From positions 390,399 through 454,398 of the forward strand of contig CDMY01000376.1 in the NCBI GenBank assembly GCA_001179505.1: a DNA stretch of 64,000 bases, read 5' to 3'. The notes beneath the pieces were generated by a model. That model had not been told where the DNA came from, did not search any database, and saw only the letters and a program-made list of their open reading frames with translations. Shown one piece after another: positions 1 through 64,000 of the stretch (within the stretch, counting starts at the first letter, position 1; each line of letters starts with the position of its first letter). The stretch comes from Vitrella brassicaformis CCMP3155 (lineage: Eukaryota; Protista; Chromerida). Both the position numbers and the translations under genes were made by a program.

Positions 1-3000
1 CAGTGAGTGCGTGTGAGTGAGTGAGTGAGTCCGTGAGTGCGGGTGTGGGCATGACATCCATCTGTCGCTGCCTGCGTGGGTGCGGGCCTACCTACATTCG
101 GGCATCCCTGGCAGGCAGACAGCAATCGGTTATGACCAGCCAGTCATCTTGGCGTGATGGTTTGTCAGTCTGGAGGTCAGCGATGCGGTGCACATGTGGG
201 GACATGAACCGGCCGATGCGACAACGATGCATTCATCGATGTCTTGTGTTGGATGTCGTGTGATTGATGATGGATGTGGTGGCCGTTCCGGGCCGCCCCA
301 ATGCGGGGCGGGTAGTGTGTTTGTCACTTTGTTTCTGTCTTTCTGGCTATCGCTCCTACCTAGCATTTCCTTCCGATTTTTCCTGAAAGCCATCCAGTCC
401 GATGAGTGAGGACGGCGCTCTTCACATCTATCTATCTACTTCGTGTCTGTCTGTGCATAATGCGATCAATGCATGTCTAGTGTGCGTGTGGGCCAGCTGT
501 TGAACTAGTTAACTAACACGCACAGCGCTCTGTGTGGGACGACCGACCGGCCGGACGATTGAACTATGGGCGAATGGATGGATTGACGGTGAGTCCATCA
601 GTCAGCGAAGGGAAATTAGGTTACAAAATGTCCCACGCAGCTAGCCAGCCAGCCAGCCAGCCAGCCGTCGGCCGGTCGAGCATCAAGCACACATAACATA
701 CATGCCAACACGTACGTTAGTTATTAGTAGTCGCACGCACCATGAATGCACTTATTCCATGCACTCCACGCAGCGCAGCCACCGATTCATCCGGCCGGCC
801 ATGTAAGTAATGTAGCATCTTGCTTACCTTACCCCCTCACTGGCCCAAACCCATCAACACATCCAAGTCATCCATCCATCCATCCATCAAAGCCATAGAC
901 ACATGGCCAGGCCAGCAGGCAGCAGCAGCTCCACGCATCGCATCTCCTCTAGTAGGTGCGTGCAGTCGACCGACCAATATGATATGTGGGTGTGTGTAAA
1001 TGAGTATGGATGTGCCCGCCTGTCTGCCTGCCTGCCCACTGGCCCGCCCGCCTCCCTCGCTTTGCTGCCTCGGTGTGCGGCATTCCGATCCGATCGGCCA
1101 GCCAGTAAGAGAAAGACAGACAGACTTATCATCGGTAGGTAATTGTGCGGAATATCATATGAGTCTGTCTGTCTGTCTGTCTGTGTGGGGCTATTTATTC
1201 ATGTGCGCACAGATAGACAGACAGATCAATGAGAGATTGATGATCATATCGTATCCGTCTGTCTGTCTGTCGAGGGACAGGACAGAAGCAGCCAACCCCA
1301 CCCAGCCCACCCCAGCCACCCACCCGATATAGCAACCCGTTCATGACATTGAGGGGCCTGCGATGCGATATGACTGATGATCGATGATGTTATTTGGTGT
1401 ATATCCATCCCAAGGCAAGGCCTTACTAGGTACTGTACTATAGACTTACCCACACACACACACACACACACAGACGCGCACTCACCCATGGCATGCACAT
1501 GGCATGGGCACACAAACGGACTCACCCACACTCGGCCGAGAAGGTAGAGAGTGAGCAGAGCACGGAGCGGAGGGCATAAAGCAAGCAACAAGCACAGCCC
1601 CGAAAGAACGAATGAACCAACCACACACACACACACACACATAAATGGACTTACTTATCATCGACGAGGGCACGCCACTCCACCCACTCATGTAATGGAT
1701 GGATGGATGGATGCGTGTGTGTGTGTTCGGGTGCTCAGCTTATGTGTCGGTGGGGTGACGTGACTTAGGGCCACAAAAGGACTGACATCACGCACCATAT
1801 ATACCGTCCATATGGACACCAGACACAAGACCACTTACAAAGACACACACACACCAGCCACGCCATTCTCATAGACAGCACAGACTGCACCCATCAACCG
1901 GCCCCACCAGAAACGGAGACAGGATACACACCGACCTCCCGCCCGCCCACCTGCCTCCCACCTGCCTGTCGTCTGTCTGTCTGTCTGTGTCAGGGTGATG
2001 CACTGACTTGAGAAAAGACCTGCGTGTGTGCACCGCATCCACAGTGGGCCCCAAAAAAAGGAAGAAACAACGCGTATGCAGAGCGTATGCAGGCAGGCGA
2101 CCAGGTGGGTACAGGTGTGCAGGTGAGCAGGCGACTGACTAGGTGGGCAACATGACATGATACGCTAGGCTAGCGAAGAAAGAATGTGAAAAACAGCAAC
2201 CCTTCCCATCCACTCATCCGCCCACCGATATCACCACACACACACGCACACGCGCACCAACTAGCAGCAGGCAGCGCGAGAGCAGTAAACCGGTTCGCAG
2301 GAATGCATGAATGAATGGATGGACGAGTGTTGACAGGGAGGCTAGGCTGGTAGAGAGGAGAGACCATGAAATGTATGGATGGATGGATGGAAGTACGTAT
2401 GTATGTATGTATGTACACAGGGGAAACAACGAACCAACACCATACGAATGAATATCGTGCACATGCAAACTTCACGACTTACAGAGACAGACAAGACGGC
2501 CGGCCCGGCAGCTAGAAGCTAGAGAGAGATATAGACAGCCCAGCCAGGCGGACAGGCAGACAGCCAGGCGGACAAGCAGACAGGCAGGCAGACAGGCATG
2601 CACACATTCATACATGCGTCAGTCACGTAGGTACACAAACGGACGGAGAGGAGTGAGGGAGTGAGGGAGGGGAGGGGTGGGGGATGGCATGCACGCACAC
2701 ACACCTCGCCGTGGCGCCAAAATCCTCTGCTTTGCCTCTCCTTCCTCCTTTTCCTCCCTACCTGCCAGCCAGCCACCAGTCAATAAGCAACAAGTCGTGT
2801 CATTCAGAGAGCGATAGACAGACAGACAGACAGACAGGTCACTAGTGTGTGTCTGGGCCCGGCCAGCTGGCCACAAGACACCGCCACCCGGCCCCCCACC
2901 CACACAACCCCCCTCCCTCTGTCGTCTCGGAAGCCGTGTGGCCAGAAACAAACAACCATTGCTGCCTGGCTGTTCACTCATTCCCATGGGTTGGCTCGAG

Positions 3001-4140
3001 GCAAAAATTTGTCTCAGCGCCTTGCTCGCTCGCCCCTCGCCACCGTGTGGTCCGTGTGATGTCATGCCTCTGCCCCCCTCCATACAGAATGCACCTGCCT
3101 GCCTGCCCTCCGTCGCTGATTCATTACATCAGTGTGTGTGGGTGTGCAGAAGTGTGTGAGCGTGTCTGTCTGTCTGTCTGTATGTAAGTATGTAAGTATG
3201 TCTGGTATGGAGTGCACAAATTGATAGATATGTGGATGGAATGGATGCAGCTTAGAAGTCAGTCAAAGTGCGTGGGGTGCGTGGGTGCATGCGTGGGTGG
3301 GTGGGTGCGAGTGGAGAGCCGAGAAGAGCCAGGGAGAGGAGAGCCTCACTCACTGAGACAGACAGAGACGGAGAGACGGGATGGGATGGAAACACACCAA
3401 CACGGATAGGATAGGACACACACACACAAACAGGTATACAAACACTCATATGCAATGCAACCCAACCACCCCACCCTGTCCTTCCCCTTCCTCACCTCCC
3501 CCATGTCATGTCATGTCATGCGTGTTAGCCATGCGCCGATTCACTCACGTACTAAGCACAACACCGATCCATCACATCAGGCGAGTAACTCAGCTCAGAC
3601 CTTACGGCCCTGTTGTTTGCCTGCCTGCCTGCCTGCCTGCCGGCTGCGGCAATCACAAAAACAACACTAGTCAAAATCCACTTTTACATCTCCACCGTCT
3701 CTCCCTCCCTCCCTCCCTCCCTCCCCCCTGTCCCCCTGTCGTTCCGTTGGCCGTGTGGACAATCAATCGTGAGAGTGTGTGTGTGGACACATTCATTCAT
3801 CCAGGCGGACTGACTGACGAAATGGTATGGTGTGTGTAGGTGTGTAGGTTAGGTAGTAGTAATTACTCGAGTGAGTGAGTGATGTGATGCCCCCGTCTCT
3901 CGTCCATCACATCAATCATATCATATCATCATGACAGTCGCACCGCACAGACCGACAACCGCGTGTGAGCAAGCAATCGCGTGGCGTGGCGTGACAGGCA
4001 GGCAGGCAGGCGAACAAACCAATCTCGATAAATAAGGCAGACAGGCAGGCAGGCAGACAATCAGTCAACAAGACAGCCGAACGGGCAGGCAAGCGGACAG
4101 ACAAGCAAGTGCGTAAGAGTGTGCGTGTGTGTGTGCGTCT
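1..4140. repeat. Microsatellite-rich intergenic DNA ((CA/GT)n, (GTCT)n, (GGAT)n, (GCCT)n, (GAGT)n)
   Basis: Dense short tandem repeats. All ORFs here are short and translate to repeat-derived peptides (THTH, CLSV, MDGW). Confidence 0.8.
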
Positions 4141-4142
4141 CA

Positions 4143-7094
4143 TCAGAATACGAGTGGCGGCAGCTCAGCAGGAGGTGTGGCTGTGGTCTTGACGAGACGC
4201 GCGAGGCGAAATGCCTTCCGGTACATCGCCTGATCGATCGGCCGACCCACCCCACCCATCACATGAAGACACACGCAGGGTGAGCAAAGGAGACATGACG
4301 AAATTCGCTCATCAGTCAGTGGCGAGGGACGTACGTACCTTGAGGTGCACGATCCTGTAGTGCGGAAAGTCGGGATCGTTCTCGATGTCCAGCCCCGGCA
4401 CGGCACACCGACGAATGCGATTCACAAACCGCTCAAACCTAAAACACCCAAGACACACACACACGACACTCACTGTCTCTGTCTCTTCCAGCCGTTCACT
4501 CCCCCCTCCCTCCCTCCTCCCGCTTATTTACTTACTGTGCCGATTTCCTCCTGAGGTCGTCTTTCATGTCTGACAGCCACTCCGGATCCACATCCATCAC
4601 AGACGTCCCAGACGACAGACTGAAGCCGGAACTGCGCGAGGGGCTGGAGACCGGCAGCCTGCTGGTGGCAGCGGTGGTGGTGGCGGCGTGGGGTGTGGCG
4701 GCCGCTGCGGCCGCACGGGCGTCCGAGAGGCGCTGGTGTGCACTGGGCGGCCCCCTGAGGATCTTCCACACCGCGGTCACGTAGTTGCGCACCAGGGCTG
4801 TGTTGACGAACCTGACAGACAGACAGACAAAGCATAACACGCAAGCCAAGCGTCAGTTAGATGATGCGATTGACAAGAAATTGTCTGTTTGCTTGTTGAG
4901 ATGTGCTGTACGTGCGGCGTTCCTCAGGGCTCTCAGCGGTCTTGAACTTCATCTCGCCTCCCTCGAGGAAGGCGTCGACGTCCTCGCCCCTCTCCTCCCT
5001 CTCCACCATCTCGGCCAGGTCGAGGTCAAACACCTGCTCGGCCGCCAGCGCTAAGGAGCACGCCTGCAGCATCTCATTGACGCCGTCCTCCAGATGGTCC
5101 AGCAGCGCCGTCAGCTTGATCAGCAGCACCGCCACCATCGCCTTGATCTTGCACCCACACAGACACGAGCATGACCTCTCCGGCGATGGCGTGACGTCCT
5201 CGGGGTCTTCCCCGTCCTCCGCTCTCCTCCCCTTGCCCACCCCACATTCGCATGGGCAGGAGCAGTCGACGGGCGGCAGGTCGACCATCCCATCGGCCCC
5301 CGCACACGACGACGCCGACTCGTCGCCGTCATCGTTCCACCTGCGTCTGTCCTTCGCCTTGCCCTCGGGAAAGAAGCTCAGCCCAAAGACAGTCGGGCAG
5401 CAGTCGAGCGAAGGGGACTCCTGCGGCCCTTCGGACATGTGCAGCCGCACCGTCGTCCGGAAGCTCTTCTGCCGGCTGGTGGGGGTGGAGGTGGGCCGGC
5501 CGGGACCCTCCGCGATGCTCACGGCCACCGAGGTCGACACGATCCGCAAAAGGCCTTGGGTGGTGGTTGGGGGCTTGATGATGCGCAGCTGGAGCAGCCT
5601 GCGAGCGGGGTAGGGGCAGGGAGGGGCGTCGGGGGAGAGAGAGGGGGACGGAGGGGGGACGGGAGAGATGGTCACCTCGCTGCACTCCCTTGTGCGGCCG
5701 ATGGGCAGGGTCAGCCGTGGTCCGAACGATGCAGATGTGGTGGATGGCAGCCACGCCTCGGCCGTCGAGATGGCCTCGCCGGCCAGATCGATGTCGAACT
5801 CCAGCATGGTGCTGTAGCTGTCCTTGCTGCCGCGGGAGAGGGCCCTGACCATCTGGTGGTGGCCCTTGGCCTCGCTCGCCTCGTACACCTCCACGTGAGC
5901 CGACGACGGGTCGCCCTCGCCATCGGAGATGACGACGAGGAACACGAGGGTCTCGGGGACCTCCTCGGTGCCCTCCACTGCGGCCTCCTTGAAGTAGGCG
6001 GATGTGGCCAGCACCCCGTCGACCGCCTGTGCCACCACCCCCTGGATCTCGCCATCGATGTCGTCATCGAGAGTGGATGGGAAGTCCCACGCCCGGCTGG
6101 AGTTGGACCGCTCTGCGTCCGAGTCGCCGTCGTCCTCCTGGTCTGTCGCCCCGATGCGTGTGCTATCGTCGCCCGTGGCCGTCTTGCCCGACACGCTCCC
6201 CGCCGGCGTGTCCTTGGAGCATGGCGGCTGCAGGGTGGTTAAAGAGTTGGAGCTCAGCGATGACTGCCGGGGTAGGGGTTGGGGGTGGGAGCCCGGCAGA
6301 CGTCCTGTGGCCTCGCCCCCGTCGCTCTCTTCCTCCCCAGCCTTGAGGTATGCGTCGAGGTCCATGGTGTGTGGCGGTTTCTGGACGTCGATCGTCATCT
6401 CGAGCGACTTCTGGGGGGCGGAGGAGGGGTCGCTCGACTGCGGGGACAGGTTGTCGGGGCCGTACGAGGCGCGCGCCTTCATCGTCCGGTCGCCGTCAGC
6501 GATGCACCGGAAGCGGTTGCCTCGCTGCATCGTCTCCCGCACATAGCTTGCCATCTTGTCGTGGCGCGCAAACACATCCGTCAGGGAGAAGCGGGGAATC
6601 GGCGAAGGGGCGTGATGATCACCTTCAGGCCTGATCGCGCTCCCCGCCCTGGCCGGCAGGAAGCTGAGCATGGTGCTCGCGGCTGTCGACGTCGATGTGT
6701 CCACTGGCGTGTGGAGCAGCTCCCCAAGACGCTGCAAGTTGCGCTCGAGGCCTTGATAGTCTATTCCTCCCTCAACCCTCTGCACATAATTCCCCTCCGC
6801 AAGCTCACTGGAAACACACACACACACGCCCACACACAGACGATCCAATCCGGCAAGTGCGTACCCCACATAGGTCTGAGCTATGGCAGGCGCGCGCACC
6901 GACCGTTCGAGGGCGTCATGAAGGGGCGGCAGGATGGGGTCGAGTGATGGTGAGGCTGTCTTGATGTGACTCGGCTCCGGCTCCGGCGACAAGGGCGAGT
7001 GGGCCCGGTCTGCCGGGCTGTAATCTTGCATCCTCCGGTTGGTTGTGCGGCTGTTGACGCCAGAGAACGTGTGGCCTCTGCGGAAGAGCGGCAT
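4143..7094 (-). CDS. Hypothetical protein, multi-exon (~900 aa), low-complexity middle and helical C-terminus
   Basis: 745-aa ORF 4857-7094 with a GT-repeat intron near 6810-6865. GT-AG joins continue in frame through FVNTALVRNYVTAVWKILRG..., QFERFVNRIRRCAVPGLDIENDPDFPHYRIVHLK and AMYRKAFRLARLVK...LVF* (stop 4143). No domain recognised. Confidence 0.7.
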
Positions 7095-7356
7095 TGCGGG
7101 CCTCCCGCCGCCAGATCTCTGCCCCTCGACTCCTCCAGAGCGATGCAGACCTAGCCCTGAGACCTCTGCGCCACCGCAAGCATCACACAGGTAACGGCCG
7201 ATCGTTTTTCAGCTCGCGCGGTGCTTGCGTAGTTCGACAACAGAGGAACATTCTGTGACAGGTGTAAGAGTCAAGATCGTCAAGATTTTCAATATCTTCA
7301 GAAGAAGCGTCGCTTCCCGGTTTCCTTTTCTCTCTCCATCTTCCCTCCCTGCTGAG

Positions 7357-9701
7357 ATGCTCAGCACCTTGCGGCATCCAGCAGGCCGTGCATGCTGCGC
7401 CACCAATGCTGTTCGACCACGGCCCGTCCGGCCCAGCCCTCGCTCAGATTTCTTTCCCCTCTCGCTCTCGTCCAGGCAACCGACGGCAACCGCACCTGCA
7501 CCTGCCATACTCCCCTCAGCCACATGCTTCGCGCGCCACACGAGGTCATGGCACCAATACGGTGGATGCGGCAGCACCCACCGCGGCTTTGGCAGTGCAG
7601 CAGCGGCAGCGACCCACCGTGGGAGGGAGGAGGGAGCACCACTGGAGGACAACGACATCCATGAGCACATCGGTCGTGACCTGCTGTCCTACCGGCAGGC
7701 GTACGACCGCATCGTCATCACCGACAGCCTGGAGCGCATCGTGGACGACTTCAACAAGGTGACCATGACGGGTGGGCAGATCGTCCACCGCATGCTGCGC
7801 AACAAGGGCGTCGAGTACGTCTTCGGCTACTCGGGGGGCGCCGTGCTGCCGCTGGTGGACTGCTTCTACGACGAGAAGATCAAGTTCTTCCTCCAGTGCA
7901 ACGAGCAGTGCACGGGCCACAGTGCGGCGGCGGTGGGCAAGTCGACGGGCAAGCCGGGTGTGGTGGTGGTGACGTCGGGGCCGGGACTGACCAACCTCAT
8001 CACACCCCTGCAGGACGCACTCATGGATGGGGTCCCCATGGTCGTCCTCTCCGGACAGGTAGGGAGGGCACCTGTGGACACACACATCTATGGGCAGACA
8101 GAGAGACAGACGTGCAGTGCAGAGTGGTGGACGTGTGTGTCTGTGTGTGTGCGAAGGTACCGACGACGGCGATGGGCACGGATGCATTTCAGGAGTGTCC
8201 GGCAACGGCCCTGACGAAGCCCTGCACCAAGTGGAACTTCCTGGCGCAGGACATCGAGTCGCTGCCATGGGCACTCGAACACGCATTCAAAACGGCTATG
8301 TCCGGACGGTATGTCAATCAGCTCAAAAAGATGGATACACTTCACTCCACCCCTTCGTGCAATGCAATCGCCCAACGTTGTGTGGTGTGGTGTGTGTGTG
8401 GCTGGTCTGCCTCTCTGTCGTTGGTGCGGTGCAGCAAGGGTCCGGTTCATGTGGATCTGCCCAAGAATGTGTCGGCCGGTACGGCGCAAATACCGATCTC
8501 CCTCATCGCACCCAGGATGGGACAGGTGAGTCAGGTCAGAGAGCACAGCACACATACATACACGCAAAGCGCCGCTGGCTGTGTGAGTGAGTGATTGTGT
8601 CCGGCCATGCCATGTCTGTCTGTGTTGTGTTGTGATGTGGCACGTTACATTAGAATGACCTGGCCTACAATCTGGCAGAGCGCGAGAACGCCAAGCTCAA
8701 GGTGGAGCCCGAGAAGATGCAAAGAGTGGCTGACCTCATCGCACGGTATGCCATGGCAGCCAGTCCCGGAGGGAGGCCACAGACGCGATACACGACATGG
8801 GTACACCCCGCGCATGACATGTCCGTCGATGTGTTGTGTGGTCAGTGCGGAGCGTCCGGTGATGTATGTGGGCCACGGTGCGTCAGAGGCGTGGAGGGAG
8901 GTCAGAGAGCTTGCCATCAAGGTCAGTAATATATATTACCCTCCCTCCCTCCTTGCCAGCCAGCCTGACAGACAGACAGAAGCCCACACGGACGTCTGTC
9001 TCTCTGTGCCTCTCTGCCTGTCTGATTGTCTGTCTGTCTGTCTGTCTCCCTTGGTGCGGTGCAGTGTGACATTCCGACGACCACGACAGTTCACGGGATG
9101 GGAATCTTCGACGAGCTGCACCCGCTGTCTCTGCACATGCTGGGCATGCACGGCTCTGCCTACGCCAACTACGCCATACAGAACGCTGACCTCATCCTCG
9201 CAATCGGAAGCAGATTCGGTCAGCCAGACACACATCCCAACAACCGTCATACAGACAGACAGATCCTGACAGACAACAGAACAGTCTCTCTCTCCCGTGT
9301 GTTGTGTGTTGTGTGTTGGTGTGGATGGATCATATGATGTGGATTGGATCAGACGATCGCACCACCGGTGTGATAAGCAAGTATGCGCCCAGGGCTCGTG
9401 CGGCAGCTGTTAAGGGCGAGGGCGGCATCGTGCACATCGATATCGAGGCACGGCAGTTCGGCAAGTGTGTCGAGCCGAACCTTGCCATCCACTCAGACTG
9501 CAGAAACGGTGTGTGAGATGGGAGACAGAGAGGGAGAGGCAGGAGGCACGCATTTCTGTCGCTGATTCGTTGTGCCGTGACTCACGTGTGTATCTCCTTC
9601 CGTCATTCCGTCATTCAGCGTTGCTTCAGCTGTTGCCCCTGGTGTCTGAGCAGACGAGGTCCGAATGGGTCGCACAGGTACTGCAGCATGGCAGCATGGC
9701 G

Positions 9702-9732
<31 letters not shown>

Positions 9733-11007
9733 TCACCACGTCTCCCTGGCTGTCCTGTCTCTCATGACCAGATCCAGAAGTGGAAGCAGAAGTTCCCCTT
9801 CTCATGGATTCCGGCCCCCGAAGGACGCATCAAGACACAAGACGTACGTAAACTATCTAACAACGTACACTAACAAACACACTCACTGCTGAAGCGAGAG
9901 CGGTAGACGCTCTGCCCCCGTGTGTGTCCTCCACACACACAGGTGTGTGACGGCATCTACCGCGCGACTCGGAAGCCCGACGTGGTGCCTGAGGGCAAGG
10001 ACGTCATCTACTGCACGGGTGTGGGCAACCACCAGATGATGACCGCCCAGTTCATCCGGTGGCGGCGGCCGCGGCAAATGATCACTTCGGGCGGGCTGGG
10101 CACCATGGGCTCGGGACTGCCCTTCTCTATCGGCGCACAGGTGCGGTGTGCTGCGCTTCACCGCCACCACCAGCACTCACATATCGGACACCGCAGCCCA
10201 CTCGTGTCTCTGTGTGTGTGTGTGTGTGGCCGTGCGGTGCGGCTGTGTGTGTCATTCAGGTGTCTCATCCCGACAGTTTGGTGATCCTGATCGATGGTGA
10301 CGGCTCCTTCAACATGACCCACGTCGACCTGGCCAGCGTGAGGCGGTATAACCTGCCCATCAAGATAGCCATCATGAATGACGGAAAGTACGCAACGCAC
10401 GACAACGCATCCCATTCCGACCATATGAACGGACCATCCATCGCATGTGCTGCGTGTGTGTGTGTGTGTGTATGTTGTGTCGTTGGCTTGGCTGGTCTGG
10501 TTGATGCGGTGCAGGCAGCAGATGGTGGCAGTGTGGCAGAAGCTCTTCTTCAATGGCCGCATGCTGGCCACCGACAACACAAACCCTGACTATGTCATGG
10601 TGCGCAGCGCAGCGCACTGCACTGCAGCGGCCGACATACACACACAGCAAATCAATCAATGTACACACGTGTGTATCTGTGTGTCGGTTGGTTTGTGCAG
10701 CTGGCGAACTCTCACGGCGTTCCTGCCGTGCGGTGCAGCCACGTGAGCGATCTCGACAAGACCATCGCAGAGTGGCTCAGCACCGAAGGGCCCTGCCTCG
10801 CAGACTTCAGGCACCATACGCACACACATCACGTACCTTGTTCATGGACGGATCCGTTTGTGTCTCTGCTCTGTGTGTGTGTGTGTGCCCAGGGTTGTGC
10901 CCGACATCTGTCTGCCGATGGTTCAGCCGGGGCGGGCACTGGACGAGATGCTGCTCAACCCGGAACAGCTCGAAAACGCCAAAATGGAGGGGCTGGCGCC
11001 ATCATGA
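7357..11007 (+). CDS. ilvB: Acetolactate synthase (AHAS) catalytic subunit, ThDP-dependent; Arg/Ser-rich N-terminal leader
   Basis: Motifs [109 protein letters not shown] and the ThDP motif IDGDGSFNM...IMND. Spliced across many GT-AG introns; stop TGA 11005-11007. Confidence 0.95.
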
Positions 11008-11686
11008 TGGATAGACAGATGGGTCACGGGTGGGTGGGGTGGCTAGACAGACAGACGGCGGTGTGTTGATGATTTGATTTGATTTGTGCGATCGACGGAT
11101 GGCACGGCACAGATGAAGGAATGAATGCAACGCAGGGCGGCCGGCCATGTGATGGTGAAAGCTATGCGTCGACATGGCCGCCGGCCCTTTTGCGGCTTGA
11201 TCAAAGGATGAATGGAGTTTGATTGATTGCGTGGTGTCTGTGATCGATGTGTGATCTCTATATCGATGTGTTGTATGTGTATGTGGGATGGATGGCTACA
11301 TCTGCATAGCTTGTGTGTTTATACGGACGGCCACATGGTGGAGTGGAGTGTGTGTGTGAGGGCAGCGGTAGCCTACGGTAGGTAGCCAAGCTTGACTCAT
11401 GCGGACGGACGGCTTGATGCGATACGATGTATGCATTGCATTGACCTATGTGTCGTCTGTGTCTGTGTCACCTGATCTCTAAACATTTTTCATTTTAATT
11501 AACCCGCCCCGTCATCGCCCCATCTGCCTTGCGAGCCGAAGACGGTCCCAAGAAAAAGATCGCCATCTCATCATTCTTTCTTTCGCCTTCCCTTCGATTC
11601 AAAATCGTTGTTCTTGAAAGCCCTTCGCACCCTGCGTACTGCCATTCGTTTCCATCGCCTTCGGCCTCGGCGCGACTTCATCGCTG

Positions 11687-14004
11687 ATGGACTCTCACAG
11701 CCAACGGCCTCCAGAACCGGAAGGTAAGGAGGCCCCCTCGTCTGCCAACTTCTTCATATGGGGGGTAGCACCCTGGACGCCTTCCAAGGTCATCAGCCGG
11801 CCATTCCTGACGGAGAAGATAGCGGGCGACATCAAGGATGTGGCCATTGGGGCCTCATGGATGGTCGCTCTTCTCGAGAACGGGGAGCTGTGGTCCTGGG
11901 GTGAGGACAGCAATGGATGCCTCGGACTGGTGGGCAATGAACCCATACACCATACATACACACTGGCATGCACTCGTTCCTGCCTTTCTCCTCTCTGGGG
12001 GTGTGTTAAGGGCCAGGACCGCACGTCAGCGCCGGAGCCCGCGCAGATTCATTTGGAAACTCACAGCTTGGCGCTTCCCACCGCCGCGTCGCGTGTCAGT
12101 TTCGTTGACACGTCGCCATCCGCCAGACCGTCGCACGCCTCTATCCGCAAGGCCAGCACTGCCACAACCGGTGCAGTGAGGATGCCCGACACAGTGGTTG
12201 GTCTGGTGGGTGGGGGGGACTTCGTGCTGGCGTGGACGGCGCGCGGCTGTCTGTATGGGTGGGGATCAAACGCCGACGGACAATTGGGCGTCGGGGATTT
12301 CAGCAATCGCTTCCAACCGGCACGAGTGGACGCCCTCGAGGACGATGCTGTCTCCCAGGTGCTTGTCGCCCACGGCCATTCTGTGTTCGCTTTATCTGAA
12401 AGGGGGAGTGTCTTCGCTTGGGGCAACAACTCAAAAAGAGAGCTGGGGCTGGACACAGGAAAGAAGAAGACCCAGGGCCACAGCCACAGCCAGGAGCCGA
12501 TTCAACCGACCGCAGCAGCTAGAGCGGCCGCCACACATGTGCAGACGAGGGTGGCCAGGCCTGAGCCCCTCGTGAGCCTGCGGCCATACAAGATCAGCCG
12601 CATCGAGAGTAAGAATGGTACGCTGCTCGCCCACATCGACCACGGCAGCAAGAAGCGAGCGGCCATGGGCGTGCATCAAGCAGCAGAAGGTGCGCTGAGC
12701 GAGGCCCTCTCTCTCAAGACACCCTCACCCGACACCAAACCAGAGCCCCAACATGCCCGCCTGCCTGTCGAAGAGGTTGAGCTGCTGCAGGGGGTGGATT
12801 TCCTGCGCAAGGTCTTTGAGCAGATGGCGTCGTGGTGGGAACAGCTGCTGCGGCTGCGGCACGGCGAGCCCGACCCCTCGTCGATGGACACAAATGCGGA
12901 CCTCCACCACCGCGCAAATAGGGAGCTGCCGGCACACGAGATGGATCAGAACGTTGAGGAGAGTGCGCTGCTGCACGCACTTGACAGCCTGGGAGGGCTG
13001 CACAGGGCGGCCGTGGCACAGCTCAAGGAGGCACAGGGCGCTCCCAGGGCTAAGAACATCCGGCTTCTGCTGACTATCTTCATTGACGACTGCCGGCTCC
13101 GCACGGTGGGTTTGTCGTCTTGTGTTGCAGACAGCATGGCACGAAGCCCTCCCTTTTCTTTTCCATGCTCTCTCCCCTTGTTGGTTGTGTGTTGGGTCAG
13201 GAGAAGGTCCAACGCACATTGGGCGCCCGGCGGCTGACGGACCTCAAGCGAACCGTCGAGAAGATCCCCGGCGAGCAGGTGCACGAGTTCGGCAACAAGA
13301 CTGCATCTGACATCAAGAAGCTCCTTGCCAGCAGCAGCCAGGCGGAGGCGATCCTGCAGCGAGTGCGCAGCGCTGATGTGTCCGACCTGCTGTGCAGAGA
13401 GCTGCAGCTGTCTCTCGCACAGACAATGGAGGCCCGTGTGCAGCTCTATGAGACACAGATCCAGCTGCTGCAGCACCTGCAGAACACCGCTCTCCATGGC
13501 CTCAGCGACGCGCCTTCGGCCAGCGACCCCACTTTGCCTGCCCTTTGTGTGGTGGCCGAGAGGTGGCGCCATCTCAAGAGCTTCTCATTGGCCAAGCTGT
13601 GTGCCGAGTGCGAGAGACACGCACACGAGTACGGGGACAAGGAGGAGTTTCTGCAGTGGCTGGTCAAGGCGTCGGATCAGAAGATCGACCAGCTGCTGCT
13701 CATGCAGAAGGACCCACCTGCCGTCATGCAGGACTGCCTGCTGCCGACACTGTGCTACGATCTTTTGCACGAGAACGCTGAGCTGCGCAAGATGGCCAAC
13801 GCCTACCAGCTGCGGGTGTTCATCCTCCACAAGAGGGCACAGGCTCATCATATTCATGGTGGGGGTGGTTTGGGAGGCACCATGGGCACACTGGGGCTGA
13901 GCAAGAGTGGCGGTGTGTCAGGGATGGGTGTGTCTGGGGGCTCTATGTCGGCTGGGATGAGCAGGGCGCCTGTGCCCCCGCTGCCGCTGAGCAGGAAGCA
14001 TTGA
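11687..14004 (+). CDS. RCC1-repeat protein with C-terminal coiled-coil/helical region
   Basis: RCC1-like repeats (VAIGASWMVALLENGELWSWGEDSNGCLG; GGDFVLAWTARGCLYGWGSNADGQLG; GHSVFALSERGSVFAWGNNSKRELG). Introns near 11931-12010 and 13107-13200; second ORF 13120-14004 is helical. Confidence 0.8.
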
Positions 14005-14922
14005 GTAAATGAGAGACGCGGGGAGGTTTGTAGAGGTTGGGTATCACACATACACAGTGTTGGGGGGATGCACCTCCAGAGAGACAGACACGGTGTGCAC
14101 TGCACGGAGTGCCTACGTGTAGCTAGTTTATTCTCACTGTGCTCTCTGTGGGATGTGAGTGCGTCCATGCGCTGATTGGTGGATGGATGGATGGATGGAC
14201 GTACTGGTGACCTTTCCTGCCATTTCATGACCCATTTAGATTTCGATGTCAGCAGTCAGTCAGTCCATGTGGACAAGGCGCACACACATTCTCGCGTCTC
14301 TGTCTGTCTTTGCCCGTCATATATGTCGGCGCACCGCACCGTGGCGTTCGTTCACCTTGACGGGTGCAGCTGTAGCATTCGAGTGGGTGGGCATTATAAC
14401 ACACAATCACGTGGCATTATAACACACACTCACATGACATACTACAGCAGACACACGCCAGGCGAGCACCATGCCATGCACGCCACGCACAACCTGACTG
14501 ACAGATTCCTCCACTCCGTGTGTCGGTGCAAGCGCAGCGACAGCCACGCCACGCGCATCGCATCGATTGTCCGCTCATCTCATTCACTGACTGTTTGCAA
14601 GTACGTACGTAAGCATGTATGTATGTATGTATGGGTTTCACTGTGCAGCAACAGCCTCGCTGTGAGCTGCCTGGGCCAGAGAGTGAATGAGAGAGTGAGT
14701 GAGCAAAAGAGAGAGAGGGGCGAGTCCAGTGCACACACGCACCGCACCCGCTCTTCCTTCATTCGTCAGGCCTTCAATAGTCAGTCGATCAGGCGATCGA
14801 CGCATTGCATTCCATCCCTCCCCTCCCCTCCTCTCCCCTCCACATGAACACATGGAAACGAAAGGAGAAAAAATGGGGATTGTCGATACGATGCACACAC
14901 TCATGGATGGATGGATGGAGCC

Positions 14923-14967
<45 letters not shown>

Positions 14968-15843
14968 AGGCAATAGAAACCAAGGAAGGCAAGGCAATCC
15001 AATCGGTGAGAACAAAATCAGTCAGGGGTAGTAGCTAGGCTAGGCTAGGCAGGCCGACAGACAAGGGGAGGTGGAAGGAAAATAACTCACAAAACTGGGC
15101 AGTGAGTGAGTGACGATACACACATAAGGACGGACATCTGCAAGTGGGGTGGGTAGGAGGGGAGGAGAGGAACCGCTTAGCGTTAGTCGACAAGAAAAGC
15201 AAGCACGCGGGAGGCACACACACACACACAGTGCATCCATCAATCAGGCCACCCACGATCGTGTCGTGGTGCATCGCATCGGTGTGGGTCGCATCGCATC
15301 GCATGTAGGTAGGGATGGGCTGATGAAAACAAACTCTCTGTTTATTGCGTCAGTCATCTGTGCAATCAATGCACGCAGGCAGACCGGCATCTCTCTCTCT
15401 TTTGCGCATGCATGGACGGCGCAGCACACGACACCTCTCTCGCTCTTTCTTTGTCTCAGCCTACCGCTACACACACCGCACCGCACAAACACTCAGACAC
15501 ATGGTCGACTGACACACAGACAGTAAGTAACATGAAGAGGCCAAGCCCCAAAGCGGCTGGCCTGACCCACATACACATTATATTGCATGTATGTGTATAC
15601 GTATGTGTGTGTGTGTGTGTGCGATCGCCCGCATTCAGACAGCCGGCGAGTGAGTCCGTCCATCCATCCATCCATCCATCCCAGCACCTCAGAACCCCAC
15701 CCTCTAATTCTACACATCACCATCGCGTCTCACACATATATAGTCAGCCCTTTCTTCAAAGCATGTAGTCAGTCAGTAAGCAAAATGCAGCCCGCCCGCC
15801 CCCGTCCCTCGCGCCTGCGCCTGTCATGACTGACAGTCTTCAG
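14005..15843. repeat. Microsatellite-rich convergent intergenic region / 3' UTRs
   Basis: (CA)n, (GA)n, (GGAT)n, (GTAT)n tracts; no credible coding frame. Confidence 0.7.
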
Positions 15844-17577
15844 TTAGGCCTTTTTGCTCTCCAACGACTTTGACACACCGTACAGGAGTGTGCCGCCGAC
15901 GGCGATGGCCGATCCGAGTGCGCCGAGTGGTGTGAATTTGGTACCGAAGACGATGACGGACGCCAGGATGAGGGCCACGCGCTTGAAGGTGTTGGCCACG
16001 GCGTGACTCACAGTGTTCAAACGAGACAGAGACAGGAAGGCCACCTGAACAAGACAGATAAGACACACGTGCGGCAATGTGTAAGTGTGTGTGCAGCCAC
16101 CCATGGGTTGGTTTGGTTCTCACCTCGTTGTAGAGGTAGTACCAGAATCCCGATCCGACGACGTGTCGGATGATCTGCTTGCCGGTGATGCCGTTGGCGA
16201 GTGCGTTGTTCCACACGGGCACGATCGACTTCATGTCGAACAGCGCCAGAGGCACCAGGAACATGGTCGCGAAGATCGTCAGGATGGCGTACATGTTGCT
16301 GGGCGTCAGGTTCTCGCCAAGCTTGTCCTTGTCGCCCATCGCCTTCTTGCTGTAGATACCTGCACTCACACAACAAACAGAAGCACCGGTGAGTGACACA
16401 CATACTGACTGACTGGCTGTAGTTGCTGGTCTGGTCTACTGGTGAACCGTGTCCGTGTCTGTCTGTCGGCGGACCTCTGAGCGATGACCCGACGTTGGAG
16501 ACCATGGCACCGATGAAGGCCCTCCAGGTGAAAGAGAGCTCCTTGAGCGACGCGAGCGACACGCCAAAGATGATGGGGACCAGGCTGAGGTAGGTTAGGG
16601 GCGAGAGGTAGTTCTGCAGCACCACCGCAGAGAGCACCGAGGTCGTCACGGGCTCGGCCGCCTTGACGATGTGGACGAACGAGATGGCGCCGGCGCCCAG
16701 TGCGATGACGGCCGAGATGTGGACGGATGCGTGGAAGAGGCCCTGGATTGCGAGCTGCTTGACGCCCTCGGAGTTGTAGATCTTGGGCTTGGGTCGGATG
16801 CCGGTGAGCCAGGGGAGCATGAAGATGGGGATGCCCACGAGCATCTGGAGGGCTGACACCGTCAGCGGCAGGGGGTACAGGTTCAGCGCCCTCTTGTTGT
16901 CCACATTGTACAGCACGTTGAACGCATACCTGATAGATACATACACACACACACATGGATGGATGGACGGATGGATGGATGTCTCCCCTGGTACCACCAG
17001 CATAGCATGTGTGTGCCTCACTGCCTGACTGACTGACTCACCAGAGGAAGAGGAAGAAGAAGGTCTTGGCGGTCTCGACCATGTCACTCCCGGTGTCCCC
17101 GTTGACCTCCTTCTTGAGGGTGCTCAGCGACTTCTGGTACCCCTGCTTCTCCAGAAACGCCATGACCTTGTCCAGGTCAAGGTCGAGCGTGCTTGTCGCC
17201 ATCGACGTGGTCGTCGCCTCGGTCGTGGCCACCGACTCTAGCGCCGTCATGCCCTCGGGGAAGAGCCGGCCATTCCTCGCCCGCCCGAATCGCTGCGCTG
17301 ATGGGACGGGCTGCGAGAATGGGGAGGCCACGAAGCCCTCACCGGACGCCATGAGGGAGGCGAATGCGTCGGCGGCATCGTCCAGGTCCGACAGGAAGGC
17401 GTCCGTTGCGTCGTCCCGTGCAGTGGTGTCGGCCTCTTCCTGGAGATCCTGCCTTTCCAGCAGCGGCGCCAGCTGGTTGAGGCCTCGTGTGGCGCGGATC
17501 TTGTATGCCACACTGCTGGCATACCCGCAGCTCACCAGGCATGCGAGGCATAGCGCAATGACGCTCCTCATCATCAT
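15844..17577 (-). CDS. Plastid triose-phosphate/phosphate translocator (TPT/APT family) with signal peptide and long transit region
   Basis: Signal peptide MMMRSVIALCLACLVSCGYA. TPT motifs FFLFLW/YAFNVLYNVDNKRALN, GAISFVHIVKAAEP, ELSFTWRAFIGAMVSNVGSSLR and HAVANTFKRVALI. Stop TAA at 15844. Confidence 0.92.
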
Positions 17578-17802
17578 ACTGGTCGGGGTGGGCAGATGAG
17601 ATGGTGAGTGGAGGAGGGCGGGCTGCTCAGGAAGGAGGGGGGAGGAGCAGGGGTGGTAGAGGCGGTACTTCAACTTTGAGCTCGCACCAGTGGGATCGTT
17701 TCGTTTTTCGAAGGCGCTGACGGGCAGCCCACCCATCGCCATTCTGCAACGTGTTTGTAGCTTAGCTCTCTGCTGCTGGTGATCTGATTGAGCGCTCACC
17801 AC

Positions 17803-20771
17803 ATGGCCGGGAAAAAACAAATGGCCGGTGGGGGGAAGGAGTCGTGGAGGCTACCTTTGCCGTGCGTTGAGACGTTCTCCAAGCTCTTTTTCACAAAGAA
17901 TCCGCCAGGTAAGATCAGAAAACACATACGGGATGCCTCCCTCACTGTGCTTGCACTGGGTGGTGTGGCTGCAGCGGAGGAGCAGATTATTCTACTGCCG
18001 GAACCTGCTCCCGCCGCCAACACGGCCCATCCCGCACCACCGCCATCATCATCAGCAGCAGCGCCAGCATCAGCAGCACCAGCAGCAGCAGCAGCAGGAG
18101 CATCGACCTCCAGCTCATCGGTGGCCGCATGTGGCCCTGCGGTGATCCTACCAGACCGGCAGGCTGACGGTAGGGGGAGTGGGCAGCGTCAGTATGCACC
18201 CCACGGGTTCTTCACCAATGCGTGGACGAGTCAGCCAGAGCAGCTGACGCTAGAGTTGGTAGAGACCGTTGACAACCAGCCCGTTACGCAGCCGCCGTAC
18301 ACCACCTACACACATCCACACACGGAGAAGCGCCTCACATGCTGTCCATCTGTCTGTGTGCCCACCCACCCCCCCACAGAATCTATGCCATAGACAACTT
18401 CCTACGAGAGGAGGTCAGTGCAGTGCAACCTTATCCCAAACCAGCCATGGGACCCTCCAGAGAGAGCAGGTCTGCCCTTCTGCTCGTGCGGGTATGTGTG
18501 TGCAGGAGTTGGCGCACTTGGCCTTGTTTATTGAGTTGAAGGAGCAGCAGTCCGGCGGGTTTAGGAGGAGCCTCACGGAGGACGACAGGGGCGTCCCAGA
18601 GGAGATGCGCGAGCGAAGCTCGTCCAGCGTCAGGATACCCAAGGCCGCCACCCACCTCGTTAGAAACATCGAAAGGTGAGGCTGCCATCAGCCAGTGAGG
18701 GGAGGGAGGAGGGGAGGGAAACACGGCACCACCTGGCCTCTCGTGTGTGTGTGTGTGTGTGTGTGCAGACGTGCTGCTGCTTGCTTCGGCCTGCCCGCAA
18801 GCCACGTCGAGCCGCTTCAGATCGTGCGCTACCAACGGGGCGAGGTAACCTAAGAGTGTGGCCACAGTGATACACGAATTACATCGAGGCCGTCCATCCA
18901 TCCATCCATCCATCCATCATTGCAGGAGTATCGTGTCCATCACGACATGGTGGAGCTGCACAAGAAGGGCCGCGGGTGGGGTGGCGTGTACCTCGACAGC
19001 CCGTCGGACGAGGAAAAGGCCAAGGGGGTCCGCGTGGGGACGATACTAGTGGTGAGGCAGGAGAGGAACCTTGTGTTGGTGGATGCATAGTATTCATGGT
19101 GTGGTGTGGTGTGTTGTGTGATGTGCTGCCTGCAGTATCTGCACAGCCTGGATAACGGCGTGGGGGGCTGTACGCATTTCCCCTTGCCCCAAGGCGGACT
19201 GGATTTCACGCCTGTGCGGGGCCTGGCTATCATGTGGAGCAACATCAAGGACGCCGACCTCACACCAGGTGGGCGGGGCGGGGTGGGTGAGTGACGAAGG
19301 AAGCAGCAAAGACAGGCAGGCAGCACACACTCGAGTGACACGACAGACAGAGGGAGATATCATTCTCTGTCTGTCGCTTGTTCAGACCTTCGGACGGCGC
19401 ACGAGGGGAAGAAGATACTCCGCAGTGGCTGCAAGTACGGACAGACGAATGGGATGGGGGCACACAGAACAGACGCACACAATTAGACGCACCGCACCGC
19501 ACAGGCAGGCAAGTTGGTTCTCTCGACGTGCGTGTGCGTATGTGTGTGGCAGTAAGTACGCCCTCAACATTTGGGTCAGCAACGTCCCCGATACGAGCAA
19601 GCCCAACGCACTACAGAGGAAGGCCACGCAGCTCCACAACCTCCTCGGCAAAGTACCCTACCCCTCCACAGAGTGAGAGAGAGATGGAATGGCACCAATC
19701 AAACCGACACGACACGGCAGAAAGTCGGGACACACACGTGCACGTGATGATCATGATCGCTTCCCTCCCTCCCTCAGGCCTCTGCATCTTGCGAAGGCCC
19801 ACACTCTGCCCCCCCTGCGCAGAGACGCGAAGGGCACGCCACTGGAGGACCCCTGTCCTGGCAACGAGCCCATATGTGTGCTGTGCGGTCGGGGCGACGA
19901 GTGGGACGTCAACCAGCCCGGCATCCTCCTCGCCAACACGGATGCATCGGATGGGGCGGCGAGGGCTGTCGAGCCATCGAGGGCGCGAGAGCCGCACGAG
20001 AACAGGCTGATCATCTGCTGTAGCGCCATGTGTCGGCGGGCCGTGCACGACTTTCCGTGTCTGGCCAACTATCGGAAGCGGATTGCGGCCTCGGCCAGCA
20101 GTAGCAGCGCCAGTCGATCGCACACCGCCCAGGGTAGGAACAAAAGGCAGACAGCGGCACAAGACGAAGCATTCGGTCCCTCCCTCTGATCTGTCTGTCT
20201 GTCTGTTTCTGGGTTGGGTTTGTTTGTTTCTGCAGCCCCATGGCTCTGTTTCGAGTGTGAGGACGACGCGGATCGTCGTGTGCCCAGTGACGACCACGGC
20301 GATGCCCCCGGGCAGCAGCCGCGGCAACGGCGGATGAAGAGGACCCGGGACTCGCCCAGCGATGAGCCGGCGCGAAACCTCACCCGGCGTCAGCAGAGAC
20401 TCGCCGAAAGGCCGAGGATGGAGGAGCTGGGACCCATCATGCCGCCGTCGCCCCTACGTGCGCCAACGCAGGCCGGCACCCCTCCAGTAACCCCAGAGCA
20501 CAGCCCTCGGCAAGGTGGAGAGCCACCGGCAGCAGCAGCAGCAGCAGCTGGTAGTGGGGGGGGTGGGGATAGGTGGCGACTGGTGCCCAAGAAACCGACG
20601 AGGGCAGACCTGCGTCGGTTGTTCCCGTCTGTGTTTGAGCCAGGGGTGGACGTGGGCACCCAGGCTGACCTGGGCAGCGATGGCGACTTCCGCAGCTGCC
20701 GTGAGGACCAGTCAGTCGCCGACGAGGGTCAGCATATTGAGACCGACCTGACGGAGATGAAGGACGCGTAG
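17803..20771 (+). CDS. Prolyl-4-hydroxylase-type 2OG-Fe(II) dioxygenase fused to a PHD-like zinc finger
   Basis: P4H motifs PIYAIDNFLREEE, EPLQIVRYQRGEEYRVHHD, ILVYLHS...GGCTHFP, TAHEG and KYALNIW. An in-frame intron 19673-19777 removes the apparent stop and joins CVLC...CCSAMC...HDFPC...(intron 20134-20235)...PWLCFEC. Start is 17803 or 17821. Confidence 0.75.
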
Positions 20772-21483
20772 ATCCATGGCATGTATATAGGACACGGCAA
20801 CTACATATTCGTGTAGCTTCGTGTCCGGGCAAGTCTTGTGGGTGCTGCCTGCAATGGTGGTCACCCCGTGTGTGTGCGTGCGCTTTGGACAGTCAGTATA
20901 TGATGGGATGTACATTAATTAGAGGCTGAGAGACTCATGTCATGTGAGCGCTGGTTGACTGGTTGATGCATCTATCCATCCATCCATTCATTCATTCATC
21001 CAAGACCCTGCCTACGTCTTGTCCGTTCGTGTGTTGTTGTGTACATATTCATTTGACCTCCTTTCGTTTCCTTTCATTTCCACACGCTACGCTGCTTGAT
21101 TGACATCTCCAATCGTCAGTCACGAGGAGGGACCACAAAAACACACAAGGTCGGTCGCATAGATAGACATATGCATTGCATTCGGGCACACACGGCACAC
21201 ACAGCACAGCTGATTGATCTGATGGATGGATGAACCATCCATCCATCCATCCACATCACATACTCGACAGTCCGCATAGCCTGCTCTCCTCGCTGTACAA
21301 AACTTGGCACACCTCGGCAGCCCGAGGTGTGTCAGGTGGGCACTCTAGTTGGGTGGCACCCAACGCCCAAACCCTCGCCCGAATCAACAGAGGCCCTCAC
21401 TCCCTCCTTGCCGGCTGCTGCTGCATTCGCAGAGTGGTTGGCTGTGCGCTTCGCGCAGGCTGATCGCAGTCAGTGGCGTCCTC

Positions 21484-21724
21484 TCATGAGTCGGACTTCT
21501 GTTTGTTGACGTTGAGCACCGCCATGAACGCTTCCTGGGGCACCTCAACAGACCCAATGTTCTTCATACGCTTCTTGCCCTGCATCACATCACATCACAC
21601 ACACACACACAGACACGAGCAAGGCAAGGCGGACAGCGCGTGTGGTGTGGCCAGAAGTGCGTTTGATGCGTGCTGGTCTTGGTGTACCCACCTTCGCTTG
21701 TTTCTGTAGGAGTTTTTTCTTTCT

Positions 21725-21757
<33 letters not shown>

Positions 21758-24700
21758 ATCCTTCCTGATGGCGGGGATGTGACTCGACGCCACTGGCTTG
21801 CTGCCTGCAGGCATGACACACATGACACACACAGGGGCGACTGATGGATGGTTCGTGCTTTGCTTTATGTGTTTCGTGTGTGTGGTTAGGTTACCCCACA
21901 CCACAGCCGCTTAGCTTACCGATGCAGGCCTGTATGGGGACCTTGAACTGCTGCCGGGGGATGAGCTCCTTCAGGGCCTCGGTCAGCTTCTTGCCGTGGG
22001 GGTGGGCGTTGTCCTTGTGCACCACACACGCCAGCGGCGGCGCGTCCTCGCCGTTGATGCGCACCGCCAGCTTGACAAGGGGGTTCACCCGGTAGCCCGT
22101 CACACTGTATTCCATAGACGCATACCTGACACACACAGACGCCCGACACTATGATATGGATGGATGGCGGGCGCCCCCCACCGCACCCTTTGGTTCGTGA
22201 TTTGAGCATGTCGAAGAAGTCGGTGATGACTTCAGCGAGGGGGAGGTCGTAGACTATGGTGGTGCGGGTGGGCGACAGGTACTTCTGCTCCACCAGCTCG
22301 CCGCGCCGCGACTGGCACAGATCCATCACACCACCGACAAACCTGACGTACACACGGGACAGACAGACAGACAGACATCCGCACACACTACCATGCCGCC
22401 ATCTTCGTCCGTTGTCCGTACTCGCTCGGCACAAGGATTTCCATCCTGCAGTACGGCTCAAGCGTCTCGGCGATGTCCTGCGTCTCCTCCGGCCACTTGG
22501 CAGGGTTGTCCACCATCAGCTCGCGGCCGTCCTTCATCTTGACCATGAAGTTGACCGAAGGCGCCGTCACCACCAGGTCGAGCCCGTACTCCCTCTCCAG
22601 CCTCTCTTGCACGATGTCCATGTGCAGCAAGCCGAGAAAGCCGCACCGAAAGCCAAAACCCATGGCAATGGAGTTCTCGGGCTCGAACTGGAGGGCCGCG
22701 TCGTTGAGCTTGAGCTTGCTGAGGGCGTCCTTGAGGTCGTTGTACTGGTCAGTCGATGTGGGAAAAAGTCCGCAGTAGACCATGGGGTTGGCCTCCGAGT
22801 AGCCGGGCAGCCGCTCGACCTGGTCCTTCTTGAAGGCAGAGGTGAGCGTGATGGTGTCGCCGACTCGTGCGTCCTCGACGGACTTGATGGAGGCTGACAG
22901 CCAGCCAACCTCCCCGGCGCGCAGGACGTCCACCTCCCTCTGTGAGGGCGACATGACGCCCACCTGGTAGACCTCGAAGTCCTTGCCCGTCGCCATGAAC
23001 GTGATGCGGTCGCCCTTGCGAACCTCACCGTCAACCACCTACACACACATACCGGTTCACATCATTTCCGTCGACGCGATGCAATGCATCCCTGTCTGTC
23101 TGCCTGCCTGTCTGCCTGCCTGTCTGTCTGTCTGTCTGTGTGGCTTAGTTACCCTGAAGAAGACGACAACCCCTCGGTATGTGTCGTAGTAGGAGTCGAA
23201 TATGAGGGCTTTGAGCGGTCCGCCCGTGGGAGGTGTGGGCGGGGGCACCTTGTGCACGACTGCCTCGAGGATCTCCTCGATGCCGATGCCCTTCTTGGCG
23301 GACGCCTGGATCGCGTCAGAGCAATCCAAACCTGCACAATGATATCATAGGCATGCATTGGCAGCAAACAAACTCTCCGTCATATATTTCAGGCTTCTTG
23401 TACTGTGCAGTGCAGTGCTGCTCGCTCACCGATGGTTGTCTCGATCTCGTCGAGGACGCGATCCGGGTCAGCAGCCTGACGCGACACATCACATCAACAA
23501 CCAAGACACCATCCATCCATCCATCCACTCCCCTCGCCCGCAAGGCCTCTCCTCTCTGTCGAATGCTCTTCCTTACCGGCATGTCGATTTTATTGAGCAC
23601 AGGTATGACCTCCAAATCGTTGTCGATAGCCAGGTACACGTTGGCCAGTGTCTGCGCCTGCACACCCTGGCTGGCGTCAACCACCAGCAGGGCCCCCTCG
23701 CAGGCCGCCAGGGACCGTGACACCTCGTACGAGAAGTCGACATGGCCTGCGGGCAGCCGCGAAACACAGAGAGAGGTCATACAGACGGTGTCTGTCTTGG
23801 AGTGAGCGTCTCCTCTTCGCGGCCTCTTTGTAAGGCAGACATACACACCATACCTGGCGTGTCGATGAGGTTGAGGATGTAGGTCTTGCCATCCTTGGCG
23901 GCGTAACGCATCCGTGCTGCCTGATGACGGAAGACCACACACACACACACACACATGCACACACACATGTGAGGGTGAGAAGGAGGGCTGGCGATGGGGA
24001 GGGTGGGGGGGGTGGGGGGGCGACCTGCAGTTTGATGGTTATTCCCCTTTCCCTCTCCAGGTCCATGCTGTCGAGAAACTGAGCCTGCATGTCCCGAGAC
24101 TCAACTGACACACACACACACACACACATACGAGGCAGCATCACATCCACACCACCCACCCCCCGGCCGTCGAACGGACCTGCTTTGGTCATTTCGAGCA
24201 TTCTGTCAGCCAGTGTGGATTTGCCGTGGTCGATGTGGGCGATGATGCAGAAGTTGCGGATCAGAGAGGGGTCGTAGTCAGACCTGGGGGAGGGCATTTG
24301 CCTGCCCGCGGGGGACGACACACGGGGTGGTGCACTCTGCACTGCAGGGGTGTGTGCATCTGCTGCTTTGGGGGGCGGTGCTGCTGGGGGGTCTGCTGTC
24401 ACAGACGGGGCCGGCCGCTCTGCGAACAGCACCAGAGGGAGGGACAACAAGCACAATAATCCGTCGGTGAAGGAGATAGCATTCGTTGTGTTGTGCGCCC
24501 ACCTTGTGTGGCGGATGACATATGCGCTGCAGGTCGCCGCCTCTGGTGCCGCATAGCAGCCGGTGCAGCTCGCCTCGGCCACCTCATCACGCCAGGCCGC
24601 ACGAAGGCTTCGCTGCCACTCGCGAGTGTCGAAAGAATGGATCCACCTGCAGACATACAGCAGAGGCATAAAACATTCATTCGCAGCCAACACAAAGGAA

Positions 24701-24979
24701 GGCCAATGACATCAATGACGAGCAATCAGGCGTGTGTGCACTGTACTGCCGAGATGACTCACTTGGTAGATGCGCTGCATCAGAACAGAGCCAGTGAAAG
24801 AAGCAGCCGATTGACAGAGTGGTCCACAGGGAGTGCCATCTTCGAAATGGCCTCCAGCAGGTCCTGTTGCCTCGGTGTGAAGCAGCCTCCCGCCTCAGAT
24901 CTGAGCGTGTTGATGCGCTGCTCGCCGGATCTGGCGCACAAGAGGCAGATTCGGCAATGCAGGGCTCCATTCTTTGCAT
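21484..24979 (-). CDS. lepA: Translation factor LepA/EF-4 (GUF1), plastid type; start codon uncertain
   Basis: [67 protein letters not shown] and [21 protein letters not shown]...[22 protein letters not shown]. Leader contains a hydrophobic stretch then SEAF and an Arg-rich transit segment. Confidence 0.93.
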
Positions 24980-25129
24980 CCTTTTCGCAACCTTAGGGGA
25001 GCCAGTCTTTTTGCGAGCCCGAGTCTGAGCTTGCGTGAGGCGAAAGTGAGCTCTCCTGTAAGGTAAGCGGTGTGTAGCAGAGGGTCCGAAGCAGCAGTGT
25101 ATTGGCAGCATTTCTCTCATTGTGTGTGA

Positions 25130-26410
25130 ATGCAGGCTCCTGACACAATGATCTCGATGGAGGCCCCCTCAGGCTCTTATCGTCTGATCCACAGCCCCTC
25201 TGGCCGTGTCGGCTCTCCCAGTGGCGTGCCGTTTAGCCTGCTGCCGGGATCTGTGATTCAACTCATCCCTCAGTTCCTGACTCTCAGCTCAGCAGTGCTT
25301 CGCTTCCGTCGCGTCGACAAGCACACCCTCTCTCAGCTGAGCCTCGCTGTCGTCATCCCCCTCCTGACGCGCCTGCTTGCCCTCCTGGTGCCGTCTTTGC
25401 CTTTTGGGGCGCATGTCATGGTAACCTTTCCTCAGCTGCCCCTTCGACTGGAGTCCGTGGGCGATGGAGATGGGATGAGCTGCCATCTATCGGTGCTGTT
25501 TGAGCAGCTGACCCGACGGCTATTCTTTCTTGAGAGGGGCGGCGACTGGGGGAGATGGAAGCCGCACGTGGAGATGCTCTCGGTGATGGTGGTAGGGCAG
25601 CCCATCGCCCTGGACGAGGTCAACTTCAGCGGATTCGGCCAGTGTGCTGACTATCTCGGCAAAAATGAGGCAGTGCGGCAATGGCTGATCCTGAGTCGTC
25701 TAATCGCTTTCCTGTCAATCTCCCACCCTCAGCTCCCCACCATGCTGATGGACGGCAATCGTATCCGCCCAGTCCCCCTCCGCCACACCCTCTCGCTGCC
25801 GGACATGCTGCCAGCAGATCCTCTGTTCGGCAGAGGCCAGTATGATGCGGCCAATCCCCCCACAGTGCTGGACGACGACCGGTCCATCACCTACCGGAGC
25901 TACTCGTGCATGGTGGCCTTTGTGCTGTTCAAGTATCTGTGGGCGGCGGGTGTCCTCCGCTGTGCCAAGTCCTGGCTGTCGACCCGCCTGATGTCCCTCT
26001 CGTCACGGCGCGCAAGGCACCTCATGGCTGCGAGTGGGGTGGGGCAGCTGCGGCACTGTGCTGCTGTTTGCGACCGCAAGGGCGAGTACGGCTCTCACGA
26101 GCGGCTGATCGTCCTGGGCGGCGAGCAGCTGGGCGCGACGGGACAGCTGGCCTTCCTGACAATGAGGGACACGGGGGTGAGCTACCTGATCAGTGTCCTG
26201 ACGACGGAGTCGCCGCCTTTCGACCGCACACGGGTGGCGGTGATGCGGGTGGTGGGCGAGCACTTCACGCTGGCATGCAAGCTGTGGCTGGAGGAGAAAG
26301 AGGAGGAACCTGCGATGAAGCTGCCGAGCTCTGCGGGCATTGCTTGGATGGTATTTGGGGGCCTGAGGGTACACAGACACAGGACTGGGAATCGACGATG
26401 GGGCGTGTAG
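25130..26410 (+). CDS. Intronless 426-aa hypothetical protein with an N-terminal F-box-like motif
   Basis: Uninterrupted ORF with GC-rich codon usage. FSLLPGSVIQLIPQFLTLSSAVLRFRRVDK resembles the F-box pattern LP-x2-I-x2-I-x2-L...R-x-V-x-K. True start may be 25148 or 25157 after a 5' UTR intron. Confidence 0.7.
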   Translation: MQAPDTMISMEAPSGSYRLIHSPSGRVGSPSGVPFSLLPGSVIQLIPQFLTLSSAVLRFRRVDKHTLSQLSLAVVIPLLTRLLALLVPSLPFGAHVMVTFPQLPLRLESVGDGDGMSCHLSVLFEQLTRRLFFLERGGDWGRWKPHVEMLSVMVVGQPIALDEVNFSGFGQCADYLGKNEAVRQWLILSRLIAFLSISHPQLPTMLMDGNRIRPVPLRHTLSLPDMLPADPLFGRGQYDAANPPTVLDDDRSITYRSYSCMVAFVLFKYLWAAGVLRCAKSWLSTRLMSLSSRRARHLMAASGVGQLRHCAAVCDRKGEYGSHERLIVLGGEQLGATGQLAFLTMRDTGVSYLISVLTTESPPFDRTRVAVMRVVGEHFTLACKLWLEEKEEEPAMKLPSSAGIAWMVFGGLRVHRHRTGNRRWGV

Positions 26411-26818
26411 AATAGAAGGGAAGGAAGACTTAGTGGTGGTGGTGGTGCTGCTGCTGCTCGTGGTCGTGGTTGACTGTCTCATGGCGTGGCTCGGCTCCCT
26501 TTTGTCTCCCGTTTTGTGGTCATTTTGCCGATGTGCAAATGCGTGTGAGTGGGAAGGATGCAATTAATCGACATTTGTTGATCAGTCAAAAGTTGGAGTG
26601 ATTCTTGATTGTTCCGCCCTCTCGCTCTCCTTTTCCTTACCCCCTGTGTGCATGCTTCGTGCGTGTGCATGCTGCCTGTTTGGTGTGTGCAACGAAAGGT
26701 GGGCGCCGGGCTTAGGGACAGGCGTCTCGTCAAACCCATAACCGCGCCCCGCGAGCTTCGTCGGAGAGTGCAAGGAGGCAGCAGAGTGTAGGCGAGCACA
26801 CAGTGATTCTCTCTTGCG

Positions 26819-27097
26819 ATGGATCTGCGGCCACCGATAGATGAGAAACAAAGAAGACGATGCTCATCGGTGCTGCCGCTGATCTGCATATCTATCAGTC
26901 AGCTTCTCCCTCTCTCCACCTGCAGCACCGACTCGATGGCAGTTCATGAGCAGCAGTCGGCGTCACGGCCACGGCCACGGCGGCATCAGCCGCCTGCATT
27001 CTTCAACCTGCTGCAGCCTTCTGCAAGGCCCGGGGTGAGTGAGCCCTTGAGAGAGACTCATAGATCTCGTTGACTTTGGATGCATTCGTGTCTGTGT

Positions 27098-27133
<36 letters not shown>

Positions 27134-29595
27134 ATAAAGAGGAGCCTGCAGACCTACTCAGTGGAGGACTCGCGGAAGAACAGATATAGGTTCCAGGTGC
27201 ACACCAAGATAGCCGACATCAAGAAGGGTAAGGGAGGGAGGACATAAAAGGAGGCAGGCCATGCGGGCTGGGCTGGGCCGGCGGGGCGCCAGGGCCTGCC
27301 TCACTGCTGGCGTGTGCTGTGTGTGACTGTCGTGACAATATGTATGTACAGAGGTATGGGACAGGTGTGTGTCCGAGACGGACAGCCCGTTCGTCGAGTA
27401 TGACTGGCTCTACTCACTGGAAGAGTCCAACTGTGCATGCGAAGGCACAGGTAAGCCGTCAAGTCAGATAAGGGCAGGAAGGAGAAGGGCAGGGCAGACA
27501 AGGCGGGCGATGCTGCCTGCTCGCGTGTCTATCTCTCTGTCAGGTTGGGCGCCGTTTCACCTGACTGTCCACGAGGAGGAGGCACCCGATGATGACATCC
27601 TCGCCGTCGTGCCCCTTTACATCAAAACGGTCAGTGAGTGAGAGGGGACAGCCCTTCGGCCAGCTGTGGCGTTTCTGTTGTGTGTGTGTGTGTGTGGCAA
27701 TGCAATGCAGCACTCGAACGGTGAGTACATCTTCGACCATTCATGGGCGGACTTCAGCTACTCCAACGGAATCCCCTACTTCCCCAAGCTGCTCTGTGCC
27801 GTCCCATTCACCCCGGCAGGCGGGGCGCGCATACTCATAAGGCCCTCATACACGGACGAGAGAAACTTCCTCAGGTTTTTAACTAAGACACACACGAGGA
27901 ATGACTGAATGCATCAATCAATTGTCGTGTTGTTTGTGTCATCTCATCCATTATCTTAATGAATGAATGGTCAGGAGGATCATAGCGTCGTTCATGCGCA
28001 AGTTGGCAGAGGACTCCAACATATCCTCTGTGCACGTCAACTTCTGCACTCAAGAAGAGGTCGGCGGAGCGGAAGGACACACACAACCAACTATCGACCC
28101 ATCCATCCATCCATCTGTGTGTCGTGCATGGCCGGCCATGTGTGTGGGCGTGGCGTGCGTCATTCCATGTGATGCCATGTGATGTGTGTGGTGTATAGGG
28201 TGAGTCTCTGGAGGCGGTGGGTTACATGCCTCGCAAGAGCACGCAGTTCCACTGGCGGAACTACAACAAGGACACCGGCCAGAGATACACCAGCTTCGAC
28301 GAATACCTCAGCATGTTCAAGGTGAGTTGGGTGCGGTGTGGTGCACCACACACACACACACAGAGAGAGAGCGCGATGCCACAATCCACCCATCCATCCA
28401 TCCACCCACACTGGTGGGGTGGGTGTGCGTGTGGTGCCACCAGGGCAAGAGGCGGGGAGCCATCAAGCGTGAGAGGCGAGCCGTCTACGAAAAAGAGGGG
28501 TGCGAGCTGGTCGTACTCAGAGGTAGGTACACAGAGGTCCAGTCCAGTCCACCTCACACACACACACACGCCACCAACCGCCATGCCATGCCATGCGTGT
28601 GCTGTGCGTGCCTCTGTGCCCTTTGCAGGTGACGACATAACCCCGGCTTTGTACAGGACGGCCTTCGAGCTCTACAAGACCACCATCGATAAGCTCATCT
28701 GGGGCAGGCAGTACCTCTCAGTGCGATTCTTTGAGCTGCTTCAAGAGACGGGGTGGGGGAGGCGGAACCTGTGTCTGATCCTGGCCAAGAAGGACGGCCG
28801 CATCGTCGCCGGCACCATCAATGTCGTGAAGGCAGGGCACTTCTACGGGCGGTACTGGGGGGCCTTTGAGGTGAGGGAGGGGGCAGATGGGATGGATGAG
28901 CGGGGGCTGGATCAGCCTGACACACACAAGTATGGATGTGTGTGTGTGTGTGTGTGTGTGGCCTCTGTGTGAGTAGTTTGTGAAGAATCTTCACTTCGAG
29001 ACGTGTTATTACAAGTCTGTCGAGTACTGCATACAAGAAGGTCGGTTGGTTGGTCGGTCAGCAAGCCCGCCCGCCATGCACGCACATCCCATACCATCAT
29101 CCATCCCTCCATCCCTCCCTGCGCCTGTGTCTGTGTGGTGTGAACTTGATATACCTTACAGGTATTGATGCGATGCAGCCAGGCGCTGGAGGGGGCGACT
29201 TCAAATTCATGAGGGGCTACGACCCCGCCATCTGCCACTCATCGCACTTCATCGTCAGACCTGAACTAAGACGAGGTCAGTATGCAAGCCACAACACACC
29301 ATCAACACGCACAAGAGCACAGAGACACTCACTCTGTGCTGTCGACTCGACTCGACTCGACTGGACTCGACTTGACTGTACAGCGATACGTGCGTTCCTT
29401 GAGATGGAGCGTGACAGGGTGCAGATGGTGGCAGACGAGCTCAACGAGAAGACCAAGGTGAGGGGGGCCGACCGGTCACAGACCGCCGCACAGGCGGCCG
29501 TCACAGACGACCAGGAGGAAGAGCGAGACGGCTATGAGAAAAAGGGCAGCGAGGCGGGCAGGGAGGGGAGGGAGGGGAGGAGAGAAGAGACATAG
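26819..29595 (+). CDS. FemAB-like / DUF482 ('peptidoglycan biosynthesis/recognition') GNAT-fold protein with putative bipartite plastid leader
   Basis: YDWLYSLEES, GWAPFHL, VVPLYIK, HSNGEYIFDHSWA...YFPKLLCAVPFTP, QFHWRN...SFDEYL, FYGRYWG, LHFETCYY, QPGAGGGDFKFMRGY. First exon is hydrophobic and followed by PAFF. Confidence 0.88.
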
Positions 29596-30063
29596 GAGAG
29601 AAAGGACATGACGTGAGGTGACGTGTTGATGTGGGTGGGGTGCCGAAGCAATGGTATGATGTGGTGTGGTGTAGAATAGGCACGTTGGTCACTCACTGGT
29701 CACGCTGGTGAGTGCAGTGCGTGTATGTGGTGTGGTGTGCTGCCATTTAGTGGGGTGGGTGGGTTGATCAGATCAATGCATGAATGCTCTTATTGCTACT
29801 GGTATGTATGTATGGTGCGTCTTGTGTTGTGAGACAGACAGACTGGTTTTGACTTTTGGTTCCCTCCCTCGACAAATGAATCAGTCAAGTCCCATATGAA
29901 TGCAATGCAATGCAATGCATGGATGTCACTCACTCCCCACTCCACTAACACCGACCGCACAAAACAACCACATACATACCCAACGACACACGCCATGCCG
30001 TATGTATCGACACACACTCACGAAGACCCCACCTCAACTCAACGCGCACGTCAACCAAGTCAG

Positions 30064-32821
30064 TCAGGCGAAGTTTTTGAATGGGTTCCCACCGGTGCGT
30101 TCCAGCACCTCAGCCAACTCCAGGAATCTTTCTTCTTTCTCGTCCAGCTCAGCCGACACCTCACCCAACTGCCCCCACAAGGCACTCAGCTCGCGACCCG
30201 ACGCACCGCCGCCATCGATGGTCTGCTGCAAAGCCTCCTGCCGCCCCCTCAGCTGCTGGATAAGCTTAGGCAGGAGGTTGACCTCTTTCTTCTCCGCATT
30301 GCTCAGGGACGACTTGACGTTGACATTATTGGCTAGCGCTGCCGCTGCCGCTGCTGCTGGTGCTGCTGCTGGTGCTGTGGATGTCTCGCTGTGTCTGGCG
30401 GCTCTCTTGCTGTCTTTCCTGTCGGCCTCCTTCTCCATCTTCTGCTTTTCCCGAAAATAGTCCATGAACTCATCGAATGAGCAGTCATAGCGGCGGATGA
30501 TGCCGTCGCCTTCGAATGAGAAGAGAGTGTCCGTCGTCCGGTCCACAAACGCACGATCTGCGTATGGATGGTGTACATCCGTTCATCGGCTGGGCTGTGC
30601 TGGGCTGTACGTGTCGATGTGTTGTGTATGTGTGTACTTAGCTACCATGTGAAGCGATGACAACCACACCAGGAAAGGTCTCCAAAAAGTCTTCGAGTGC
30701 AGAGATGGTCGCCAAATCTGACAAAACACCACCAGCCTGCCCGTGTCTCTCTCTCTCTGTCATCTCTCTTCACTCACCGAGGTCGTTTGTGGGCTCGTCG
30801 AGCAGGAGAAAGTTGGGCTCCTTGACCAGCACCGACAGCAGCTGCAGCCTTCGCTTCTCCCCGCCGCTCAGCCGATCCACATAGTCATACCACCGGGTAG
30901 ACGGAAACTGGAACTTGTTCAGCAGCACACGGACCCTCTCTTGCCGGCCTTCCAGGCTGCTCATGGCCGGAGACCCCACACCGAAACCAGAGCCACCTTG
31001 CGATGATGCGTCGGCGGGCGTGCCGAGGTCCGACAGTTCCGATACCAAAAAGTCGAACAGGCGTGTGTTTGGCGGGAAATCGAGACCCGATTGGCTGTAG
31101 TAGCCGAAGCGGACTGTCTGGCCGACCTCCACATGGCCTGATGTGAGGGGCTGCTGGCCGGTCAGGGTGCGGCAGAATGTGGTCTTTCCACAGCCATTTT
31201 TCCCGACCAATGCAATTCTGTCGCGGGGCGCAAACTGCCACACGCACACACACGCTAACACAAAGAGATGACAGCCAGACGACACTGTGAGTCGGAATGC
31301 TCTCCCTGTTGACCTGGTAGGTGAATCCATCGAGTATGGTCTTGTCATCGAAGGCCACCGTAGCGTCCTCAAAGGCCACGATGAAGCTGCCGAGCCGCTG
31401 GGACGCCTTAACGCTGCTCAACGCCACCGTCTGCCTCGACGTCCTCTGCGTCTCCAGCCCCTCCTTGACCTTCGTCTTCAGCTCCTCCACCTCTAGCAGC
31501 CGCAGCTTCGATTTTCGCTGCCGGGCTTTGGCGCCGCGTCGCAGCCACAGGATCTCCTTCTTGAGCCTTGACTGAGCCGATGCCAGTTGTGCCAGCTCGT
31601 TCTCCTCTATTTTGGCCTTTTCTCGAAGATAGTAGGCGTAGAGCGAGCCCTCGTAGCTGCCCTGGTAGACGTAGAGATCCTTCATGTCGATCTCGAAGAC
31701 GTGGCTGGCGACCTTGTCGAGGAATGCCCGGTCGTGTGTGGCGATGAGCACCGCCATGTCGCCCGCTGCCACTGTCCTCTCCAGCCACTCGATGGCGAAG
31801 AAATCCAGGTGGTTTGTCGGTTCGTCCAGCAGCAGCACGTCCGGCCTTCGGATGAGTGCCGACGCCAGCGCGACGCGCTTCCTCTCTCCGCCAGAGAGGT
31901 CCGATAGCAGCCGGTGCTTCAGCCCCTTGATGTCAAGCCCCTCGAGAACCTGGTCGATGTACGTCTGGACGGACCAGGCTTCCTCTGCCTCCATCTCTTT
32001 CAGTGCCCTCTCCATTGCAGCATTTGCCCTCATCCTGTCGTCTACCAGGTGGGCTGATGAGCCTGGATCATCCTGATGCATCCTGGCTTCGACGCCTTCG
32101 AGCTGCTGCAGCGTGTCGTAGTAGCGCCTCACTGTGGCGAGTATGGGCACGTCGGCTGACCAGATTGCGTCTTCGACGGTGGCCACACTCATGCTGATGG
32201 GACCAGAGGGGCCTTTCAGTGACACACCATGCACCAGAGGGTCCTGCTCCACCTGGACACACACACACACACGCGCAGACAGGCACACGCAGAAACACAA
32301 GTGAATGCCTCACACGAGCGCCAGCTGCTGCCTTGTTTGTGTTTGCTTACGTAGACAACTGAGCATTGCCCTTGACGCTGCACTGTCCCCTCATATCCCT
32401 CCCTGTCGGCCAATACGCGCAATAATGTGGACTTGCCGCACCCATTCTTGCCCAGCAGAGCCACTCGCTGCCCTTTGTTCAGCGAGAAGCTGAGATCCTT
32501 GAACTGATAGGTCTCGCCATCATTGGCCTTGCTGAGGTCCTTGACGACGATAAGCTCTGGCCCTGTCTGAGCCACGACAGCGTCCGCCATCCTGATGCCG
32601 ACTCTGCTGCTGGTGCTGCTGCTGCTGCTGTGCATTGGCCGCCGATGCAGATGGGGCACACGACGCAGTAGCCTGATGGGTGTGACGAAAGATGCTGGAG
32701 GCGTCCATCGCTGGGCAGCATGATAGGCTTCGCATCGCCAGCGCCAGAGGAAGATGAATAGCCATGACGTTGCGCGGATGAGATCTACCCACACCATCGC
32801 GATGAGAACGAATTTGAACAT
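30064..32821 (-). CDS. ABC-F family ATP-binding protein (Uup-like) with bipartite plastid leader
   Basis: Two NBDs ([28 protein letters not shown]; [27 protein letters not shown]), no transmembrane domain, C-terminal coiled coil. Leader [26 protein letters not shown]...ASFV. Confidence 0.92.
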
Positions 32822-32852
32822 TTCCTTCCTGCTCAGAAGTGCAAGTCGGTCC

Positions 32853-32874
32853 AGGGTTTAGGGTCTAGGGTTCA
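32853..32874. repeat. Three telomere-like heptamers (AGGGTTT AGGGTCT AGGGTTC A) just upstream of the ABC-F start
   Basis: Read directly: agggtttagggtctagggttca. Confidence 0.6.
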
Positions 32875-33062
32875 TAGGCCGACGAAGGGCGGACCGGCGT
32901 CGACGACAGACGCGCATGACACGTATTGAATACAATACACGCACCAAAAGGTCTCTCTCGCTGTTATGAATGCATGCAGCCATGCACTGCACGCACTGCA
33001 CCAGGCTATCTATGTCACACCCAGCGGAAGACAGATCTCAGTCGACCGACTAACGCACTCAC

Positions 33063-34517
33063 TCACAATCGGAATCCGAATATCCCTCCGATTATTCTCA
33101 AGATGAAATTGCCGAACCGGCCGAACATCCGCACCATGGTCCGCAGGGCCGTCAGGTAGAGGGCGTTCTTGACTATCCGCCCCGCCATCTGCACCATCGG
33201 GTTGCTGAAGATCTCACTCAGTGCCTTGGGCAGGCTCGGCTGGGGAGGTGGCACATTGCCCTGCCCACCGCCCGTCGGCCCTCCCGCCCCCGGCTGCTGC
33301 TGCTGCTGCTGCTGCTGTCCGGCCCCCGCCTGCCGGAAGAGGTTCTCAAAGAGACCTTGGAAGGGCGGCGGGACGCCCGGGCCTCCACCCATGCCACCGA
33401 AGGGCTGCTGAGGGCCACCGAAGCCGGCTCCTGCTGGGCCCAGGTCCCTCTCTCCCACCTGCTGCTGGGTGGTGCGGCCGTCGGGGGTGCGTGTGGTGAG
33501 GATGGTCTGCTCGATCAGACGGCCGTCACGCTGGATGATGACCCGCTGGTAGGAGGTGGATGAGGCCCCCATGCCGTTGAACCCACCCATGCCCATCCCC
33601 GGCATGCCGCCGGGGAAGCCGCCCATGCCGGGCATCCCAAACGGACCTCTCATCCCCCGCAGACCCCCAAATAATCGCATGAGCTCCTCGAGCTCAGCTT
33701 GGTTGACGCGACCGCCGAAAGCCCCCGGCCCCCTCCCTCCCGCGCCTCTGGCCCGCATGGCGGCCGAGAGGATCTCCTGGAGAATCTGATTGACACTCCT
33801 GTTGCCGAACATCTGGCGGAAGATGGCCTCGGCCTCCTCGGGAGTCATCCGGTGGCCGCCGGGGAACCCGCCAGGGAAGCCACCTGGGAAGCCGCCTGGA
33901 AAGCCCTGCGCACCTCCAGGGAAGCCTTGGGCGCCGCCTGGGAAGCCGCCTCCGCCACCTCCCATACCCGCACCGCCCCCTCCGAAGCTGCGGAACGAGT
34001 CGTATTGGCTGCGCTTGTTGCTGTCGGAGAGGCACTCGTATGCCTCGGCGATGTTGCGGAAATTCTTCTCGGCCTCTTCGCGCTTGTCGGGGTTTCTGTC
34101 TGGATGCCACTGACAATGACACGACACACACAGCCAACCCAACGCACACACGGACAGCAAGCAGACACATGAGGGCCAGAAAAGGCTTGCGGACATGAGA
34201 GCTGCAGGCATGTGTTGTCATCATATACCGACCTGAAGTGCGAGTTTTCGGTAGGCCTTCTTGATGTCGTCTTGACTGGCTCCCCTGTCGACGCCAAGAC
34301 GTTCATAAAAGTCTTCAGAAGATGTGTTGGCGAACCACCGGTGCTGTGTGTGCGGCACCCGCGCCCTGCTGGCGATGATCCTCCGGAAGGACGGCAGCGC
34401 AGCGCACGCCGAAAGAGCGCGAACGCCACCAAATAAAACGGGCAGCGCAGCGCCATGGGTATGGGTCAGCAGCGGTGCTGCATGCCGCTGCAGGACATAC
34501 CGCAGCTCTCTTCTCAT
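33063..34517 (-). CDS. J-domain (DnaJ-like) protein with mitochondrial-type leader, GFPG repeats and amphipathic C-terminus
   Basis: [27 protein letters not shown] / intron 34110-34232 / WHPDRNPDK...[13 protein letters not shown]. Leader [17 protein letters not shown]...RWFAN. No zinc-finger region. Confidence 0.88.
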
Positions 34518-34752
34518 TGTCTTGATCTTGGGAAACAGTTGCTGAGCATCGCTCCTTCCACCATCGAAAGCCTTCTCACAGCTGAAGAAGTCTGATTTCT
34601 CAGTGTCACTCAGAAGCCCTTTGTGAAGACAGAGGCTATTAAGCTCGCGTTCCGATCGCTCCTCGGCGGAAAAAAGCTTGTAACGAATTGAACTGCGCAG
34701 GGCGTGGGTCAGGCAGGCAGGTAGCGAAACAGGATCGAAAAAGGGATTGTAA

Positions 34753-37645
34753 ATGGCGGTTTCTGTGCGGGTATCGTCGACGGTGCTGGCGGCCCCTCGA
34801 GGCACCCTGGCTCTCGTCCAGCGTCTGCCGACGGCCCCCCGAGGCGCCTCCGCCTCGAATGATTCATCGCAATCATCTCACTCTCTGTGGGGAGTTATGA
34901 AGCGAGGACGTTATTCAGGCCGAGATCTGCTTAGGACTGCTCCTCACTGCCGCACTGGCAACGCCAAAGTGGCATTTGCACGCATTATTCAGCAGCAGGT
35001 GACGGAGGGCACTACACTCATGGCTGGATGGATGGATGCCTGTGATTGATTCCTCCTGTTGACTCATGTGCAGGGCCGGTATCACCGGTTCTTCAGCTCA
35101 GCGTCGTCTGCCTCGCCAGCCATGGCTGATGAGCAGGCTGTAGGCGCTTCCCCGACAGAGGAGGCGGCGGGCCATGAGCGTGGCGATGAGGCGGGCAGCG
35201 AGGGTGCAGCGAGTGATGCGGTGGCTGAGCCTAAGCAGAACAAGCGGCTGCTGTCGTGGGCGAAGCGCAGGGCTGACTCGTGGCTGCAGAAGGGATGGCT
35301 GCTCCAGTAAGTCAACACAGACAGACAGACCCATTCATGACGCCTGTCTGTCTGTCTGTCTGTCTGTCTTTTGGGGNNNNNNNNNNNNNNNNNNNNNNNN
35401 NNNNNNNNNNNNNNNNNNNNNNNNNNNNNNNNNNNNNNNNNNNNNNNNNNNNNNNNNNNNNNNNNNNNNNNNNNNNNNNNNNNNNNNNNNNNNNNNNNNN
35501 NNNNNNNNNNNNNNNNNNNNNNNNNNNNNNNNNNNNNNNNNNNNNNNNNNNNNNNNNNNNNNNNNNNNNNNNNNNNNNNNNNNNNNNNNNNNNNNNNNNN
35601 NNNNNNNNNNNNNNNNNNNNNNNNNNNNNNNNNNNNNNNNNNNNNNNNNNNNNNNNNNNNNNNNNNNNNNNNNNNNGGGGGGGGGGGGGGAAGCGTAGGA
35701 TGCCTGAGATGCTTGTCGACTGGTATCAGAAGGTCCGGGCCGATGAGGCGGCCGCGAAGGTAAGCAAGCAACGCGGGAATGCATGACGAGAGGATACATA
35801 CATACATGGTTGTCGGGTCTGTCGGCCATTCCATTAATGCATTGCTTTCCCTCCCTCTTGTCAGTCAGAGCGGTTACGCAAGCGCGCCAGGGGCGCCCTT
35901 GAGAAGGCCATGAAGACTCATGGGTATCTATCACTCTATGGAACGAACACATACCAACCAACTCTTGCATGCATTCGTCCATCACGCCACGCCCTCTATG
36001 TGCTTGATGTGCTTGTGTGTGTGTCAGTGAGGCCGAGCCAGCGAATCTGCTGCAGTGGTACGAGATCCACCGAGAGAGGGTCCGGAAACAGAACATCATC
36101 ACCAAGGTTGGTGAGCGATTAAAGCTGGCGACAGAGAGTGAGTGAGCTGTGTCGACGGCGGCTGTGTGTTCTCTTATCGTCAGGCACGGCGCATCAGGAA
36201 GCGGCGTGCGCTGCAGCTGTGGCTGGACAACGTCAAGCTGTCCGAAGCCAAGTGAGTAGCGTAGTCAGTGAGCAATGGAGGGAAATAGATCGGTCTCGTG
36301 TGTCCTCTCGGCCTATCTCTCTGCTGTCCATCCATCCATCCATCCATCCATTCAGGAACGAAGCAGCTGACAAGGGTGTGGATACGGACGACTGGTCCGA
36401 CCAGCAATTCATAGACTGGTAAGGCAGGCAGGCAGGCCGCCTGCTCGTGGTAGGAGCTGATAGCATGGCGGCCGTGCACCACACGTGAGAACACACACAT
36501 CCATCGTTATACGTGGCTACCATCAATGCCTCCCTCTTCTGTCTGCAGGTGTCTTGGTGAGCGGCGCGCTGCGTACGACGAGAAACAGCGGAAGCGGATG
36601 CTCTCGACGGCGAGACGAGTTCTCCGAAGGAGATGTAAGCACCGAAACATACACACGCATTGCATGTATCTGTGAAGGAGGGACCAACCTGTTGTGTGTG
36701 TGTGATCGCTCATGTCTGTCCCCAGTCGATTCGGGTGAGGTTGATTTGGACCCCGAGGAGGCGGCTGAGGAGCAGATGCTGGCCTGGTACCGGGAGGACA
36801 AACGGCAAAAACTACTCCAAAGGGTATATAACATGAAAGGAAGGGAACCAACACTCGGTGGAGGTGTCTGTCGTTCATCGTGTCCATCTGGCTGGGCTGG
36901 GCTGTGCTGTGCTGTGCTGTGCTGTGTTGTGTGTATCCGTCTGTGTGTGCGTGTCTGTCCGTCTGTATGTGCAGGCGACCTCAGCAGGGAGGCGCGTGTC
37001 CAAAAAGTGTGAGAAAGATGGCACAGACCCCCCCATTGACATGGTAATCAATCATTCATTCAACCACACACGCCAACACACCACGAACCACCACACGAGG
37101 CGTCCACACAATTCTCTGCTGCTGTGATCTGATCTGCTTCTCTCGGCCTTTCTGCTGCCGCCTGCCTGCCTGCTTGTCTTGCTCAGAGCAATGCGCTTGA
37201 CGACGATGTGCTGCAGTGGTACAACACGGTCGTCCGACACAAAGAGGACCTACTCATCATAGAGGCCGACAGACTGGTGCGACAAGAGGAGGTAATGAAT
37301 GAATGCAATGCACGGACTGGACTGACTGGACAGACAGACGCAGCCAGACATACCACGTCACGTAATTTGGTCTCTCTGTCCACTGCATGCTTGCAGGAAG
37401 AGCATCAACACCACCAGCACCAGCACCAGCACGAGCCAGCGGCGAGCGAAGAAGAGCATCAGCATGCCTCCCAGCCCACCCACACACAGCCACTTCATCA
37501 GGAGAGGGCGCCAGTCAGCCTCAACGACCAGCCCAAGGACATCTGGGTGGGCGAGGAGGTGCTGCGGTCAGACGACGGTGACAAGTCTGCCAGGCAGCCG
37601 GCAGAGCAAGACAATGGCGGTGTGCAGATGCAGGCGCGGCACTAG
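34753..37645 (+). CDS. Hypothetical protein with mitochondrial-type leader and repeated L-x-W-Y helical units; spans an assembly gap
   Basis: Exon 1 [17 protein letters not shown]...QQQ splices in frame to [12 protein letters not shown]. About ten small GT-AG exons give an open frame on each side of the gap, to stop 37645. Confidence 0.65.
35377..35676. other. Assembly gap (300 N) flanked by poly-G
   Basis: N run. Confidence 0.99.
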
Positions 37646-37952
37646 AGGGAGGGACTGCATGAGCGCGAGACTCTTACGCACATTTCAGACATATACATAC
37701 ATACATGCTGTGGATGAACAGACGCTTTGCAATGCAGTGTGGTCATGTTCCTGATGTTGCGGGACGTGCATTGCATTGAAACCCGCACCAACACACGACG
37801 AAAAGGCCCCTTCGCGCCGATCCGCGAGCTCGCACCCTCAGAGAGCCCTTCGGCATCGCAGAGACCTCATGGCCCGGCCTCCTTGACAGATCCCCCGAAA
37901 GAAGCGCCTGATCTGTCTGTTCGTGTGATCTGATCTCCCCTCTGGCCAGAGA

Positions 37953-40900
37953 ATGCAACAGGCGGCGTACGGCTACCCCAATGCGCAGCCCTACTCCACC
38001 CAGCAACAACAGTACCAGCAGCAGCCGCAGGGCGCCGCACAACCCCTCTCAAACCCATTCGGCGGCGGGGCGGGAGCGCCGGTTTTATCCAGCCCGTTCG
38101 GCACCCGGCAGCAGCAGCCGCAGGCGCCTCAGGCGCCCAGTCAGCCCACACAGCAGCCACCTGGTGGTGGGTTCGGACAGCCGCCCATGGGCAAGGGCAT
38201 CCCCCCGCCGCCCACCAGCGCACAAATGTACGCACAGTACGAACGACCCTTGTCTGATCAGATCTGCTGGGATGCGATGCGATGCAGGCAGATAGATGGA
38301 TCCAGACAGACAGACAGACAGACAGACAGGCGTTGTGTTCACATCACATTCTCTCTCTGTTCTGTGTGTGTGGGTTTGTTGTGTGGTTGTGTTGCTTGTG
38401 CAGGGCTGCTGGTGGGTACGGCGCTCCTCCCGCCGGTGCGGCCCCCCCTCCCACCACGGCACACGCCCCTACTAGCTTCAAACACGGAGGAACCAGACCA
38501 GTAAGGAGGAAGGACACTACCTACCGTACCAACACACCAGCCCAGCCCAGCCCAGCCACCCCGTTTGTTTTGTTTGCCTACCCTACCATGCTCCTGTCTG
38601 TCTGTCTGTCTGTCTTGTCTACCATGCTATGGTGGTGTGGTGTCCACCTACCAGGGCTACTATCCGCAGGCTGCGGCCGGCGCTGTGTCCCAGACGGGGG
38701 CTGGGGGGTATCCCGAGTACCCGGGGGTCGGGGGACAGATGCCGGGGATGCCCGGGATGCCCGGACAGGCGGTCTCGCCCACACACGACGCGCAAGCGGA
38801 AGCCATCGCGGTCAGAGAGAGAGAGAGAGAGAGAGGCAGATCAGATCAGATCAGAGTGCCAGGTTGTGTTTATCCGTGGATCGGATTGCGTTGGTTGTTT
38901 TGTTTCCCCAGAAGGAGTGCGCTGAGTTCAACGCCCCGCCGACCTTTGTCAGGCCATCGCTCACCAAGTATGTTATGTTCGTCAGGCGGACCGCACACAC
39001 ACACACACATACGAGACGAGGAAAGCCCGAAAGGACAGACAGTCCCGCATCGTATGTATGTATCCTTATGCGGTGGGTGTATGTATTGTCTGTCTATAAG
39101 GTTCCCCAACTCTCAGAACATGAAGCAGAAGGCGAAAATACCATTAGGTGGGCAGGGCGTTTGCTTGCTTCCATGCGCTGTGCGCATTTCCCATGCATCC
39201 AATCCGTCCATTCGCCCTGTCTGCCTGGCTGCCTGCAGGTGTGTTGTTCCAGCCGCTGGCCAGGAAGTATCGCGTACCAGCTGTCAACTTCGGATCTGTC
39301 GGTACGCAAACAAACCTGCCAGCCACCACACACCTCACGTGTAGCTGGCTGGCTGAATGTATGTCCGTTCGTGTGTGTGCCTGTGTGTGTGTGGGTGTGT
39401 GACTCCCTCCGTCCCTCTTCTAGGGACGGTAGTTCGTTGCAAGAGGTGTCGGACGTACATCAATCCGTTTGTGCAGTGGGAGGCCAACGGCCGCCGGTGG
39501 GTCTGCAACCTCTGCGGCTACATCAACGACACGCCAAACCACTACTACTACAACCTAGACGAAACCGTAAGACAGACAGACCTACCAGACCAGACAGACA
39601 GACCAGCGAGCGGCATGGCATACCAACAGACTCACTCAACGCACCACATCACATGTAATGTGTGTCTGTGTCTGTGTCTGTGTGTGTGGTCCATGTTATG
39701 TGTGGGACCACACACACCATGTTGTGTTGTGTTGTGTGTAGGGGAAGCGTGCCGATCGTTATGAGCGGTGTGAGCTGTCGACGGGGTCGGTCGAGTATAT
39801 TGCACCGGGCGAGTACATGGTCAGGCCGCCGCAGCCACCCGTCTTCATGGTCAGCAAGGGATACAAGAGAGAATGAACAACGAGATGCATTAATAGATGC
39901 ACTCGACTGACTGCACATACCTATGGGTCTCGATGTGTCCTGGCGTCGCGGTGTGTGTCAGTTTGTGATTGACGTGACCCTTCCGGCCGTCAACAACGGC
40001 CTCGTCGACACCGTCGTCCACGCCATCAGGGTATGTCAACCAACGTCGCACTGGCGCCTGTCAACACACACACATGCCAGACAATCAATTGTCGTGTGTG
40101 TGTGTGTTTCAGACTGCGTTGCAGAGCGAGAAGCTGCCTGGGGGCTCGCGGACACAGATCGGTGAGTCTAGATGCTTGTATGTGTGTAGGTACTTTGGTG
40201 TGTGTTGTGTTGTCTTGTGTTGTGCCGTGGGGTGTCTGTCGTGTCGGATTGTGTTGTGTTGTGTTGTGTTGCGTTCGGATGATGAGTCTGAAATTATCAC
40301 AGTTTGTGTGAGTGTGTCGTGCTGTTCACGGACTGAACCCCCGTGAAGCCGCGACGCCACACTGAACACACATACAGTTTCTGACGAACCAACACAGACA
40401 GACAGACAGAGCCCATGTGTGTGTGTGTTCGTGCGTTCATGGCTGTCCACTCACACGCGTCCCTCCTCTGCCCTCTGTGTATACTCTGTGTGTCTGTCTG
40501 TGTGTGTATGTTGTGTAGGCATCATGACGTTCGACTCGTCGATTCACTTCTACAACCTCAACGGCGGCCTCGCGCAGCCGCAGATGCTGGTCGTGTCAGA
40601 CCTAGAAGACCTGTTCCTACCTCTCCCCGTAAGCAGCTCTCGACGCAGCCGCCTGCCGGCCTGCCTCGGTGTAGCTGGCAGATGTGTGTCTGCCTGCCTG
40701 CCTGCCTGCCTGTGTCACTCAGGATGACATCCTCGTCAACGCGTCGGAGAGCGAGAAGGTGCGTGTGGCTCGGCTGCTCGTGGCATCATGGTCTTGCGGC
40801 TGTCGTGACCTTGTTCCTTCCTTTGTTTGTGTGTGTGTGTGTGTGTGTGCAGGTGGTGCAGGGTTTGCTGGACTCGCTGCCCAGCATGCATCGCAACACC

Positions 40901-43900
40901 AAAATCAACGAATCTTGCCTGGTGGGTAACTGCGGGACGCCCACCACATCCATACAACGCACAAACGTCGGCCCTCTCTCTCTGTCTGTGTGTGTGTGCG
41001 TGTGTGGTGTATCAATCAGGGGAGTGCCGTCAAGGCGGCTCACATGGCTGTCAAGCACATCGGCGGCAAGGTCCTCGTCTTCGCATCCACACTACCCACT
41101 GTTGGAGAGGTAGGTACATCCACACACACATACACACACATAAACACGGGGCCTACCATCACACGCACCGCAGACTGGCAGAGGGCGCCCCGGCTTGCAC
41201 ACCGCTGTCTGTCTTCTGTATTTCTGTGTGTTGGTGTTGGTGTGTGTGGCTGGATCGGCTGGCTGCAGCTTCAGCTCAAGTACAATCGGTACAAGCCCCC
41301 GATGCTCAACACCGAGAGGGAGGTGGAGCTGCTCAAACCTGCCGACGAGGAATACAAAGTCAGTCAGCCAGGGCATGCATGAGCACCTTGACCATAGACG
41401 CGCGTGTCATCATCATGGTCGCCGTGTGTCCTTCCTTCATGCCATGCATGCGCTTCAGGCGTTGGCTGTCGAGTTGACGAGGGTGCAGATCAGTGTGGAG
41501 CTCTTCCTCTGCCCAAACCAATACATCGTGAGCGAGCAAGAAAAGGACAAGAAAATACCCAACCCCACACAACACCCACCCACACATGCATGTGTTGTGT
41601 GTAGGACGCCGCGTCCTTGGCGCCGCTGGTAAAGTTCACGGGCGGCGACCTCCACTACTACAGCAACTTCAACGCCTCACAGCAGGGTCAGCGAGCGACC
41701 ATTACACGAATCGAGTGTGTGCCCCATCTATCTACAAACACCCATCCGTCTCTCTCCGTGTGATGTGTCTGCGCCCAGGTGACAAGTTGCGTGAGGAGCT
41801 GCTGCACGTGCTCACGAGGAACATGGGGTCAGTCAGTGAGACAGATGAGACAGACGACAGCATACACACGCGCACTCAGACGGACAACAACATTTGTGCG
41901 TGTGTGTGTGTGTGTGCGTGTGTAGTTGGGAGGCGGTGATGCGCATCCGCGTGTCGCGTGGGTGGAAGATCACCAACTTCTTCGGACACCTCTACATCAG
42001 GTACACACACTCTCGATTGCAATGCGATGTGTGCACCAGATACACCCAGACAGGCACACACAAGCCAGCCCACCCATTGTGCCGTCTCTCTCTCTCTCTC
42101 TCTCTCTGTATGTGTGCGTGTGTGTTGGTCATGTGTGTATGCCTGTTTGTTAAGGGGGATGGATCTGTTGGTGGTGCCCAACTGCCACAGCGACCAGACC
42201 TTCTCAATTTGCCTCGACCTGGAGGAAAACGTGAGCCACTTGAGAGAGGGAGGAGGACTGTGTGTCGATACATCCATCTTATGTATGACTGACTCAGGTC
42301 ATTCCCGAGCCGATTGTGTGCGTCCAATGCGCCCTGCTCTACACCAACTCTGACGGTAGGTACACACACACACACAGGTGGCTGAACTGGGCTGCCCGGC
42401 CCGCATCGCTCGCATGGGAAGATATCTACATACATTCATATTCGGTCGGGGTGTGTATGTGTGTGTGTCAATCAGGGGAGCGCCGCATCCGTGTGCACAC
42501 CTACTCGATGCCCGTCACACAGAGCTTCCCAGTACGCTACGCTCACACCACCCACACCACCCATCCCATACGCTGGTTGGTTCGTTTTGTTTGTCCAGGA
42601 GATGATGAACTCGATGGACGCCCAGGCGGCGGCGAGCCTACTCTCCCAACAAGCCGTCGACCAGGTAGGTACACGCACTCACACACTGGCACTTGTATCA
42701 TATGTGTGTGTCTTCATACCATGACATGCCTGTGTTGTGTTGACGTGATCAGGCGTTGAAGGCCAAGTTGGCTGACGCGCGGACGTTTCTGCAGTCGTCG
42801 TGCAGCCAGATCGTGGCCAGTGCGGGGACAGGCACGCAGGGCGGGGAGCCGCTGAGGCTGCTGCCGCTCTACGTCATGGGCATGCTCAAGTCAATCGCAT
42901 TCAGGGCTACCAACGACGGTAGGTCCCCTCGGCCGACACACACATTCCATCCCCCCCCCCCCCCCCCCCCCCCCNNNNNNNNNNNNNNNNNNNNNNNNNN
43001 NNNNNNNNNNNNNNNNNNNNNNNNNNNNNNNNNNNNNNNNNNNNNNNNNNNNNNNNNNNNNNNNNNNNNNNNNNNNNNNNNNNNNNNNNNNNNNNNNNNN
43101 NNNNNNNNNNNNNNNNNNNNNNNNNNNNNNNNNNNNNNNNNNNNNNNNNNNNNNNNNNNNNNNNNNNNNNNNNNNNNNNNNNNNNNNNNNNNNNNNNNNN
43201 NNNNNNNNNNNNNNNNNNNNNNNNNNNNNNNNNNNNNNNNNNNNNNNNNNNNNNNNNNNNNNNNNNNNNNNNNNTCCCCCCCCCCCCCCCCTCTCTCTCT
43301 GAGGATATGTGTGTATATGGTGGCCGGGGTGTTTGTGTGGTTGTGTTGTGTGGACTGACTGCAGTTCACCCCGACCAGCGTGTGTTCAGTTGGCTGCGTC
43401 TGGAGTCGCTGCCTGTGGACATGCAGGCGTCCTTCTTCTACCCGCGGATGGTCGCGCTGCACAACCTCGACCACACGGCGGGAACCGTCGACGAACAGTA
43501 AGTACAAAGCAAAGCCAGATGGGATGGATGGACCAAATGGATGGATGTGCGTGTGTCTGTGTGTGTGTGTCTGTCAGGGACCAGGTGCAGTTGCCTGCGC
43601 CGATGAATCTCACAAGCGAGGGCATGAGCCAGGTAGGCACACCTGCTGGCATAGCTATAAGTGACACAAAGTGCTTGTGTGGTGTTGTTCAGGACGGTGC
43701 GTTCCTGATGGAGGACGGCGAGATGATGATGATGTGGATCGGCAGGTACACACACACACACACACACACAAACACTCCACTCTGCCATGCCATCCATACG
43801 TCGCATCCGATCCTCCCTCCGTCGTGTGTATCTGTGTGTCCGCTGTCCTGTCAGGTCGATAAGTCTGAATTTCCTCTACTCTGTGTTTGGGGTGTCCTCC

Positions 43901-44512
43901 CTCGACCAACTCAACCCTGACGTGGCGGAGACACTCATCGGTCAGTCAGTCAGTACTCTCACATCGACATGATGTCAGGCAGGTCCTGTGTGCTGTGTTA
44001 TGTTGTGATTTGATTATTGTGACGCGTAGGCACCACTGGTGACCAGTTGTCATCTCGCGTCAACGCCATCATCCAGGCCATCCGGCTGGAGAGGGAGCCA
44101 CCGTACATGAAGCTCTACATCATACGACAAGGAGAACCTGCAGAAAACAGGTACACACACGTCAAGGCCACCACACACACACCTGGACGTGACCTGCAGC
44201 AATGGGTTCGTGCGTGTGTGTGTGTCTGTGTGTGTGTCGTGCCCATCATTCAGATTTTTCTCCAACCTGGTTGAGGATCGGACGCTGGGCCTCCAACTCA
44301 CCTACAACGAGTTCCTCAGCAAACTAGGTCAGTCGGTCAGCAGAGCGATCCGATCCACTCATATGGCGAGGCGCTGTGAAAAAAATAACATGTGTGTGGA
44401 TTGGATGGATGGTTGGATGGATGGCATGGATGTCTGGACTGGATGGATGCAGGGAGCCGACCCATGGGCGCAGCAGCAGCAGCAGCCCCCACAGCAACGG
44501 CCGGGCCGATGA
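37953..44512 (+). CDS. SEC24: COPII coat subunit Sec24
   Basis: Pro/Gln-rich N-terminus, zinc finger [132 protein letters not shown] and gelsolin-like GAFLMEDG. Confidence 0.95.
42975..43274. other. Assembly gap (300 N) flanked by poly-C, within a Sec24 intron
   Basis: N run. Confidence 0.99.
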
Positions 44513-45561
44513 GGCAATACTGACCGACACAACAGACCCACTGACCGACTGATGCGAGGCGTGCAGTGCATCAATGGCCGTCATGGCCCCACCCACCCAG
44601 CCATACATATTCTTCCCCCTCCCTTGCCTTGCACTCTGCCTCTCTTGCCTACTGACTGACTGACTGACTGACCCCTCTCCCTCTCTCCCTCCCTCTCTGT
44701 CTGACCTCCCGGCCGGCCGCCGGCCATCAATTAAGTAACGCATCCATACGGCGGGCAAACACGCCTGCTCCGCCCGCCACGCCCCGCCCCGCCCCGCACA
44801 GCAAGACAGGAATGGACAGATAGTGAGATCTGTAGCCAGCCAGGCAGTCCAGCTCGTCTGTGGGATGGCTGTGGTATTGCGAGCAATTCGGTGAACTGAC
44901 TGCTTGGGGAGGGAGAAGATTCATTGAATCATGAGACGCGATTTTCCGGCCTGCCTGCCTGCCTTCACTCGTGGTATCTATCTATCTACCCTAGTGGATG
45001 AATGGATGTGTTTGGGTGTTTTCAATGGATGAAGGACGCACAGGTGGATGGATGGATGACTGATGCACAGACGATGTGATAGCTCTGTCGTATGTCTGGA
45101 CACGTGTGCTTGCGTGAAGACGTACGTAATTCAGCAATCAATAAATGGAGGTCAGCTGCTGAGCACCTCCCCTCAGACACACACGCGTGACATCCATTCC
45201 ACCCGTCCATGGCATGGCATGGCATGGACCTGCCTGTCTGTCTGCACACGCCGCCACATGCAATCAATGCAGTCATGCCATGCAAGGTTAGTAAAACAAG
45301 CCACCTACGTTAATCACTCACCTCTTTGTACACCGCAGCCATACACACACACACACACACACACCCCTATACACCCTTTTCCCGTGTAATTACGATCACA
45401 CCCCACCGTCAGTCAGCGATACCAATACCACCTGCCGAACGAGACGAAACTCACTTAGGCACCACCAATATTTACCCGAGTCCCTCTCACGAAGCCTGTT
45501 TGTTTAACCAGTCGATTAATCAATCCCGCCTGCCTCCCCTTCCCGACCACTTACTTCTAAC

Positions 45562-47787
45562 CTAACCAACGACGGGGCTCATGCCGCTCCCAACCTCGCA
45601 GCTAACACCCGCACCCGTCGACATCGCCCCCTCGCTGACACGAGCCCGCTTCTGCGGCGGCGTCTCGTCACCATCACCCTTGCTATCGCCCGATGCCGCG
45701 TCATAGTCATCTTCGTCCGGCGGCGCGTCCGCCTCATGTTCTGATGAGGGGCACTGGTGTGTGTCGGAGCCGGTGGTGGTCGACGGGTTGGGGTTAGTGG
45801 ACGACGGCGGCCGTCCACTCAGGCCCAGGGCACGACGAATCGTGAGGTAGTGGCCTGGATGGACAAGACAGACACAGCCGAAATAAATGCAATGCTCTCT
45901 CTGTCGCTTCACTTGACGAACGTCTGGTTCCTTCTTTCCCCTCTGTCTATGTGTACGTACGTACCTTTGTCGACCCGCCTCAATTTCTTGGCGGATCCAT
46001 CGTCGCCGTCGCCCGAGCGGTCCCCATCGCCGTCGCCGTCCCCACTGCCCCCATCCCCCCCGCCACTGCCCCCGCCCGAGTCGCGCACCAGCCACTCCTT
46101 GGGCACCTTGTCGTCGTAAATGAACTTCTGGCAGCTCATCACGACGCTGTGCCGACGGCCGAAGATGGGCGTGTTCTCGTGCACGATCTTGGTGCCCCGG
46201 AAGATGACGACGTCGCCCTCCCGCAGGACGATGCGCAGGCCACTGAACTCCCACCTGGCGTAGTAATCTGCACCAAAGAATAGACACGACACGACGTGCA
46301 GGAATGTGTGTCTGAGGTCCGAGCACAAGGGCATCCACACTATACCTGCTGGTGTGAGTATCTTTTTCTTGTTGCCGTCCTGGTCGAGCTCGTTGTCGTG
46401 TTTCCTCTCCTTGATGAGGCTCACGTTGTGGAAGAGCAGCGACGCGGTCTTCTCCCGCCAGAGGCCGATGGGTGTTATGACCGCATGTGTGCCGTCCAAA
46501 TCCTCGTCGTCGAGGTGTGCAGCCGAGGACACGTTGAAGTTGAGCCGACACAGCGGCCACAGACCCCCCCACGCATACGGGAAATGCGTGGCCGCCTCCT
46601 CCGTACGCTTGAGTGTCGCCCGCTCGCACAGTGACGCCTTGGTCCTCATCTCCCTCTCCCTCTCGCTCGCCACCCACTCGCCCCAGGAGAACCGTTTCGG
46701 CCCATCCCATGGCGGCTGAGCACCGGCCTCATCGCCATGTGTGGTCTTGGCGGCCTTGAGCGGCGGCTCAGCGGCCGTGCTGTCGTCGGCGTCAGCATCC
46801 ATTGAGCGCGGCGTCATGCGATGGTCGGTGTCGAGAAGGGCGAGGCGGGCGAGGGCCTCCAGGTAGACGTCGCGCAGCCGGCGGACGAAGAGCTGGGAGT
46901 CCTGCAGGAAGCGCGTGACCTCGGCGCCGACCTTTTCCATGTCCTGCTCGCGGGTGGAGAGCTTCTTCTTGCGCTTCGCACCCTTGGACTCGGCTGCCTG
47001 TACTCACACAACATAACATACACACGGTTTGCTTGTCTCCGGTGATCTGCATGTGGCAGGCAACGTGTGCCTGATCTTCACCGACCTCCATGGCAGGAGT
47101 TTCCTTCATGATGGGGGCGTCGGTCTCGGGGTCCCTGGCAAACTGAAACCTGGCGCACACCCACAATTTGAGAGACAGACAGACGGTCCATATCAGCCAC
47201 CGCAGACACACCACACACATGAATGGATGCCCTACCCGAGGTCTATCATCTCTCGAGGCGGATCCGCCCGGTTAGCGTCGCGGCACTTGAAGTACTGCTT
47301 GGGTGCACGGTCCAACAACATCTCCATTGCTGACACACACACACACACACACATCTCCATCTGTCTATGTATCTGTTGGTGTACGCGTTGGCCAACCTCG
47401 CTCACCGATGAACATGTCCTTGTTCAGGCCATCGTCAATCCTCCTCCTCAACACGTGGAACAGCACCTCCCCCTCCTCAGTCATACCCACGATGTCCCGC
47501 TTCCCGTCGCCCATCTCGTCAAACCCCCGCCGTGCGAACTGCTTCTTCAGGCCGTGAGAGCCGACAATGTCTGGGTCAGACGGATGCAGCTTCACGTAAC
47601 ACACCTCACAATCGCTGCTCGGAGGCATGACGCCACTCGGCGCCCGGTGTACATGTATGTTGCTTGCAGTGTCGTCGTTCTCGTCTTCACCCATGACGGG
47701 GTCTTCTAGGCGATGGCCGTCTGCAGCTGGTGGTGGGAGCGACGGGGATGGGATGACATTGGAGGCTGCTGCAGACGGAGAGGCCAT
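45562..47787 (-). CDS. TET/JBP-family 2OG-Fe(II) dioxygenase (six exons, 615 aa as modelled)
   Basis: Exons 47787-47406, 47329-47236, 47149-47026, 46997-46346, 46267-45965 and 45854-45562 sum to 1848 nt, all GT-AG and in frame. Core motifs LNFNVSSAAHLDDED and LREGDVVIFRGTKIVHENTPIFGRRHSVV match the TET/JBP pattern N-x7-HxD ... GD-x9-H-x-N-x6-R-x-S. NLS-like KRKKK. Confidence 0.78.
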
Positions 47788-47938
47788 CCTGGCATCAACC
47801 GGGGTGACCTCTGCAGCAGCACCGCACCACGGGAAAAACCAAAGGCAACTGCTAAGCTCGCATGACGATCCGTGGGGGAAAGGACGAACGGATCCATCTC
47901 TGACCGCTGTTCGCCGTGCTGTATCGCCAGCAGTGTCC

Positions 47939-50583
47939 ATGGATACCAGCAAACCCATTCAACCGTCTGGCAGCGCCACGGCAGCGCCGAGTCTGACGGC
48001 AGCGGCCAAGAAGCAAGGGGGCGTCCAGCACTCGTCGACGATGGTGCTGAGTGCCAGAGCATGCACGCCAGACACGTCCCCATGTGATAGTGCCAGCGAG
48101 GGGTCGGGGTCGAGGGAGGAACCGGTGCAGCGGGTGCACGCTGGCCCGGATGCATCCGTTGGGGGAAGCAACTTCAAGTGTAAGATGTGGATGGATGGAT
48201 GGAAAGAAAGATCACGATGCTTAATGAGTCGTGTGTTTGTCCATATGGATGTGTCTCGTCCATCCATGCTGGCAGTGGGCAGTGTCCTGGCAGACATCGC
48301 CGACCACAGCTGCGAATTCGTCAGTGTAGATATGGGTCAGTCAGAACAGAAACAGACGGACATGCACAAGCACATGAAAGCAAACCACTGACTGAGATTT
48401 GTTCATCTGTCGGTCTGCATGTGTGTTTGCTGTGTGTGTGTGCAGAGTTCAGCGGCCTGTTCGCCAACATCGACCCCAACAGAGCGAATCTGCACGTGAG
48501 CGGCGGGGAGACACGTACACCCATGCACACAACACAGCTGCAGGCACACTGGTGCTGTGCTGCATGTGTGCCTTCCTGGACGAGGGCGTGTGGTGTGATG
48601 TGGGCAGGTGTTCTACGAAGACTGTGCGTGGAGTGTGCCGCAGTTCCTCGTGGGTACGTTTAAGAGGCAGCTTGGCTTGTTGCATCTACCTACCGCAACC
48701 TGTATGTAGACAGATCGTTTCCCTTGGTGTGTGTGTGCAGTGCAACTCGGGGTGTGCTGCGCGATGAGGGACCCGGCTGCACCAGACAGGTGGATGCTGT
48801 CGACGCACACCTTCTACGCATACCCAGCGATGGTCAGTGAGCAAACAAACAGTCAGTGCATCTTTCCATTGACTGATCTGTGCGTGTGTGTCCTGGACAT
48901 ATGTGTGTAGCGGACGGTGAGCGGGTTCGACACGCAGTCGTTCCGCTTTCTGCGTTCTGCTGGCTTCGACTTGAATAGATGGGTGGATGAGAGGTGAGTC
49001 CAAGACACACATGAATGCATGCCATGCAGCCGAGACTCCGTGTGCGTACTGTATGCGTGTGTGGCCGCCATGCCGCCATGTGTGTTGTGTCTGCTTGCAG
49101 CGTTGAGTACCTGCGGCTGGCCGACATCGAGGCGGCTGCTCCCTGCCGGGACACCAAGGTCAGTCAGCATGGATGCGATGCAGACACGCAACACATGCAC
49201 TCGTTCATATATATTTTGATGTCATTCTCACACGACGTGAATGATCGTTTCTGTGTGTCGTGTCCAGGAGCTCATCGAAGAGGGCGGCCTGCAGTGTGTT
49301 GTCAAGGGGATAATGGGCTCGGCCAAGCCACTGGTGGTGCACAATGGGCTGCTCGACCTGCTGCATTTGTACGACAAGTTCATCGGGTACTGACTGACTG
49401 CAAGAGACAGGGGACGGAAGGAGCAGAGGCACACTTTCTTTCTCTAATGGCGTGCGATGCGATGCGATGCGTCCAGTGAGCTGCCTTATCCTCTGGTGGC
49501 GTTTTGCTCCGAGTGGATGAGCCTGTTCCCCCGGGGCACCTTCGACACCAAACTCATCGCTGCCGATCTGCTGCAGCTCAGTAGCTCATCCAGGTAGGTA
49601 CTCTGGTGCCTAACACAGCACACCATTCCTGTGTATGGTGTGCTGTATATATGTTATGCATGTGCAGCAGTGCCACTGCTCTGGCCATCCTCAGATCGCA
49701 GCTGCTCAAGTACAAAGACAGACGGACAGACAGACAGACAGACAGAGATACCACTGGCGGACACAAGTGCATGTGCTGTCTCTGTCTGTCTGTCTGTCTC
49801 CTTTTGCGTCATTAAGGGCACCCCATCTCAGCAGCTTCGCCATCTACCCGTCTGCAACTGCATCCGAGGTCCGAATGACCTCAAGCACAAGACATCCTTG
49901 CAGGCCTGGCTGGCACACTAGGCTCACCTGCCTAGTTGTGTCAGGCCGCCAAGGCACACGACGCCGGCTATGACGCACTGATGACAGCGCAGGTGTTCGT
50001 CCTCGAGCTGGAGCATCTCTTCCACTCGACTAGCCCGGGGCAGCAGCAAGGCACTGCACTCAAGAGGAGGCGTCTCGACCGCCCTGCCATGTACTCACCG
50101 AAGGGGAGGGTGCACTGCACGTGTGTCGGTCGAGTCGGCGTGCATTCATGTGTGTGTGTTTGTGTCCCTATCTGCCTGTGCTGTGGGTGCAGACCGATGG
50201 AGTGGCTGGCACGGTGCGAGAGCCAGTACTTCGCCAACGTCATCTCATGTGAGTCGAGTCCGCACACACACCACACCACACCCTAATGGAAGATAGCATG
50301 ACATGACGTCTCTCTGGTTGTGTGTGGTGGGTTGGTAAATGGATGAATGCACGCAGTGACGGAGGTATCCCCGGCGTTCCTCTCCCTTACGAAGAATGTC
50401 AAGCTCAAGCCCACGCAGCCGCAACACACCCAAGCCGCCGTGAGCCACCAGTCGCGGCCTGTGGGTGTGTCTGTGTCGGCTGGCTGTGTGTCGCAGCCTG
50501 CTGCCCCAGCAGCAGCAGCAGCGGGCAGGCAGGTGGGTGACGGGGCTGGCTGTGTTGTGCTGGCGAGAGAGGGCTATCCATGA
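47939..50583 (+). CDS. PARN/CAF1-family DEDD 3'-5' ribonuclease
   Basis: Spliced GGSNFK/LGSVLADIADHSCEFVSVDM/EFSGL, FRFLRSAGFDLNRW, KPLVVHNGLLDLLHLYDKF, FDTKL and AHDAGYDALMTAQVF. Start and final exon are tentative. Confidence 0.85.
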
Positions 50584-50790
50584 CTGCTGGACTAGAGCGG
50601 CAGGTTAGTGTTGGTTGCGATTGGCCGAGACAGACACCAGCCAGCAAGAATTCGATGGACTGTAGAGTTGGATGGACAGATACATACATCGATCGATCGA
50701 CGTCAAATGCCTGACAGATAAATGTAAGTCACAGCCCCCGCCTCCCCTCCCCTTTAATTGTGCACCGTGCTCTCGGTGGCGCACCCACAC

Positions 50791-53700
50791 TCAAACGGCC
50801 TTAGGACGCAGCTCCTATGAACACACACGACCACAGACGAAGAACGGAACATGCACAAGTTTGTGCAGCTTGTGTCTCTCTCTGGCCTACCTTAATGAAG
50901 TCCTCCAGCGTGAAAGCATCTTCATCGCCCTCTTCCTCTTCCTCTTCCTCTTCCTCCTGCTGCGCAGGGGCCTCCGGCTTGATCGCCGCTTCATGGTCCA
51001 TCCACTCACCGCCCCTTCCCTCTTCTTCGTCGGCCGCCTGAGGCGTGTGGGGGGGCGCCACAGGGGCTTCGCCTGTCTTGGCCGATGGGTGCACCTCACT
51101 GCTGGTCGTCGAGCGGTCAACTCTTGCCATGTCTGCGATGTCCACTGCTCCTTCTGGCCGACCTGTCATGGTGTCACGGTCGTCAGCCTTTGCCGCAGCC
51201 ACGGCGCCGGGCAGTGCAGGCACTGGCTCCTCTGAACCACTTCCTTCTCCTTCGTCTTCTTCTTCTTCTTCTTCTTCGCCATCCGCCGGGCTGTCTCTGA
51301 TGCATATCACTCTGTCAAGCCTAGTTCGCTGCTTTCGCAGCTTAGGCGCGGCCGGTTTCTTCGCCTCATGTGACGACTCCTCCTCCCCGCTGCTGCTGCT
51401 GCTGCTGCTGCCGCCCTCACTCTCGCTTTCTTCCTCCTCTTGTTCATCACTCTCATCACTGCTAAGGCTCAGCGAGTATTGCACCATCATTCGTGTCGAC
51501 GCCCGCGCGAAACCCTCTTTTGGACTTGACGTGCGGGAAGGGAAGCCGCTCACACGGGACGTGGCCGAACGCATGAAGGTGTACTTACGCCGGCTGGCCG
51601 CACGCCGCACCTCCTCTTTCTCTTTGTGGCGCTCCTGCGATGCGGCGATAAGGGCATGCAGCAAAAATGTCGACTCCCACCAGGTGCAAAACGATTGCGA
51701 TGTCTCCGCGAAGCCGGCTTGTGGCACGAACGTCTCGATGAATTCGACGCTGCTCGCCAGATAGGGCGTGACTCTGCCTCTTGTGAGGGTGGTCCTCATG
51801 GCCCATGCAAGCCAACAGACCCGACAGAGGGGCTCCAACACCCATAGGAACCCTAACACCATGACCCACCCGTAGCTGTAGACCGCATATAGGCCCCCCT
51901 TTTTGCCTCTGCAAAGGCTCCTCCAGCCGCCTGTGCGGCAGTACGTGTCATGGGGCGATAGCACAACCACGTGCCACAAGATGAAGGCGCCGAGAGACAC
52001 GACTAGCAGAAAGATCGCGCGCCGCTGCCAAATCTTCACCACGCGTCTCTTGGCCTCGTCATTAAAATGACCAAAGGTGACTTTCTTTTCCTGCACAGAG
52101 CGCCAGGTGAGGTTGAGGAACCATGTGACGACAATGGCCACACAGCTGTCGATGAGAGCCAGGACGATCCTGGAGAAAGACAAGGCCGGCGCAATATCGT
52201 CGTCGAAGTCATAGGTGCTGCCAATTTGCGCCCCGCCCCAGAGCAGCAGCAGCACACACATAGTCTGGAACAGAGCCGTCATCCATCGCTGGTGAGCTGT
52301 CGTCTTCAGACTTCGCCCCTGCGGACTTGTGCACTGCCATAGTGGGTGGACCGATGGCAAAAGGACCAGCATGAGAGAAAGAAATGCGGCAGACGAGCTA
52401 ATGGCCACACGCACGGGCATAATTGCCCGCTGCAAAACGTATTGCAGCTCGGTGTCGGTGAGGTACGGCTTGCCCCGCTTGAGCAGAGGCGACTTCGGCG
52501 AGAGAGAAGCGATTGAGACGCGAGCGGGGGTCCGGGTAGCTGATCGTTGCGTGGTATCCCCCTTGATAAGAATACTCTTGTGAGTCTCGCTTCTGCCGGC
52601 GACACTGCTCTTCGTCGTCTCACCGCCTGCGTCAGTGGCCTTGTCGTAGTGTTTTGTTGCCATCTTGCTCAGCGTCTTGGCCCGCTGCTGTACGAAGGTC
52701 CGCATAGACACAAAGATCCCCCGGCTGGTCATGCCCTGGTCCCTCTGGCGTCGCTCGTCGTCGATGTCTTTGATGCGATTTATCGGGGAGACCAGCACCT
52801 CTACGTTGAGACTCTTGGACACTCGGTTGCACAAGTCCTTCTCAATGTCAGGCCAGTTGCTCAGTATCTTTGCGGCAGCGCCTCCGATTCCTCCTTCCCT
52901 AGTTGGCGTCTTCTCCTCCCCACCCATCCTGGTCTTCCGTCTTTCCATACTCGCTGAGATCTTCTGGTGCACTTTTAGCACCAGCACGAGAATGTTCAAC
53001 AGCACGTCGGATGGCTGCAACGCCTCTGGAATATCACCAAGGTCCCGAGGCGATGGCTGCTGAAAATCCACTCCTCGAGACGCCGGCCGAGGAAAGAACG
53101 CCGGTTCCTCCTCTCTTGCGGTCTGCTGAGAACTTTTTGACCTCGACGTGGCTTGCGACGACTGCTTGTCACTTTGGTCCTTCTCCTTCTCCTGCCTCTC
53201 CTCTTCCTTGTCATTCGCATAGCTCTCGAGGAAAGCGCTAAAACCAGCATCGAGGTGCAGCGACGCCCTTCGCACATCAATCGATGGACGCCCAGCCGCA
53301 AGGGCAGGCTTTGAAGGGTGTGTGGGGGCCTTCCTTGAGTCTTGGGCACGTCGCGTGATGATGTTGCCCATGCCATCTCGGAGGACACGTGAAGGTGTTC
53401 CGGACACTGAGGGCGGGGCAGAGGAGACAGCTGATGTGGGTGCCTCCTCTATCAGGGAAGTCCACAGACGATCGACCGGCAGCAGGAAGAACCTGACGAG
53501 GTCGCGCTTCCTCTGCACGAACGCCAGATCCTCTTTCAGTGCCATCGGCCCGACGACCAAAACCACCCCATCCACAAGCAAGAACAAAAGGACCACTGTC
53601 CATCCAGCCTTCTCCTCATCCACTCGGTTGCCGTCATCCGCCCTTACACCTTCGTCAGTCTCGTTATTTCCTGAGAAGTCTGGTTCCTCCAAGTCGTGGC

Positions 53701-56700
53701 CGATCAGAGAGAAAGGGCTCCAAAAGAAAGGCCGCTCTTCGTGCCGAGCTGGCAGGGAGAAGACAGCAACGTCTTGAGACAGGTTGAGGCATCGGCACCG
53801 GCAAGAGGGTCGCGGGTCGAGGTGGACTGATGTCAGTTTGCATTTTCCAGGAATCCAGCCATCATGAGAAGCGTTTAGCGCAAAGCAGACGGGCAGGGTG
53901 CGATTGCCCGCTATCCACTCCGATAGAGACGCATCAGTATTAGCTTGTAGCCGCCGCAGAGAGACGCTCGGTCGATGGATGCTTGTGAGTGTCTCGGTGA
54001 CAGAGGGGGCGAGCGGGAAAGTGACGACGATTGAAGAGCCATTTGAGACGGCTGTCCCATTACTATGGGTAAAACGCGGCTGCAAGGCAAAGGGATAAAG
54101 TCTGTTGACGAGGGACGGGTCAGTCCATTGCATAATCAGAGGATCGGTCGTCCATGCAGTAACCACAGCGATGTCTCCAGCCAACCCAACATCCTCCATC
54201 TGCAGTTGCACCAGTCCCTTGTCGAGCAGTGGGACATCGAACACTCCCCGTCCGTTCATTGCAGGCCAAATGGCAGCCGTGAACGAATACTGTTGGAAGG
54301 TAAGTGGCACTTCATCAATGCCGGCCGCTCTCCGGCCCATCGAAGTGATAATGTTCGACTGTATTCGCGAGGACCTGGACAGGAGGGTGCCGTCTCTCTC
54401 GTGTCTCCACAGCCAGCTGCAAATCGCCAGTGACCGATTCACGCCTGTCTGCAAAAACGCCAGATCCTCTCCGTCTGTCGTGTCCATTGAAGTTGATAAA
54501 GCCCGTGGACGGCATTCAGGCTTGCATTCCGCACGCTCTATCTCTGAGTCGATGTGAGAGGAAGATCCTCCCAAAGCGGCAGTAACAGAGACACCAGGTG
54601 CGGACCCTCCCACGCTGTCGATGGGGACAAGAGTGGCAGCTCTTGCAGCATATCGACAGCTAGCATGGCCATGGCTACGAGACTGTCGTTTGTCGTCGTG
54701 TTAGAGACGGATTGTAAGACAAGCGATTCATCGGCCAAGCTGCGGATGGCAGAGCGGATATCGCGCAGGTTGTTCTCAACGGCCGCACGCCGCACCAGAT
54801 CGTGTGTAGCTGACCCTACAGTATCACGAATCCCACGCAACACCAGCCGCCTCCTTTGCAAATGGCCCAACACGACTTCCAGGCGATCAGAGAGCAACTC
54901 ATTGCTTGAATTGAGATAATTGCTGACGACTATGCCGGCAGGAAGAATCAGTGTGCTGTTTCCGTCAGCGATTGTCCGCTGTCTCGCTGAAGGGGTCTGG
55001 ACAAACGCCGAGGACGCTCCCAAGGAATCGCGACAACTCATCCAGAAATACCACTCGCCGGGTGGCAGAGATGTAAGGATAATTCCTCGATCGATCTCCT
55101 CCCATTCATCCGTCAGAGGGAAGCCGCCTCATTCATGCAGCAGGCTGCGATTGGCGACCGGCACCAGTCCATCAACGATTGCACGCGACTGATTGACATG
55201 TGATGTCCAGTAAAGGCCATCTGTGATGTTGGTGAAGGGCGGAGAAGGCGAGTAGGGAAACAACGATGTCGTCCAGATGTTATAAGTCACTGGAAGGTCT
55301 TTGTCGAAGCACTGAAAGGCAAAAGAAGGGATGAAAGACGCAGCCAGGTGACTGCAATTCGCTTACGTACCTCGGCAACGCTGATCTGGAAGATGGTCTC
55401 AAATGATCGTCCCTCAGTGGGCACGACAGTCGCAGTGCCGCCCTCCATGTCTCCCATTCTCTCCGTTGGCGGTCGATTCAGCTCCACACCCACTTCTCTC
55501 ACCACGGCTGAGCCCTCTAGTTCGGCACCGGGCACCGTAATGCTAAGTTGAAAGCGATAGCTAGCCTCTTCGAGTAAGGACGGAGGAATGATACCAAGGA
55601 TCAGTCTGACGCCGAGGTCGAGAGATGATGTGGGGACTGAGACTGTGTGAGCGGGCACGGTGTCGACGACAAAGGCGGCAAGTGGCCGAAACACGACTGA
55701 GGCAGCCGTGGGTGGAGTGGTCGTTGTCGAGCTCGTGACTTCTGCGGTGCTATTGTGGGCCAGGGATGGCACCGTAGAAGTGGCATTGACGGCAAGTCCC
55801 TCGAAGGTGCGGACATTTTCCCCAGCCGCTGCGGGATAGCGCACAGCCAGCTGTCGTAGCAAGAAGAGATTGCGTGACACCGCTTTCATCAAATCATCCT
55901 CCAGCTCCTTTTCTAACGCAGTTTCCATTCCTCTGCTTTCCAAATCCCGGTGCAACATATCCACCAGTTCCATGTGTCCGTCGGCGTCGTCTTCGATGAC
56001 CGTCTCCATTGGTGGCAGATTGGGTGTCTCACCGGGAACACGGAGGTTGTTTATTCGACCAGTTGTCCCGTCATAGCCGAGCCAGTAGCCAAGGTTGGTG
56101 AGTGGTGGGTAGGCGTATGGTCGGTGTGTGGTCTGAGACACGAGAGGAGGTCGGACGACGTCAATCGGGTGTCCATCTTGCGATAGCCATGCCCAGCCGG
56201 TTTGCCCTTCGGCAGAGCACTCGTCGCTTTGCAGCACCTGTCCACGAAAAGATGCAAGACAGAATTGCAGTCCTGTAGAAATTTCTGAGCACAAACATGT
56301 CTCACCTCTGCTACAAGCACAAGAGGCTGGTGTTTATTGATCCGTGGCGGCAACACAAATGCACTCACAGGTGGTCCCAAAGGGACATTTACTGCTTCGA
56401 CCCTCACCTCCAACACGCCGCCTTCATCAGCTGGTCCCTGACTTCCCTGACTCCCGTGCTCGAAATATCTCTCGCGCAATAGGCTGAAGCGCAATGTCAG
56501 CCGATCGGAGAGCGACATGACGTTGGGCGGCAATATGAGATAGCCGGAAATACGGGCTTGGCTGATCGATGATTGCAGCGGGGACGGACATGGCTGTGAA
56601 GACGAAGTGAGGGTGGTGTAGTCGAGGCATTGCCAGGATGGTATTCGCCTTTCGACGACCGCGAGAGGGTCGTTGCTCTTGGTCTCCCGGGTGATTTGTG

Positions 56701-59047
56701 CTGACTGAGAAGCGTCGAAGATGAGAGGGCAGGATGGATGGATGCTCAGAGAAATGTCATTTCCCTCGCCTCTCTCAAGGTGAGCCAGTCCCAACAGAGA
56801 CGATTCCAGCGGCGCCATATTGACCGTCAGCTCCGTTTCGAAATAGCCCCACGGCAGCGCTAGTCCTCCAGGTATCGGCGTTGAGACCTCTCCGCCAGCA
56901 ACAGCATTACCCGCTGCATCATCAAGGGACGAAAAGAGAGACGCGCAAAGCACCTGGCCGGGCACGGGGGACAGTGTCAGAGACATCAATAACCGATGGA
57001 TGGACAGCTCTGGTGCAAGTGCATATGGGCGAACAAGTAGGCGAAAAGACGACGAGTGTAGGGACTGGGTGAAGGGGCCCTCGTGTGATCGGAATGGGAA
57101 GAGATAAAGGACGAAGGAGCTGTCGATTGTCTCCAACACATCAGGATAGAATAGGTCAGGTGGAAGAGATTGGAGGCTCCGAGATAGAGACCACTGCGTC
57201 TCGACACCATAATCGCTGGCACTTTCGCACAGAGTGGCCTCTTGTTGCACCGCCCTGGATTCTCCACGCCGGATGAGGGCAGATGGAGCAAGTTGAGCCC
57301 CGACGACTGTACCTTCGCTATCGGTCAATGAATGGTCACTGTCGGGCGGCCTGGATTGAAACGTTGCGCTTGCTTCATCCGTCCGATAAGCCTCGAGCAA
57401 GGAGGAAGATGTCATGAGAACCGGCGGATTCATTAGAGAGGCAGAGGCATGCGGGACAATCATCACATGCACCTCGACCAGCCGTGATGCTGAGGTACGC
57501 AGTGGGGGTGGGCTGCGAACAGTGACGCAGAAGATGAATGCCACGACGAATGAAGAGGGACCGAAATATGTAGCGGCTTGCGGGTAAGACGAGGGGATGG
57601 TCGGCTTATTGGAGTCTGTCTGATACTCCTGGTAGAGCGAAGAGCAGTGGTCGGTATTGTCATAGCCCCCAAACGGATTGTCGAGGAATGTGGCATCTTG
57701 TTTGGCGCTGCAGTTGGTCAAAGTGACGTTCGTTCCATTGCTACATCCTTCCTGCGTCTCACTGTCGACGCCTGTCCACACGCTGACTGCATCGGTCGTA
57801 ACCGCCCCGTTAGCCGCAGACGGCAATTCAGCTGTCGCCAAGAATACATAGTCAGCCACAAGTATTCCCATGTCGGCATCAATAATCCCCTCATCCAGGC
57901 CCCACAAGGATCGATTGGCTCCGTAATTGATGAAGTCACTCAGCTGCTTCGCATGTGGCTGGCCCCATGGGGATTCGACGCAACAGAACTCGAATATAGG
58001 TTGGCTGCTGCGACCGCCGACAAGTGATTGGGAGGCGTCGAGACGCAATGGCTGTGAGGGGCCGAGCGGGTGTGCTGGCCGATAGACGATAAGTGAAGGT
58101 GCGGAAAAGCCAAAGGCCTCGCCAAGCCCCGACAAACCTTCGCTGGCAGCAGTCGTAGGCGTCGTTTCTTCTTCCTCCGCCATGAGATCGACAAAATCAC
58201 CAATGTTTCCCATTGGCGGCAGCAGAGGGATGTTTGTTTGACGCTTCACGAACAGTATGAATGTCGGGTCAGTTTGGAAGGGGAAGGCGTTTGGGGGCAG
58301 CGATGGAAAGACGGTGTGGATGGGAAGGAAGGAATCCGGGAGGGATAGAGGAGCACCTGAGGGAAACAAGGGATAGAGGGGAAACCGGAGTGTTTCTGTG
58401 CATCCCAAGCTGGCCAGGCATGCACCCTTGATTGTGAAGTTCGTTCCAGGCATGGCTGCTGAATTGCGTCCCAAATACACTGTCAATCGTCGCTCTTCCT
58501 CAAGCCAGCACATGCCTCCATCGCCTAGCCCCAAGCTGTCATCTCCCGCGTCGAACGGCGGCCCTCTCTCAATCAACTCATCACACGCATAACGTCGACG
58601 GACGTTCCCACGGACAATCTGTCAAAAGAAGCAATTCACATACATGCACATCCTCTATCAGAATTTGCTTTCATGGTTCACCGGATGGTCGAACAGCAGC
58701 GTTATCTTCCTTCCCCACTCATCAAATCGAAAGGAGCCCTCAATCACAGACGGCCGCAGGTAATCCTCACATGGATGGTAATCTGCCGCATCGACACCTA
58801 CTGCGGGAGCAGCTCTCATCGGCCCCAACCGATATCTGCACGGCGCATGTTTTTGAGCGCTCAGGCAGCACTCCGAGCCACACAGGGATACCAGTGACGC
58901 CTTCCAAATGGAGCCGTTGTTGGTCATGAGTGGCTGCAACGCAGCAGGGTCGGTTGACAGTGAAGGGTTGTCGCATTTGTGGCCGAATGACTGAGCGCAG
59001 AAGGAGGCTGGATAGAGGGCTAAGAGAAGGACAATGAGGCAGGCCAT
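50791..59047 (-). CDS. Polycystin-1-like receptor (~2,600 aa): signal peptide, REJ-like ectodomain, GPS motif, multipass TM region, acidic tail
   Basis: Signal peptide MACLIVLLLALYPASFC. REJ-type LRLDASQS, DKDLPVTY and LPPGEWYFWMSCRDSLGAS; GPS-like CFALNASHDGWIPGKCKL...CRCRCLNLSQDVAVF; about six TM helices with HPLW...HQR and WVLEP. Introns 58619-58681, 56238-56305, 55312-55370, 54544-54605, 50815-50890. One unresolved in-frame TGA at 55129-55131. Confidence 0.72.
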
Positions 59048-59209
59048 TAGGGAACTGCAATAAGGATACACAAAGAAAGTGACAAGGAATGAAGCCTCGG
59101 GGCGTGAATGAAAGGTGGTTCACGATAGCTGACACATCCAATGCGTGCATTCACGCTACAATGAATCAAGTTTCCAACAAAGGCAAGTACACAGATAGTC
59201 TCAATGTCT

Positions 59210-59951
59210 TCACAGTACACGCTGGCTGAAGCTAGGCCTCAATGCACCTCCTCCCTCCCTCATCTGTTCTGCTCTCCCGTCCAGCTCAAACCCGTCTCGC
59301 CTCTCGCCCAGCTTATGCAGGTCATCCCGTATGAACGAGAACAGATACACATCCCTCAATCTCCCGTCCCACCTGTGCCGGTTATGGCTCCTCAGCCTGC
59401 CTTCACACGTGTACCCGCTCCTCTCCAGTACCCTGATGGATGCTTCATTATCAACCCGGGGATAGGCCTCGAGCCGCTCGATACCCAGGGGGCAAGAATC
59501 AGAGAAGACATAAGCTGTGGTGGCGCGAAGGGCAGCTGTTGCCAGCCCTCTGCCCCAATACTTGTCACTGACCCAGTAGCCGATCTCCGCAATGTGCGGA
59601 TCTCCAACCAAGTTCTTGGCCACGCTCACACCACCAACCTGATAAGGACAAGCACAACGTAAAGCGCGTGCATGCGTGGAACTTCGTACGCACTGCGTTG
59701 TGCTGACTGACCAGCTCTTTACCGACATCAATCGATAGGTGAAGCTGCTCCTTGGCTTGGTGTGCTAGCCTTGCCCACGCGACGAAGGACCAGGCATCAT
59801 GCAGAGTGAACGGGAAAGGATGAAGGGCTGCATGAATCCATTTTGCCACTTGATAAGAGTTGGCATGCCTTTGAAGGGACGCAGTATCCACATCGCTCTC
59901 AAGAGGTGCTCGCAGGATGCACTTATCCGTCTTCAAAAAGGGTGGCCACAT
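59210..59951 (-). CDS. GNAT N-acetyltransferase, RimJ/RimL family
   Basis: LKTDKCILRA, HPFPFTLHDA, one intron, then VGGVSV...AEIGYWVSDKYWGRGLATAAL...NEASIRVLERSGYTCEGRLR. Confidence 0.88.
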
Positions 59952-61463
59952 TACAGCTGCCAAGCCGCAAACACGCGTCTCGAGGAAGCTGACGCGTAGG
60001 GTTGTGGGGTCCAGGGTTTGCAGGAAAGCTCGCAATGCTGGACCGCGCCCAAGGGCTCGGCGCAAGGCGGGACCGGGTGGCGCTATGAGCACCTCCGCGC
60101 CATCCACAACTGGCGATGCAAGGTGCCCCTCCCCAACTTCGTCCGGCTCCTCGTCCACTCTCGCGTGCCCCCCTCCCTCCGCCCCTTCCTCTCGGCGGCC
60201 CGCTTGAGTGTGTTCGAGAAGACCGACGACGACGGGGTCGCGACAGGAGGCGTCCGGCCGATTGCGATGGGCGAGACGATCCGTCGCTGGGTCACGCGGG
60301 CGATAGTGCAGCAGAAATCCCCGGAGCTGGAAGCCGCGCTGGCCCCTTGCCAGTACGCAGTGGGGGTGGCGTCCGGCTCCGAGAAACTCATCGCGGCTGT
60401 TCGCACGTTCCTGTCGGCCGGCGAGCCCGACGAGCGACGCGTCCTCCTCAGCCTGGATGCCAAGAACGCCTTCAACACGATGAGCCGCCAGGCCATCCTC
60501 GAGGGTGTCGATCGCCTCTTCTCCGACCTGACGCAGTACTTCCTGCAGTGGTACGGCGAGTCAGCGGAGCTGTGGTTTCACCACGAGAGGGGCTACACAT
60601 GCAAAGTGTCGAGTCAGGAAGGAGTGCAACAGGGCGACTTTGGGGGGCCGGCGTGGTATGCGTGTGGGCTGCATGGGGTGCTGGAGAAGATCAGGACGGC
60701 GCTGCCTGACCGGCTGGTGGTCGCCTTCGCGGACAACATCTACATCGGCACGACGCAGGACAAGGTGGCGCACGACTTCGACGTGGCCGAGAACGAGCTG
60801 GCGATCGTGCGGCAGAACCTCGTGCGGGAGAAGTGCGAGGTGTGGGGCGAGCACTTCACCAAGGGCATGGACCGGCCGGCAAACATGCCCAGCGGTGTGT
60901 GCGTGCGCGACGAGGGGCTGCTGGTGCTGGGCTGCCCGTTCGGCACGTCGGAGTTTATGGAACGGCACTTCGCCAAGGTGCTCAAGAAGACCCAGCACCT
61001 TATCGACAATCTGCCTCAGCTGGAAGACCCGCAGAGCGCCGAGAAGCTCCTCCGCTTCTGCGCCGCGCCGAAGTTCCACTACCACCTCCGCACCTCCCTC
61101 CCCTTCACCCGCCCCCTCGCTGAGGCGGCTGGCAAGCACTCCCGCGCCCTCATTCAGGCCGCCTGCAGCCTCTTCTCCCTCGGCGACATCCAGACCAAGA
61201 CCGTCCGTCAGCTCAAGCTGCCGCTGACTGAGGGGGGGTTCGGCCTCACCGATGCCCACCGCATCGCACCAGCAGCGTACTTCGGCGCAGGGGCGGTGGT
61301 GTTGGCTGATGTGCTCGCCCGCCACGAAGGCGCCGCCTGGATGCCGGTGCACGGACGCGCCGGGCTCGAGGCGCAGCCGTGGGTGCAAGCGATCCAGGCA
61401 GCGTATGACCACCTTCTCGCCCACTATCCCCCATCCCCCCAATCCGACCCCCTACCTGACGTC

Positions 61464-61763
61464 NNNNNNNNNNNNNNNNNNNNNNNNNNNNNNNNNNNNN
61501 NNNNNNNNNNNNNNNNNNNNNNNNNNNNNNNNNNNNNNNNNNNNNNNNNNNNNNNNNNNNNNNNNNNNNNNNNNNNNNNNNNNNNNNNNNNNNNNNNNNN
61601 NNNNNNNNNNNNNNNNNNNNNNNNNNNNNNNNNNNNNNNNNNNNNNNNNNNNNNNNNNNNNNNNNNNNNNNNNNNNNNNNNNNNNNNNNNNNNNNNNNNN
61701 NNNNNNNNNNNNNNNNNNNNNNNNNNNNNNNNNNNNNNNNNNNNNNNNNNNNNNNNNNNNNNN
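61464..61763. other. Assembly gap (300 N) inside the retroelement
   Basis: N run. Confidence 0.99.
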
Positions 61764-62617
61764 CAGTCGAAGGAGTGCAACAGGGCGACTTTGGGGGGCC
61801 GGCGTGGTATGCGTGTGGGCTGCATGGGGTGCTGGAGAAGATCAGGACGGCGCTGCCTGACCGGCTGGTGGTCGCCTTCGCGGACAACATCTACATCGGC
61901 ACGACGCAGGACAAGGTGGCGCACGACTTCGACGTGGCCGAGAACGAGCTGGCGATCGTGCGGCAGAACCTCGTGCGGGAGAAGTGCGAGGTGTGGGGCG
62001 AGCACTTCACCAAGGGCATGGACCGGCCGGCAAACATGCCCAGCGGTGTGTGCGTGCGCGACGAGGGGCTGCTGGTGCTGGGCTGCCCGTTCGGCACGTC
62101 GAAGTTTATGGAAGGGCACTTCGCCAAGGTGCTCAAGAAGACCCAGCACCTTATCGACAATCTGCCTCAGCTGGAAGACCCGCAGAGCGCCGAGAAGCTC
62201 CTCCGCTTCTGCGCCGCGCCGAAGTTCCACTACCACCTCCGCACCTCCCTCCCCTTCACCCGCCCCCTCGCTGAGGCGGCTGGCAAGCACTCCCGCGCCC
62301 TCATTCAGGCAGGCCGCCTGCACCCTCTTCTCCCTCGGCGACATCCAGACCAAGACCGTCCGTCAGCTCAAGCTGCCGCTGACTGAGGGGGGGTTCGGCC
62401 TCACCGATGCCCACCGCATCGCACCAGCAGCGTACTTCGGCGCAGGGGCGGTGGTGTTGGCTGATGTGCTCGCCCGCCACGAAGGCGCCGCCTGGATGCC
62501 GGTGCACGGACGCGCCGGGCTCGAGGCGCAGCCGTGGGTGCAAGCGATCCAGGCAGCGTATGACCACCTTCTCGCCCACTATCCCCCATCCCCCAATCCG
62601 ACCCCCTACCTGACGTC
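61764..62617 (+). repeat. Direct duplication of ~60612-61463 across the gap
   Basis: Near-identical sequence with a few substitutions and two frameshifting indels (~62310 and ~62593) in the second copy. Confidence 0.9.
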
Positions 62618-64000
62618 CGCAGCCTCATGCTTCGCCCCGTCGGCGGCCTGCAGTCCAAGCTGACCCAGCGCATCCACCAGCAGGAGTCCGCCTCCCTGCA
62701 GGCAGCCCTGGACGCCATGCGTGACGCCGCCGGCCATCCGACGACCGACGGCGCCCGGCTGCAGAGCTGCAAAGGGCCCGGGGCGTCGGGCTGGCTGCAA
62801 GCTATCCCGTCCCGCCCTGAGACGACCATCTCCCCCGACGCCTTCGTGTGGAACGTGCAGTTCCAGCTCGGCCTGGTGAAGGGACCGACGACGTGTGGGG
62901 CGTGCACGAAGCCCTGCGACCCCCTCGGCGACCACATGCTCAAGTGCCTCAATCGCCGCTACCTCACCAGCCGACACAACACCGTCCAAGCGACCGTCTA
63001 TCGCATCTGCAAGGAGGCCCGATGCCCCAGCGTGAAGACCGAGCAGCTTCTGCGTGACCACCAGTGCCCACTCCCGCAAACGACCGACAAACAGCGGATG
63101 GACCTGGTGCTAACTCAGCATGACGGCTCGAAGCTCATGGCTGACGTCACTGGCACTCACCCCACCCACGCCGACCGCCGAGGCGACCCCAGGAACCTCA
63201 CCAACCAGCGACCCGGCTCGGCCCTTCGCGTGGCCGAGAAGCGCAAGAGGGACCAATACGCCGTCGCATGTGCACGGGGAGGGTACACGTTTCTGCCTCT
63301 GGCCTTCGAGTCGTATGGACGGTGGTCTTCGACTATGGAGACCTTTTTGCACAAGCTAGGCAAGGCAGTGAAGGAAGCTCACTACAGGGATGACAGGGAT
63401 TTCTCGACGGGCCGTGTCGTGGCCCGATGGTGGGTTCTCTTGTCGTGTGCAGTCAGGCGGGAGTGTGCTCTTACGGTGCGCGGCAAGAGTGAGGCCGCCG
63501 CACCATTCATCCGCCCCTTCCCCAGAGACGAGGTCTGGGGGAGGGGCCCCTATTCACCCCATTAGGTCTTTTCCTTCCCACACTGTGCCTTCCATATGCC
63601 TATGCGTGTGTGTGTGTGTGTCTGCGTGTGAGTGTGGCCGTGGGCGTGGGTATGCGGGTGAAGTATTGGTATTCCTGCGTGTGTGTGTGTGTGTCTGGGT
63701 GGTGTGCGTGTGTGTAGGGGTGTGAGTGTGGATGTGGGCGTGGTCTGTGTGTGTGTCTTGCCGCCCTTCTACTTATCCCAGCGGTGATATGTGTATGGGC
63801 GTGGACTGGGGGGGTCTACGGGTCGGCCGCCTGCCGCCCCTCTCCGCCATGGAGAGTGGGGCGGCGGCGCGCTCTCATACACCCCCAGCACTCCGTGCGT
63901 GATTGTTATAAGGGCGTGTTTGTGTGTGACTGGGCGATCTGCACTGGCTGGCCACCTGGGGATGGGCGGTATCTACGTATGGAGTCATGGTGCAGGATGC

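What the first reader, a model, noticed from the sequence alone, without database searches (positions are those of the whole stretch)
45562..47787. Intron-containing TET/JBP-family dioxygenase: candidate DNA base-modifying enzyme in a chromerid
Seen in sequence: a six-exon frame with HxD (HLD, 46509-46517), a distal His in HENTP (46179-46181) and R-x-S (46146-46154). It also has the upstream 'LNFN' strand, an N-terminal DIVGMTEEGEVLFHVLRR segment and a KRKKK NLS. Established: this arrangement is that of TET/JBP enzymes, which oxidise thymine to 5hmU (kinetoplastid JBP1/2, base J pathway) or oxidise 5mC (TET, algal CMD1). Dinoflagellates, sister myzozoans, have abundant 5hmU, and fungal/algal TET/JBP genes often travel with transposons. 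Inference: this is a host-integrated nuclear enzyme, with no transposase or glucosyltransferase beside it in the window. It could write an uncharacterised modified base in the lineage closest to apicomplexans. The substrate cannot be read from the sequence.
Basis: partly seen in the sequence, partly recalled or inferred. Interest (0 to 1): 0.82.

Follow-up and report, generated by a model that had tools for sequence, protein, structure and literature searches.

The report
Chromerid TET/JBP-like dioxygenase gene
An expressed six-exon gene of the alga Vitrella brassicaformis encodes an intact iron/2-oxoglutarate oxygenase whose only recognisable kin are the TET/JBP enzymes that oxidise methylated DNA bases. 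It is so divergent, with a single relative in Chromera, that family membership and substrate remain unproven.

Summary
A six-exon, minus-strand gene (47787..45562, all GT-AG) translates exactly to the public 595-aa protein CEM07676.1/A0A0G4F6D2 of Vitrella brassicaformis, which is annotated only as uncharacterized. All five junctions are present in transcript-like contigs from three runs in two studies. HLD, the distal His and R-x-S sit at the stated coordinates.

The TET/JBP reading is the best one available but falls short of formal membership:
- Pfam Tet_JBP is the only meaningful family hit (E 6e-4, 19.5 bits), below the curated cut-off of 34.9.
- An exhaustive phmmer search of 1.84 billion representatives found one relative, Chromera velia Cvel_32293. 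That protein scores Tet_JBP at E 7e-7 (29.1 bits).
- The nearest ESM Atlas clusters, by language-model features and by structure, are almost all Tet_JBP.
- No AlkB, P4H, PhyH or JmjC signal appeared.
- AlphaFold failed twice, so no comparison with PDB folds was possible.

Laid against TET2 numbering, the iron and 2OG ligands and the HxD+3 Asp are kept. The base-stacking Tyr is Ser and the N3-contacting His is Gln in both chromerids, so this is not a canonical 5mC-TET pocket.

The neighbours are housekeeping genes (CAF1, Sec24), with no transposase or glycosyltransferase. The gene is a moderately interesting new member of a known kind. The scan had not noted it before.

The parts
47406..47787 (-). 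Exon 1 (aa 1-127 plus 1 base). It holds the start codon 47787-47785, a low-complexity N-terminus, and the segment DIVGMTEEGEVLFHVLRR (47496-47443), which is weakly matched in the Chromera homologue.
   Evidence: RNA contigs reach about 47833; N-terminal match BLASTP E 0.007 in a small search space
47236..47329 (-). Exon 2
   Evidence: The joint 47406|47329 is shown by X6 record 15 and by the X2 loose end. The joint 47236|47149 is seen in X1, X2 and X6.
47086..47149 (-). Exon 3. Its donor is GAG|GT at 47085, not the GTGAAG four bases downstream.
   Evidence: The joint 47086|46997 is seen in X2 and X6, and in the X1 loose end.
46346..46997 (-). Exon 4. It holds KRKKK (46976-46962), a helical region, and the first half of the double-stranded beta-helix core: R331 (46547-46545), LNFN, H341-L-D343 (46517-46509) and D346 (46502-46500).
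   Evidence: Pfam Tet_JBP match spans aa 333-443
46268..46345 (-). Intron 4. It is 78 nt, in frame, and has no stop. It lies inside the variable loop between the two halves of the core and is removed in all RNA contigs seen.
45965..46267 (-). Exon 5. It holds the second half of the core: H427 (46181-46179), then R436-H-S438-V-V440-M-S442-C-Q444-K445 (46154-46125). A Gly/Asp-rich linker follows (46085-45990).
   Evidence: invariant columns in alignment A2
45562..45854 (-). Exon 6. It encodes an acidic, low-complexity tail with PPQKRARV (45660-45637) and the stop codon 45564-45562.
   Evidence: the joint 45965|45854 is seen in X1, X2 and X6
47788..47938 (.). The 151-bp interval between the start codons of this gene (minus strand) and the divergent CAF1-family gene (plus strand, ATG at 47939). 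It is a likely shared promoter region.
   Evidence: NCBI gene calls on CDMY01000376.1; sequence; transcript contigs end at 47822-47833

Best explanation
This is a real, transcribed, single-copy nuclear gene of Vitrella brassicaformis. It encodes a catalytically intact Fe(II)/2-oxoglutarate dioxygenase that belongs to, or branches just outside, the TET/JBP (5-methylpyrimidine dioxygenase, Pfam PF12851) superfamily. Inferred mechanism: H341, D343 and H427 hold Fe(II). R436 and S438 hold the C5 carboxylate of 2-oxoglutarate. A flipped-out nucleic-acid base is then oxidised at an exocyclic methyl group. The substrate is most probably thymine (giving 5hmU) or 5-methylcytosine in DNA. The base pocket is not that of 5mC-type TETs: Asp346 at HxD+3 matches NgTET1 and JBP1, Ser442 replaces the stacking Tyr/Phe, and Gln444 replaces the N3-contacting His. 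I therefore lean slightly towards thymine or a non-canonical substrate. Shown here: the gene model, its expression, the conservation of catalytic residues, and TET/JBP as the nearest family. Inferred: the fold, the nucleic-acid substrate, the nuclear location and the product.
For: Gene and expression:
- The exon model is identical to the public protein.
- All five junctions appear in RNA-like contigs of three runs from two studies and are absent from the DNA-like run.

Family signal:
- Pfam Tet_JBP is the top hit for the whole protein (E 0.007), for the read-through ORF (E 0.004) and for the core (E 6e-4, 19.5 bits).
- The only homologue among 1.84e9 representatives, Chromera Cvel_32293, hits Tet_JBP at E 7e-7 (29.1 bits). 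It also carries a precomputed PF12851 annotation.
- No other 2OG family appears at E<=10 except WelO5 at 0.03-0.2.

ESM Atlas:
- By features, 24 of 30 (Vitrella core) and 26 of 30 (Chromera) nearest clusters are Tet_JBP. Scores are 0.95-0.96, with 198-203 of 256 features shared.
- By the Atlas's own structure model, Tet_JBP is the only named family among the 30 nearest models (TM 0.60 over aa 297-456).

Motif register against TET2 numbering taken from papers:
- H1382-R-D1384-x-H1386-N1387 corresponds to H341-L-D343-D-E-D346.
- R1896-x-S1898-x-V1900-x-Y1902-x-H1904-K1905 corresponds to R436-H-S438-V-V440-M-S442-C-Q444-K445.
- R, S, V and K match. Sources: PMC6244454, PMC6625141, PMC8256090, PMC11804724.
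- All these positions are invariant, or V/A, between Vitrella and Chromera.

Substrate context:
- TET2 H1904Q raises thymine oxidation fivefold (PMC11804724).
- Vitrella has a DNMT4-like gene, so 5mC is also a possible substrate (PMC10538959).
Against: - Pfam scores are below the gathering cut-off of 34.9 bits for both proteins.
- No hit came from PDB sequence or profile searches, PHROGs or NCBIfam, the profile word search, or the viral and metagenome locus scans.
- Both AlphaFold runs failed (pLDDT 37.6 and 30.7). The fold evidence therefore rests on a medium-confidence ESM model (pTM 0.58), and a TM of 0.6 between jelly-roll folds discriminates poorly.
- The stacking aromatic residue and the His of the TET pocket are missing.
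- The second Arg, described as strictly conserved in 5mC dioxygenases (TET2 R1261, NgTET1 R224), could not be placed. R331 is only a candidate.
- No DNA-binding domain was detected.
- No modified base has been reported for chromerids.
- The motif register was made by eye from published residue numbers, not by a tool alignment.
Confidence: 0.6

Rival explanations
1. It is a 2OG/Fe(II) oxygenase of another, undescribed class that hydroxylates a protein or a small molecule. Its resemblance to Tet_JBP would then reflect only the shared jelly-roll core and generic HxD...H...RxS motifs.
For: Scores are below the Pfam cut-off. No solved-structure hit was found. The TET base-contact Tyr and His are absent (with PMC8256090 and PMC11804724). 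No DNA-binding module was found. The family is confined to two chromerids.
Against: Among the many 2OG families in Pfam, only Tet_JBP scores, and it does so independently for two proteins that are 30% identical. Language-model and structural neighbours are Tet_JBP and nothing else that is named. The HxDxxD and R-x-S-x-V-x-x-x-x-K register matches TET2 beyond the generic ligands.
Confidence: 0.2
2. It is a genuine TET/JBP derivative that has moved to another nucleic-acid substrate or reaction. Examples are RNA m5C or m5U, an N-methylated base, or a CMD1-like reaction that uses a co-substrate other than 2OG.
For: The pocket is remodelled (Ser442 and Gln444, conserved in both species). TET enzymes are reported to act on RNA m5C and on N-methylated bases (PMC11804724, Discussion). 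There is no partner glycosyltransferase or adjacent methyltransferase.
Against: R436 and S438, the 2OG C5-carboxylate ligands, are intact, which argues for ordinary 2OG use. Nothing in the sequence points to RNA. Basic NLS-like patches (KRKKK, PPQKRARV) fit a nuclear protein, but this is inference only.
Confidence: 0.15
3. It is a catalytically dead or decaying remnant, for example of an old transposon-borne TET/JBP gene, that is transcribed but has no enzymatic role.
For: There are long low-complexity stretches. It is an orphan family. Fungal TET/JBP genes ride on transposons (PMC12730594).
Against: All iron and 2OG ligands are intact and invariant across the deep Vitrella-Chromera split. The frame is open and correctly spliced. 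The gene is single-copy among housekeeping genes, with no terminal repeats other than microsatellites and no transposase.
Confidence: 0.05

Closest known systems
Chromera velia Cvel_32293 (EukProt EP00820_P023749), uncharacterised
   Same: It is the only detectable homologue. The core is 30% identical, with every catalytic and pocket residue invariant (W-G...R-L-N-[FY]-N...A-H-L-D-D-x-D...K-I-V-H...R-R-H-S...S-x-Q-K). There are weak collinear matches in the N-terminal strand and in a C-terminal basic patch.
   Different: The Chromera protein lacks the roughly 25-aa loop insert and the long helical insert of the Vitrella protein. It carries a C-terminal eight-Cys, FYVE/RING-like finger (Pfam FYVE_2 E 0.0075, sub-threshold) that Vitrella lacks.
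TET 5mC dioxygenases (human TET2; Naegleria NgTET1; phage clade A/B 5mYOX)
   Same: It is the best Pfam family. The shared features are the HxD...H triad, HxD+3 polar residue (Asn in TET2, Asp in NgTET1 and here), the R-x-S-x-V...K strand after the distal His, and a variable insert that splits the jelly roll.
   Different: Scores are below the Pfam cut-off. Ser replaces Tyr1902/Phe295 and Gln replaces His1904/His297. The spacing from the distal His to the Arg is 9 residues rather than 15. There is no Cys-rich or CXXC domain. The Arg equivalent to R1261/R224 has not been located.
Kinetoplastid JBP1/JBP2 thymidine hydroxylases
   Same: They are in the same superfamily. The Asp at HxD+3 is reported to align between NgTET1 D234 and TbJBP1 (PMC11804724). 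The absence of the TET His is compatible with a thymine enzyme.
   Different: No J-DNA-binding domain or SNF2 domain is present. No glucosyltransferase is nearby. No sequence hit to JBPs was obtained in the exhaustive search.
Dinoflagellate TET/JBP homologues CryTJ1/AmpTJ1 (5hmU synthases, PMC11572971)
   Same: They come from the sister myzozoan lineage. They are likewise highly divergent TET/JBP-like proteins with HxD and H...R motifs, and they are proven to make 5hmU on DNA.
   Different: No dinoflagellate protein was retrieved by phmmer at E<=1e-3, so orthology is unsupported. A direct comparison could not be run because no sequences were available by reference.
Chlamydomonas CMD1 (5mC glyceryl transferase of the TET/JBP family)
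   Same: It is an algal TET/JBP-family enzyme with a non-canonical reaction, and serves as a precedent for neofunctionalised members. This comparison rests on my own knowledge and was not tested here.
   Different: CMD1 uses vitamin C as co-substrate. Here the 2OG-binding R-x-S is intact. No comparison was run.

Membership tests
TET/JBP superfamily (Pfam PF12851 Tet_JBP; '5mYOX') | Score at or above the curated Pfam gathering cut-off (34.9 bits) | tested here: not met
   The Vitrella protein scores 16.0-19.5 bits (E 0.007 to 6e-4). The Chromera homologue scores 25.8-29.1 bits (E 7e-6 to 7e-7). Tet_JBP is nevertheless the top and only meaningful family.
TET/JBP superfamily (Pfam PF12851 Tet_JBP; '5mYOX') | HxD...H facial triad for Fe(II) | tested here: met
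   H341, D343 and H427 are invariant in the Chromera homologue.
TET/JBP superfamily (Pfam PF12851 Tet_JBP; '5mYOX') | [quoted passage not shown] | tested here: met
   R436-H-S438 is invariant. The TET2 residues are taken from PMC6625141 and PMC8256090. The match is at sequence level only.
TET/JBP superfamily (Pfam PF12851 Tet_JBP; '5mYOX') | Second Arg bonding C1 of 2OG (TET2 R1261, NgTET1 R224) | tested here: inconclusive
   An invariant R331 lies 10 residues before H341. NgTET1 R224 lies 5 residues before its His. Equivalence cannot be judged without a reliable model (PMC8256090).
TET/JBP superfamily (Pfam PF12851 Tet_JBP; '5mYOX') | Jelly-roll fold closest to TET/JBP structures | tested here: inconclusive
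   AlphaFold gave pLDDT 37.6 and 30.7, so no PDB fold search was run. In the ESM Atlas's own model (pTM 0.58), Tet_JBP is the only named family among the 30 nearest models, with TM 0.60.
TET/JBP superfamily (Pfam PF12851 Tet_JBP; '5mYOX') | Oxidation of a 5-methylpyrimidine in nucleic acid | not testable with these tools
   This needs an enzyme assay or nucleoside LC-MS/MS.
5mC-specific TET dioxygenases (TET1-3, NgTET1, phage clades A/B) | Base pocket: polar residue at HxD+3, a stacking Tyr/Phe (Y1902/F295), and a His contacting N3 (H1904/H297) | tested here: not met
   D346 is present at HxD+3. In the R-x-S-x-V register, however, the Tyr position is Ser442 and the His position is Gln444, in both chromerids (PMC8256090, PMC11804724). 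The register was set by eye from published residue numbers.
JBP1/JBP2 (base J pathway) | J-DNA-binding domain (JBP1) or SNF2 ATPase (JBP2), and a base-J glucosyltransferase in the genome or neighbourhood | tested here: not met
   No Pfam domain other than Tet_JBP was found in any part of the protein. The neighbours are CAF1 and Sec24. Genome-wide absence of a glucosyltransferase was not tested.
AlkB / other 2OG-Fe(II) oxygenase families (P4H, PhyH, TauD, JmjC) | Pfam match to the respective family | tested here: not met
   No such family appeared at E<=10 for either protein. The only other hit was WelO5, at E 0.03-0.2 over the distal-His strand.

The most novel reading that the evidence does not exclude
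Vitrella and Chromera may share a lineage-restricted, deeply divergent branch of the TET/JBP superfamily. Its remodelled base pocket (Ser/Gln in place of Tyr/His) would make it a thymine hydroxylase, or the writer of a still unknown oxidised base in chromerid nuclear DNA. Enzymatic base oxidation would then exist in the photosynthetic sisters of Apicomplexa independently of the dinoflagellate TJ enzymes, and would have been lost on the way to the parasites.
Probability: 0.3. Interest if true: 0.7.

Novelty: new member of a known kind. Interest (0 to 1): 0.5.

Why it matters
Chromerids are the free-living reference point for apicomplexan biology and the sister group of dinoflagellates, whose DNA is full of enzymatically made 5hmU. 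No oxidised base and no TET/JBP enzyme has been described for chromerids: I found no paper linking them, and the protein is 'uncharacterized' in public databases. A verified enzyme would show whether DNA base oxidation is ancestral in Myzozoa, and it would give a natural example of a TET-like pocket lacking the canonical Tyr/His pair. That matters for how 5mC-versus-T selectivity evolves, given that TET2 H1904Q shifts activity towards thymine. The question is directly testable with one recombinant protein and one nucleoside LC-MS run. The importance is moderate, because TET/JBP homologues are already known from many eukaryotic lineages, and this gene has no apicomplexan counterpart.

Tried and rejected
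Searches and predictions that led nowhere:
- **PDB sequence searches.** I queried with the read-through ORF, the two-sequence profile and the distal strand of the Chromera protein. Only Gly/Ser-linker artefacts, ABCA1 and L3MBTL3 noise came back.
- **Word-indexed searches.** The Vitrella ORF and the Chromera protein each found only themselves. The profile search (A3, candidates of 142-453 aa, E<=10) found nothing. Longer or shorter kin are outside those length windows.
- **Exhaustive phmmer.** One relative only.
- **Locus scans.** Viral and metagenome contigs were scanned with motifs AHLDD[EH]D and F[RH]G[TY]KIVH. Pattern matches occurred, but none was confirmed.
- **Family libraries.** PHROGs and NCBIfam gave nothing.
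- **tblastn against phages.** One hit at E 2 was a DUF932 protein of mycobacteriophage Nanosmite, a chance match.
- **AlphaFold2.** Two-row alignments gave pLDDT 37.6 and 30.7. I therefore did not run Foldseek or VIA searches, because matches of such models are meaningless.
- **Reference sequences for profile-profile comparison.** I tried to obtain bona fide phage TET/JBP sequences by reference, but no supplements or accessions are held.
- **Chromera locus context.** The protein is not on record in the contig index.
- **Transposon hypothesis.** Only (GT)n microsatellite matches lie around the gene, and there is no transposase.

- No self-joined spliced protein was sent to any search or fold.
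- I used exon and ORF references, and the identical database protein P0001 that a tool returned.
- The exons were joined only inside one script, to test identity with P0001.
Full report
**Observation**

The region was read on the minus strand. An ATG at 47787-47785 opens a frame that continues through six exons to a stop at 45564-45562:
- 47787-47406
- 47329-47236
- 47149-47086
- 46997-46346
- 46267-45965
- 45854-45562

The five introns are 76, 86, 88, 78 and 110 nt, and all are GT..AG.
- HLD at 46517-46509 (H341, D343)
- the distal His at 46181-46179 (H427, in VHENTP)
- R-H-S at 46154-46146 (R436, S438)
- LNFN at 46544-46533
- DIVGMTEEGEVLFHVLRR at 47496-47443
- KRKKK at 46976-46962

A word search with the 343-aa open frame 45909-46940, which reads through the in-frame intron 4, returned one protein, P0001. 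P0001 is 595 aa and is recorded as CEM07676.1 / UniProt A0A0G4F6D2, 'unnamed/uncharacterized protein' of Vitrella brassicaformis CCMP3155. My exon coordinates translate to exactly that sequence. The join was made only inside a script, for this identity test. I used exon or ORF references and the database protein instead.

**Expression**

One run search and one read-laying run were available. Contigs of runs X1 and X2 (one study) and X6 (another study) lie on the exons and skip exactly 45855-45964, 46268-46345, 46998-47085 and 47150-47235. All four skipped stretches read CT..AC on the plus strand, which is GT..AG on the gene's strand.

Intron 1 contains a (GT)n run that the tool masks, so it does not appear in the joint table. 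It is still bridged. X6 record 15 passes from 47406 to 47329 without extra letters. In X2, the loose end at 47406 reads the first bases of exon 2. X1's loose end at 47085 likewise reads into exon 4, confirming the intron-3 joint.

The junction at 47086|46997 settles the choice between two possible donors for exon 3. Run X3 holds the whole locus unspliced and near-identical, and is probably the DNA source. The runs are only guessed to be RNA, and they are contigs, so they show presence and junctions but not levels or strand. Transcript contigs end at 47822-47833, about 40 nt upstream of the ATG.

**Context**

NCBI gene calls on contig CDMY01000376.1 (454 kb, GCA_001179505.1) place two genes beside this one:
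- A CAF1-family gene lies head-to-head with it. Its ATG is at window 47939 on the plus strand, leaving 151 bp between the two start codons.
- A Sec23/Sec24-family gene is convergent, at 37953-44523 on the plus strand.

Further out are two unannotated genes. Repeat searches around the gene found only (GT)n and (GTCT)n microsatellites and no terminal inverted repeats. There is no transposase or glycosyltransferase.

**What the protein is**

Pfam gives Tet_JBP (PF12851) as the top hit in every form tested. The curated cut-off is 34.9 bits.

| Query | E-value | Bits |
|---|---|---|
| Read-through ORF | 0.004 | 16.9 |
| Full protein | 0.007 | 16.0 |
| Core, aa 290-458 | 6e-4 | 19.5 |

The match covers profile positions 82-162 of 164, that is, from the HxD strand to the end. 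The only other entry is WelO5 (E 0.03-0.2), which is also a 2OG-dependent enzyme, over the distal-His strand. No AlkB, P4H, PhyH, TauD or JmjC model appears at E<=10.

The word search and family scans left the protein open, so I used the exhaustive phmmer search (aa 55-460 against 1.84 billion representatives). It returned the query and one further protein, P0002 (E 1e-4). P0002 is Chromera velia Cvel_32293 and is 554 aa.

Pairwise BLASTP gives E 1e-13 over the core at 30% identity. The conserved pattern is W-G...R-L-N-[FY]-N-x-x-S-x-A-H-L-D-D-x-D-x-x-G...P-x-G...H-N-x-S...G-x-x-x-V-x-R-x-G...F-x-G-x-K-I-V-H...R-R-H-S...S-x-Q-K. The Chromera core scores Tet_JBP at E 7e-7 (29.1 bits). The database also carries a precomputed PF12851 hit for it. 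That score is statistically significant, though still under the curated cut-off.

The chain of inference therefore runs: Vitrella protein to Chromera protein (secure), then Chromera protein to Tet_JBP (significant E-value, sub-threshold by curation).

Independent of alignment statistics, the ESM Atlas look-alike search gave the following:
- By language-model features, Tet_JBP clusters were 24 of the 30 nearest for the Vitrella core (score 0.95, 199-201 of 256 features shared).
- For the Chromera protein they were 26 of 30 (score 0.96).
- The remaining neighbours were unannotated diatom or fungal clusters.
- By the Atlas's own structure model of the Vitrella protein (pTM 0.58), Tet_JBP was the only named family among the 30 nearest models. 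The match is a phage cluster, TM 0.60 by the query over aa 297-456.

By the tool's own calibration, a first hit of 0.95 arises about once in 100 for shuffled proteins. These results are supportive, not proof.

**What failed**

- PDB sequence and profile searches gave only linker artefacts and noise.
- PHROGs and NCBIfam gave nothing.
- The profile word search and the viral and metagenome locus scans confirmed nothing.
- A phage tblastn hit was a DUF932 protein.
- Both AlphaFold jobs on two-row alignments failed (pLDDT 37.6 and 30.7). I therefore ran no Foldseek or VIA comparison with TET2, NgTET1 or CMD1.
- I could not obtain reference TET/JBP sequences by reference for an hhalign test.

**Active-site reading**

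I used published TET2 residue numbers:
- Fe ligands H1382, D1384 and H1881, with neighbours R1383, H1386 and N1387 (PMC6244454).
- 2OG ligands R1261, R1896 and S1898, and DNA-recognition residues H1904 and K1905 (PMC6625141).
- Pocket residues V1900 and Y1902, and the statement that R1261 (NgTET1 R224) is strictly conserved in 5mC dioxygenases (PMC8256090).
- N1387 and H1904 hydrogen-bonding N4 and N3 of 5mC, with Y1902 stacking on the base (PMC11804724).

The chromerid sequences can be laid in register as follows.

| Species | First strand | Second strand |
|---|---|---|
| TET2 | H1382-R-D1384-x-H1386-N1387 | R1896-x-S1898-x-V1900-x-Y1902-x-H1904-K1905 |
| Vitrella | H341-L-D343-D-E-D346 | R436-H-S438-V-V440-M-S442-C-Q444-K445 |
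| Chromera | H-L-D-D-H-D | R-H-S-L-A-F-S-V-Q-K |

The metal and 2OG ligands, the Val and the Lys are kept. The HxD+3 residue is Asp, as in NgTET1 D234, which PMC11804724 aligns with an Asp of TbJBP1. The stacking Tyr is Ser and the N3-contacting His is Gln, and both are invariant between the two chromerids.

PMC11804724 reports that TET2 H1904Q raises thymine oxidation fivefold and proposes that Gln can bond N3-H and O2 of thymine. This is why I lean slightly towards thymine or a non-canonical substrate rather than a classical 5mC pocket. 5mC is not excluded, because Vitrella has a DNMT4-like methyltransferase, CEM15752 (PMC10538959).

This register was made by eye from residue numbers, not by a tool alignment, and it is inference. 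An invariant R331, ten residues before H341, is a candidate for the C1-binding Arg, but it cannot be assigned without a structure.

**Architecture**

From N-terminus to C-terminus, the Vitrella protein contains:
- a low-complexity N-terminus;
- a short strand-like segment (aa 98-115) weakly matched in Chromera (E 0.007 in a small search space);
- a roughly 170-aa helical and low-complexity insert containing KRKKK;
- the split jelly-roll core (aa about 323-447), with a 25-30-aa loop insert that Chromera lacks and in which intron 4 lies;
- a Gly/Asp-rich linker;
- a basic patch weakly matched in Chromera (E 0.015);
- an acidic tail with PPQKRARV.

No DNA-binding, CXXC, SNF2 or J-binding domain was detected. 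The Chromera protein ends in an eight-Cys, FYVE/RING-like finger (FYVE_2 E 0.0075, sub-threshold) that is absent from Vitrella. Nuclear localisation is inferred only from the basic patches.

**Comparison with the known**

Dinoflagellate TET/JBP homologues CryTJ1 and AmpTJ1 are proven 5hmU synthases and are described as highly divergent (PMC11572971). That paper does not mention chromerids. No dinoflagellate, apicomplexan or kinetoplastid protein was retrieved here, so orthology with them is unsupported.

Phage 5mYOX work notes that thousands of divergent members escape the Pfam model (PMC13229309). A sub-threshold score is thus not unusual for real members. Full-text searches found no paper linking Vitrella or Chromera with TET/JBP, 5hmC or JBP. 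Earlier notes of this scan on this genome do not mention this gene.

**Verdict**

The gene is real, expressed and host-integrated, and it encodes an intact 2OG/Fe(II) dioxygenase whose nearest and only recognisable family is TET/JBP. Formal membership is not established, for three reasons: the score is below the Pfam cut-off, the fold is not verified, and the 5mC-type pocket is not conserved. The function is untested.

My probability estimates are:
- about 0.6 that it is a TET/JBP-type oxidase of a DNA 5-methylpyrimidine;
- about 0.15 that it is a TET/JBP derivative with another nucleic-acid substrate;
- about 0.2 that it is another class of oxygenase;
- about 0.05 that it is inactive.

It is a new, very divergent, chromerid-restricted member of a known kind. 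TET/JBP homologues are widespread in eukaryotes, and this one has no apicomplexan counterpart. It does make the question of oxidised bases in chromerid DNA directly testable.

Noticed in passing
window 47788-47938 and 47939-50286 (+): A CAF1-family (PF04857) deadenylase gene lies head-to-head with the dioxygenase gene. Only 151 bp separate the two start codons, and transcript contigs of the dioxygenase end at 47822-47833. This is a likely bidirectional promoter of about 100 bp.
   Followed up: partly
window 47795-47706 (-): An out-of-frame ATG lies 8 nt upstream of the annotated start codon, inside the transcript contigs. It opens a 29-codon ORF (MPGWPLRLQQPPMSS...TAIA*) that overlaps the main start. 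It may be a regulatory overlapping uORF or simply leaky scanning.
   Followed up: no
window 46268-46345 (-): Intron 4 is 78 nt, in frame and free of stop codons. Its retention would add 26 residues inside the variable loop of the jelly roll. Only the spliced form was seen in the contigs.
   Followed up: partly
P0002 (Chromera velia Cvel_32293) aa 450-515: The Chromera homologue carries a C-terminal eight-cysteine, cross-brace-like finger (C-x2-C...C-x2-C-x4-C-x2-C...C-x2-C; Pfam FYVE_2 E 0.0075, below threshold). The Vitrella protein has no such finger. It could be a targeting module that was lost or gained after the split.
   Followed up: partly
window 45200-45561 and beyond (lower coordinates): RNA-like contigs run collinear for at least 360 nt past the stop codon. 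One of them (X1 record 1, 2434 nt) continues 1.7 kb beyond 45200, towards the convergent Sec24 gene (37953-44523, +). This suggests a long 3' UTR, or overlapping 3' ends merged by an unstranded assembly.
   Followed up: no
window 35377-35676, 42975-43274, 61464-61763: There are three assembly gaps of exactly 300 N. The second lies inside the Sec24 gene span.
   Followed up: no
window 47332-47352, 45345-45366, 43748-43770: (GT)n/(AC)n microsatellites recur in introns and UTRs around the gene. They account for all the 'inverted repeats' found and caused the reads tool to mask intron 1.
   Followed up: yes
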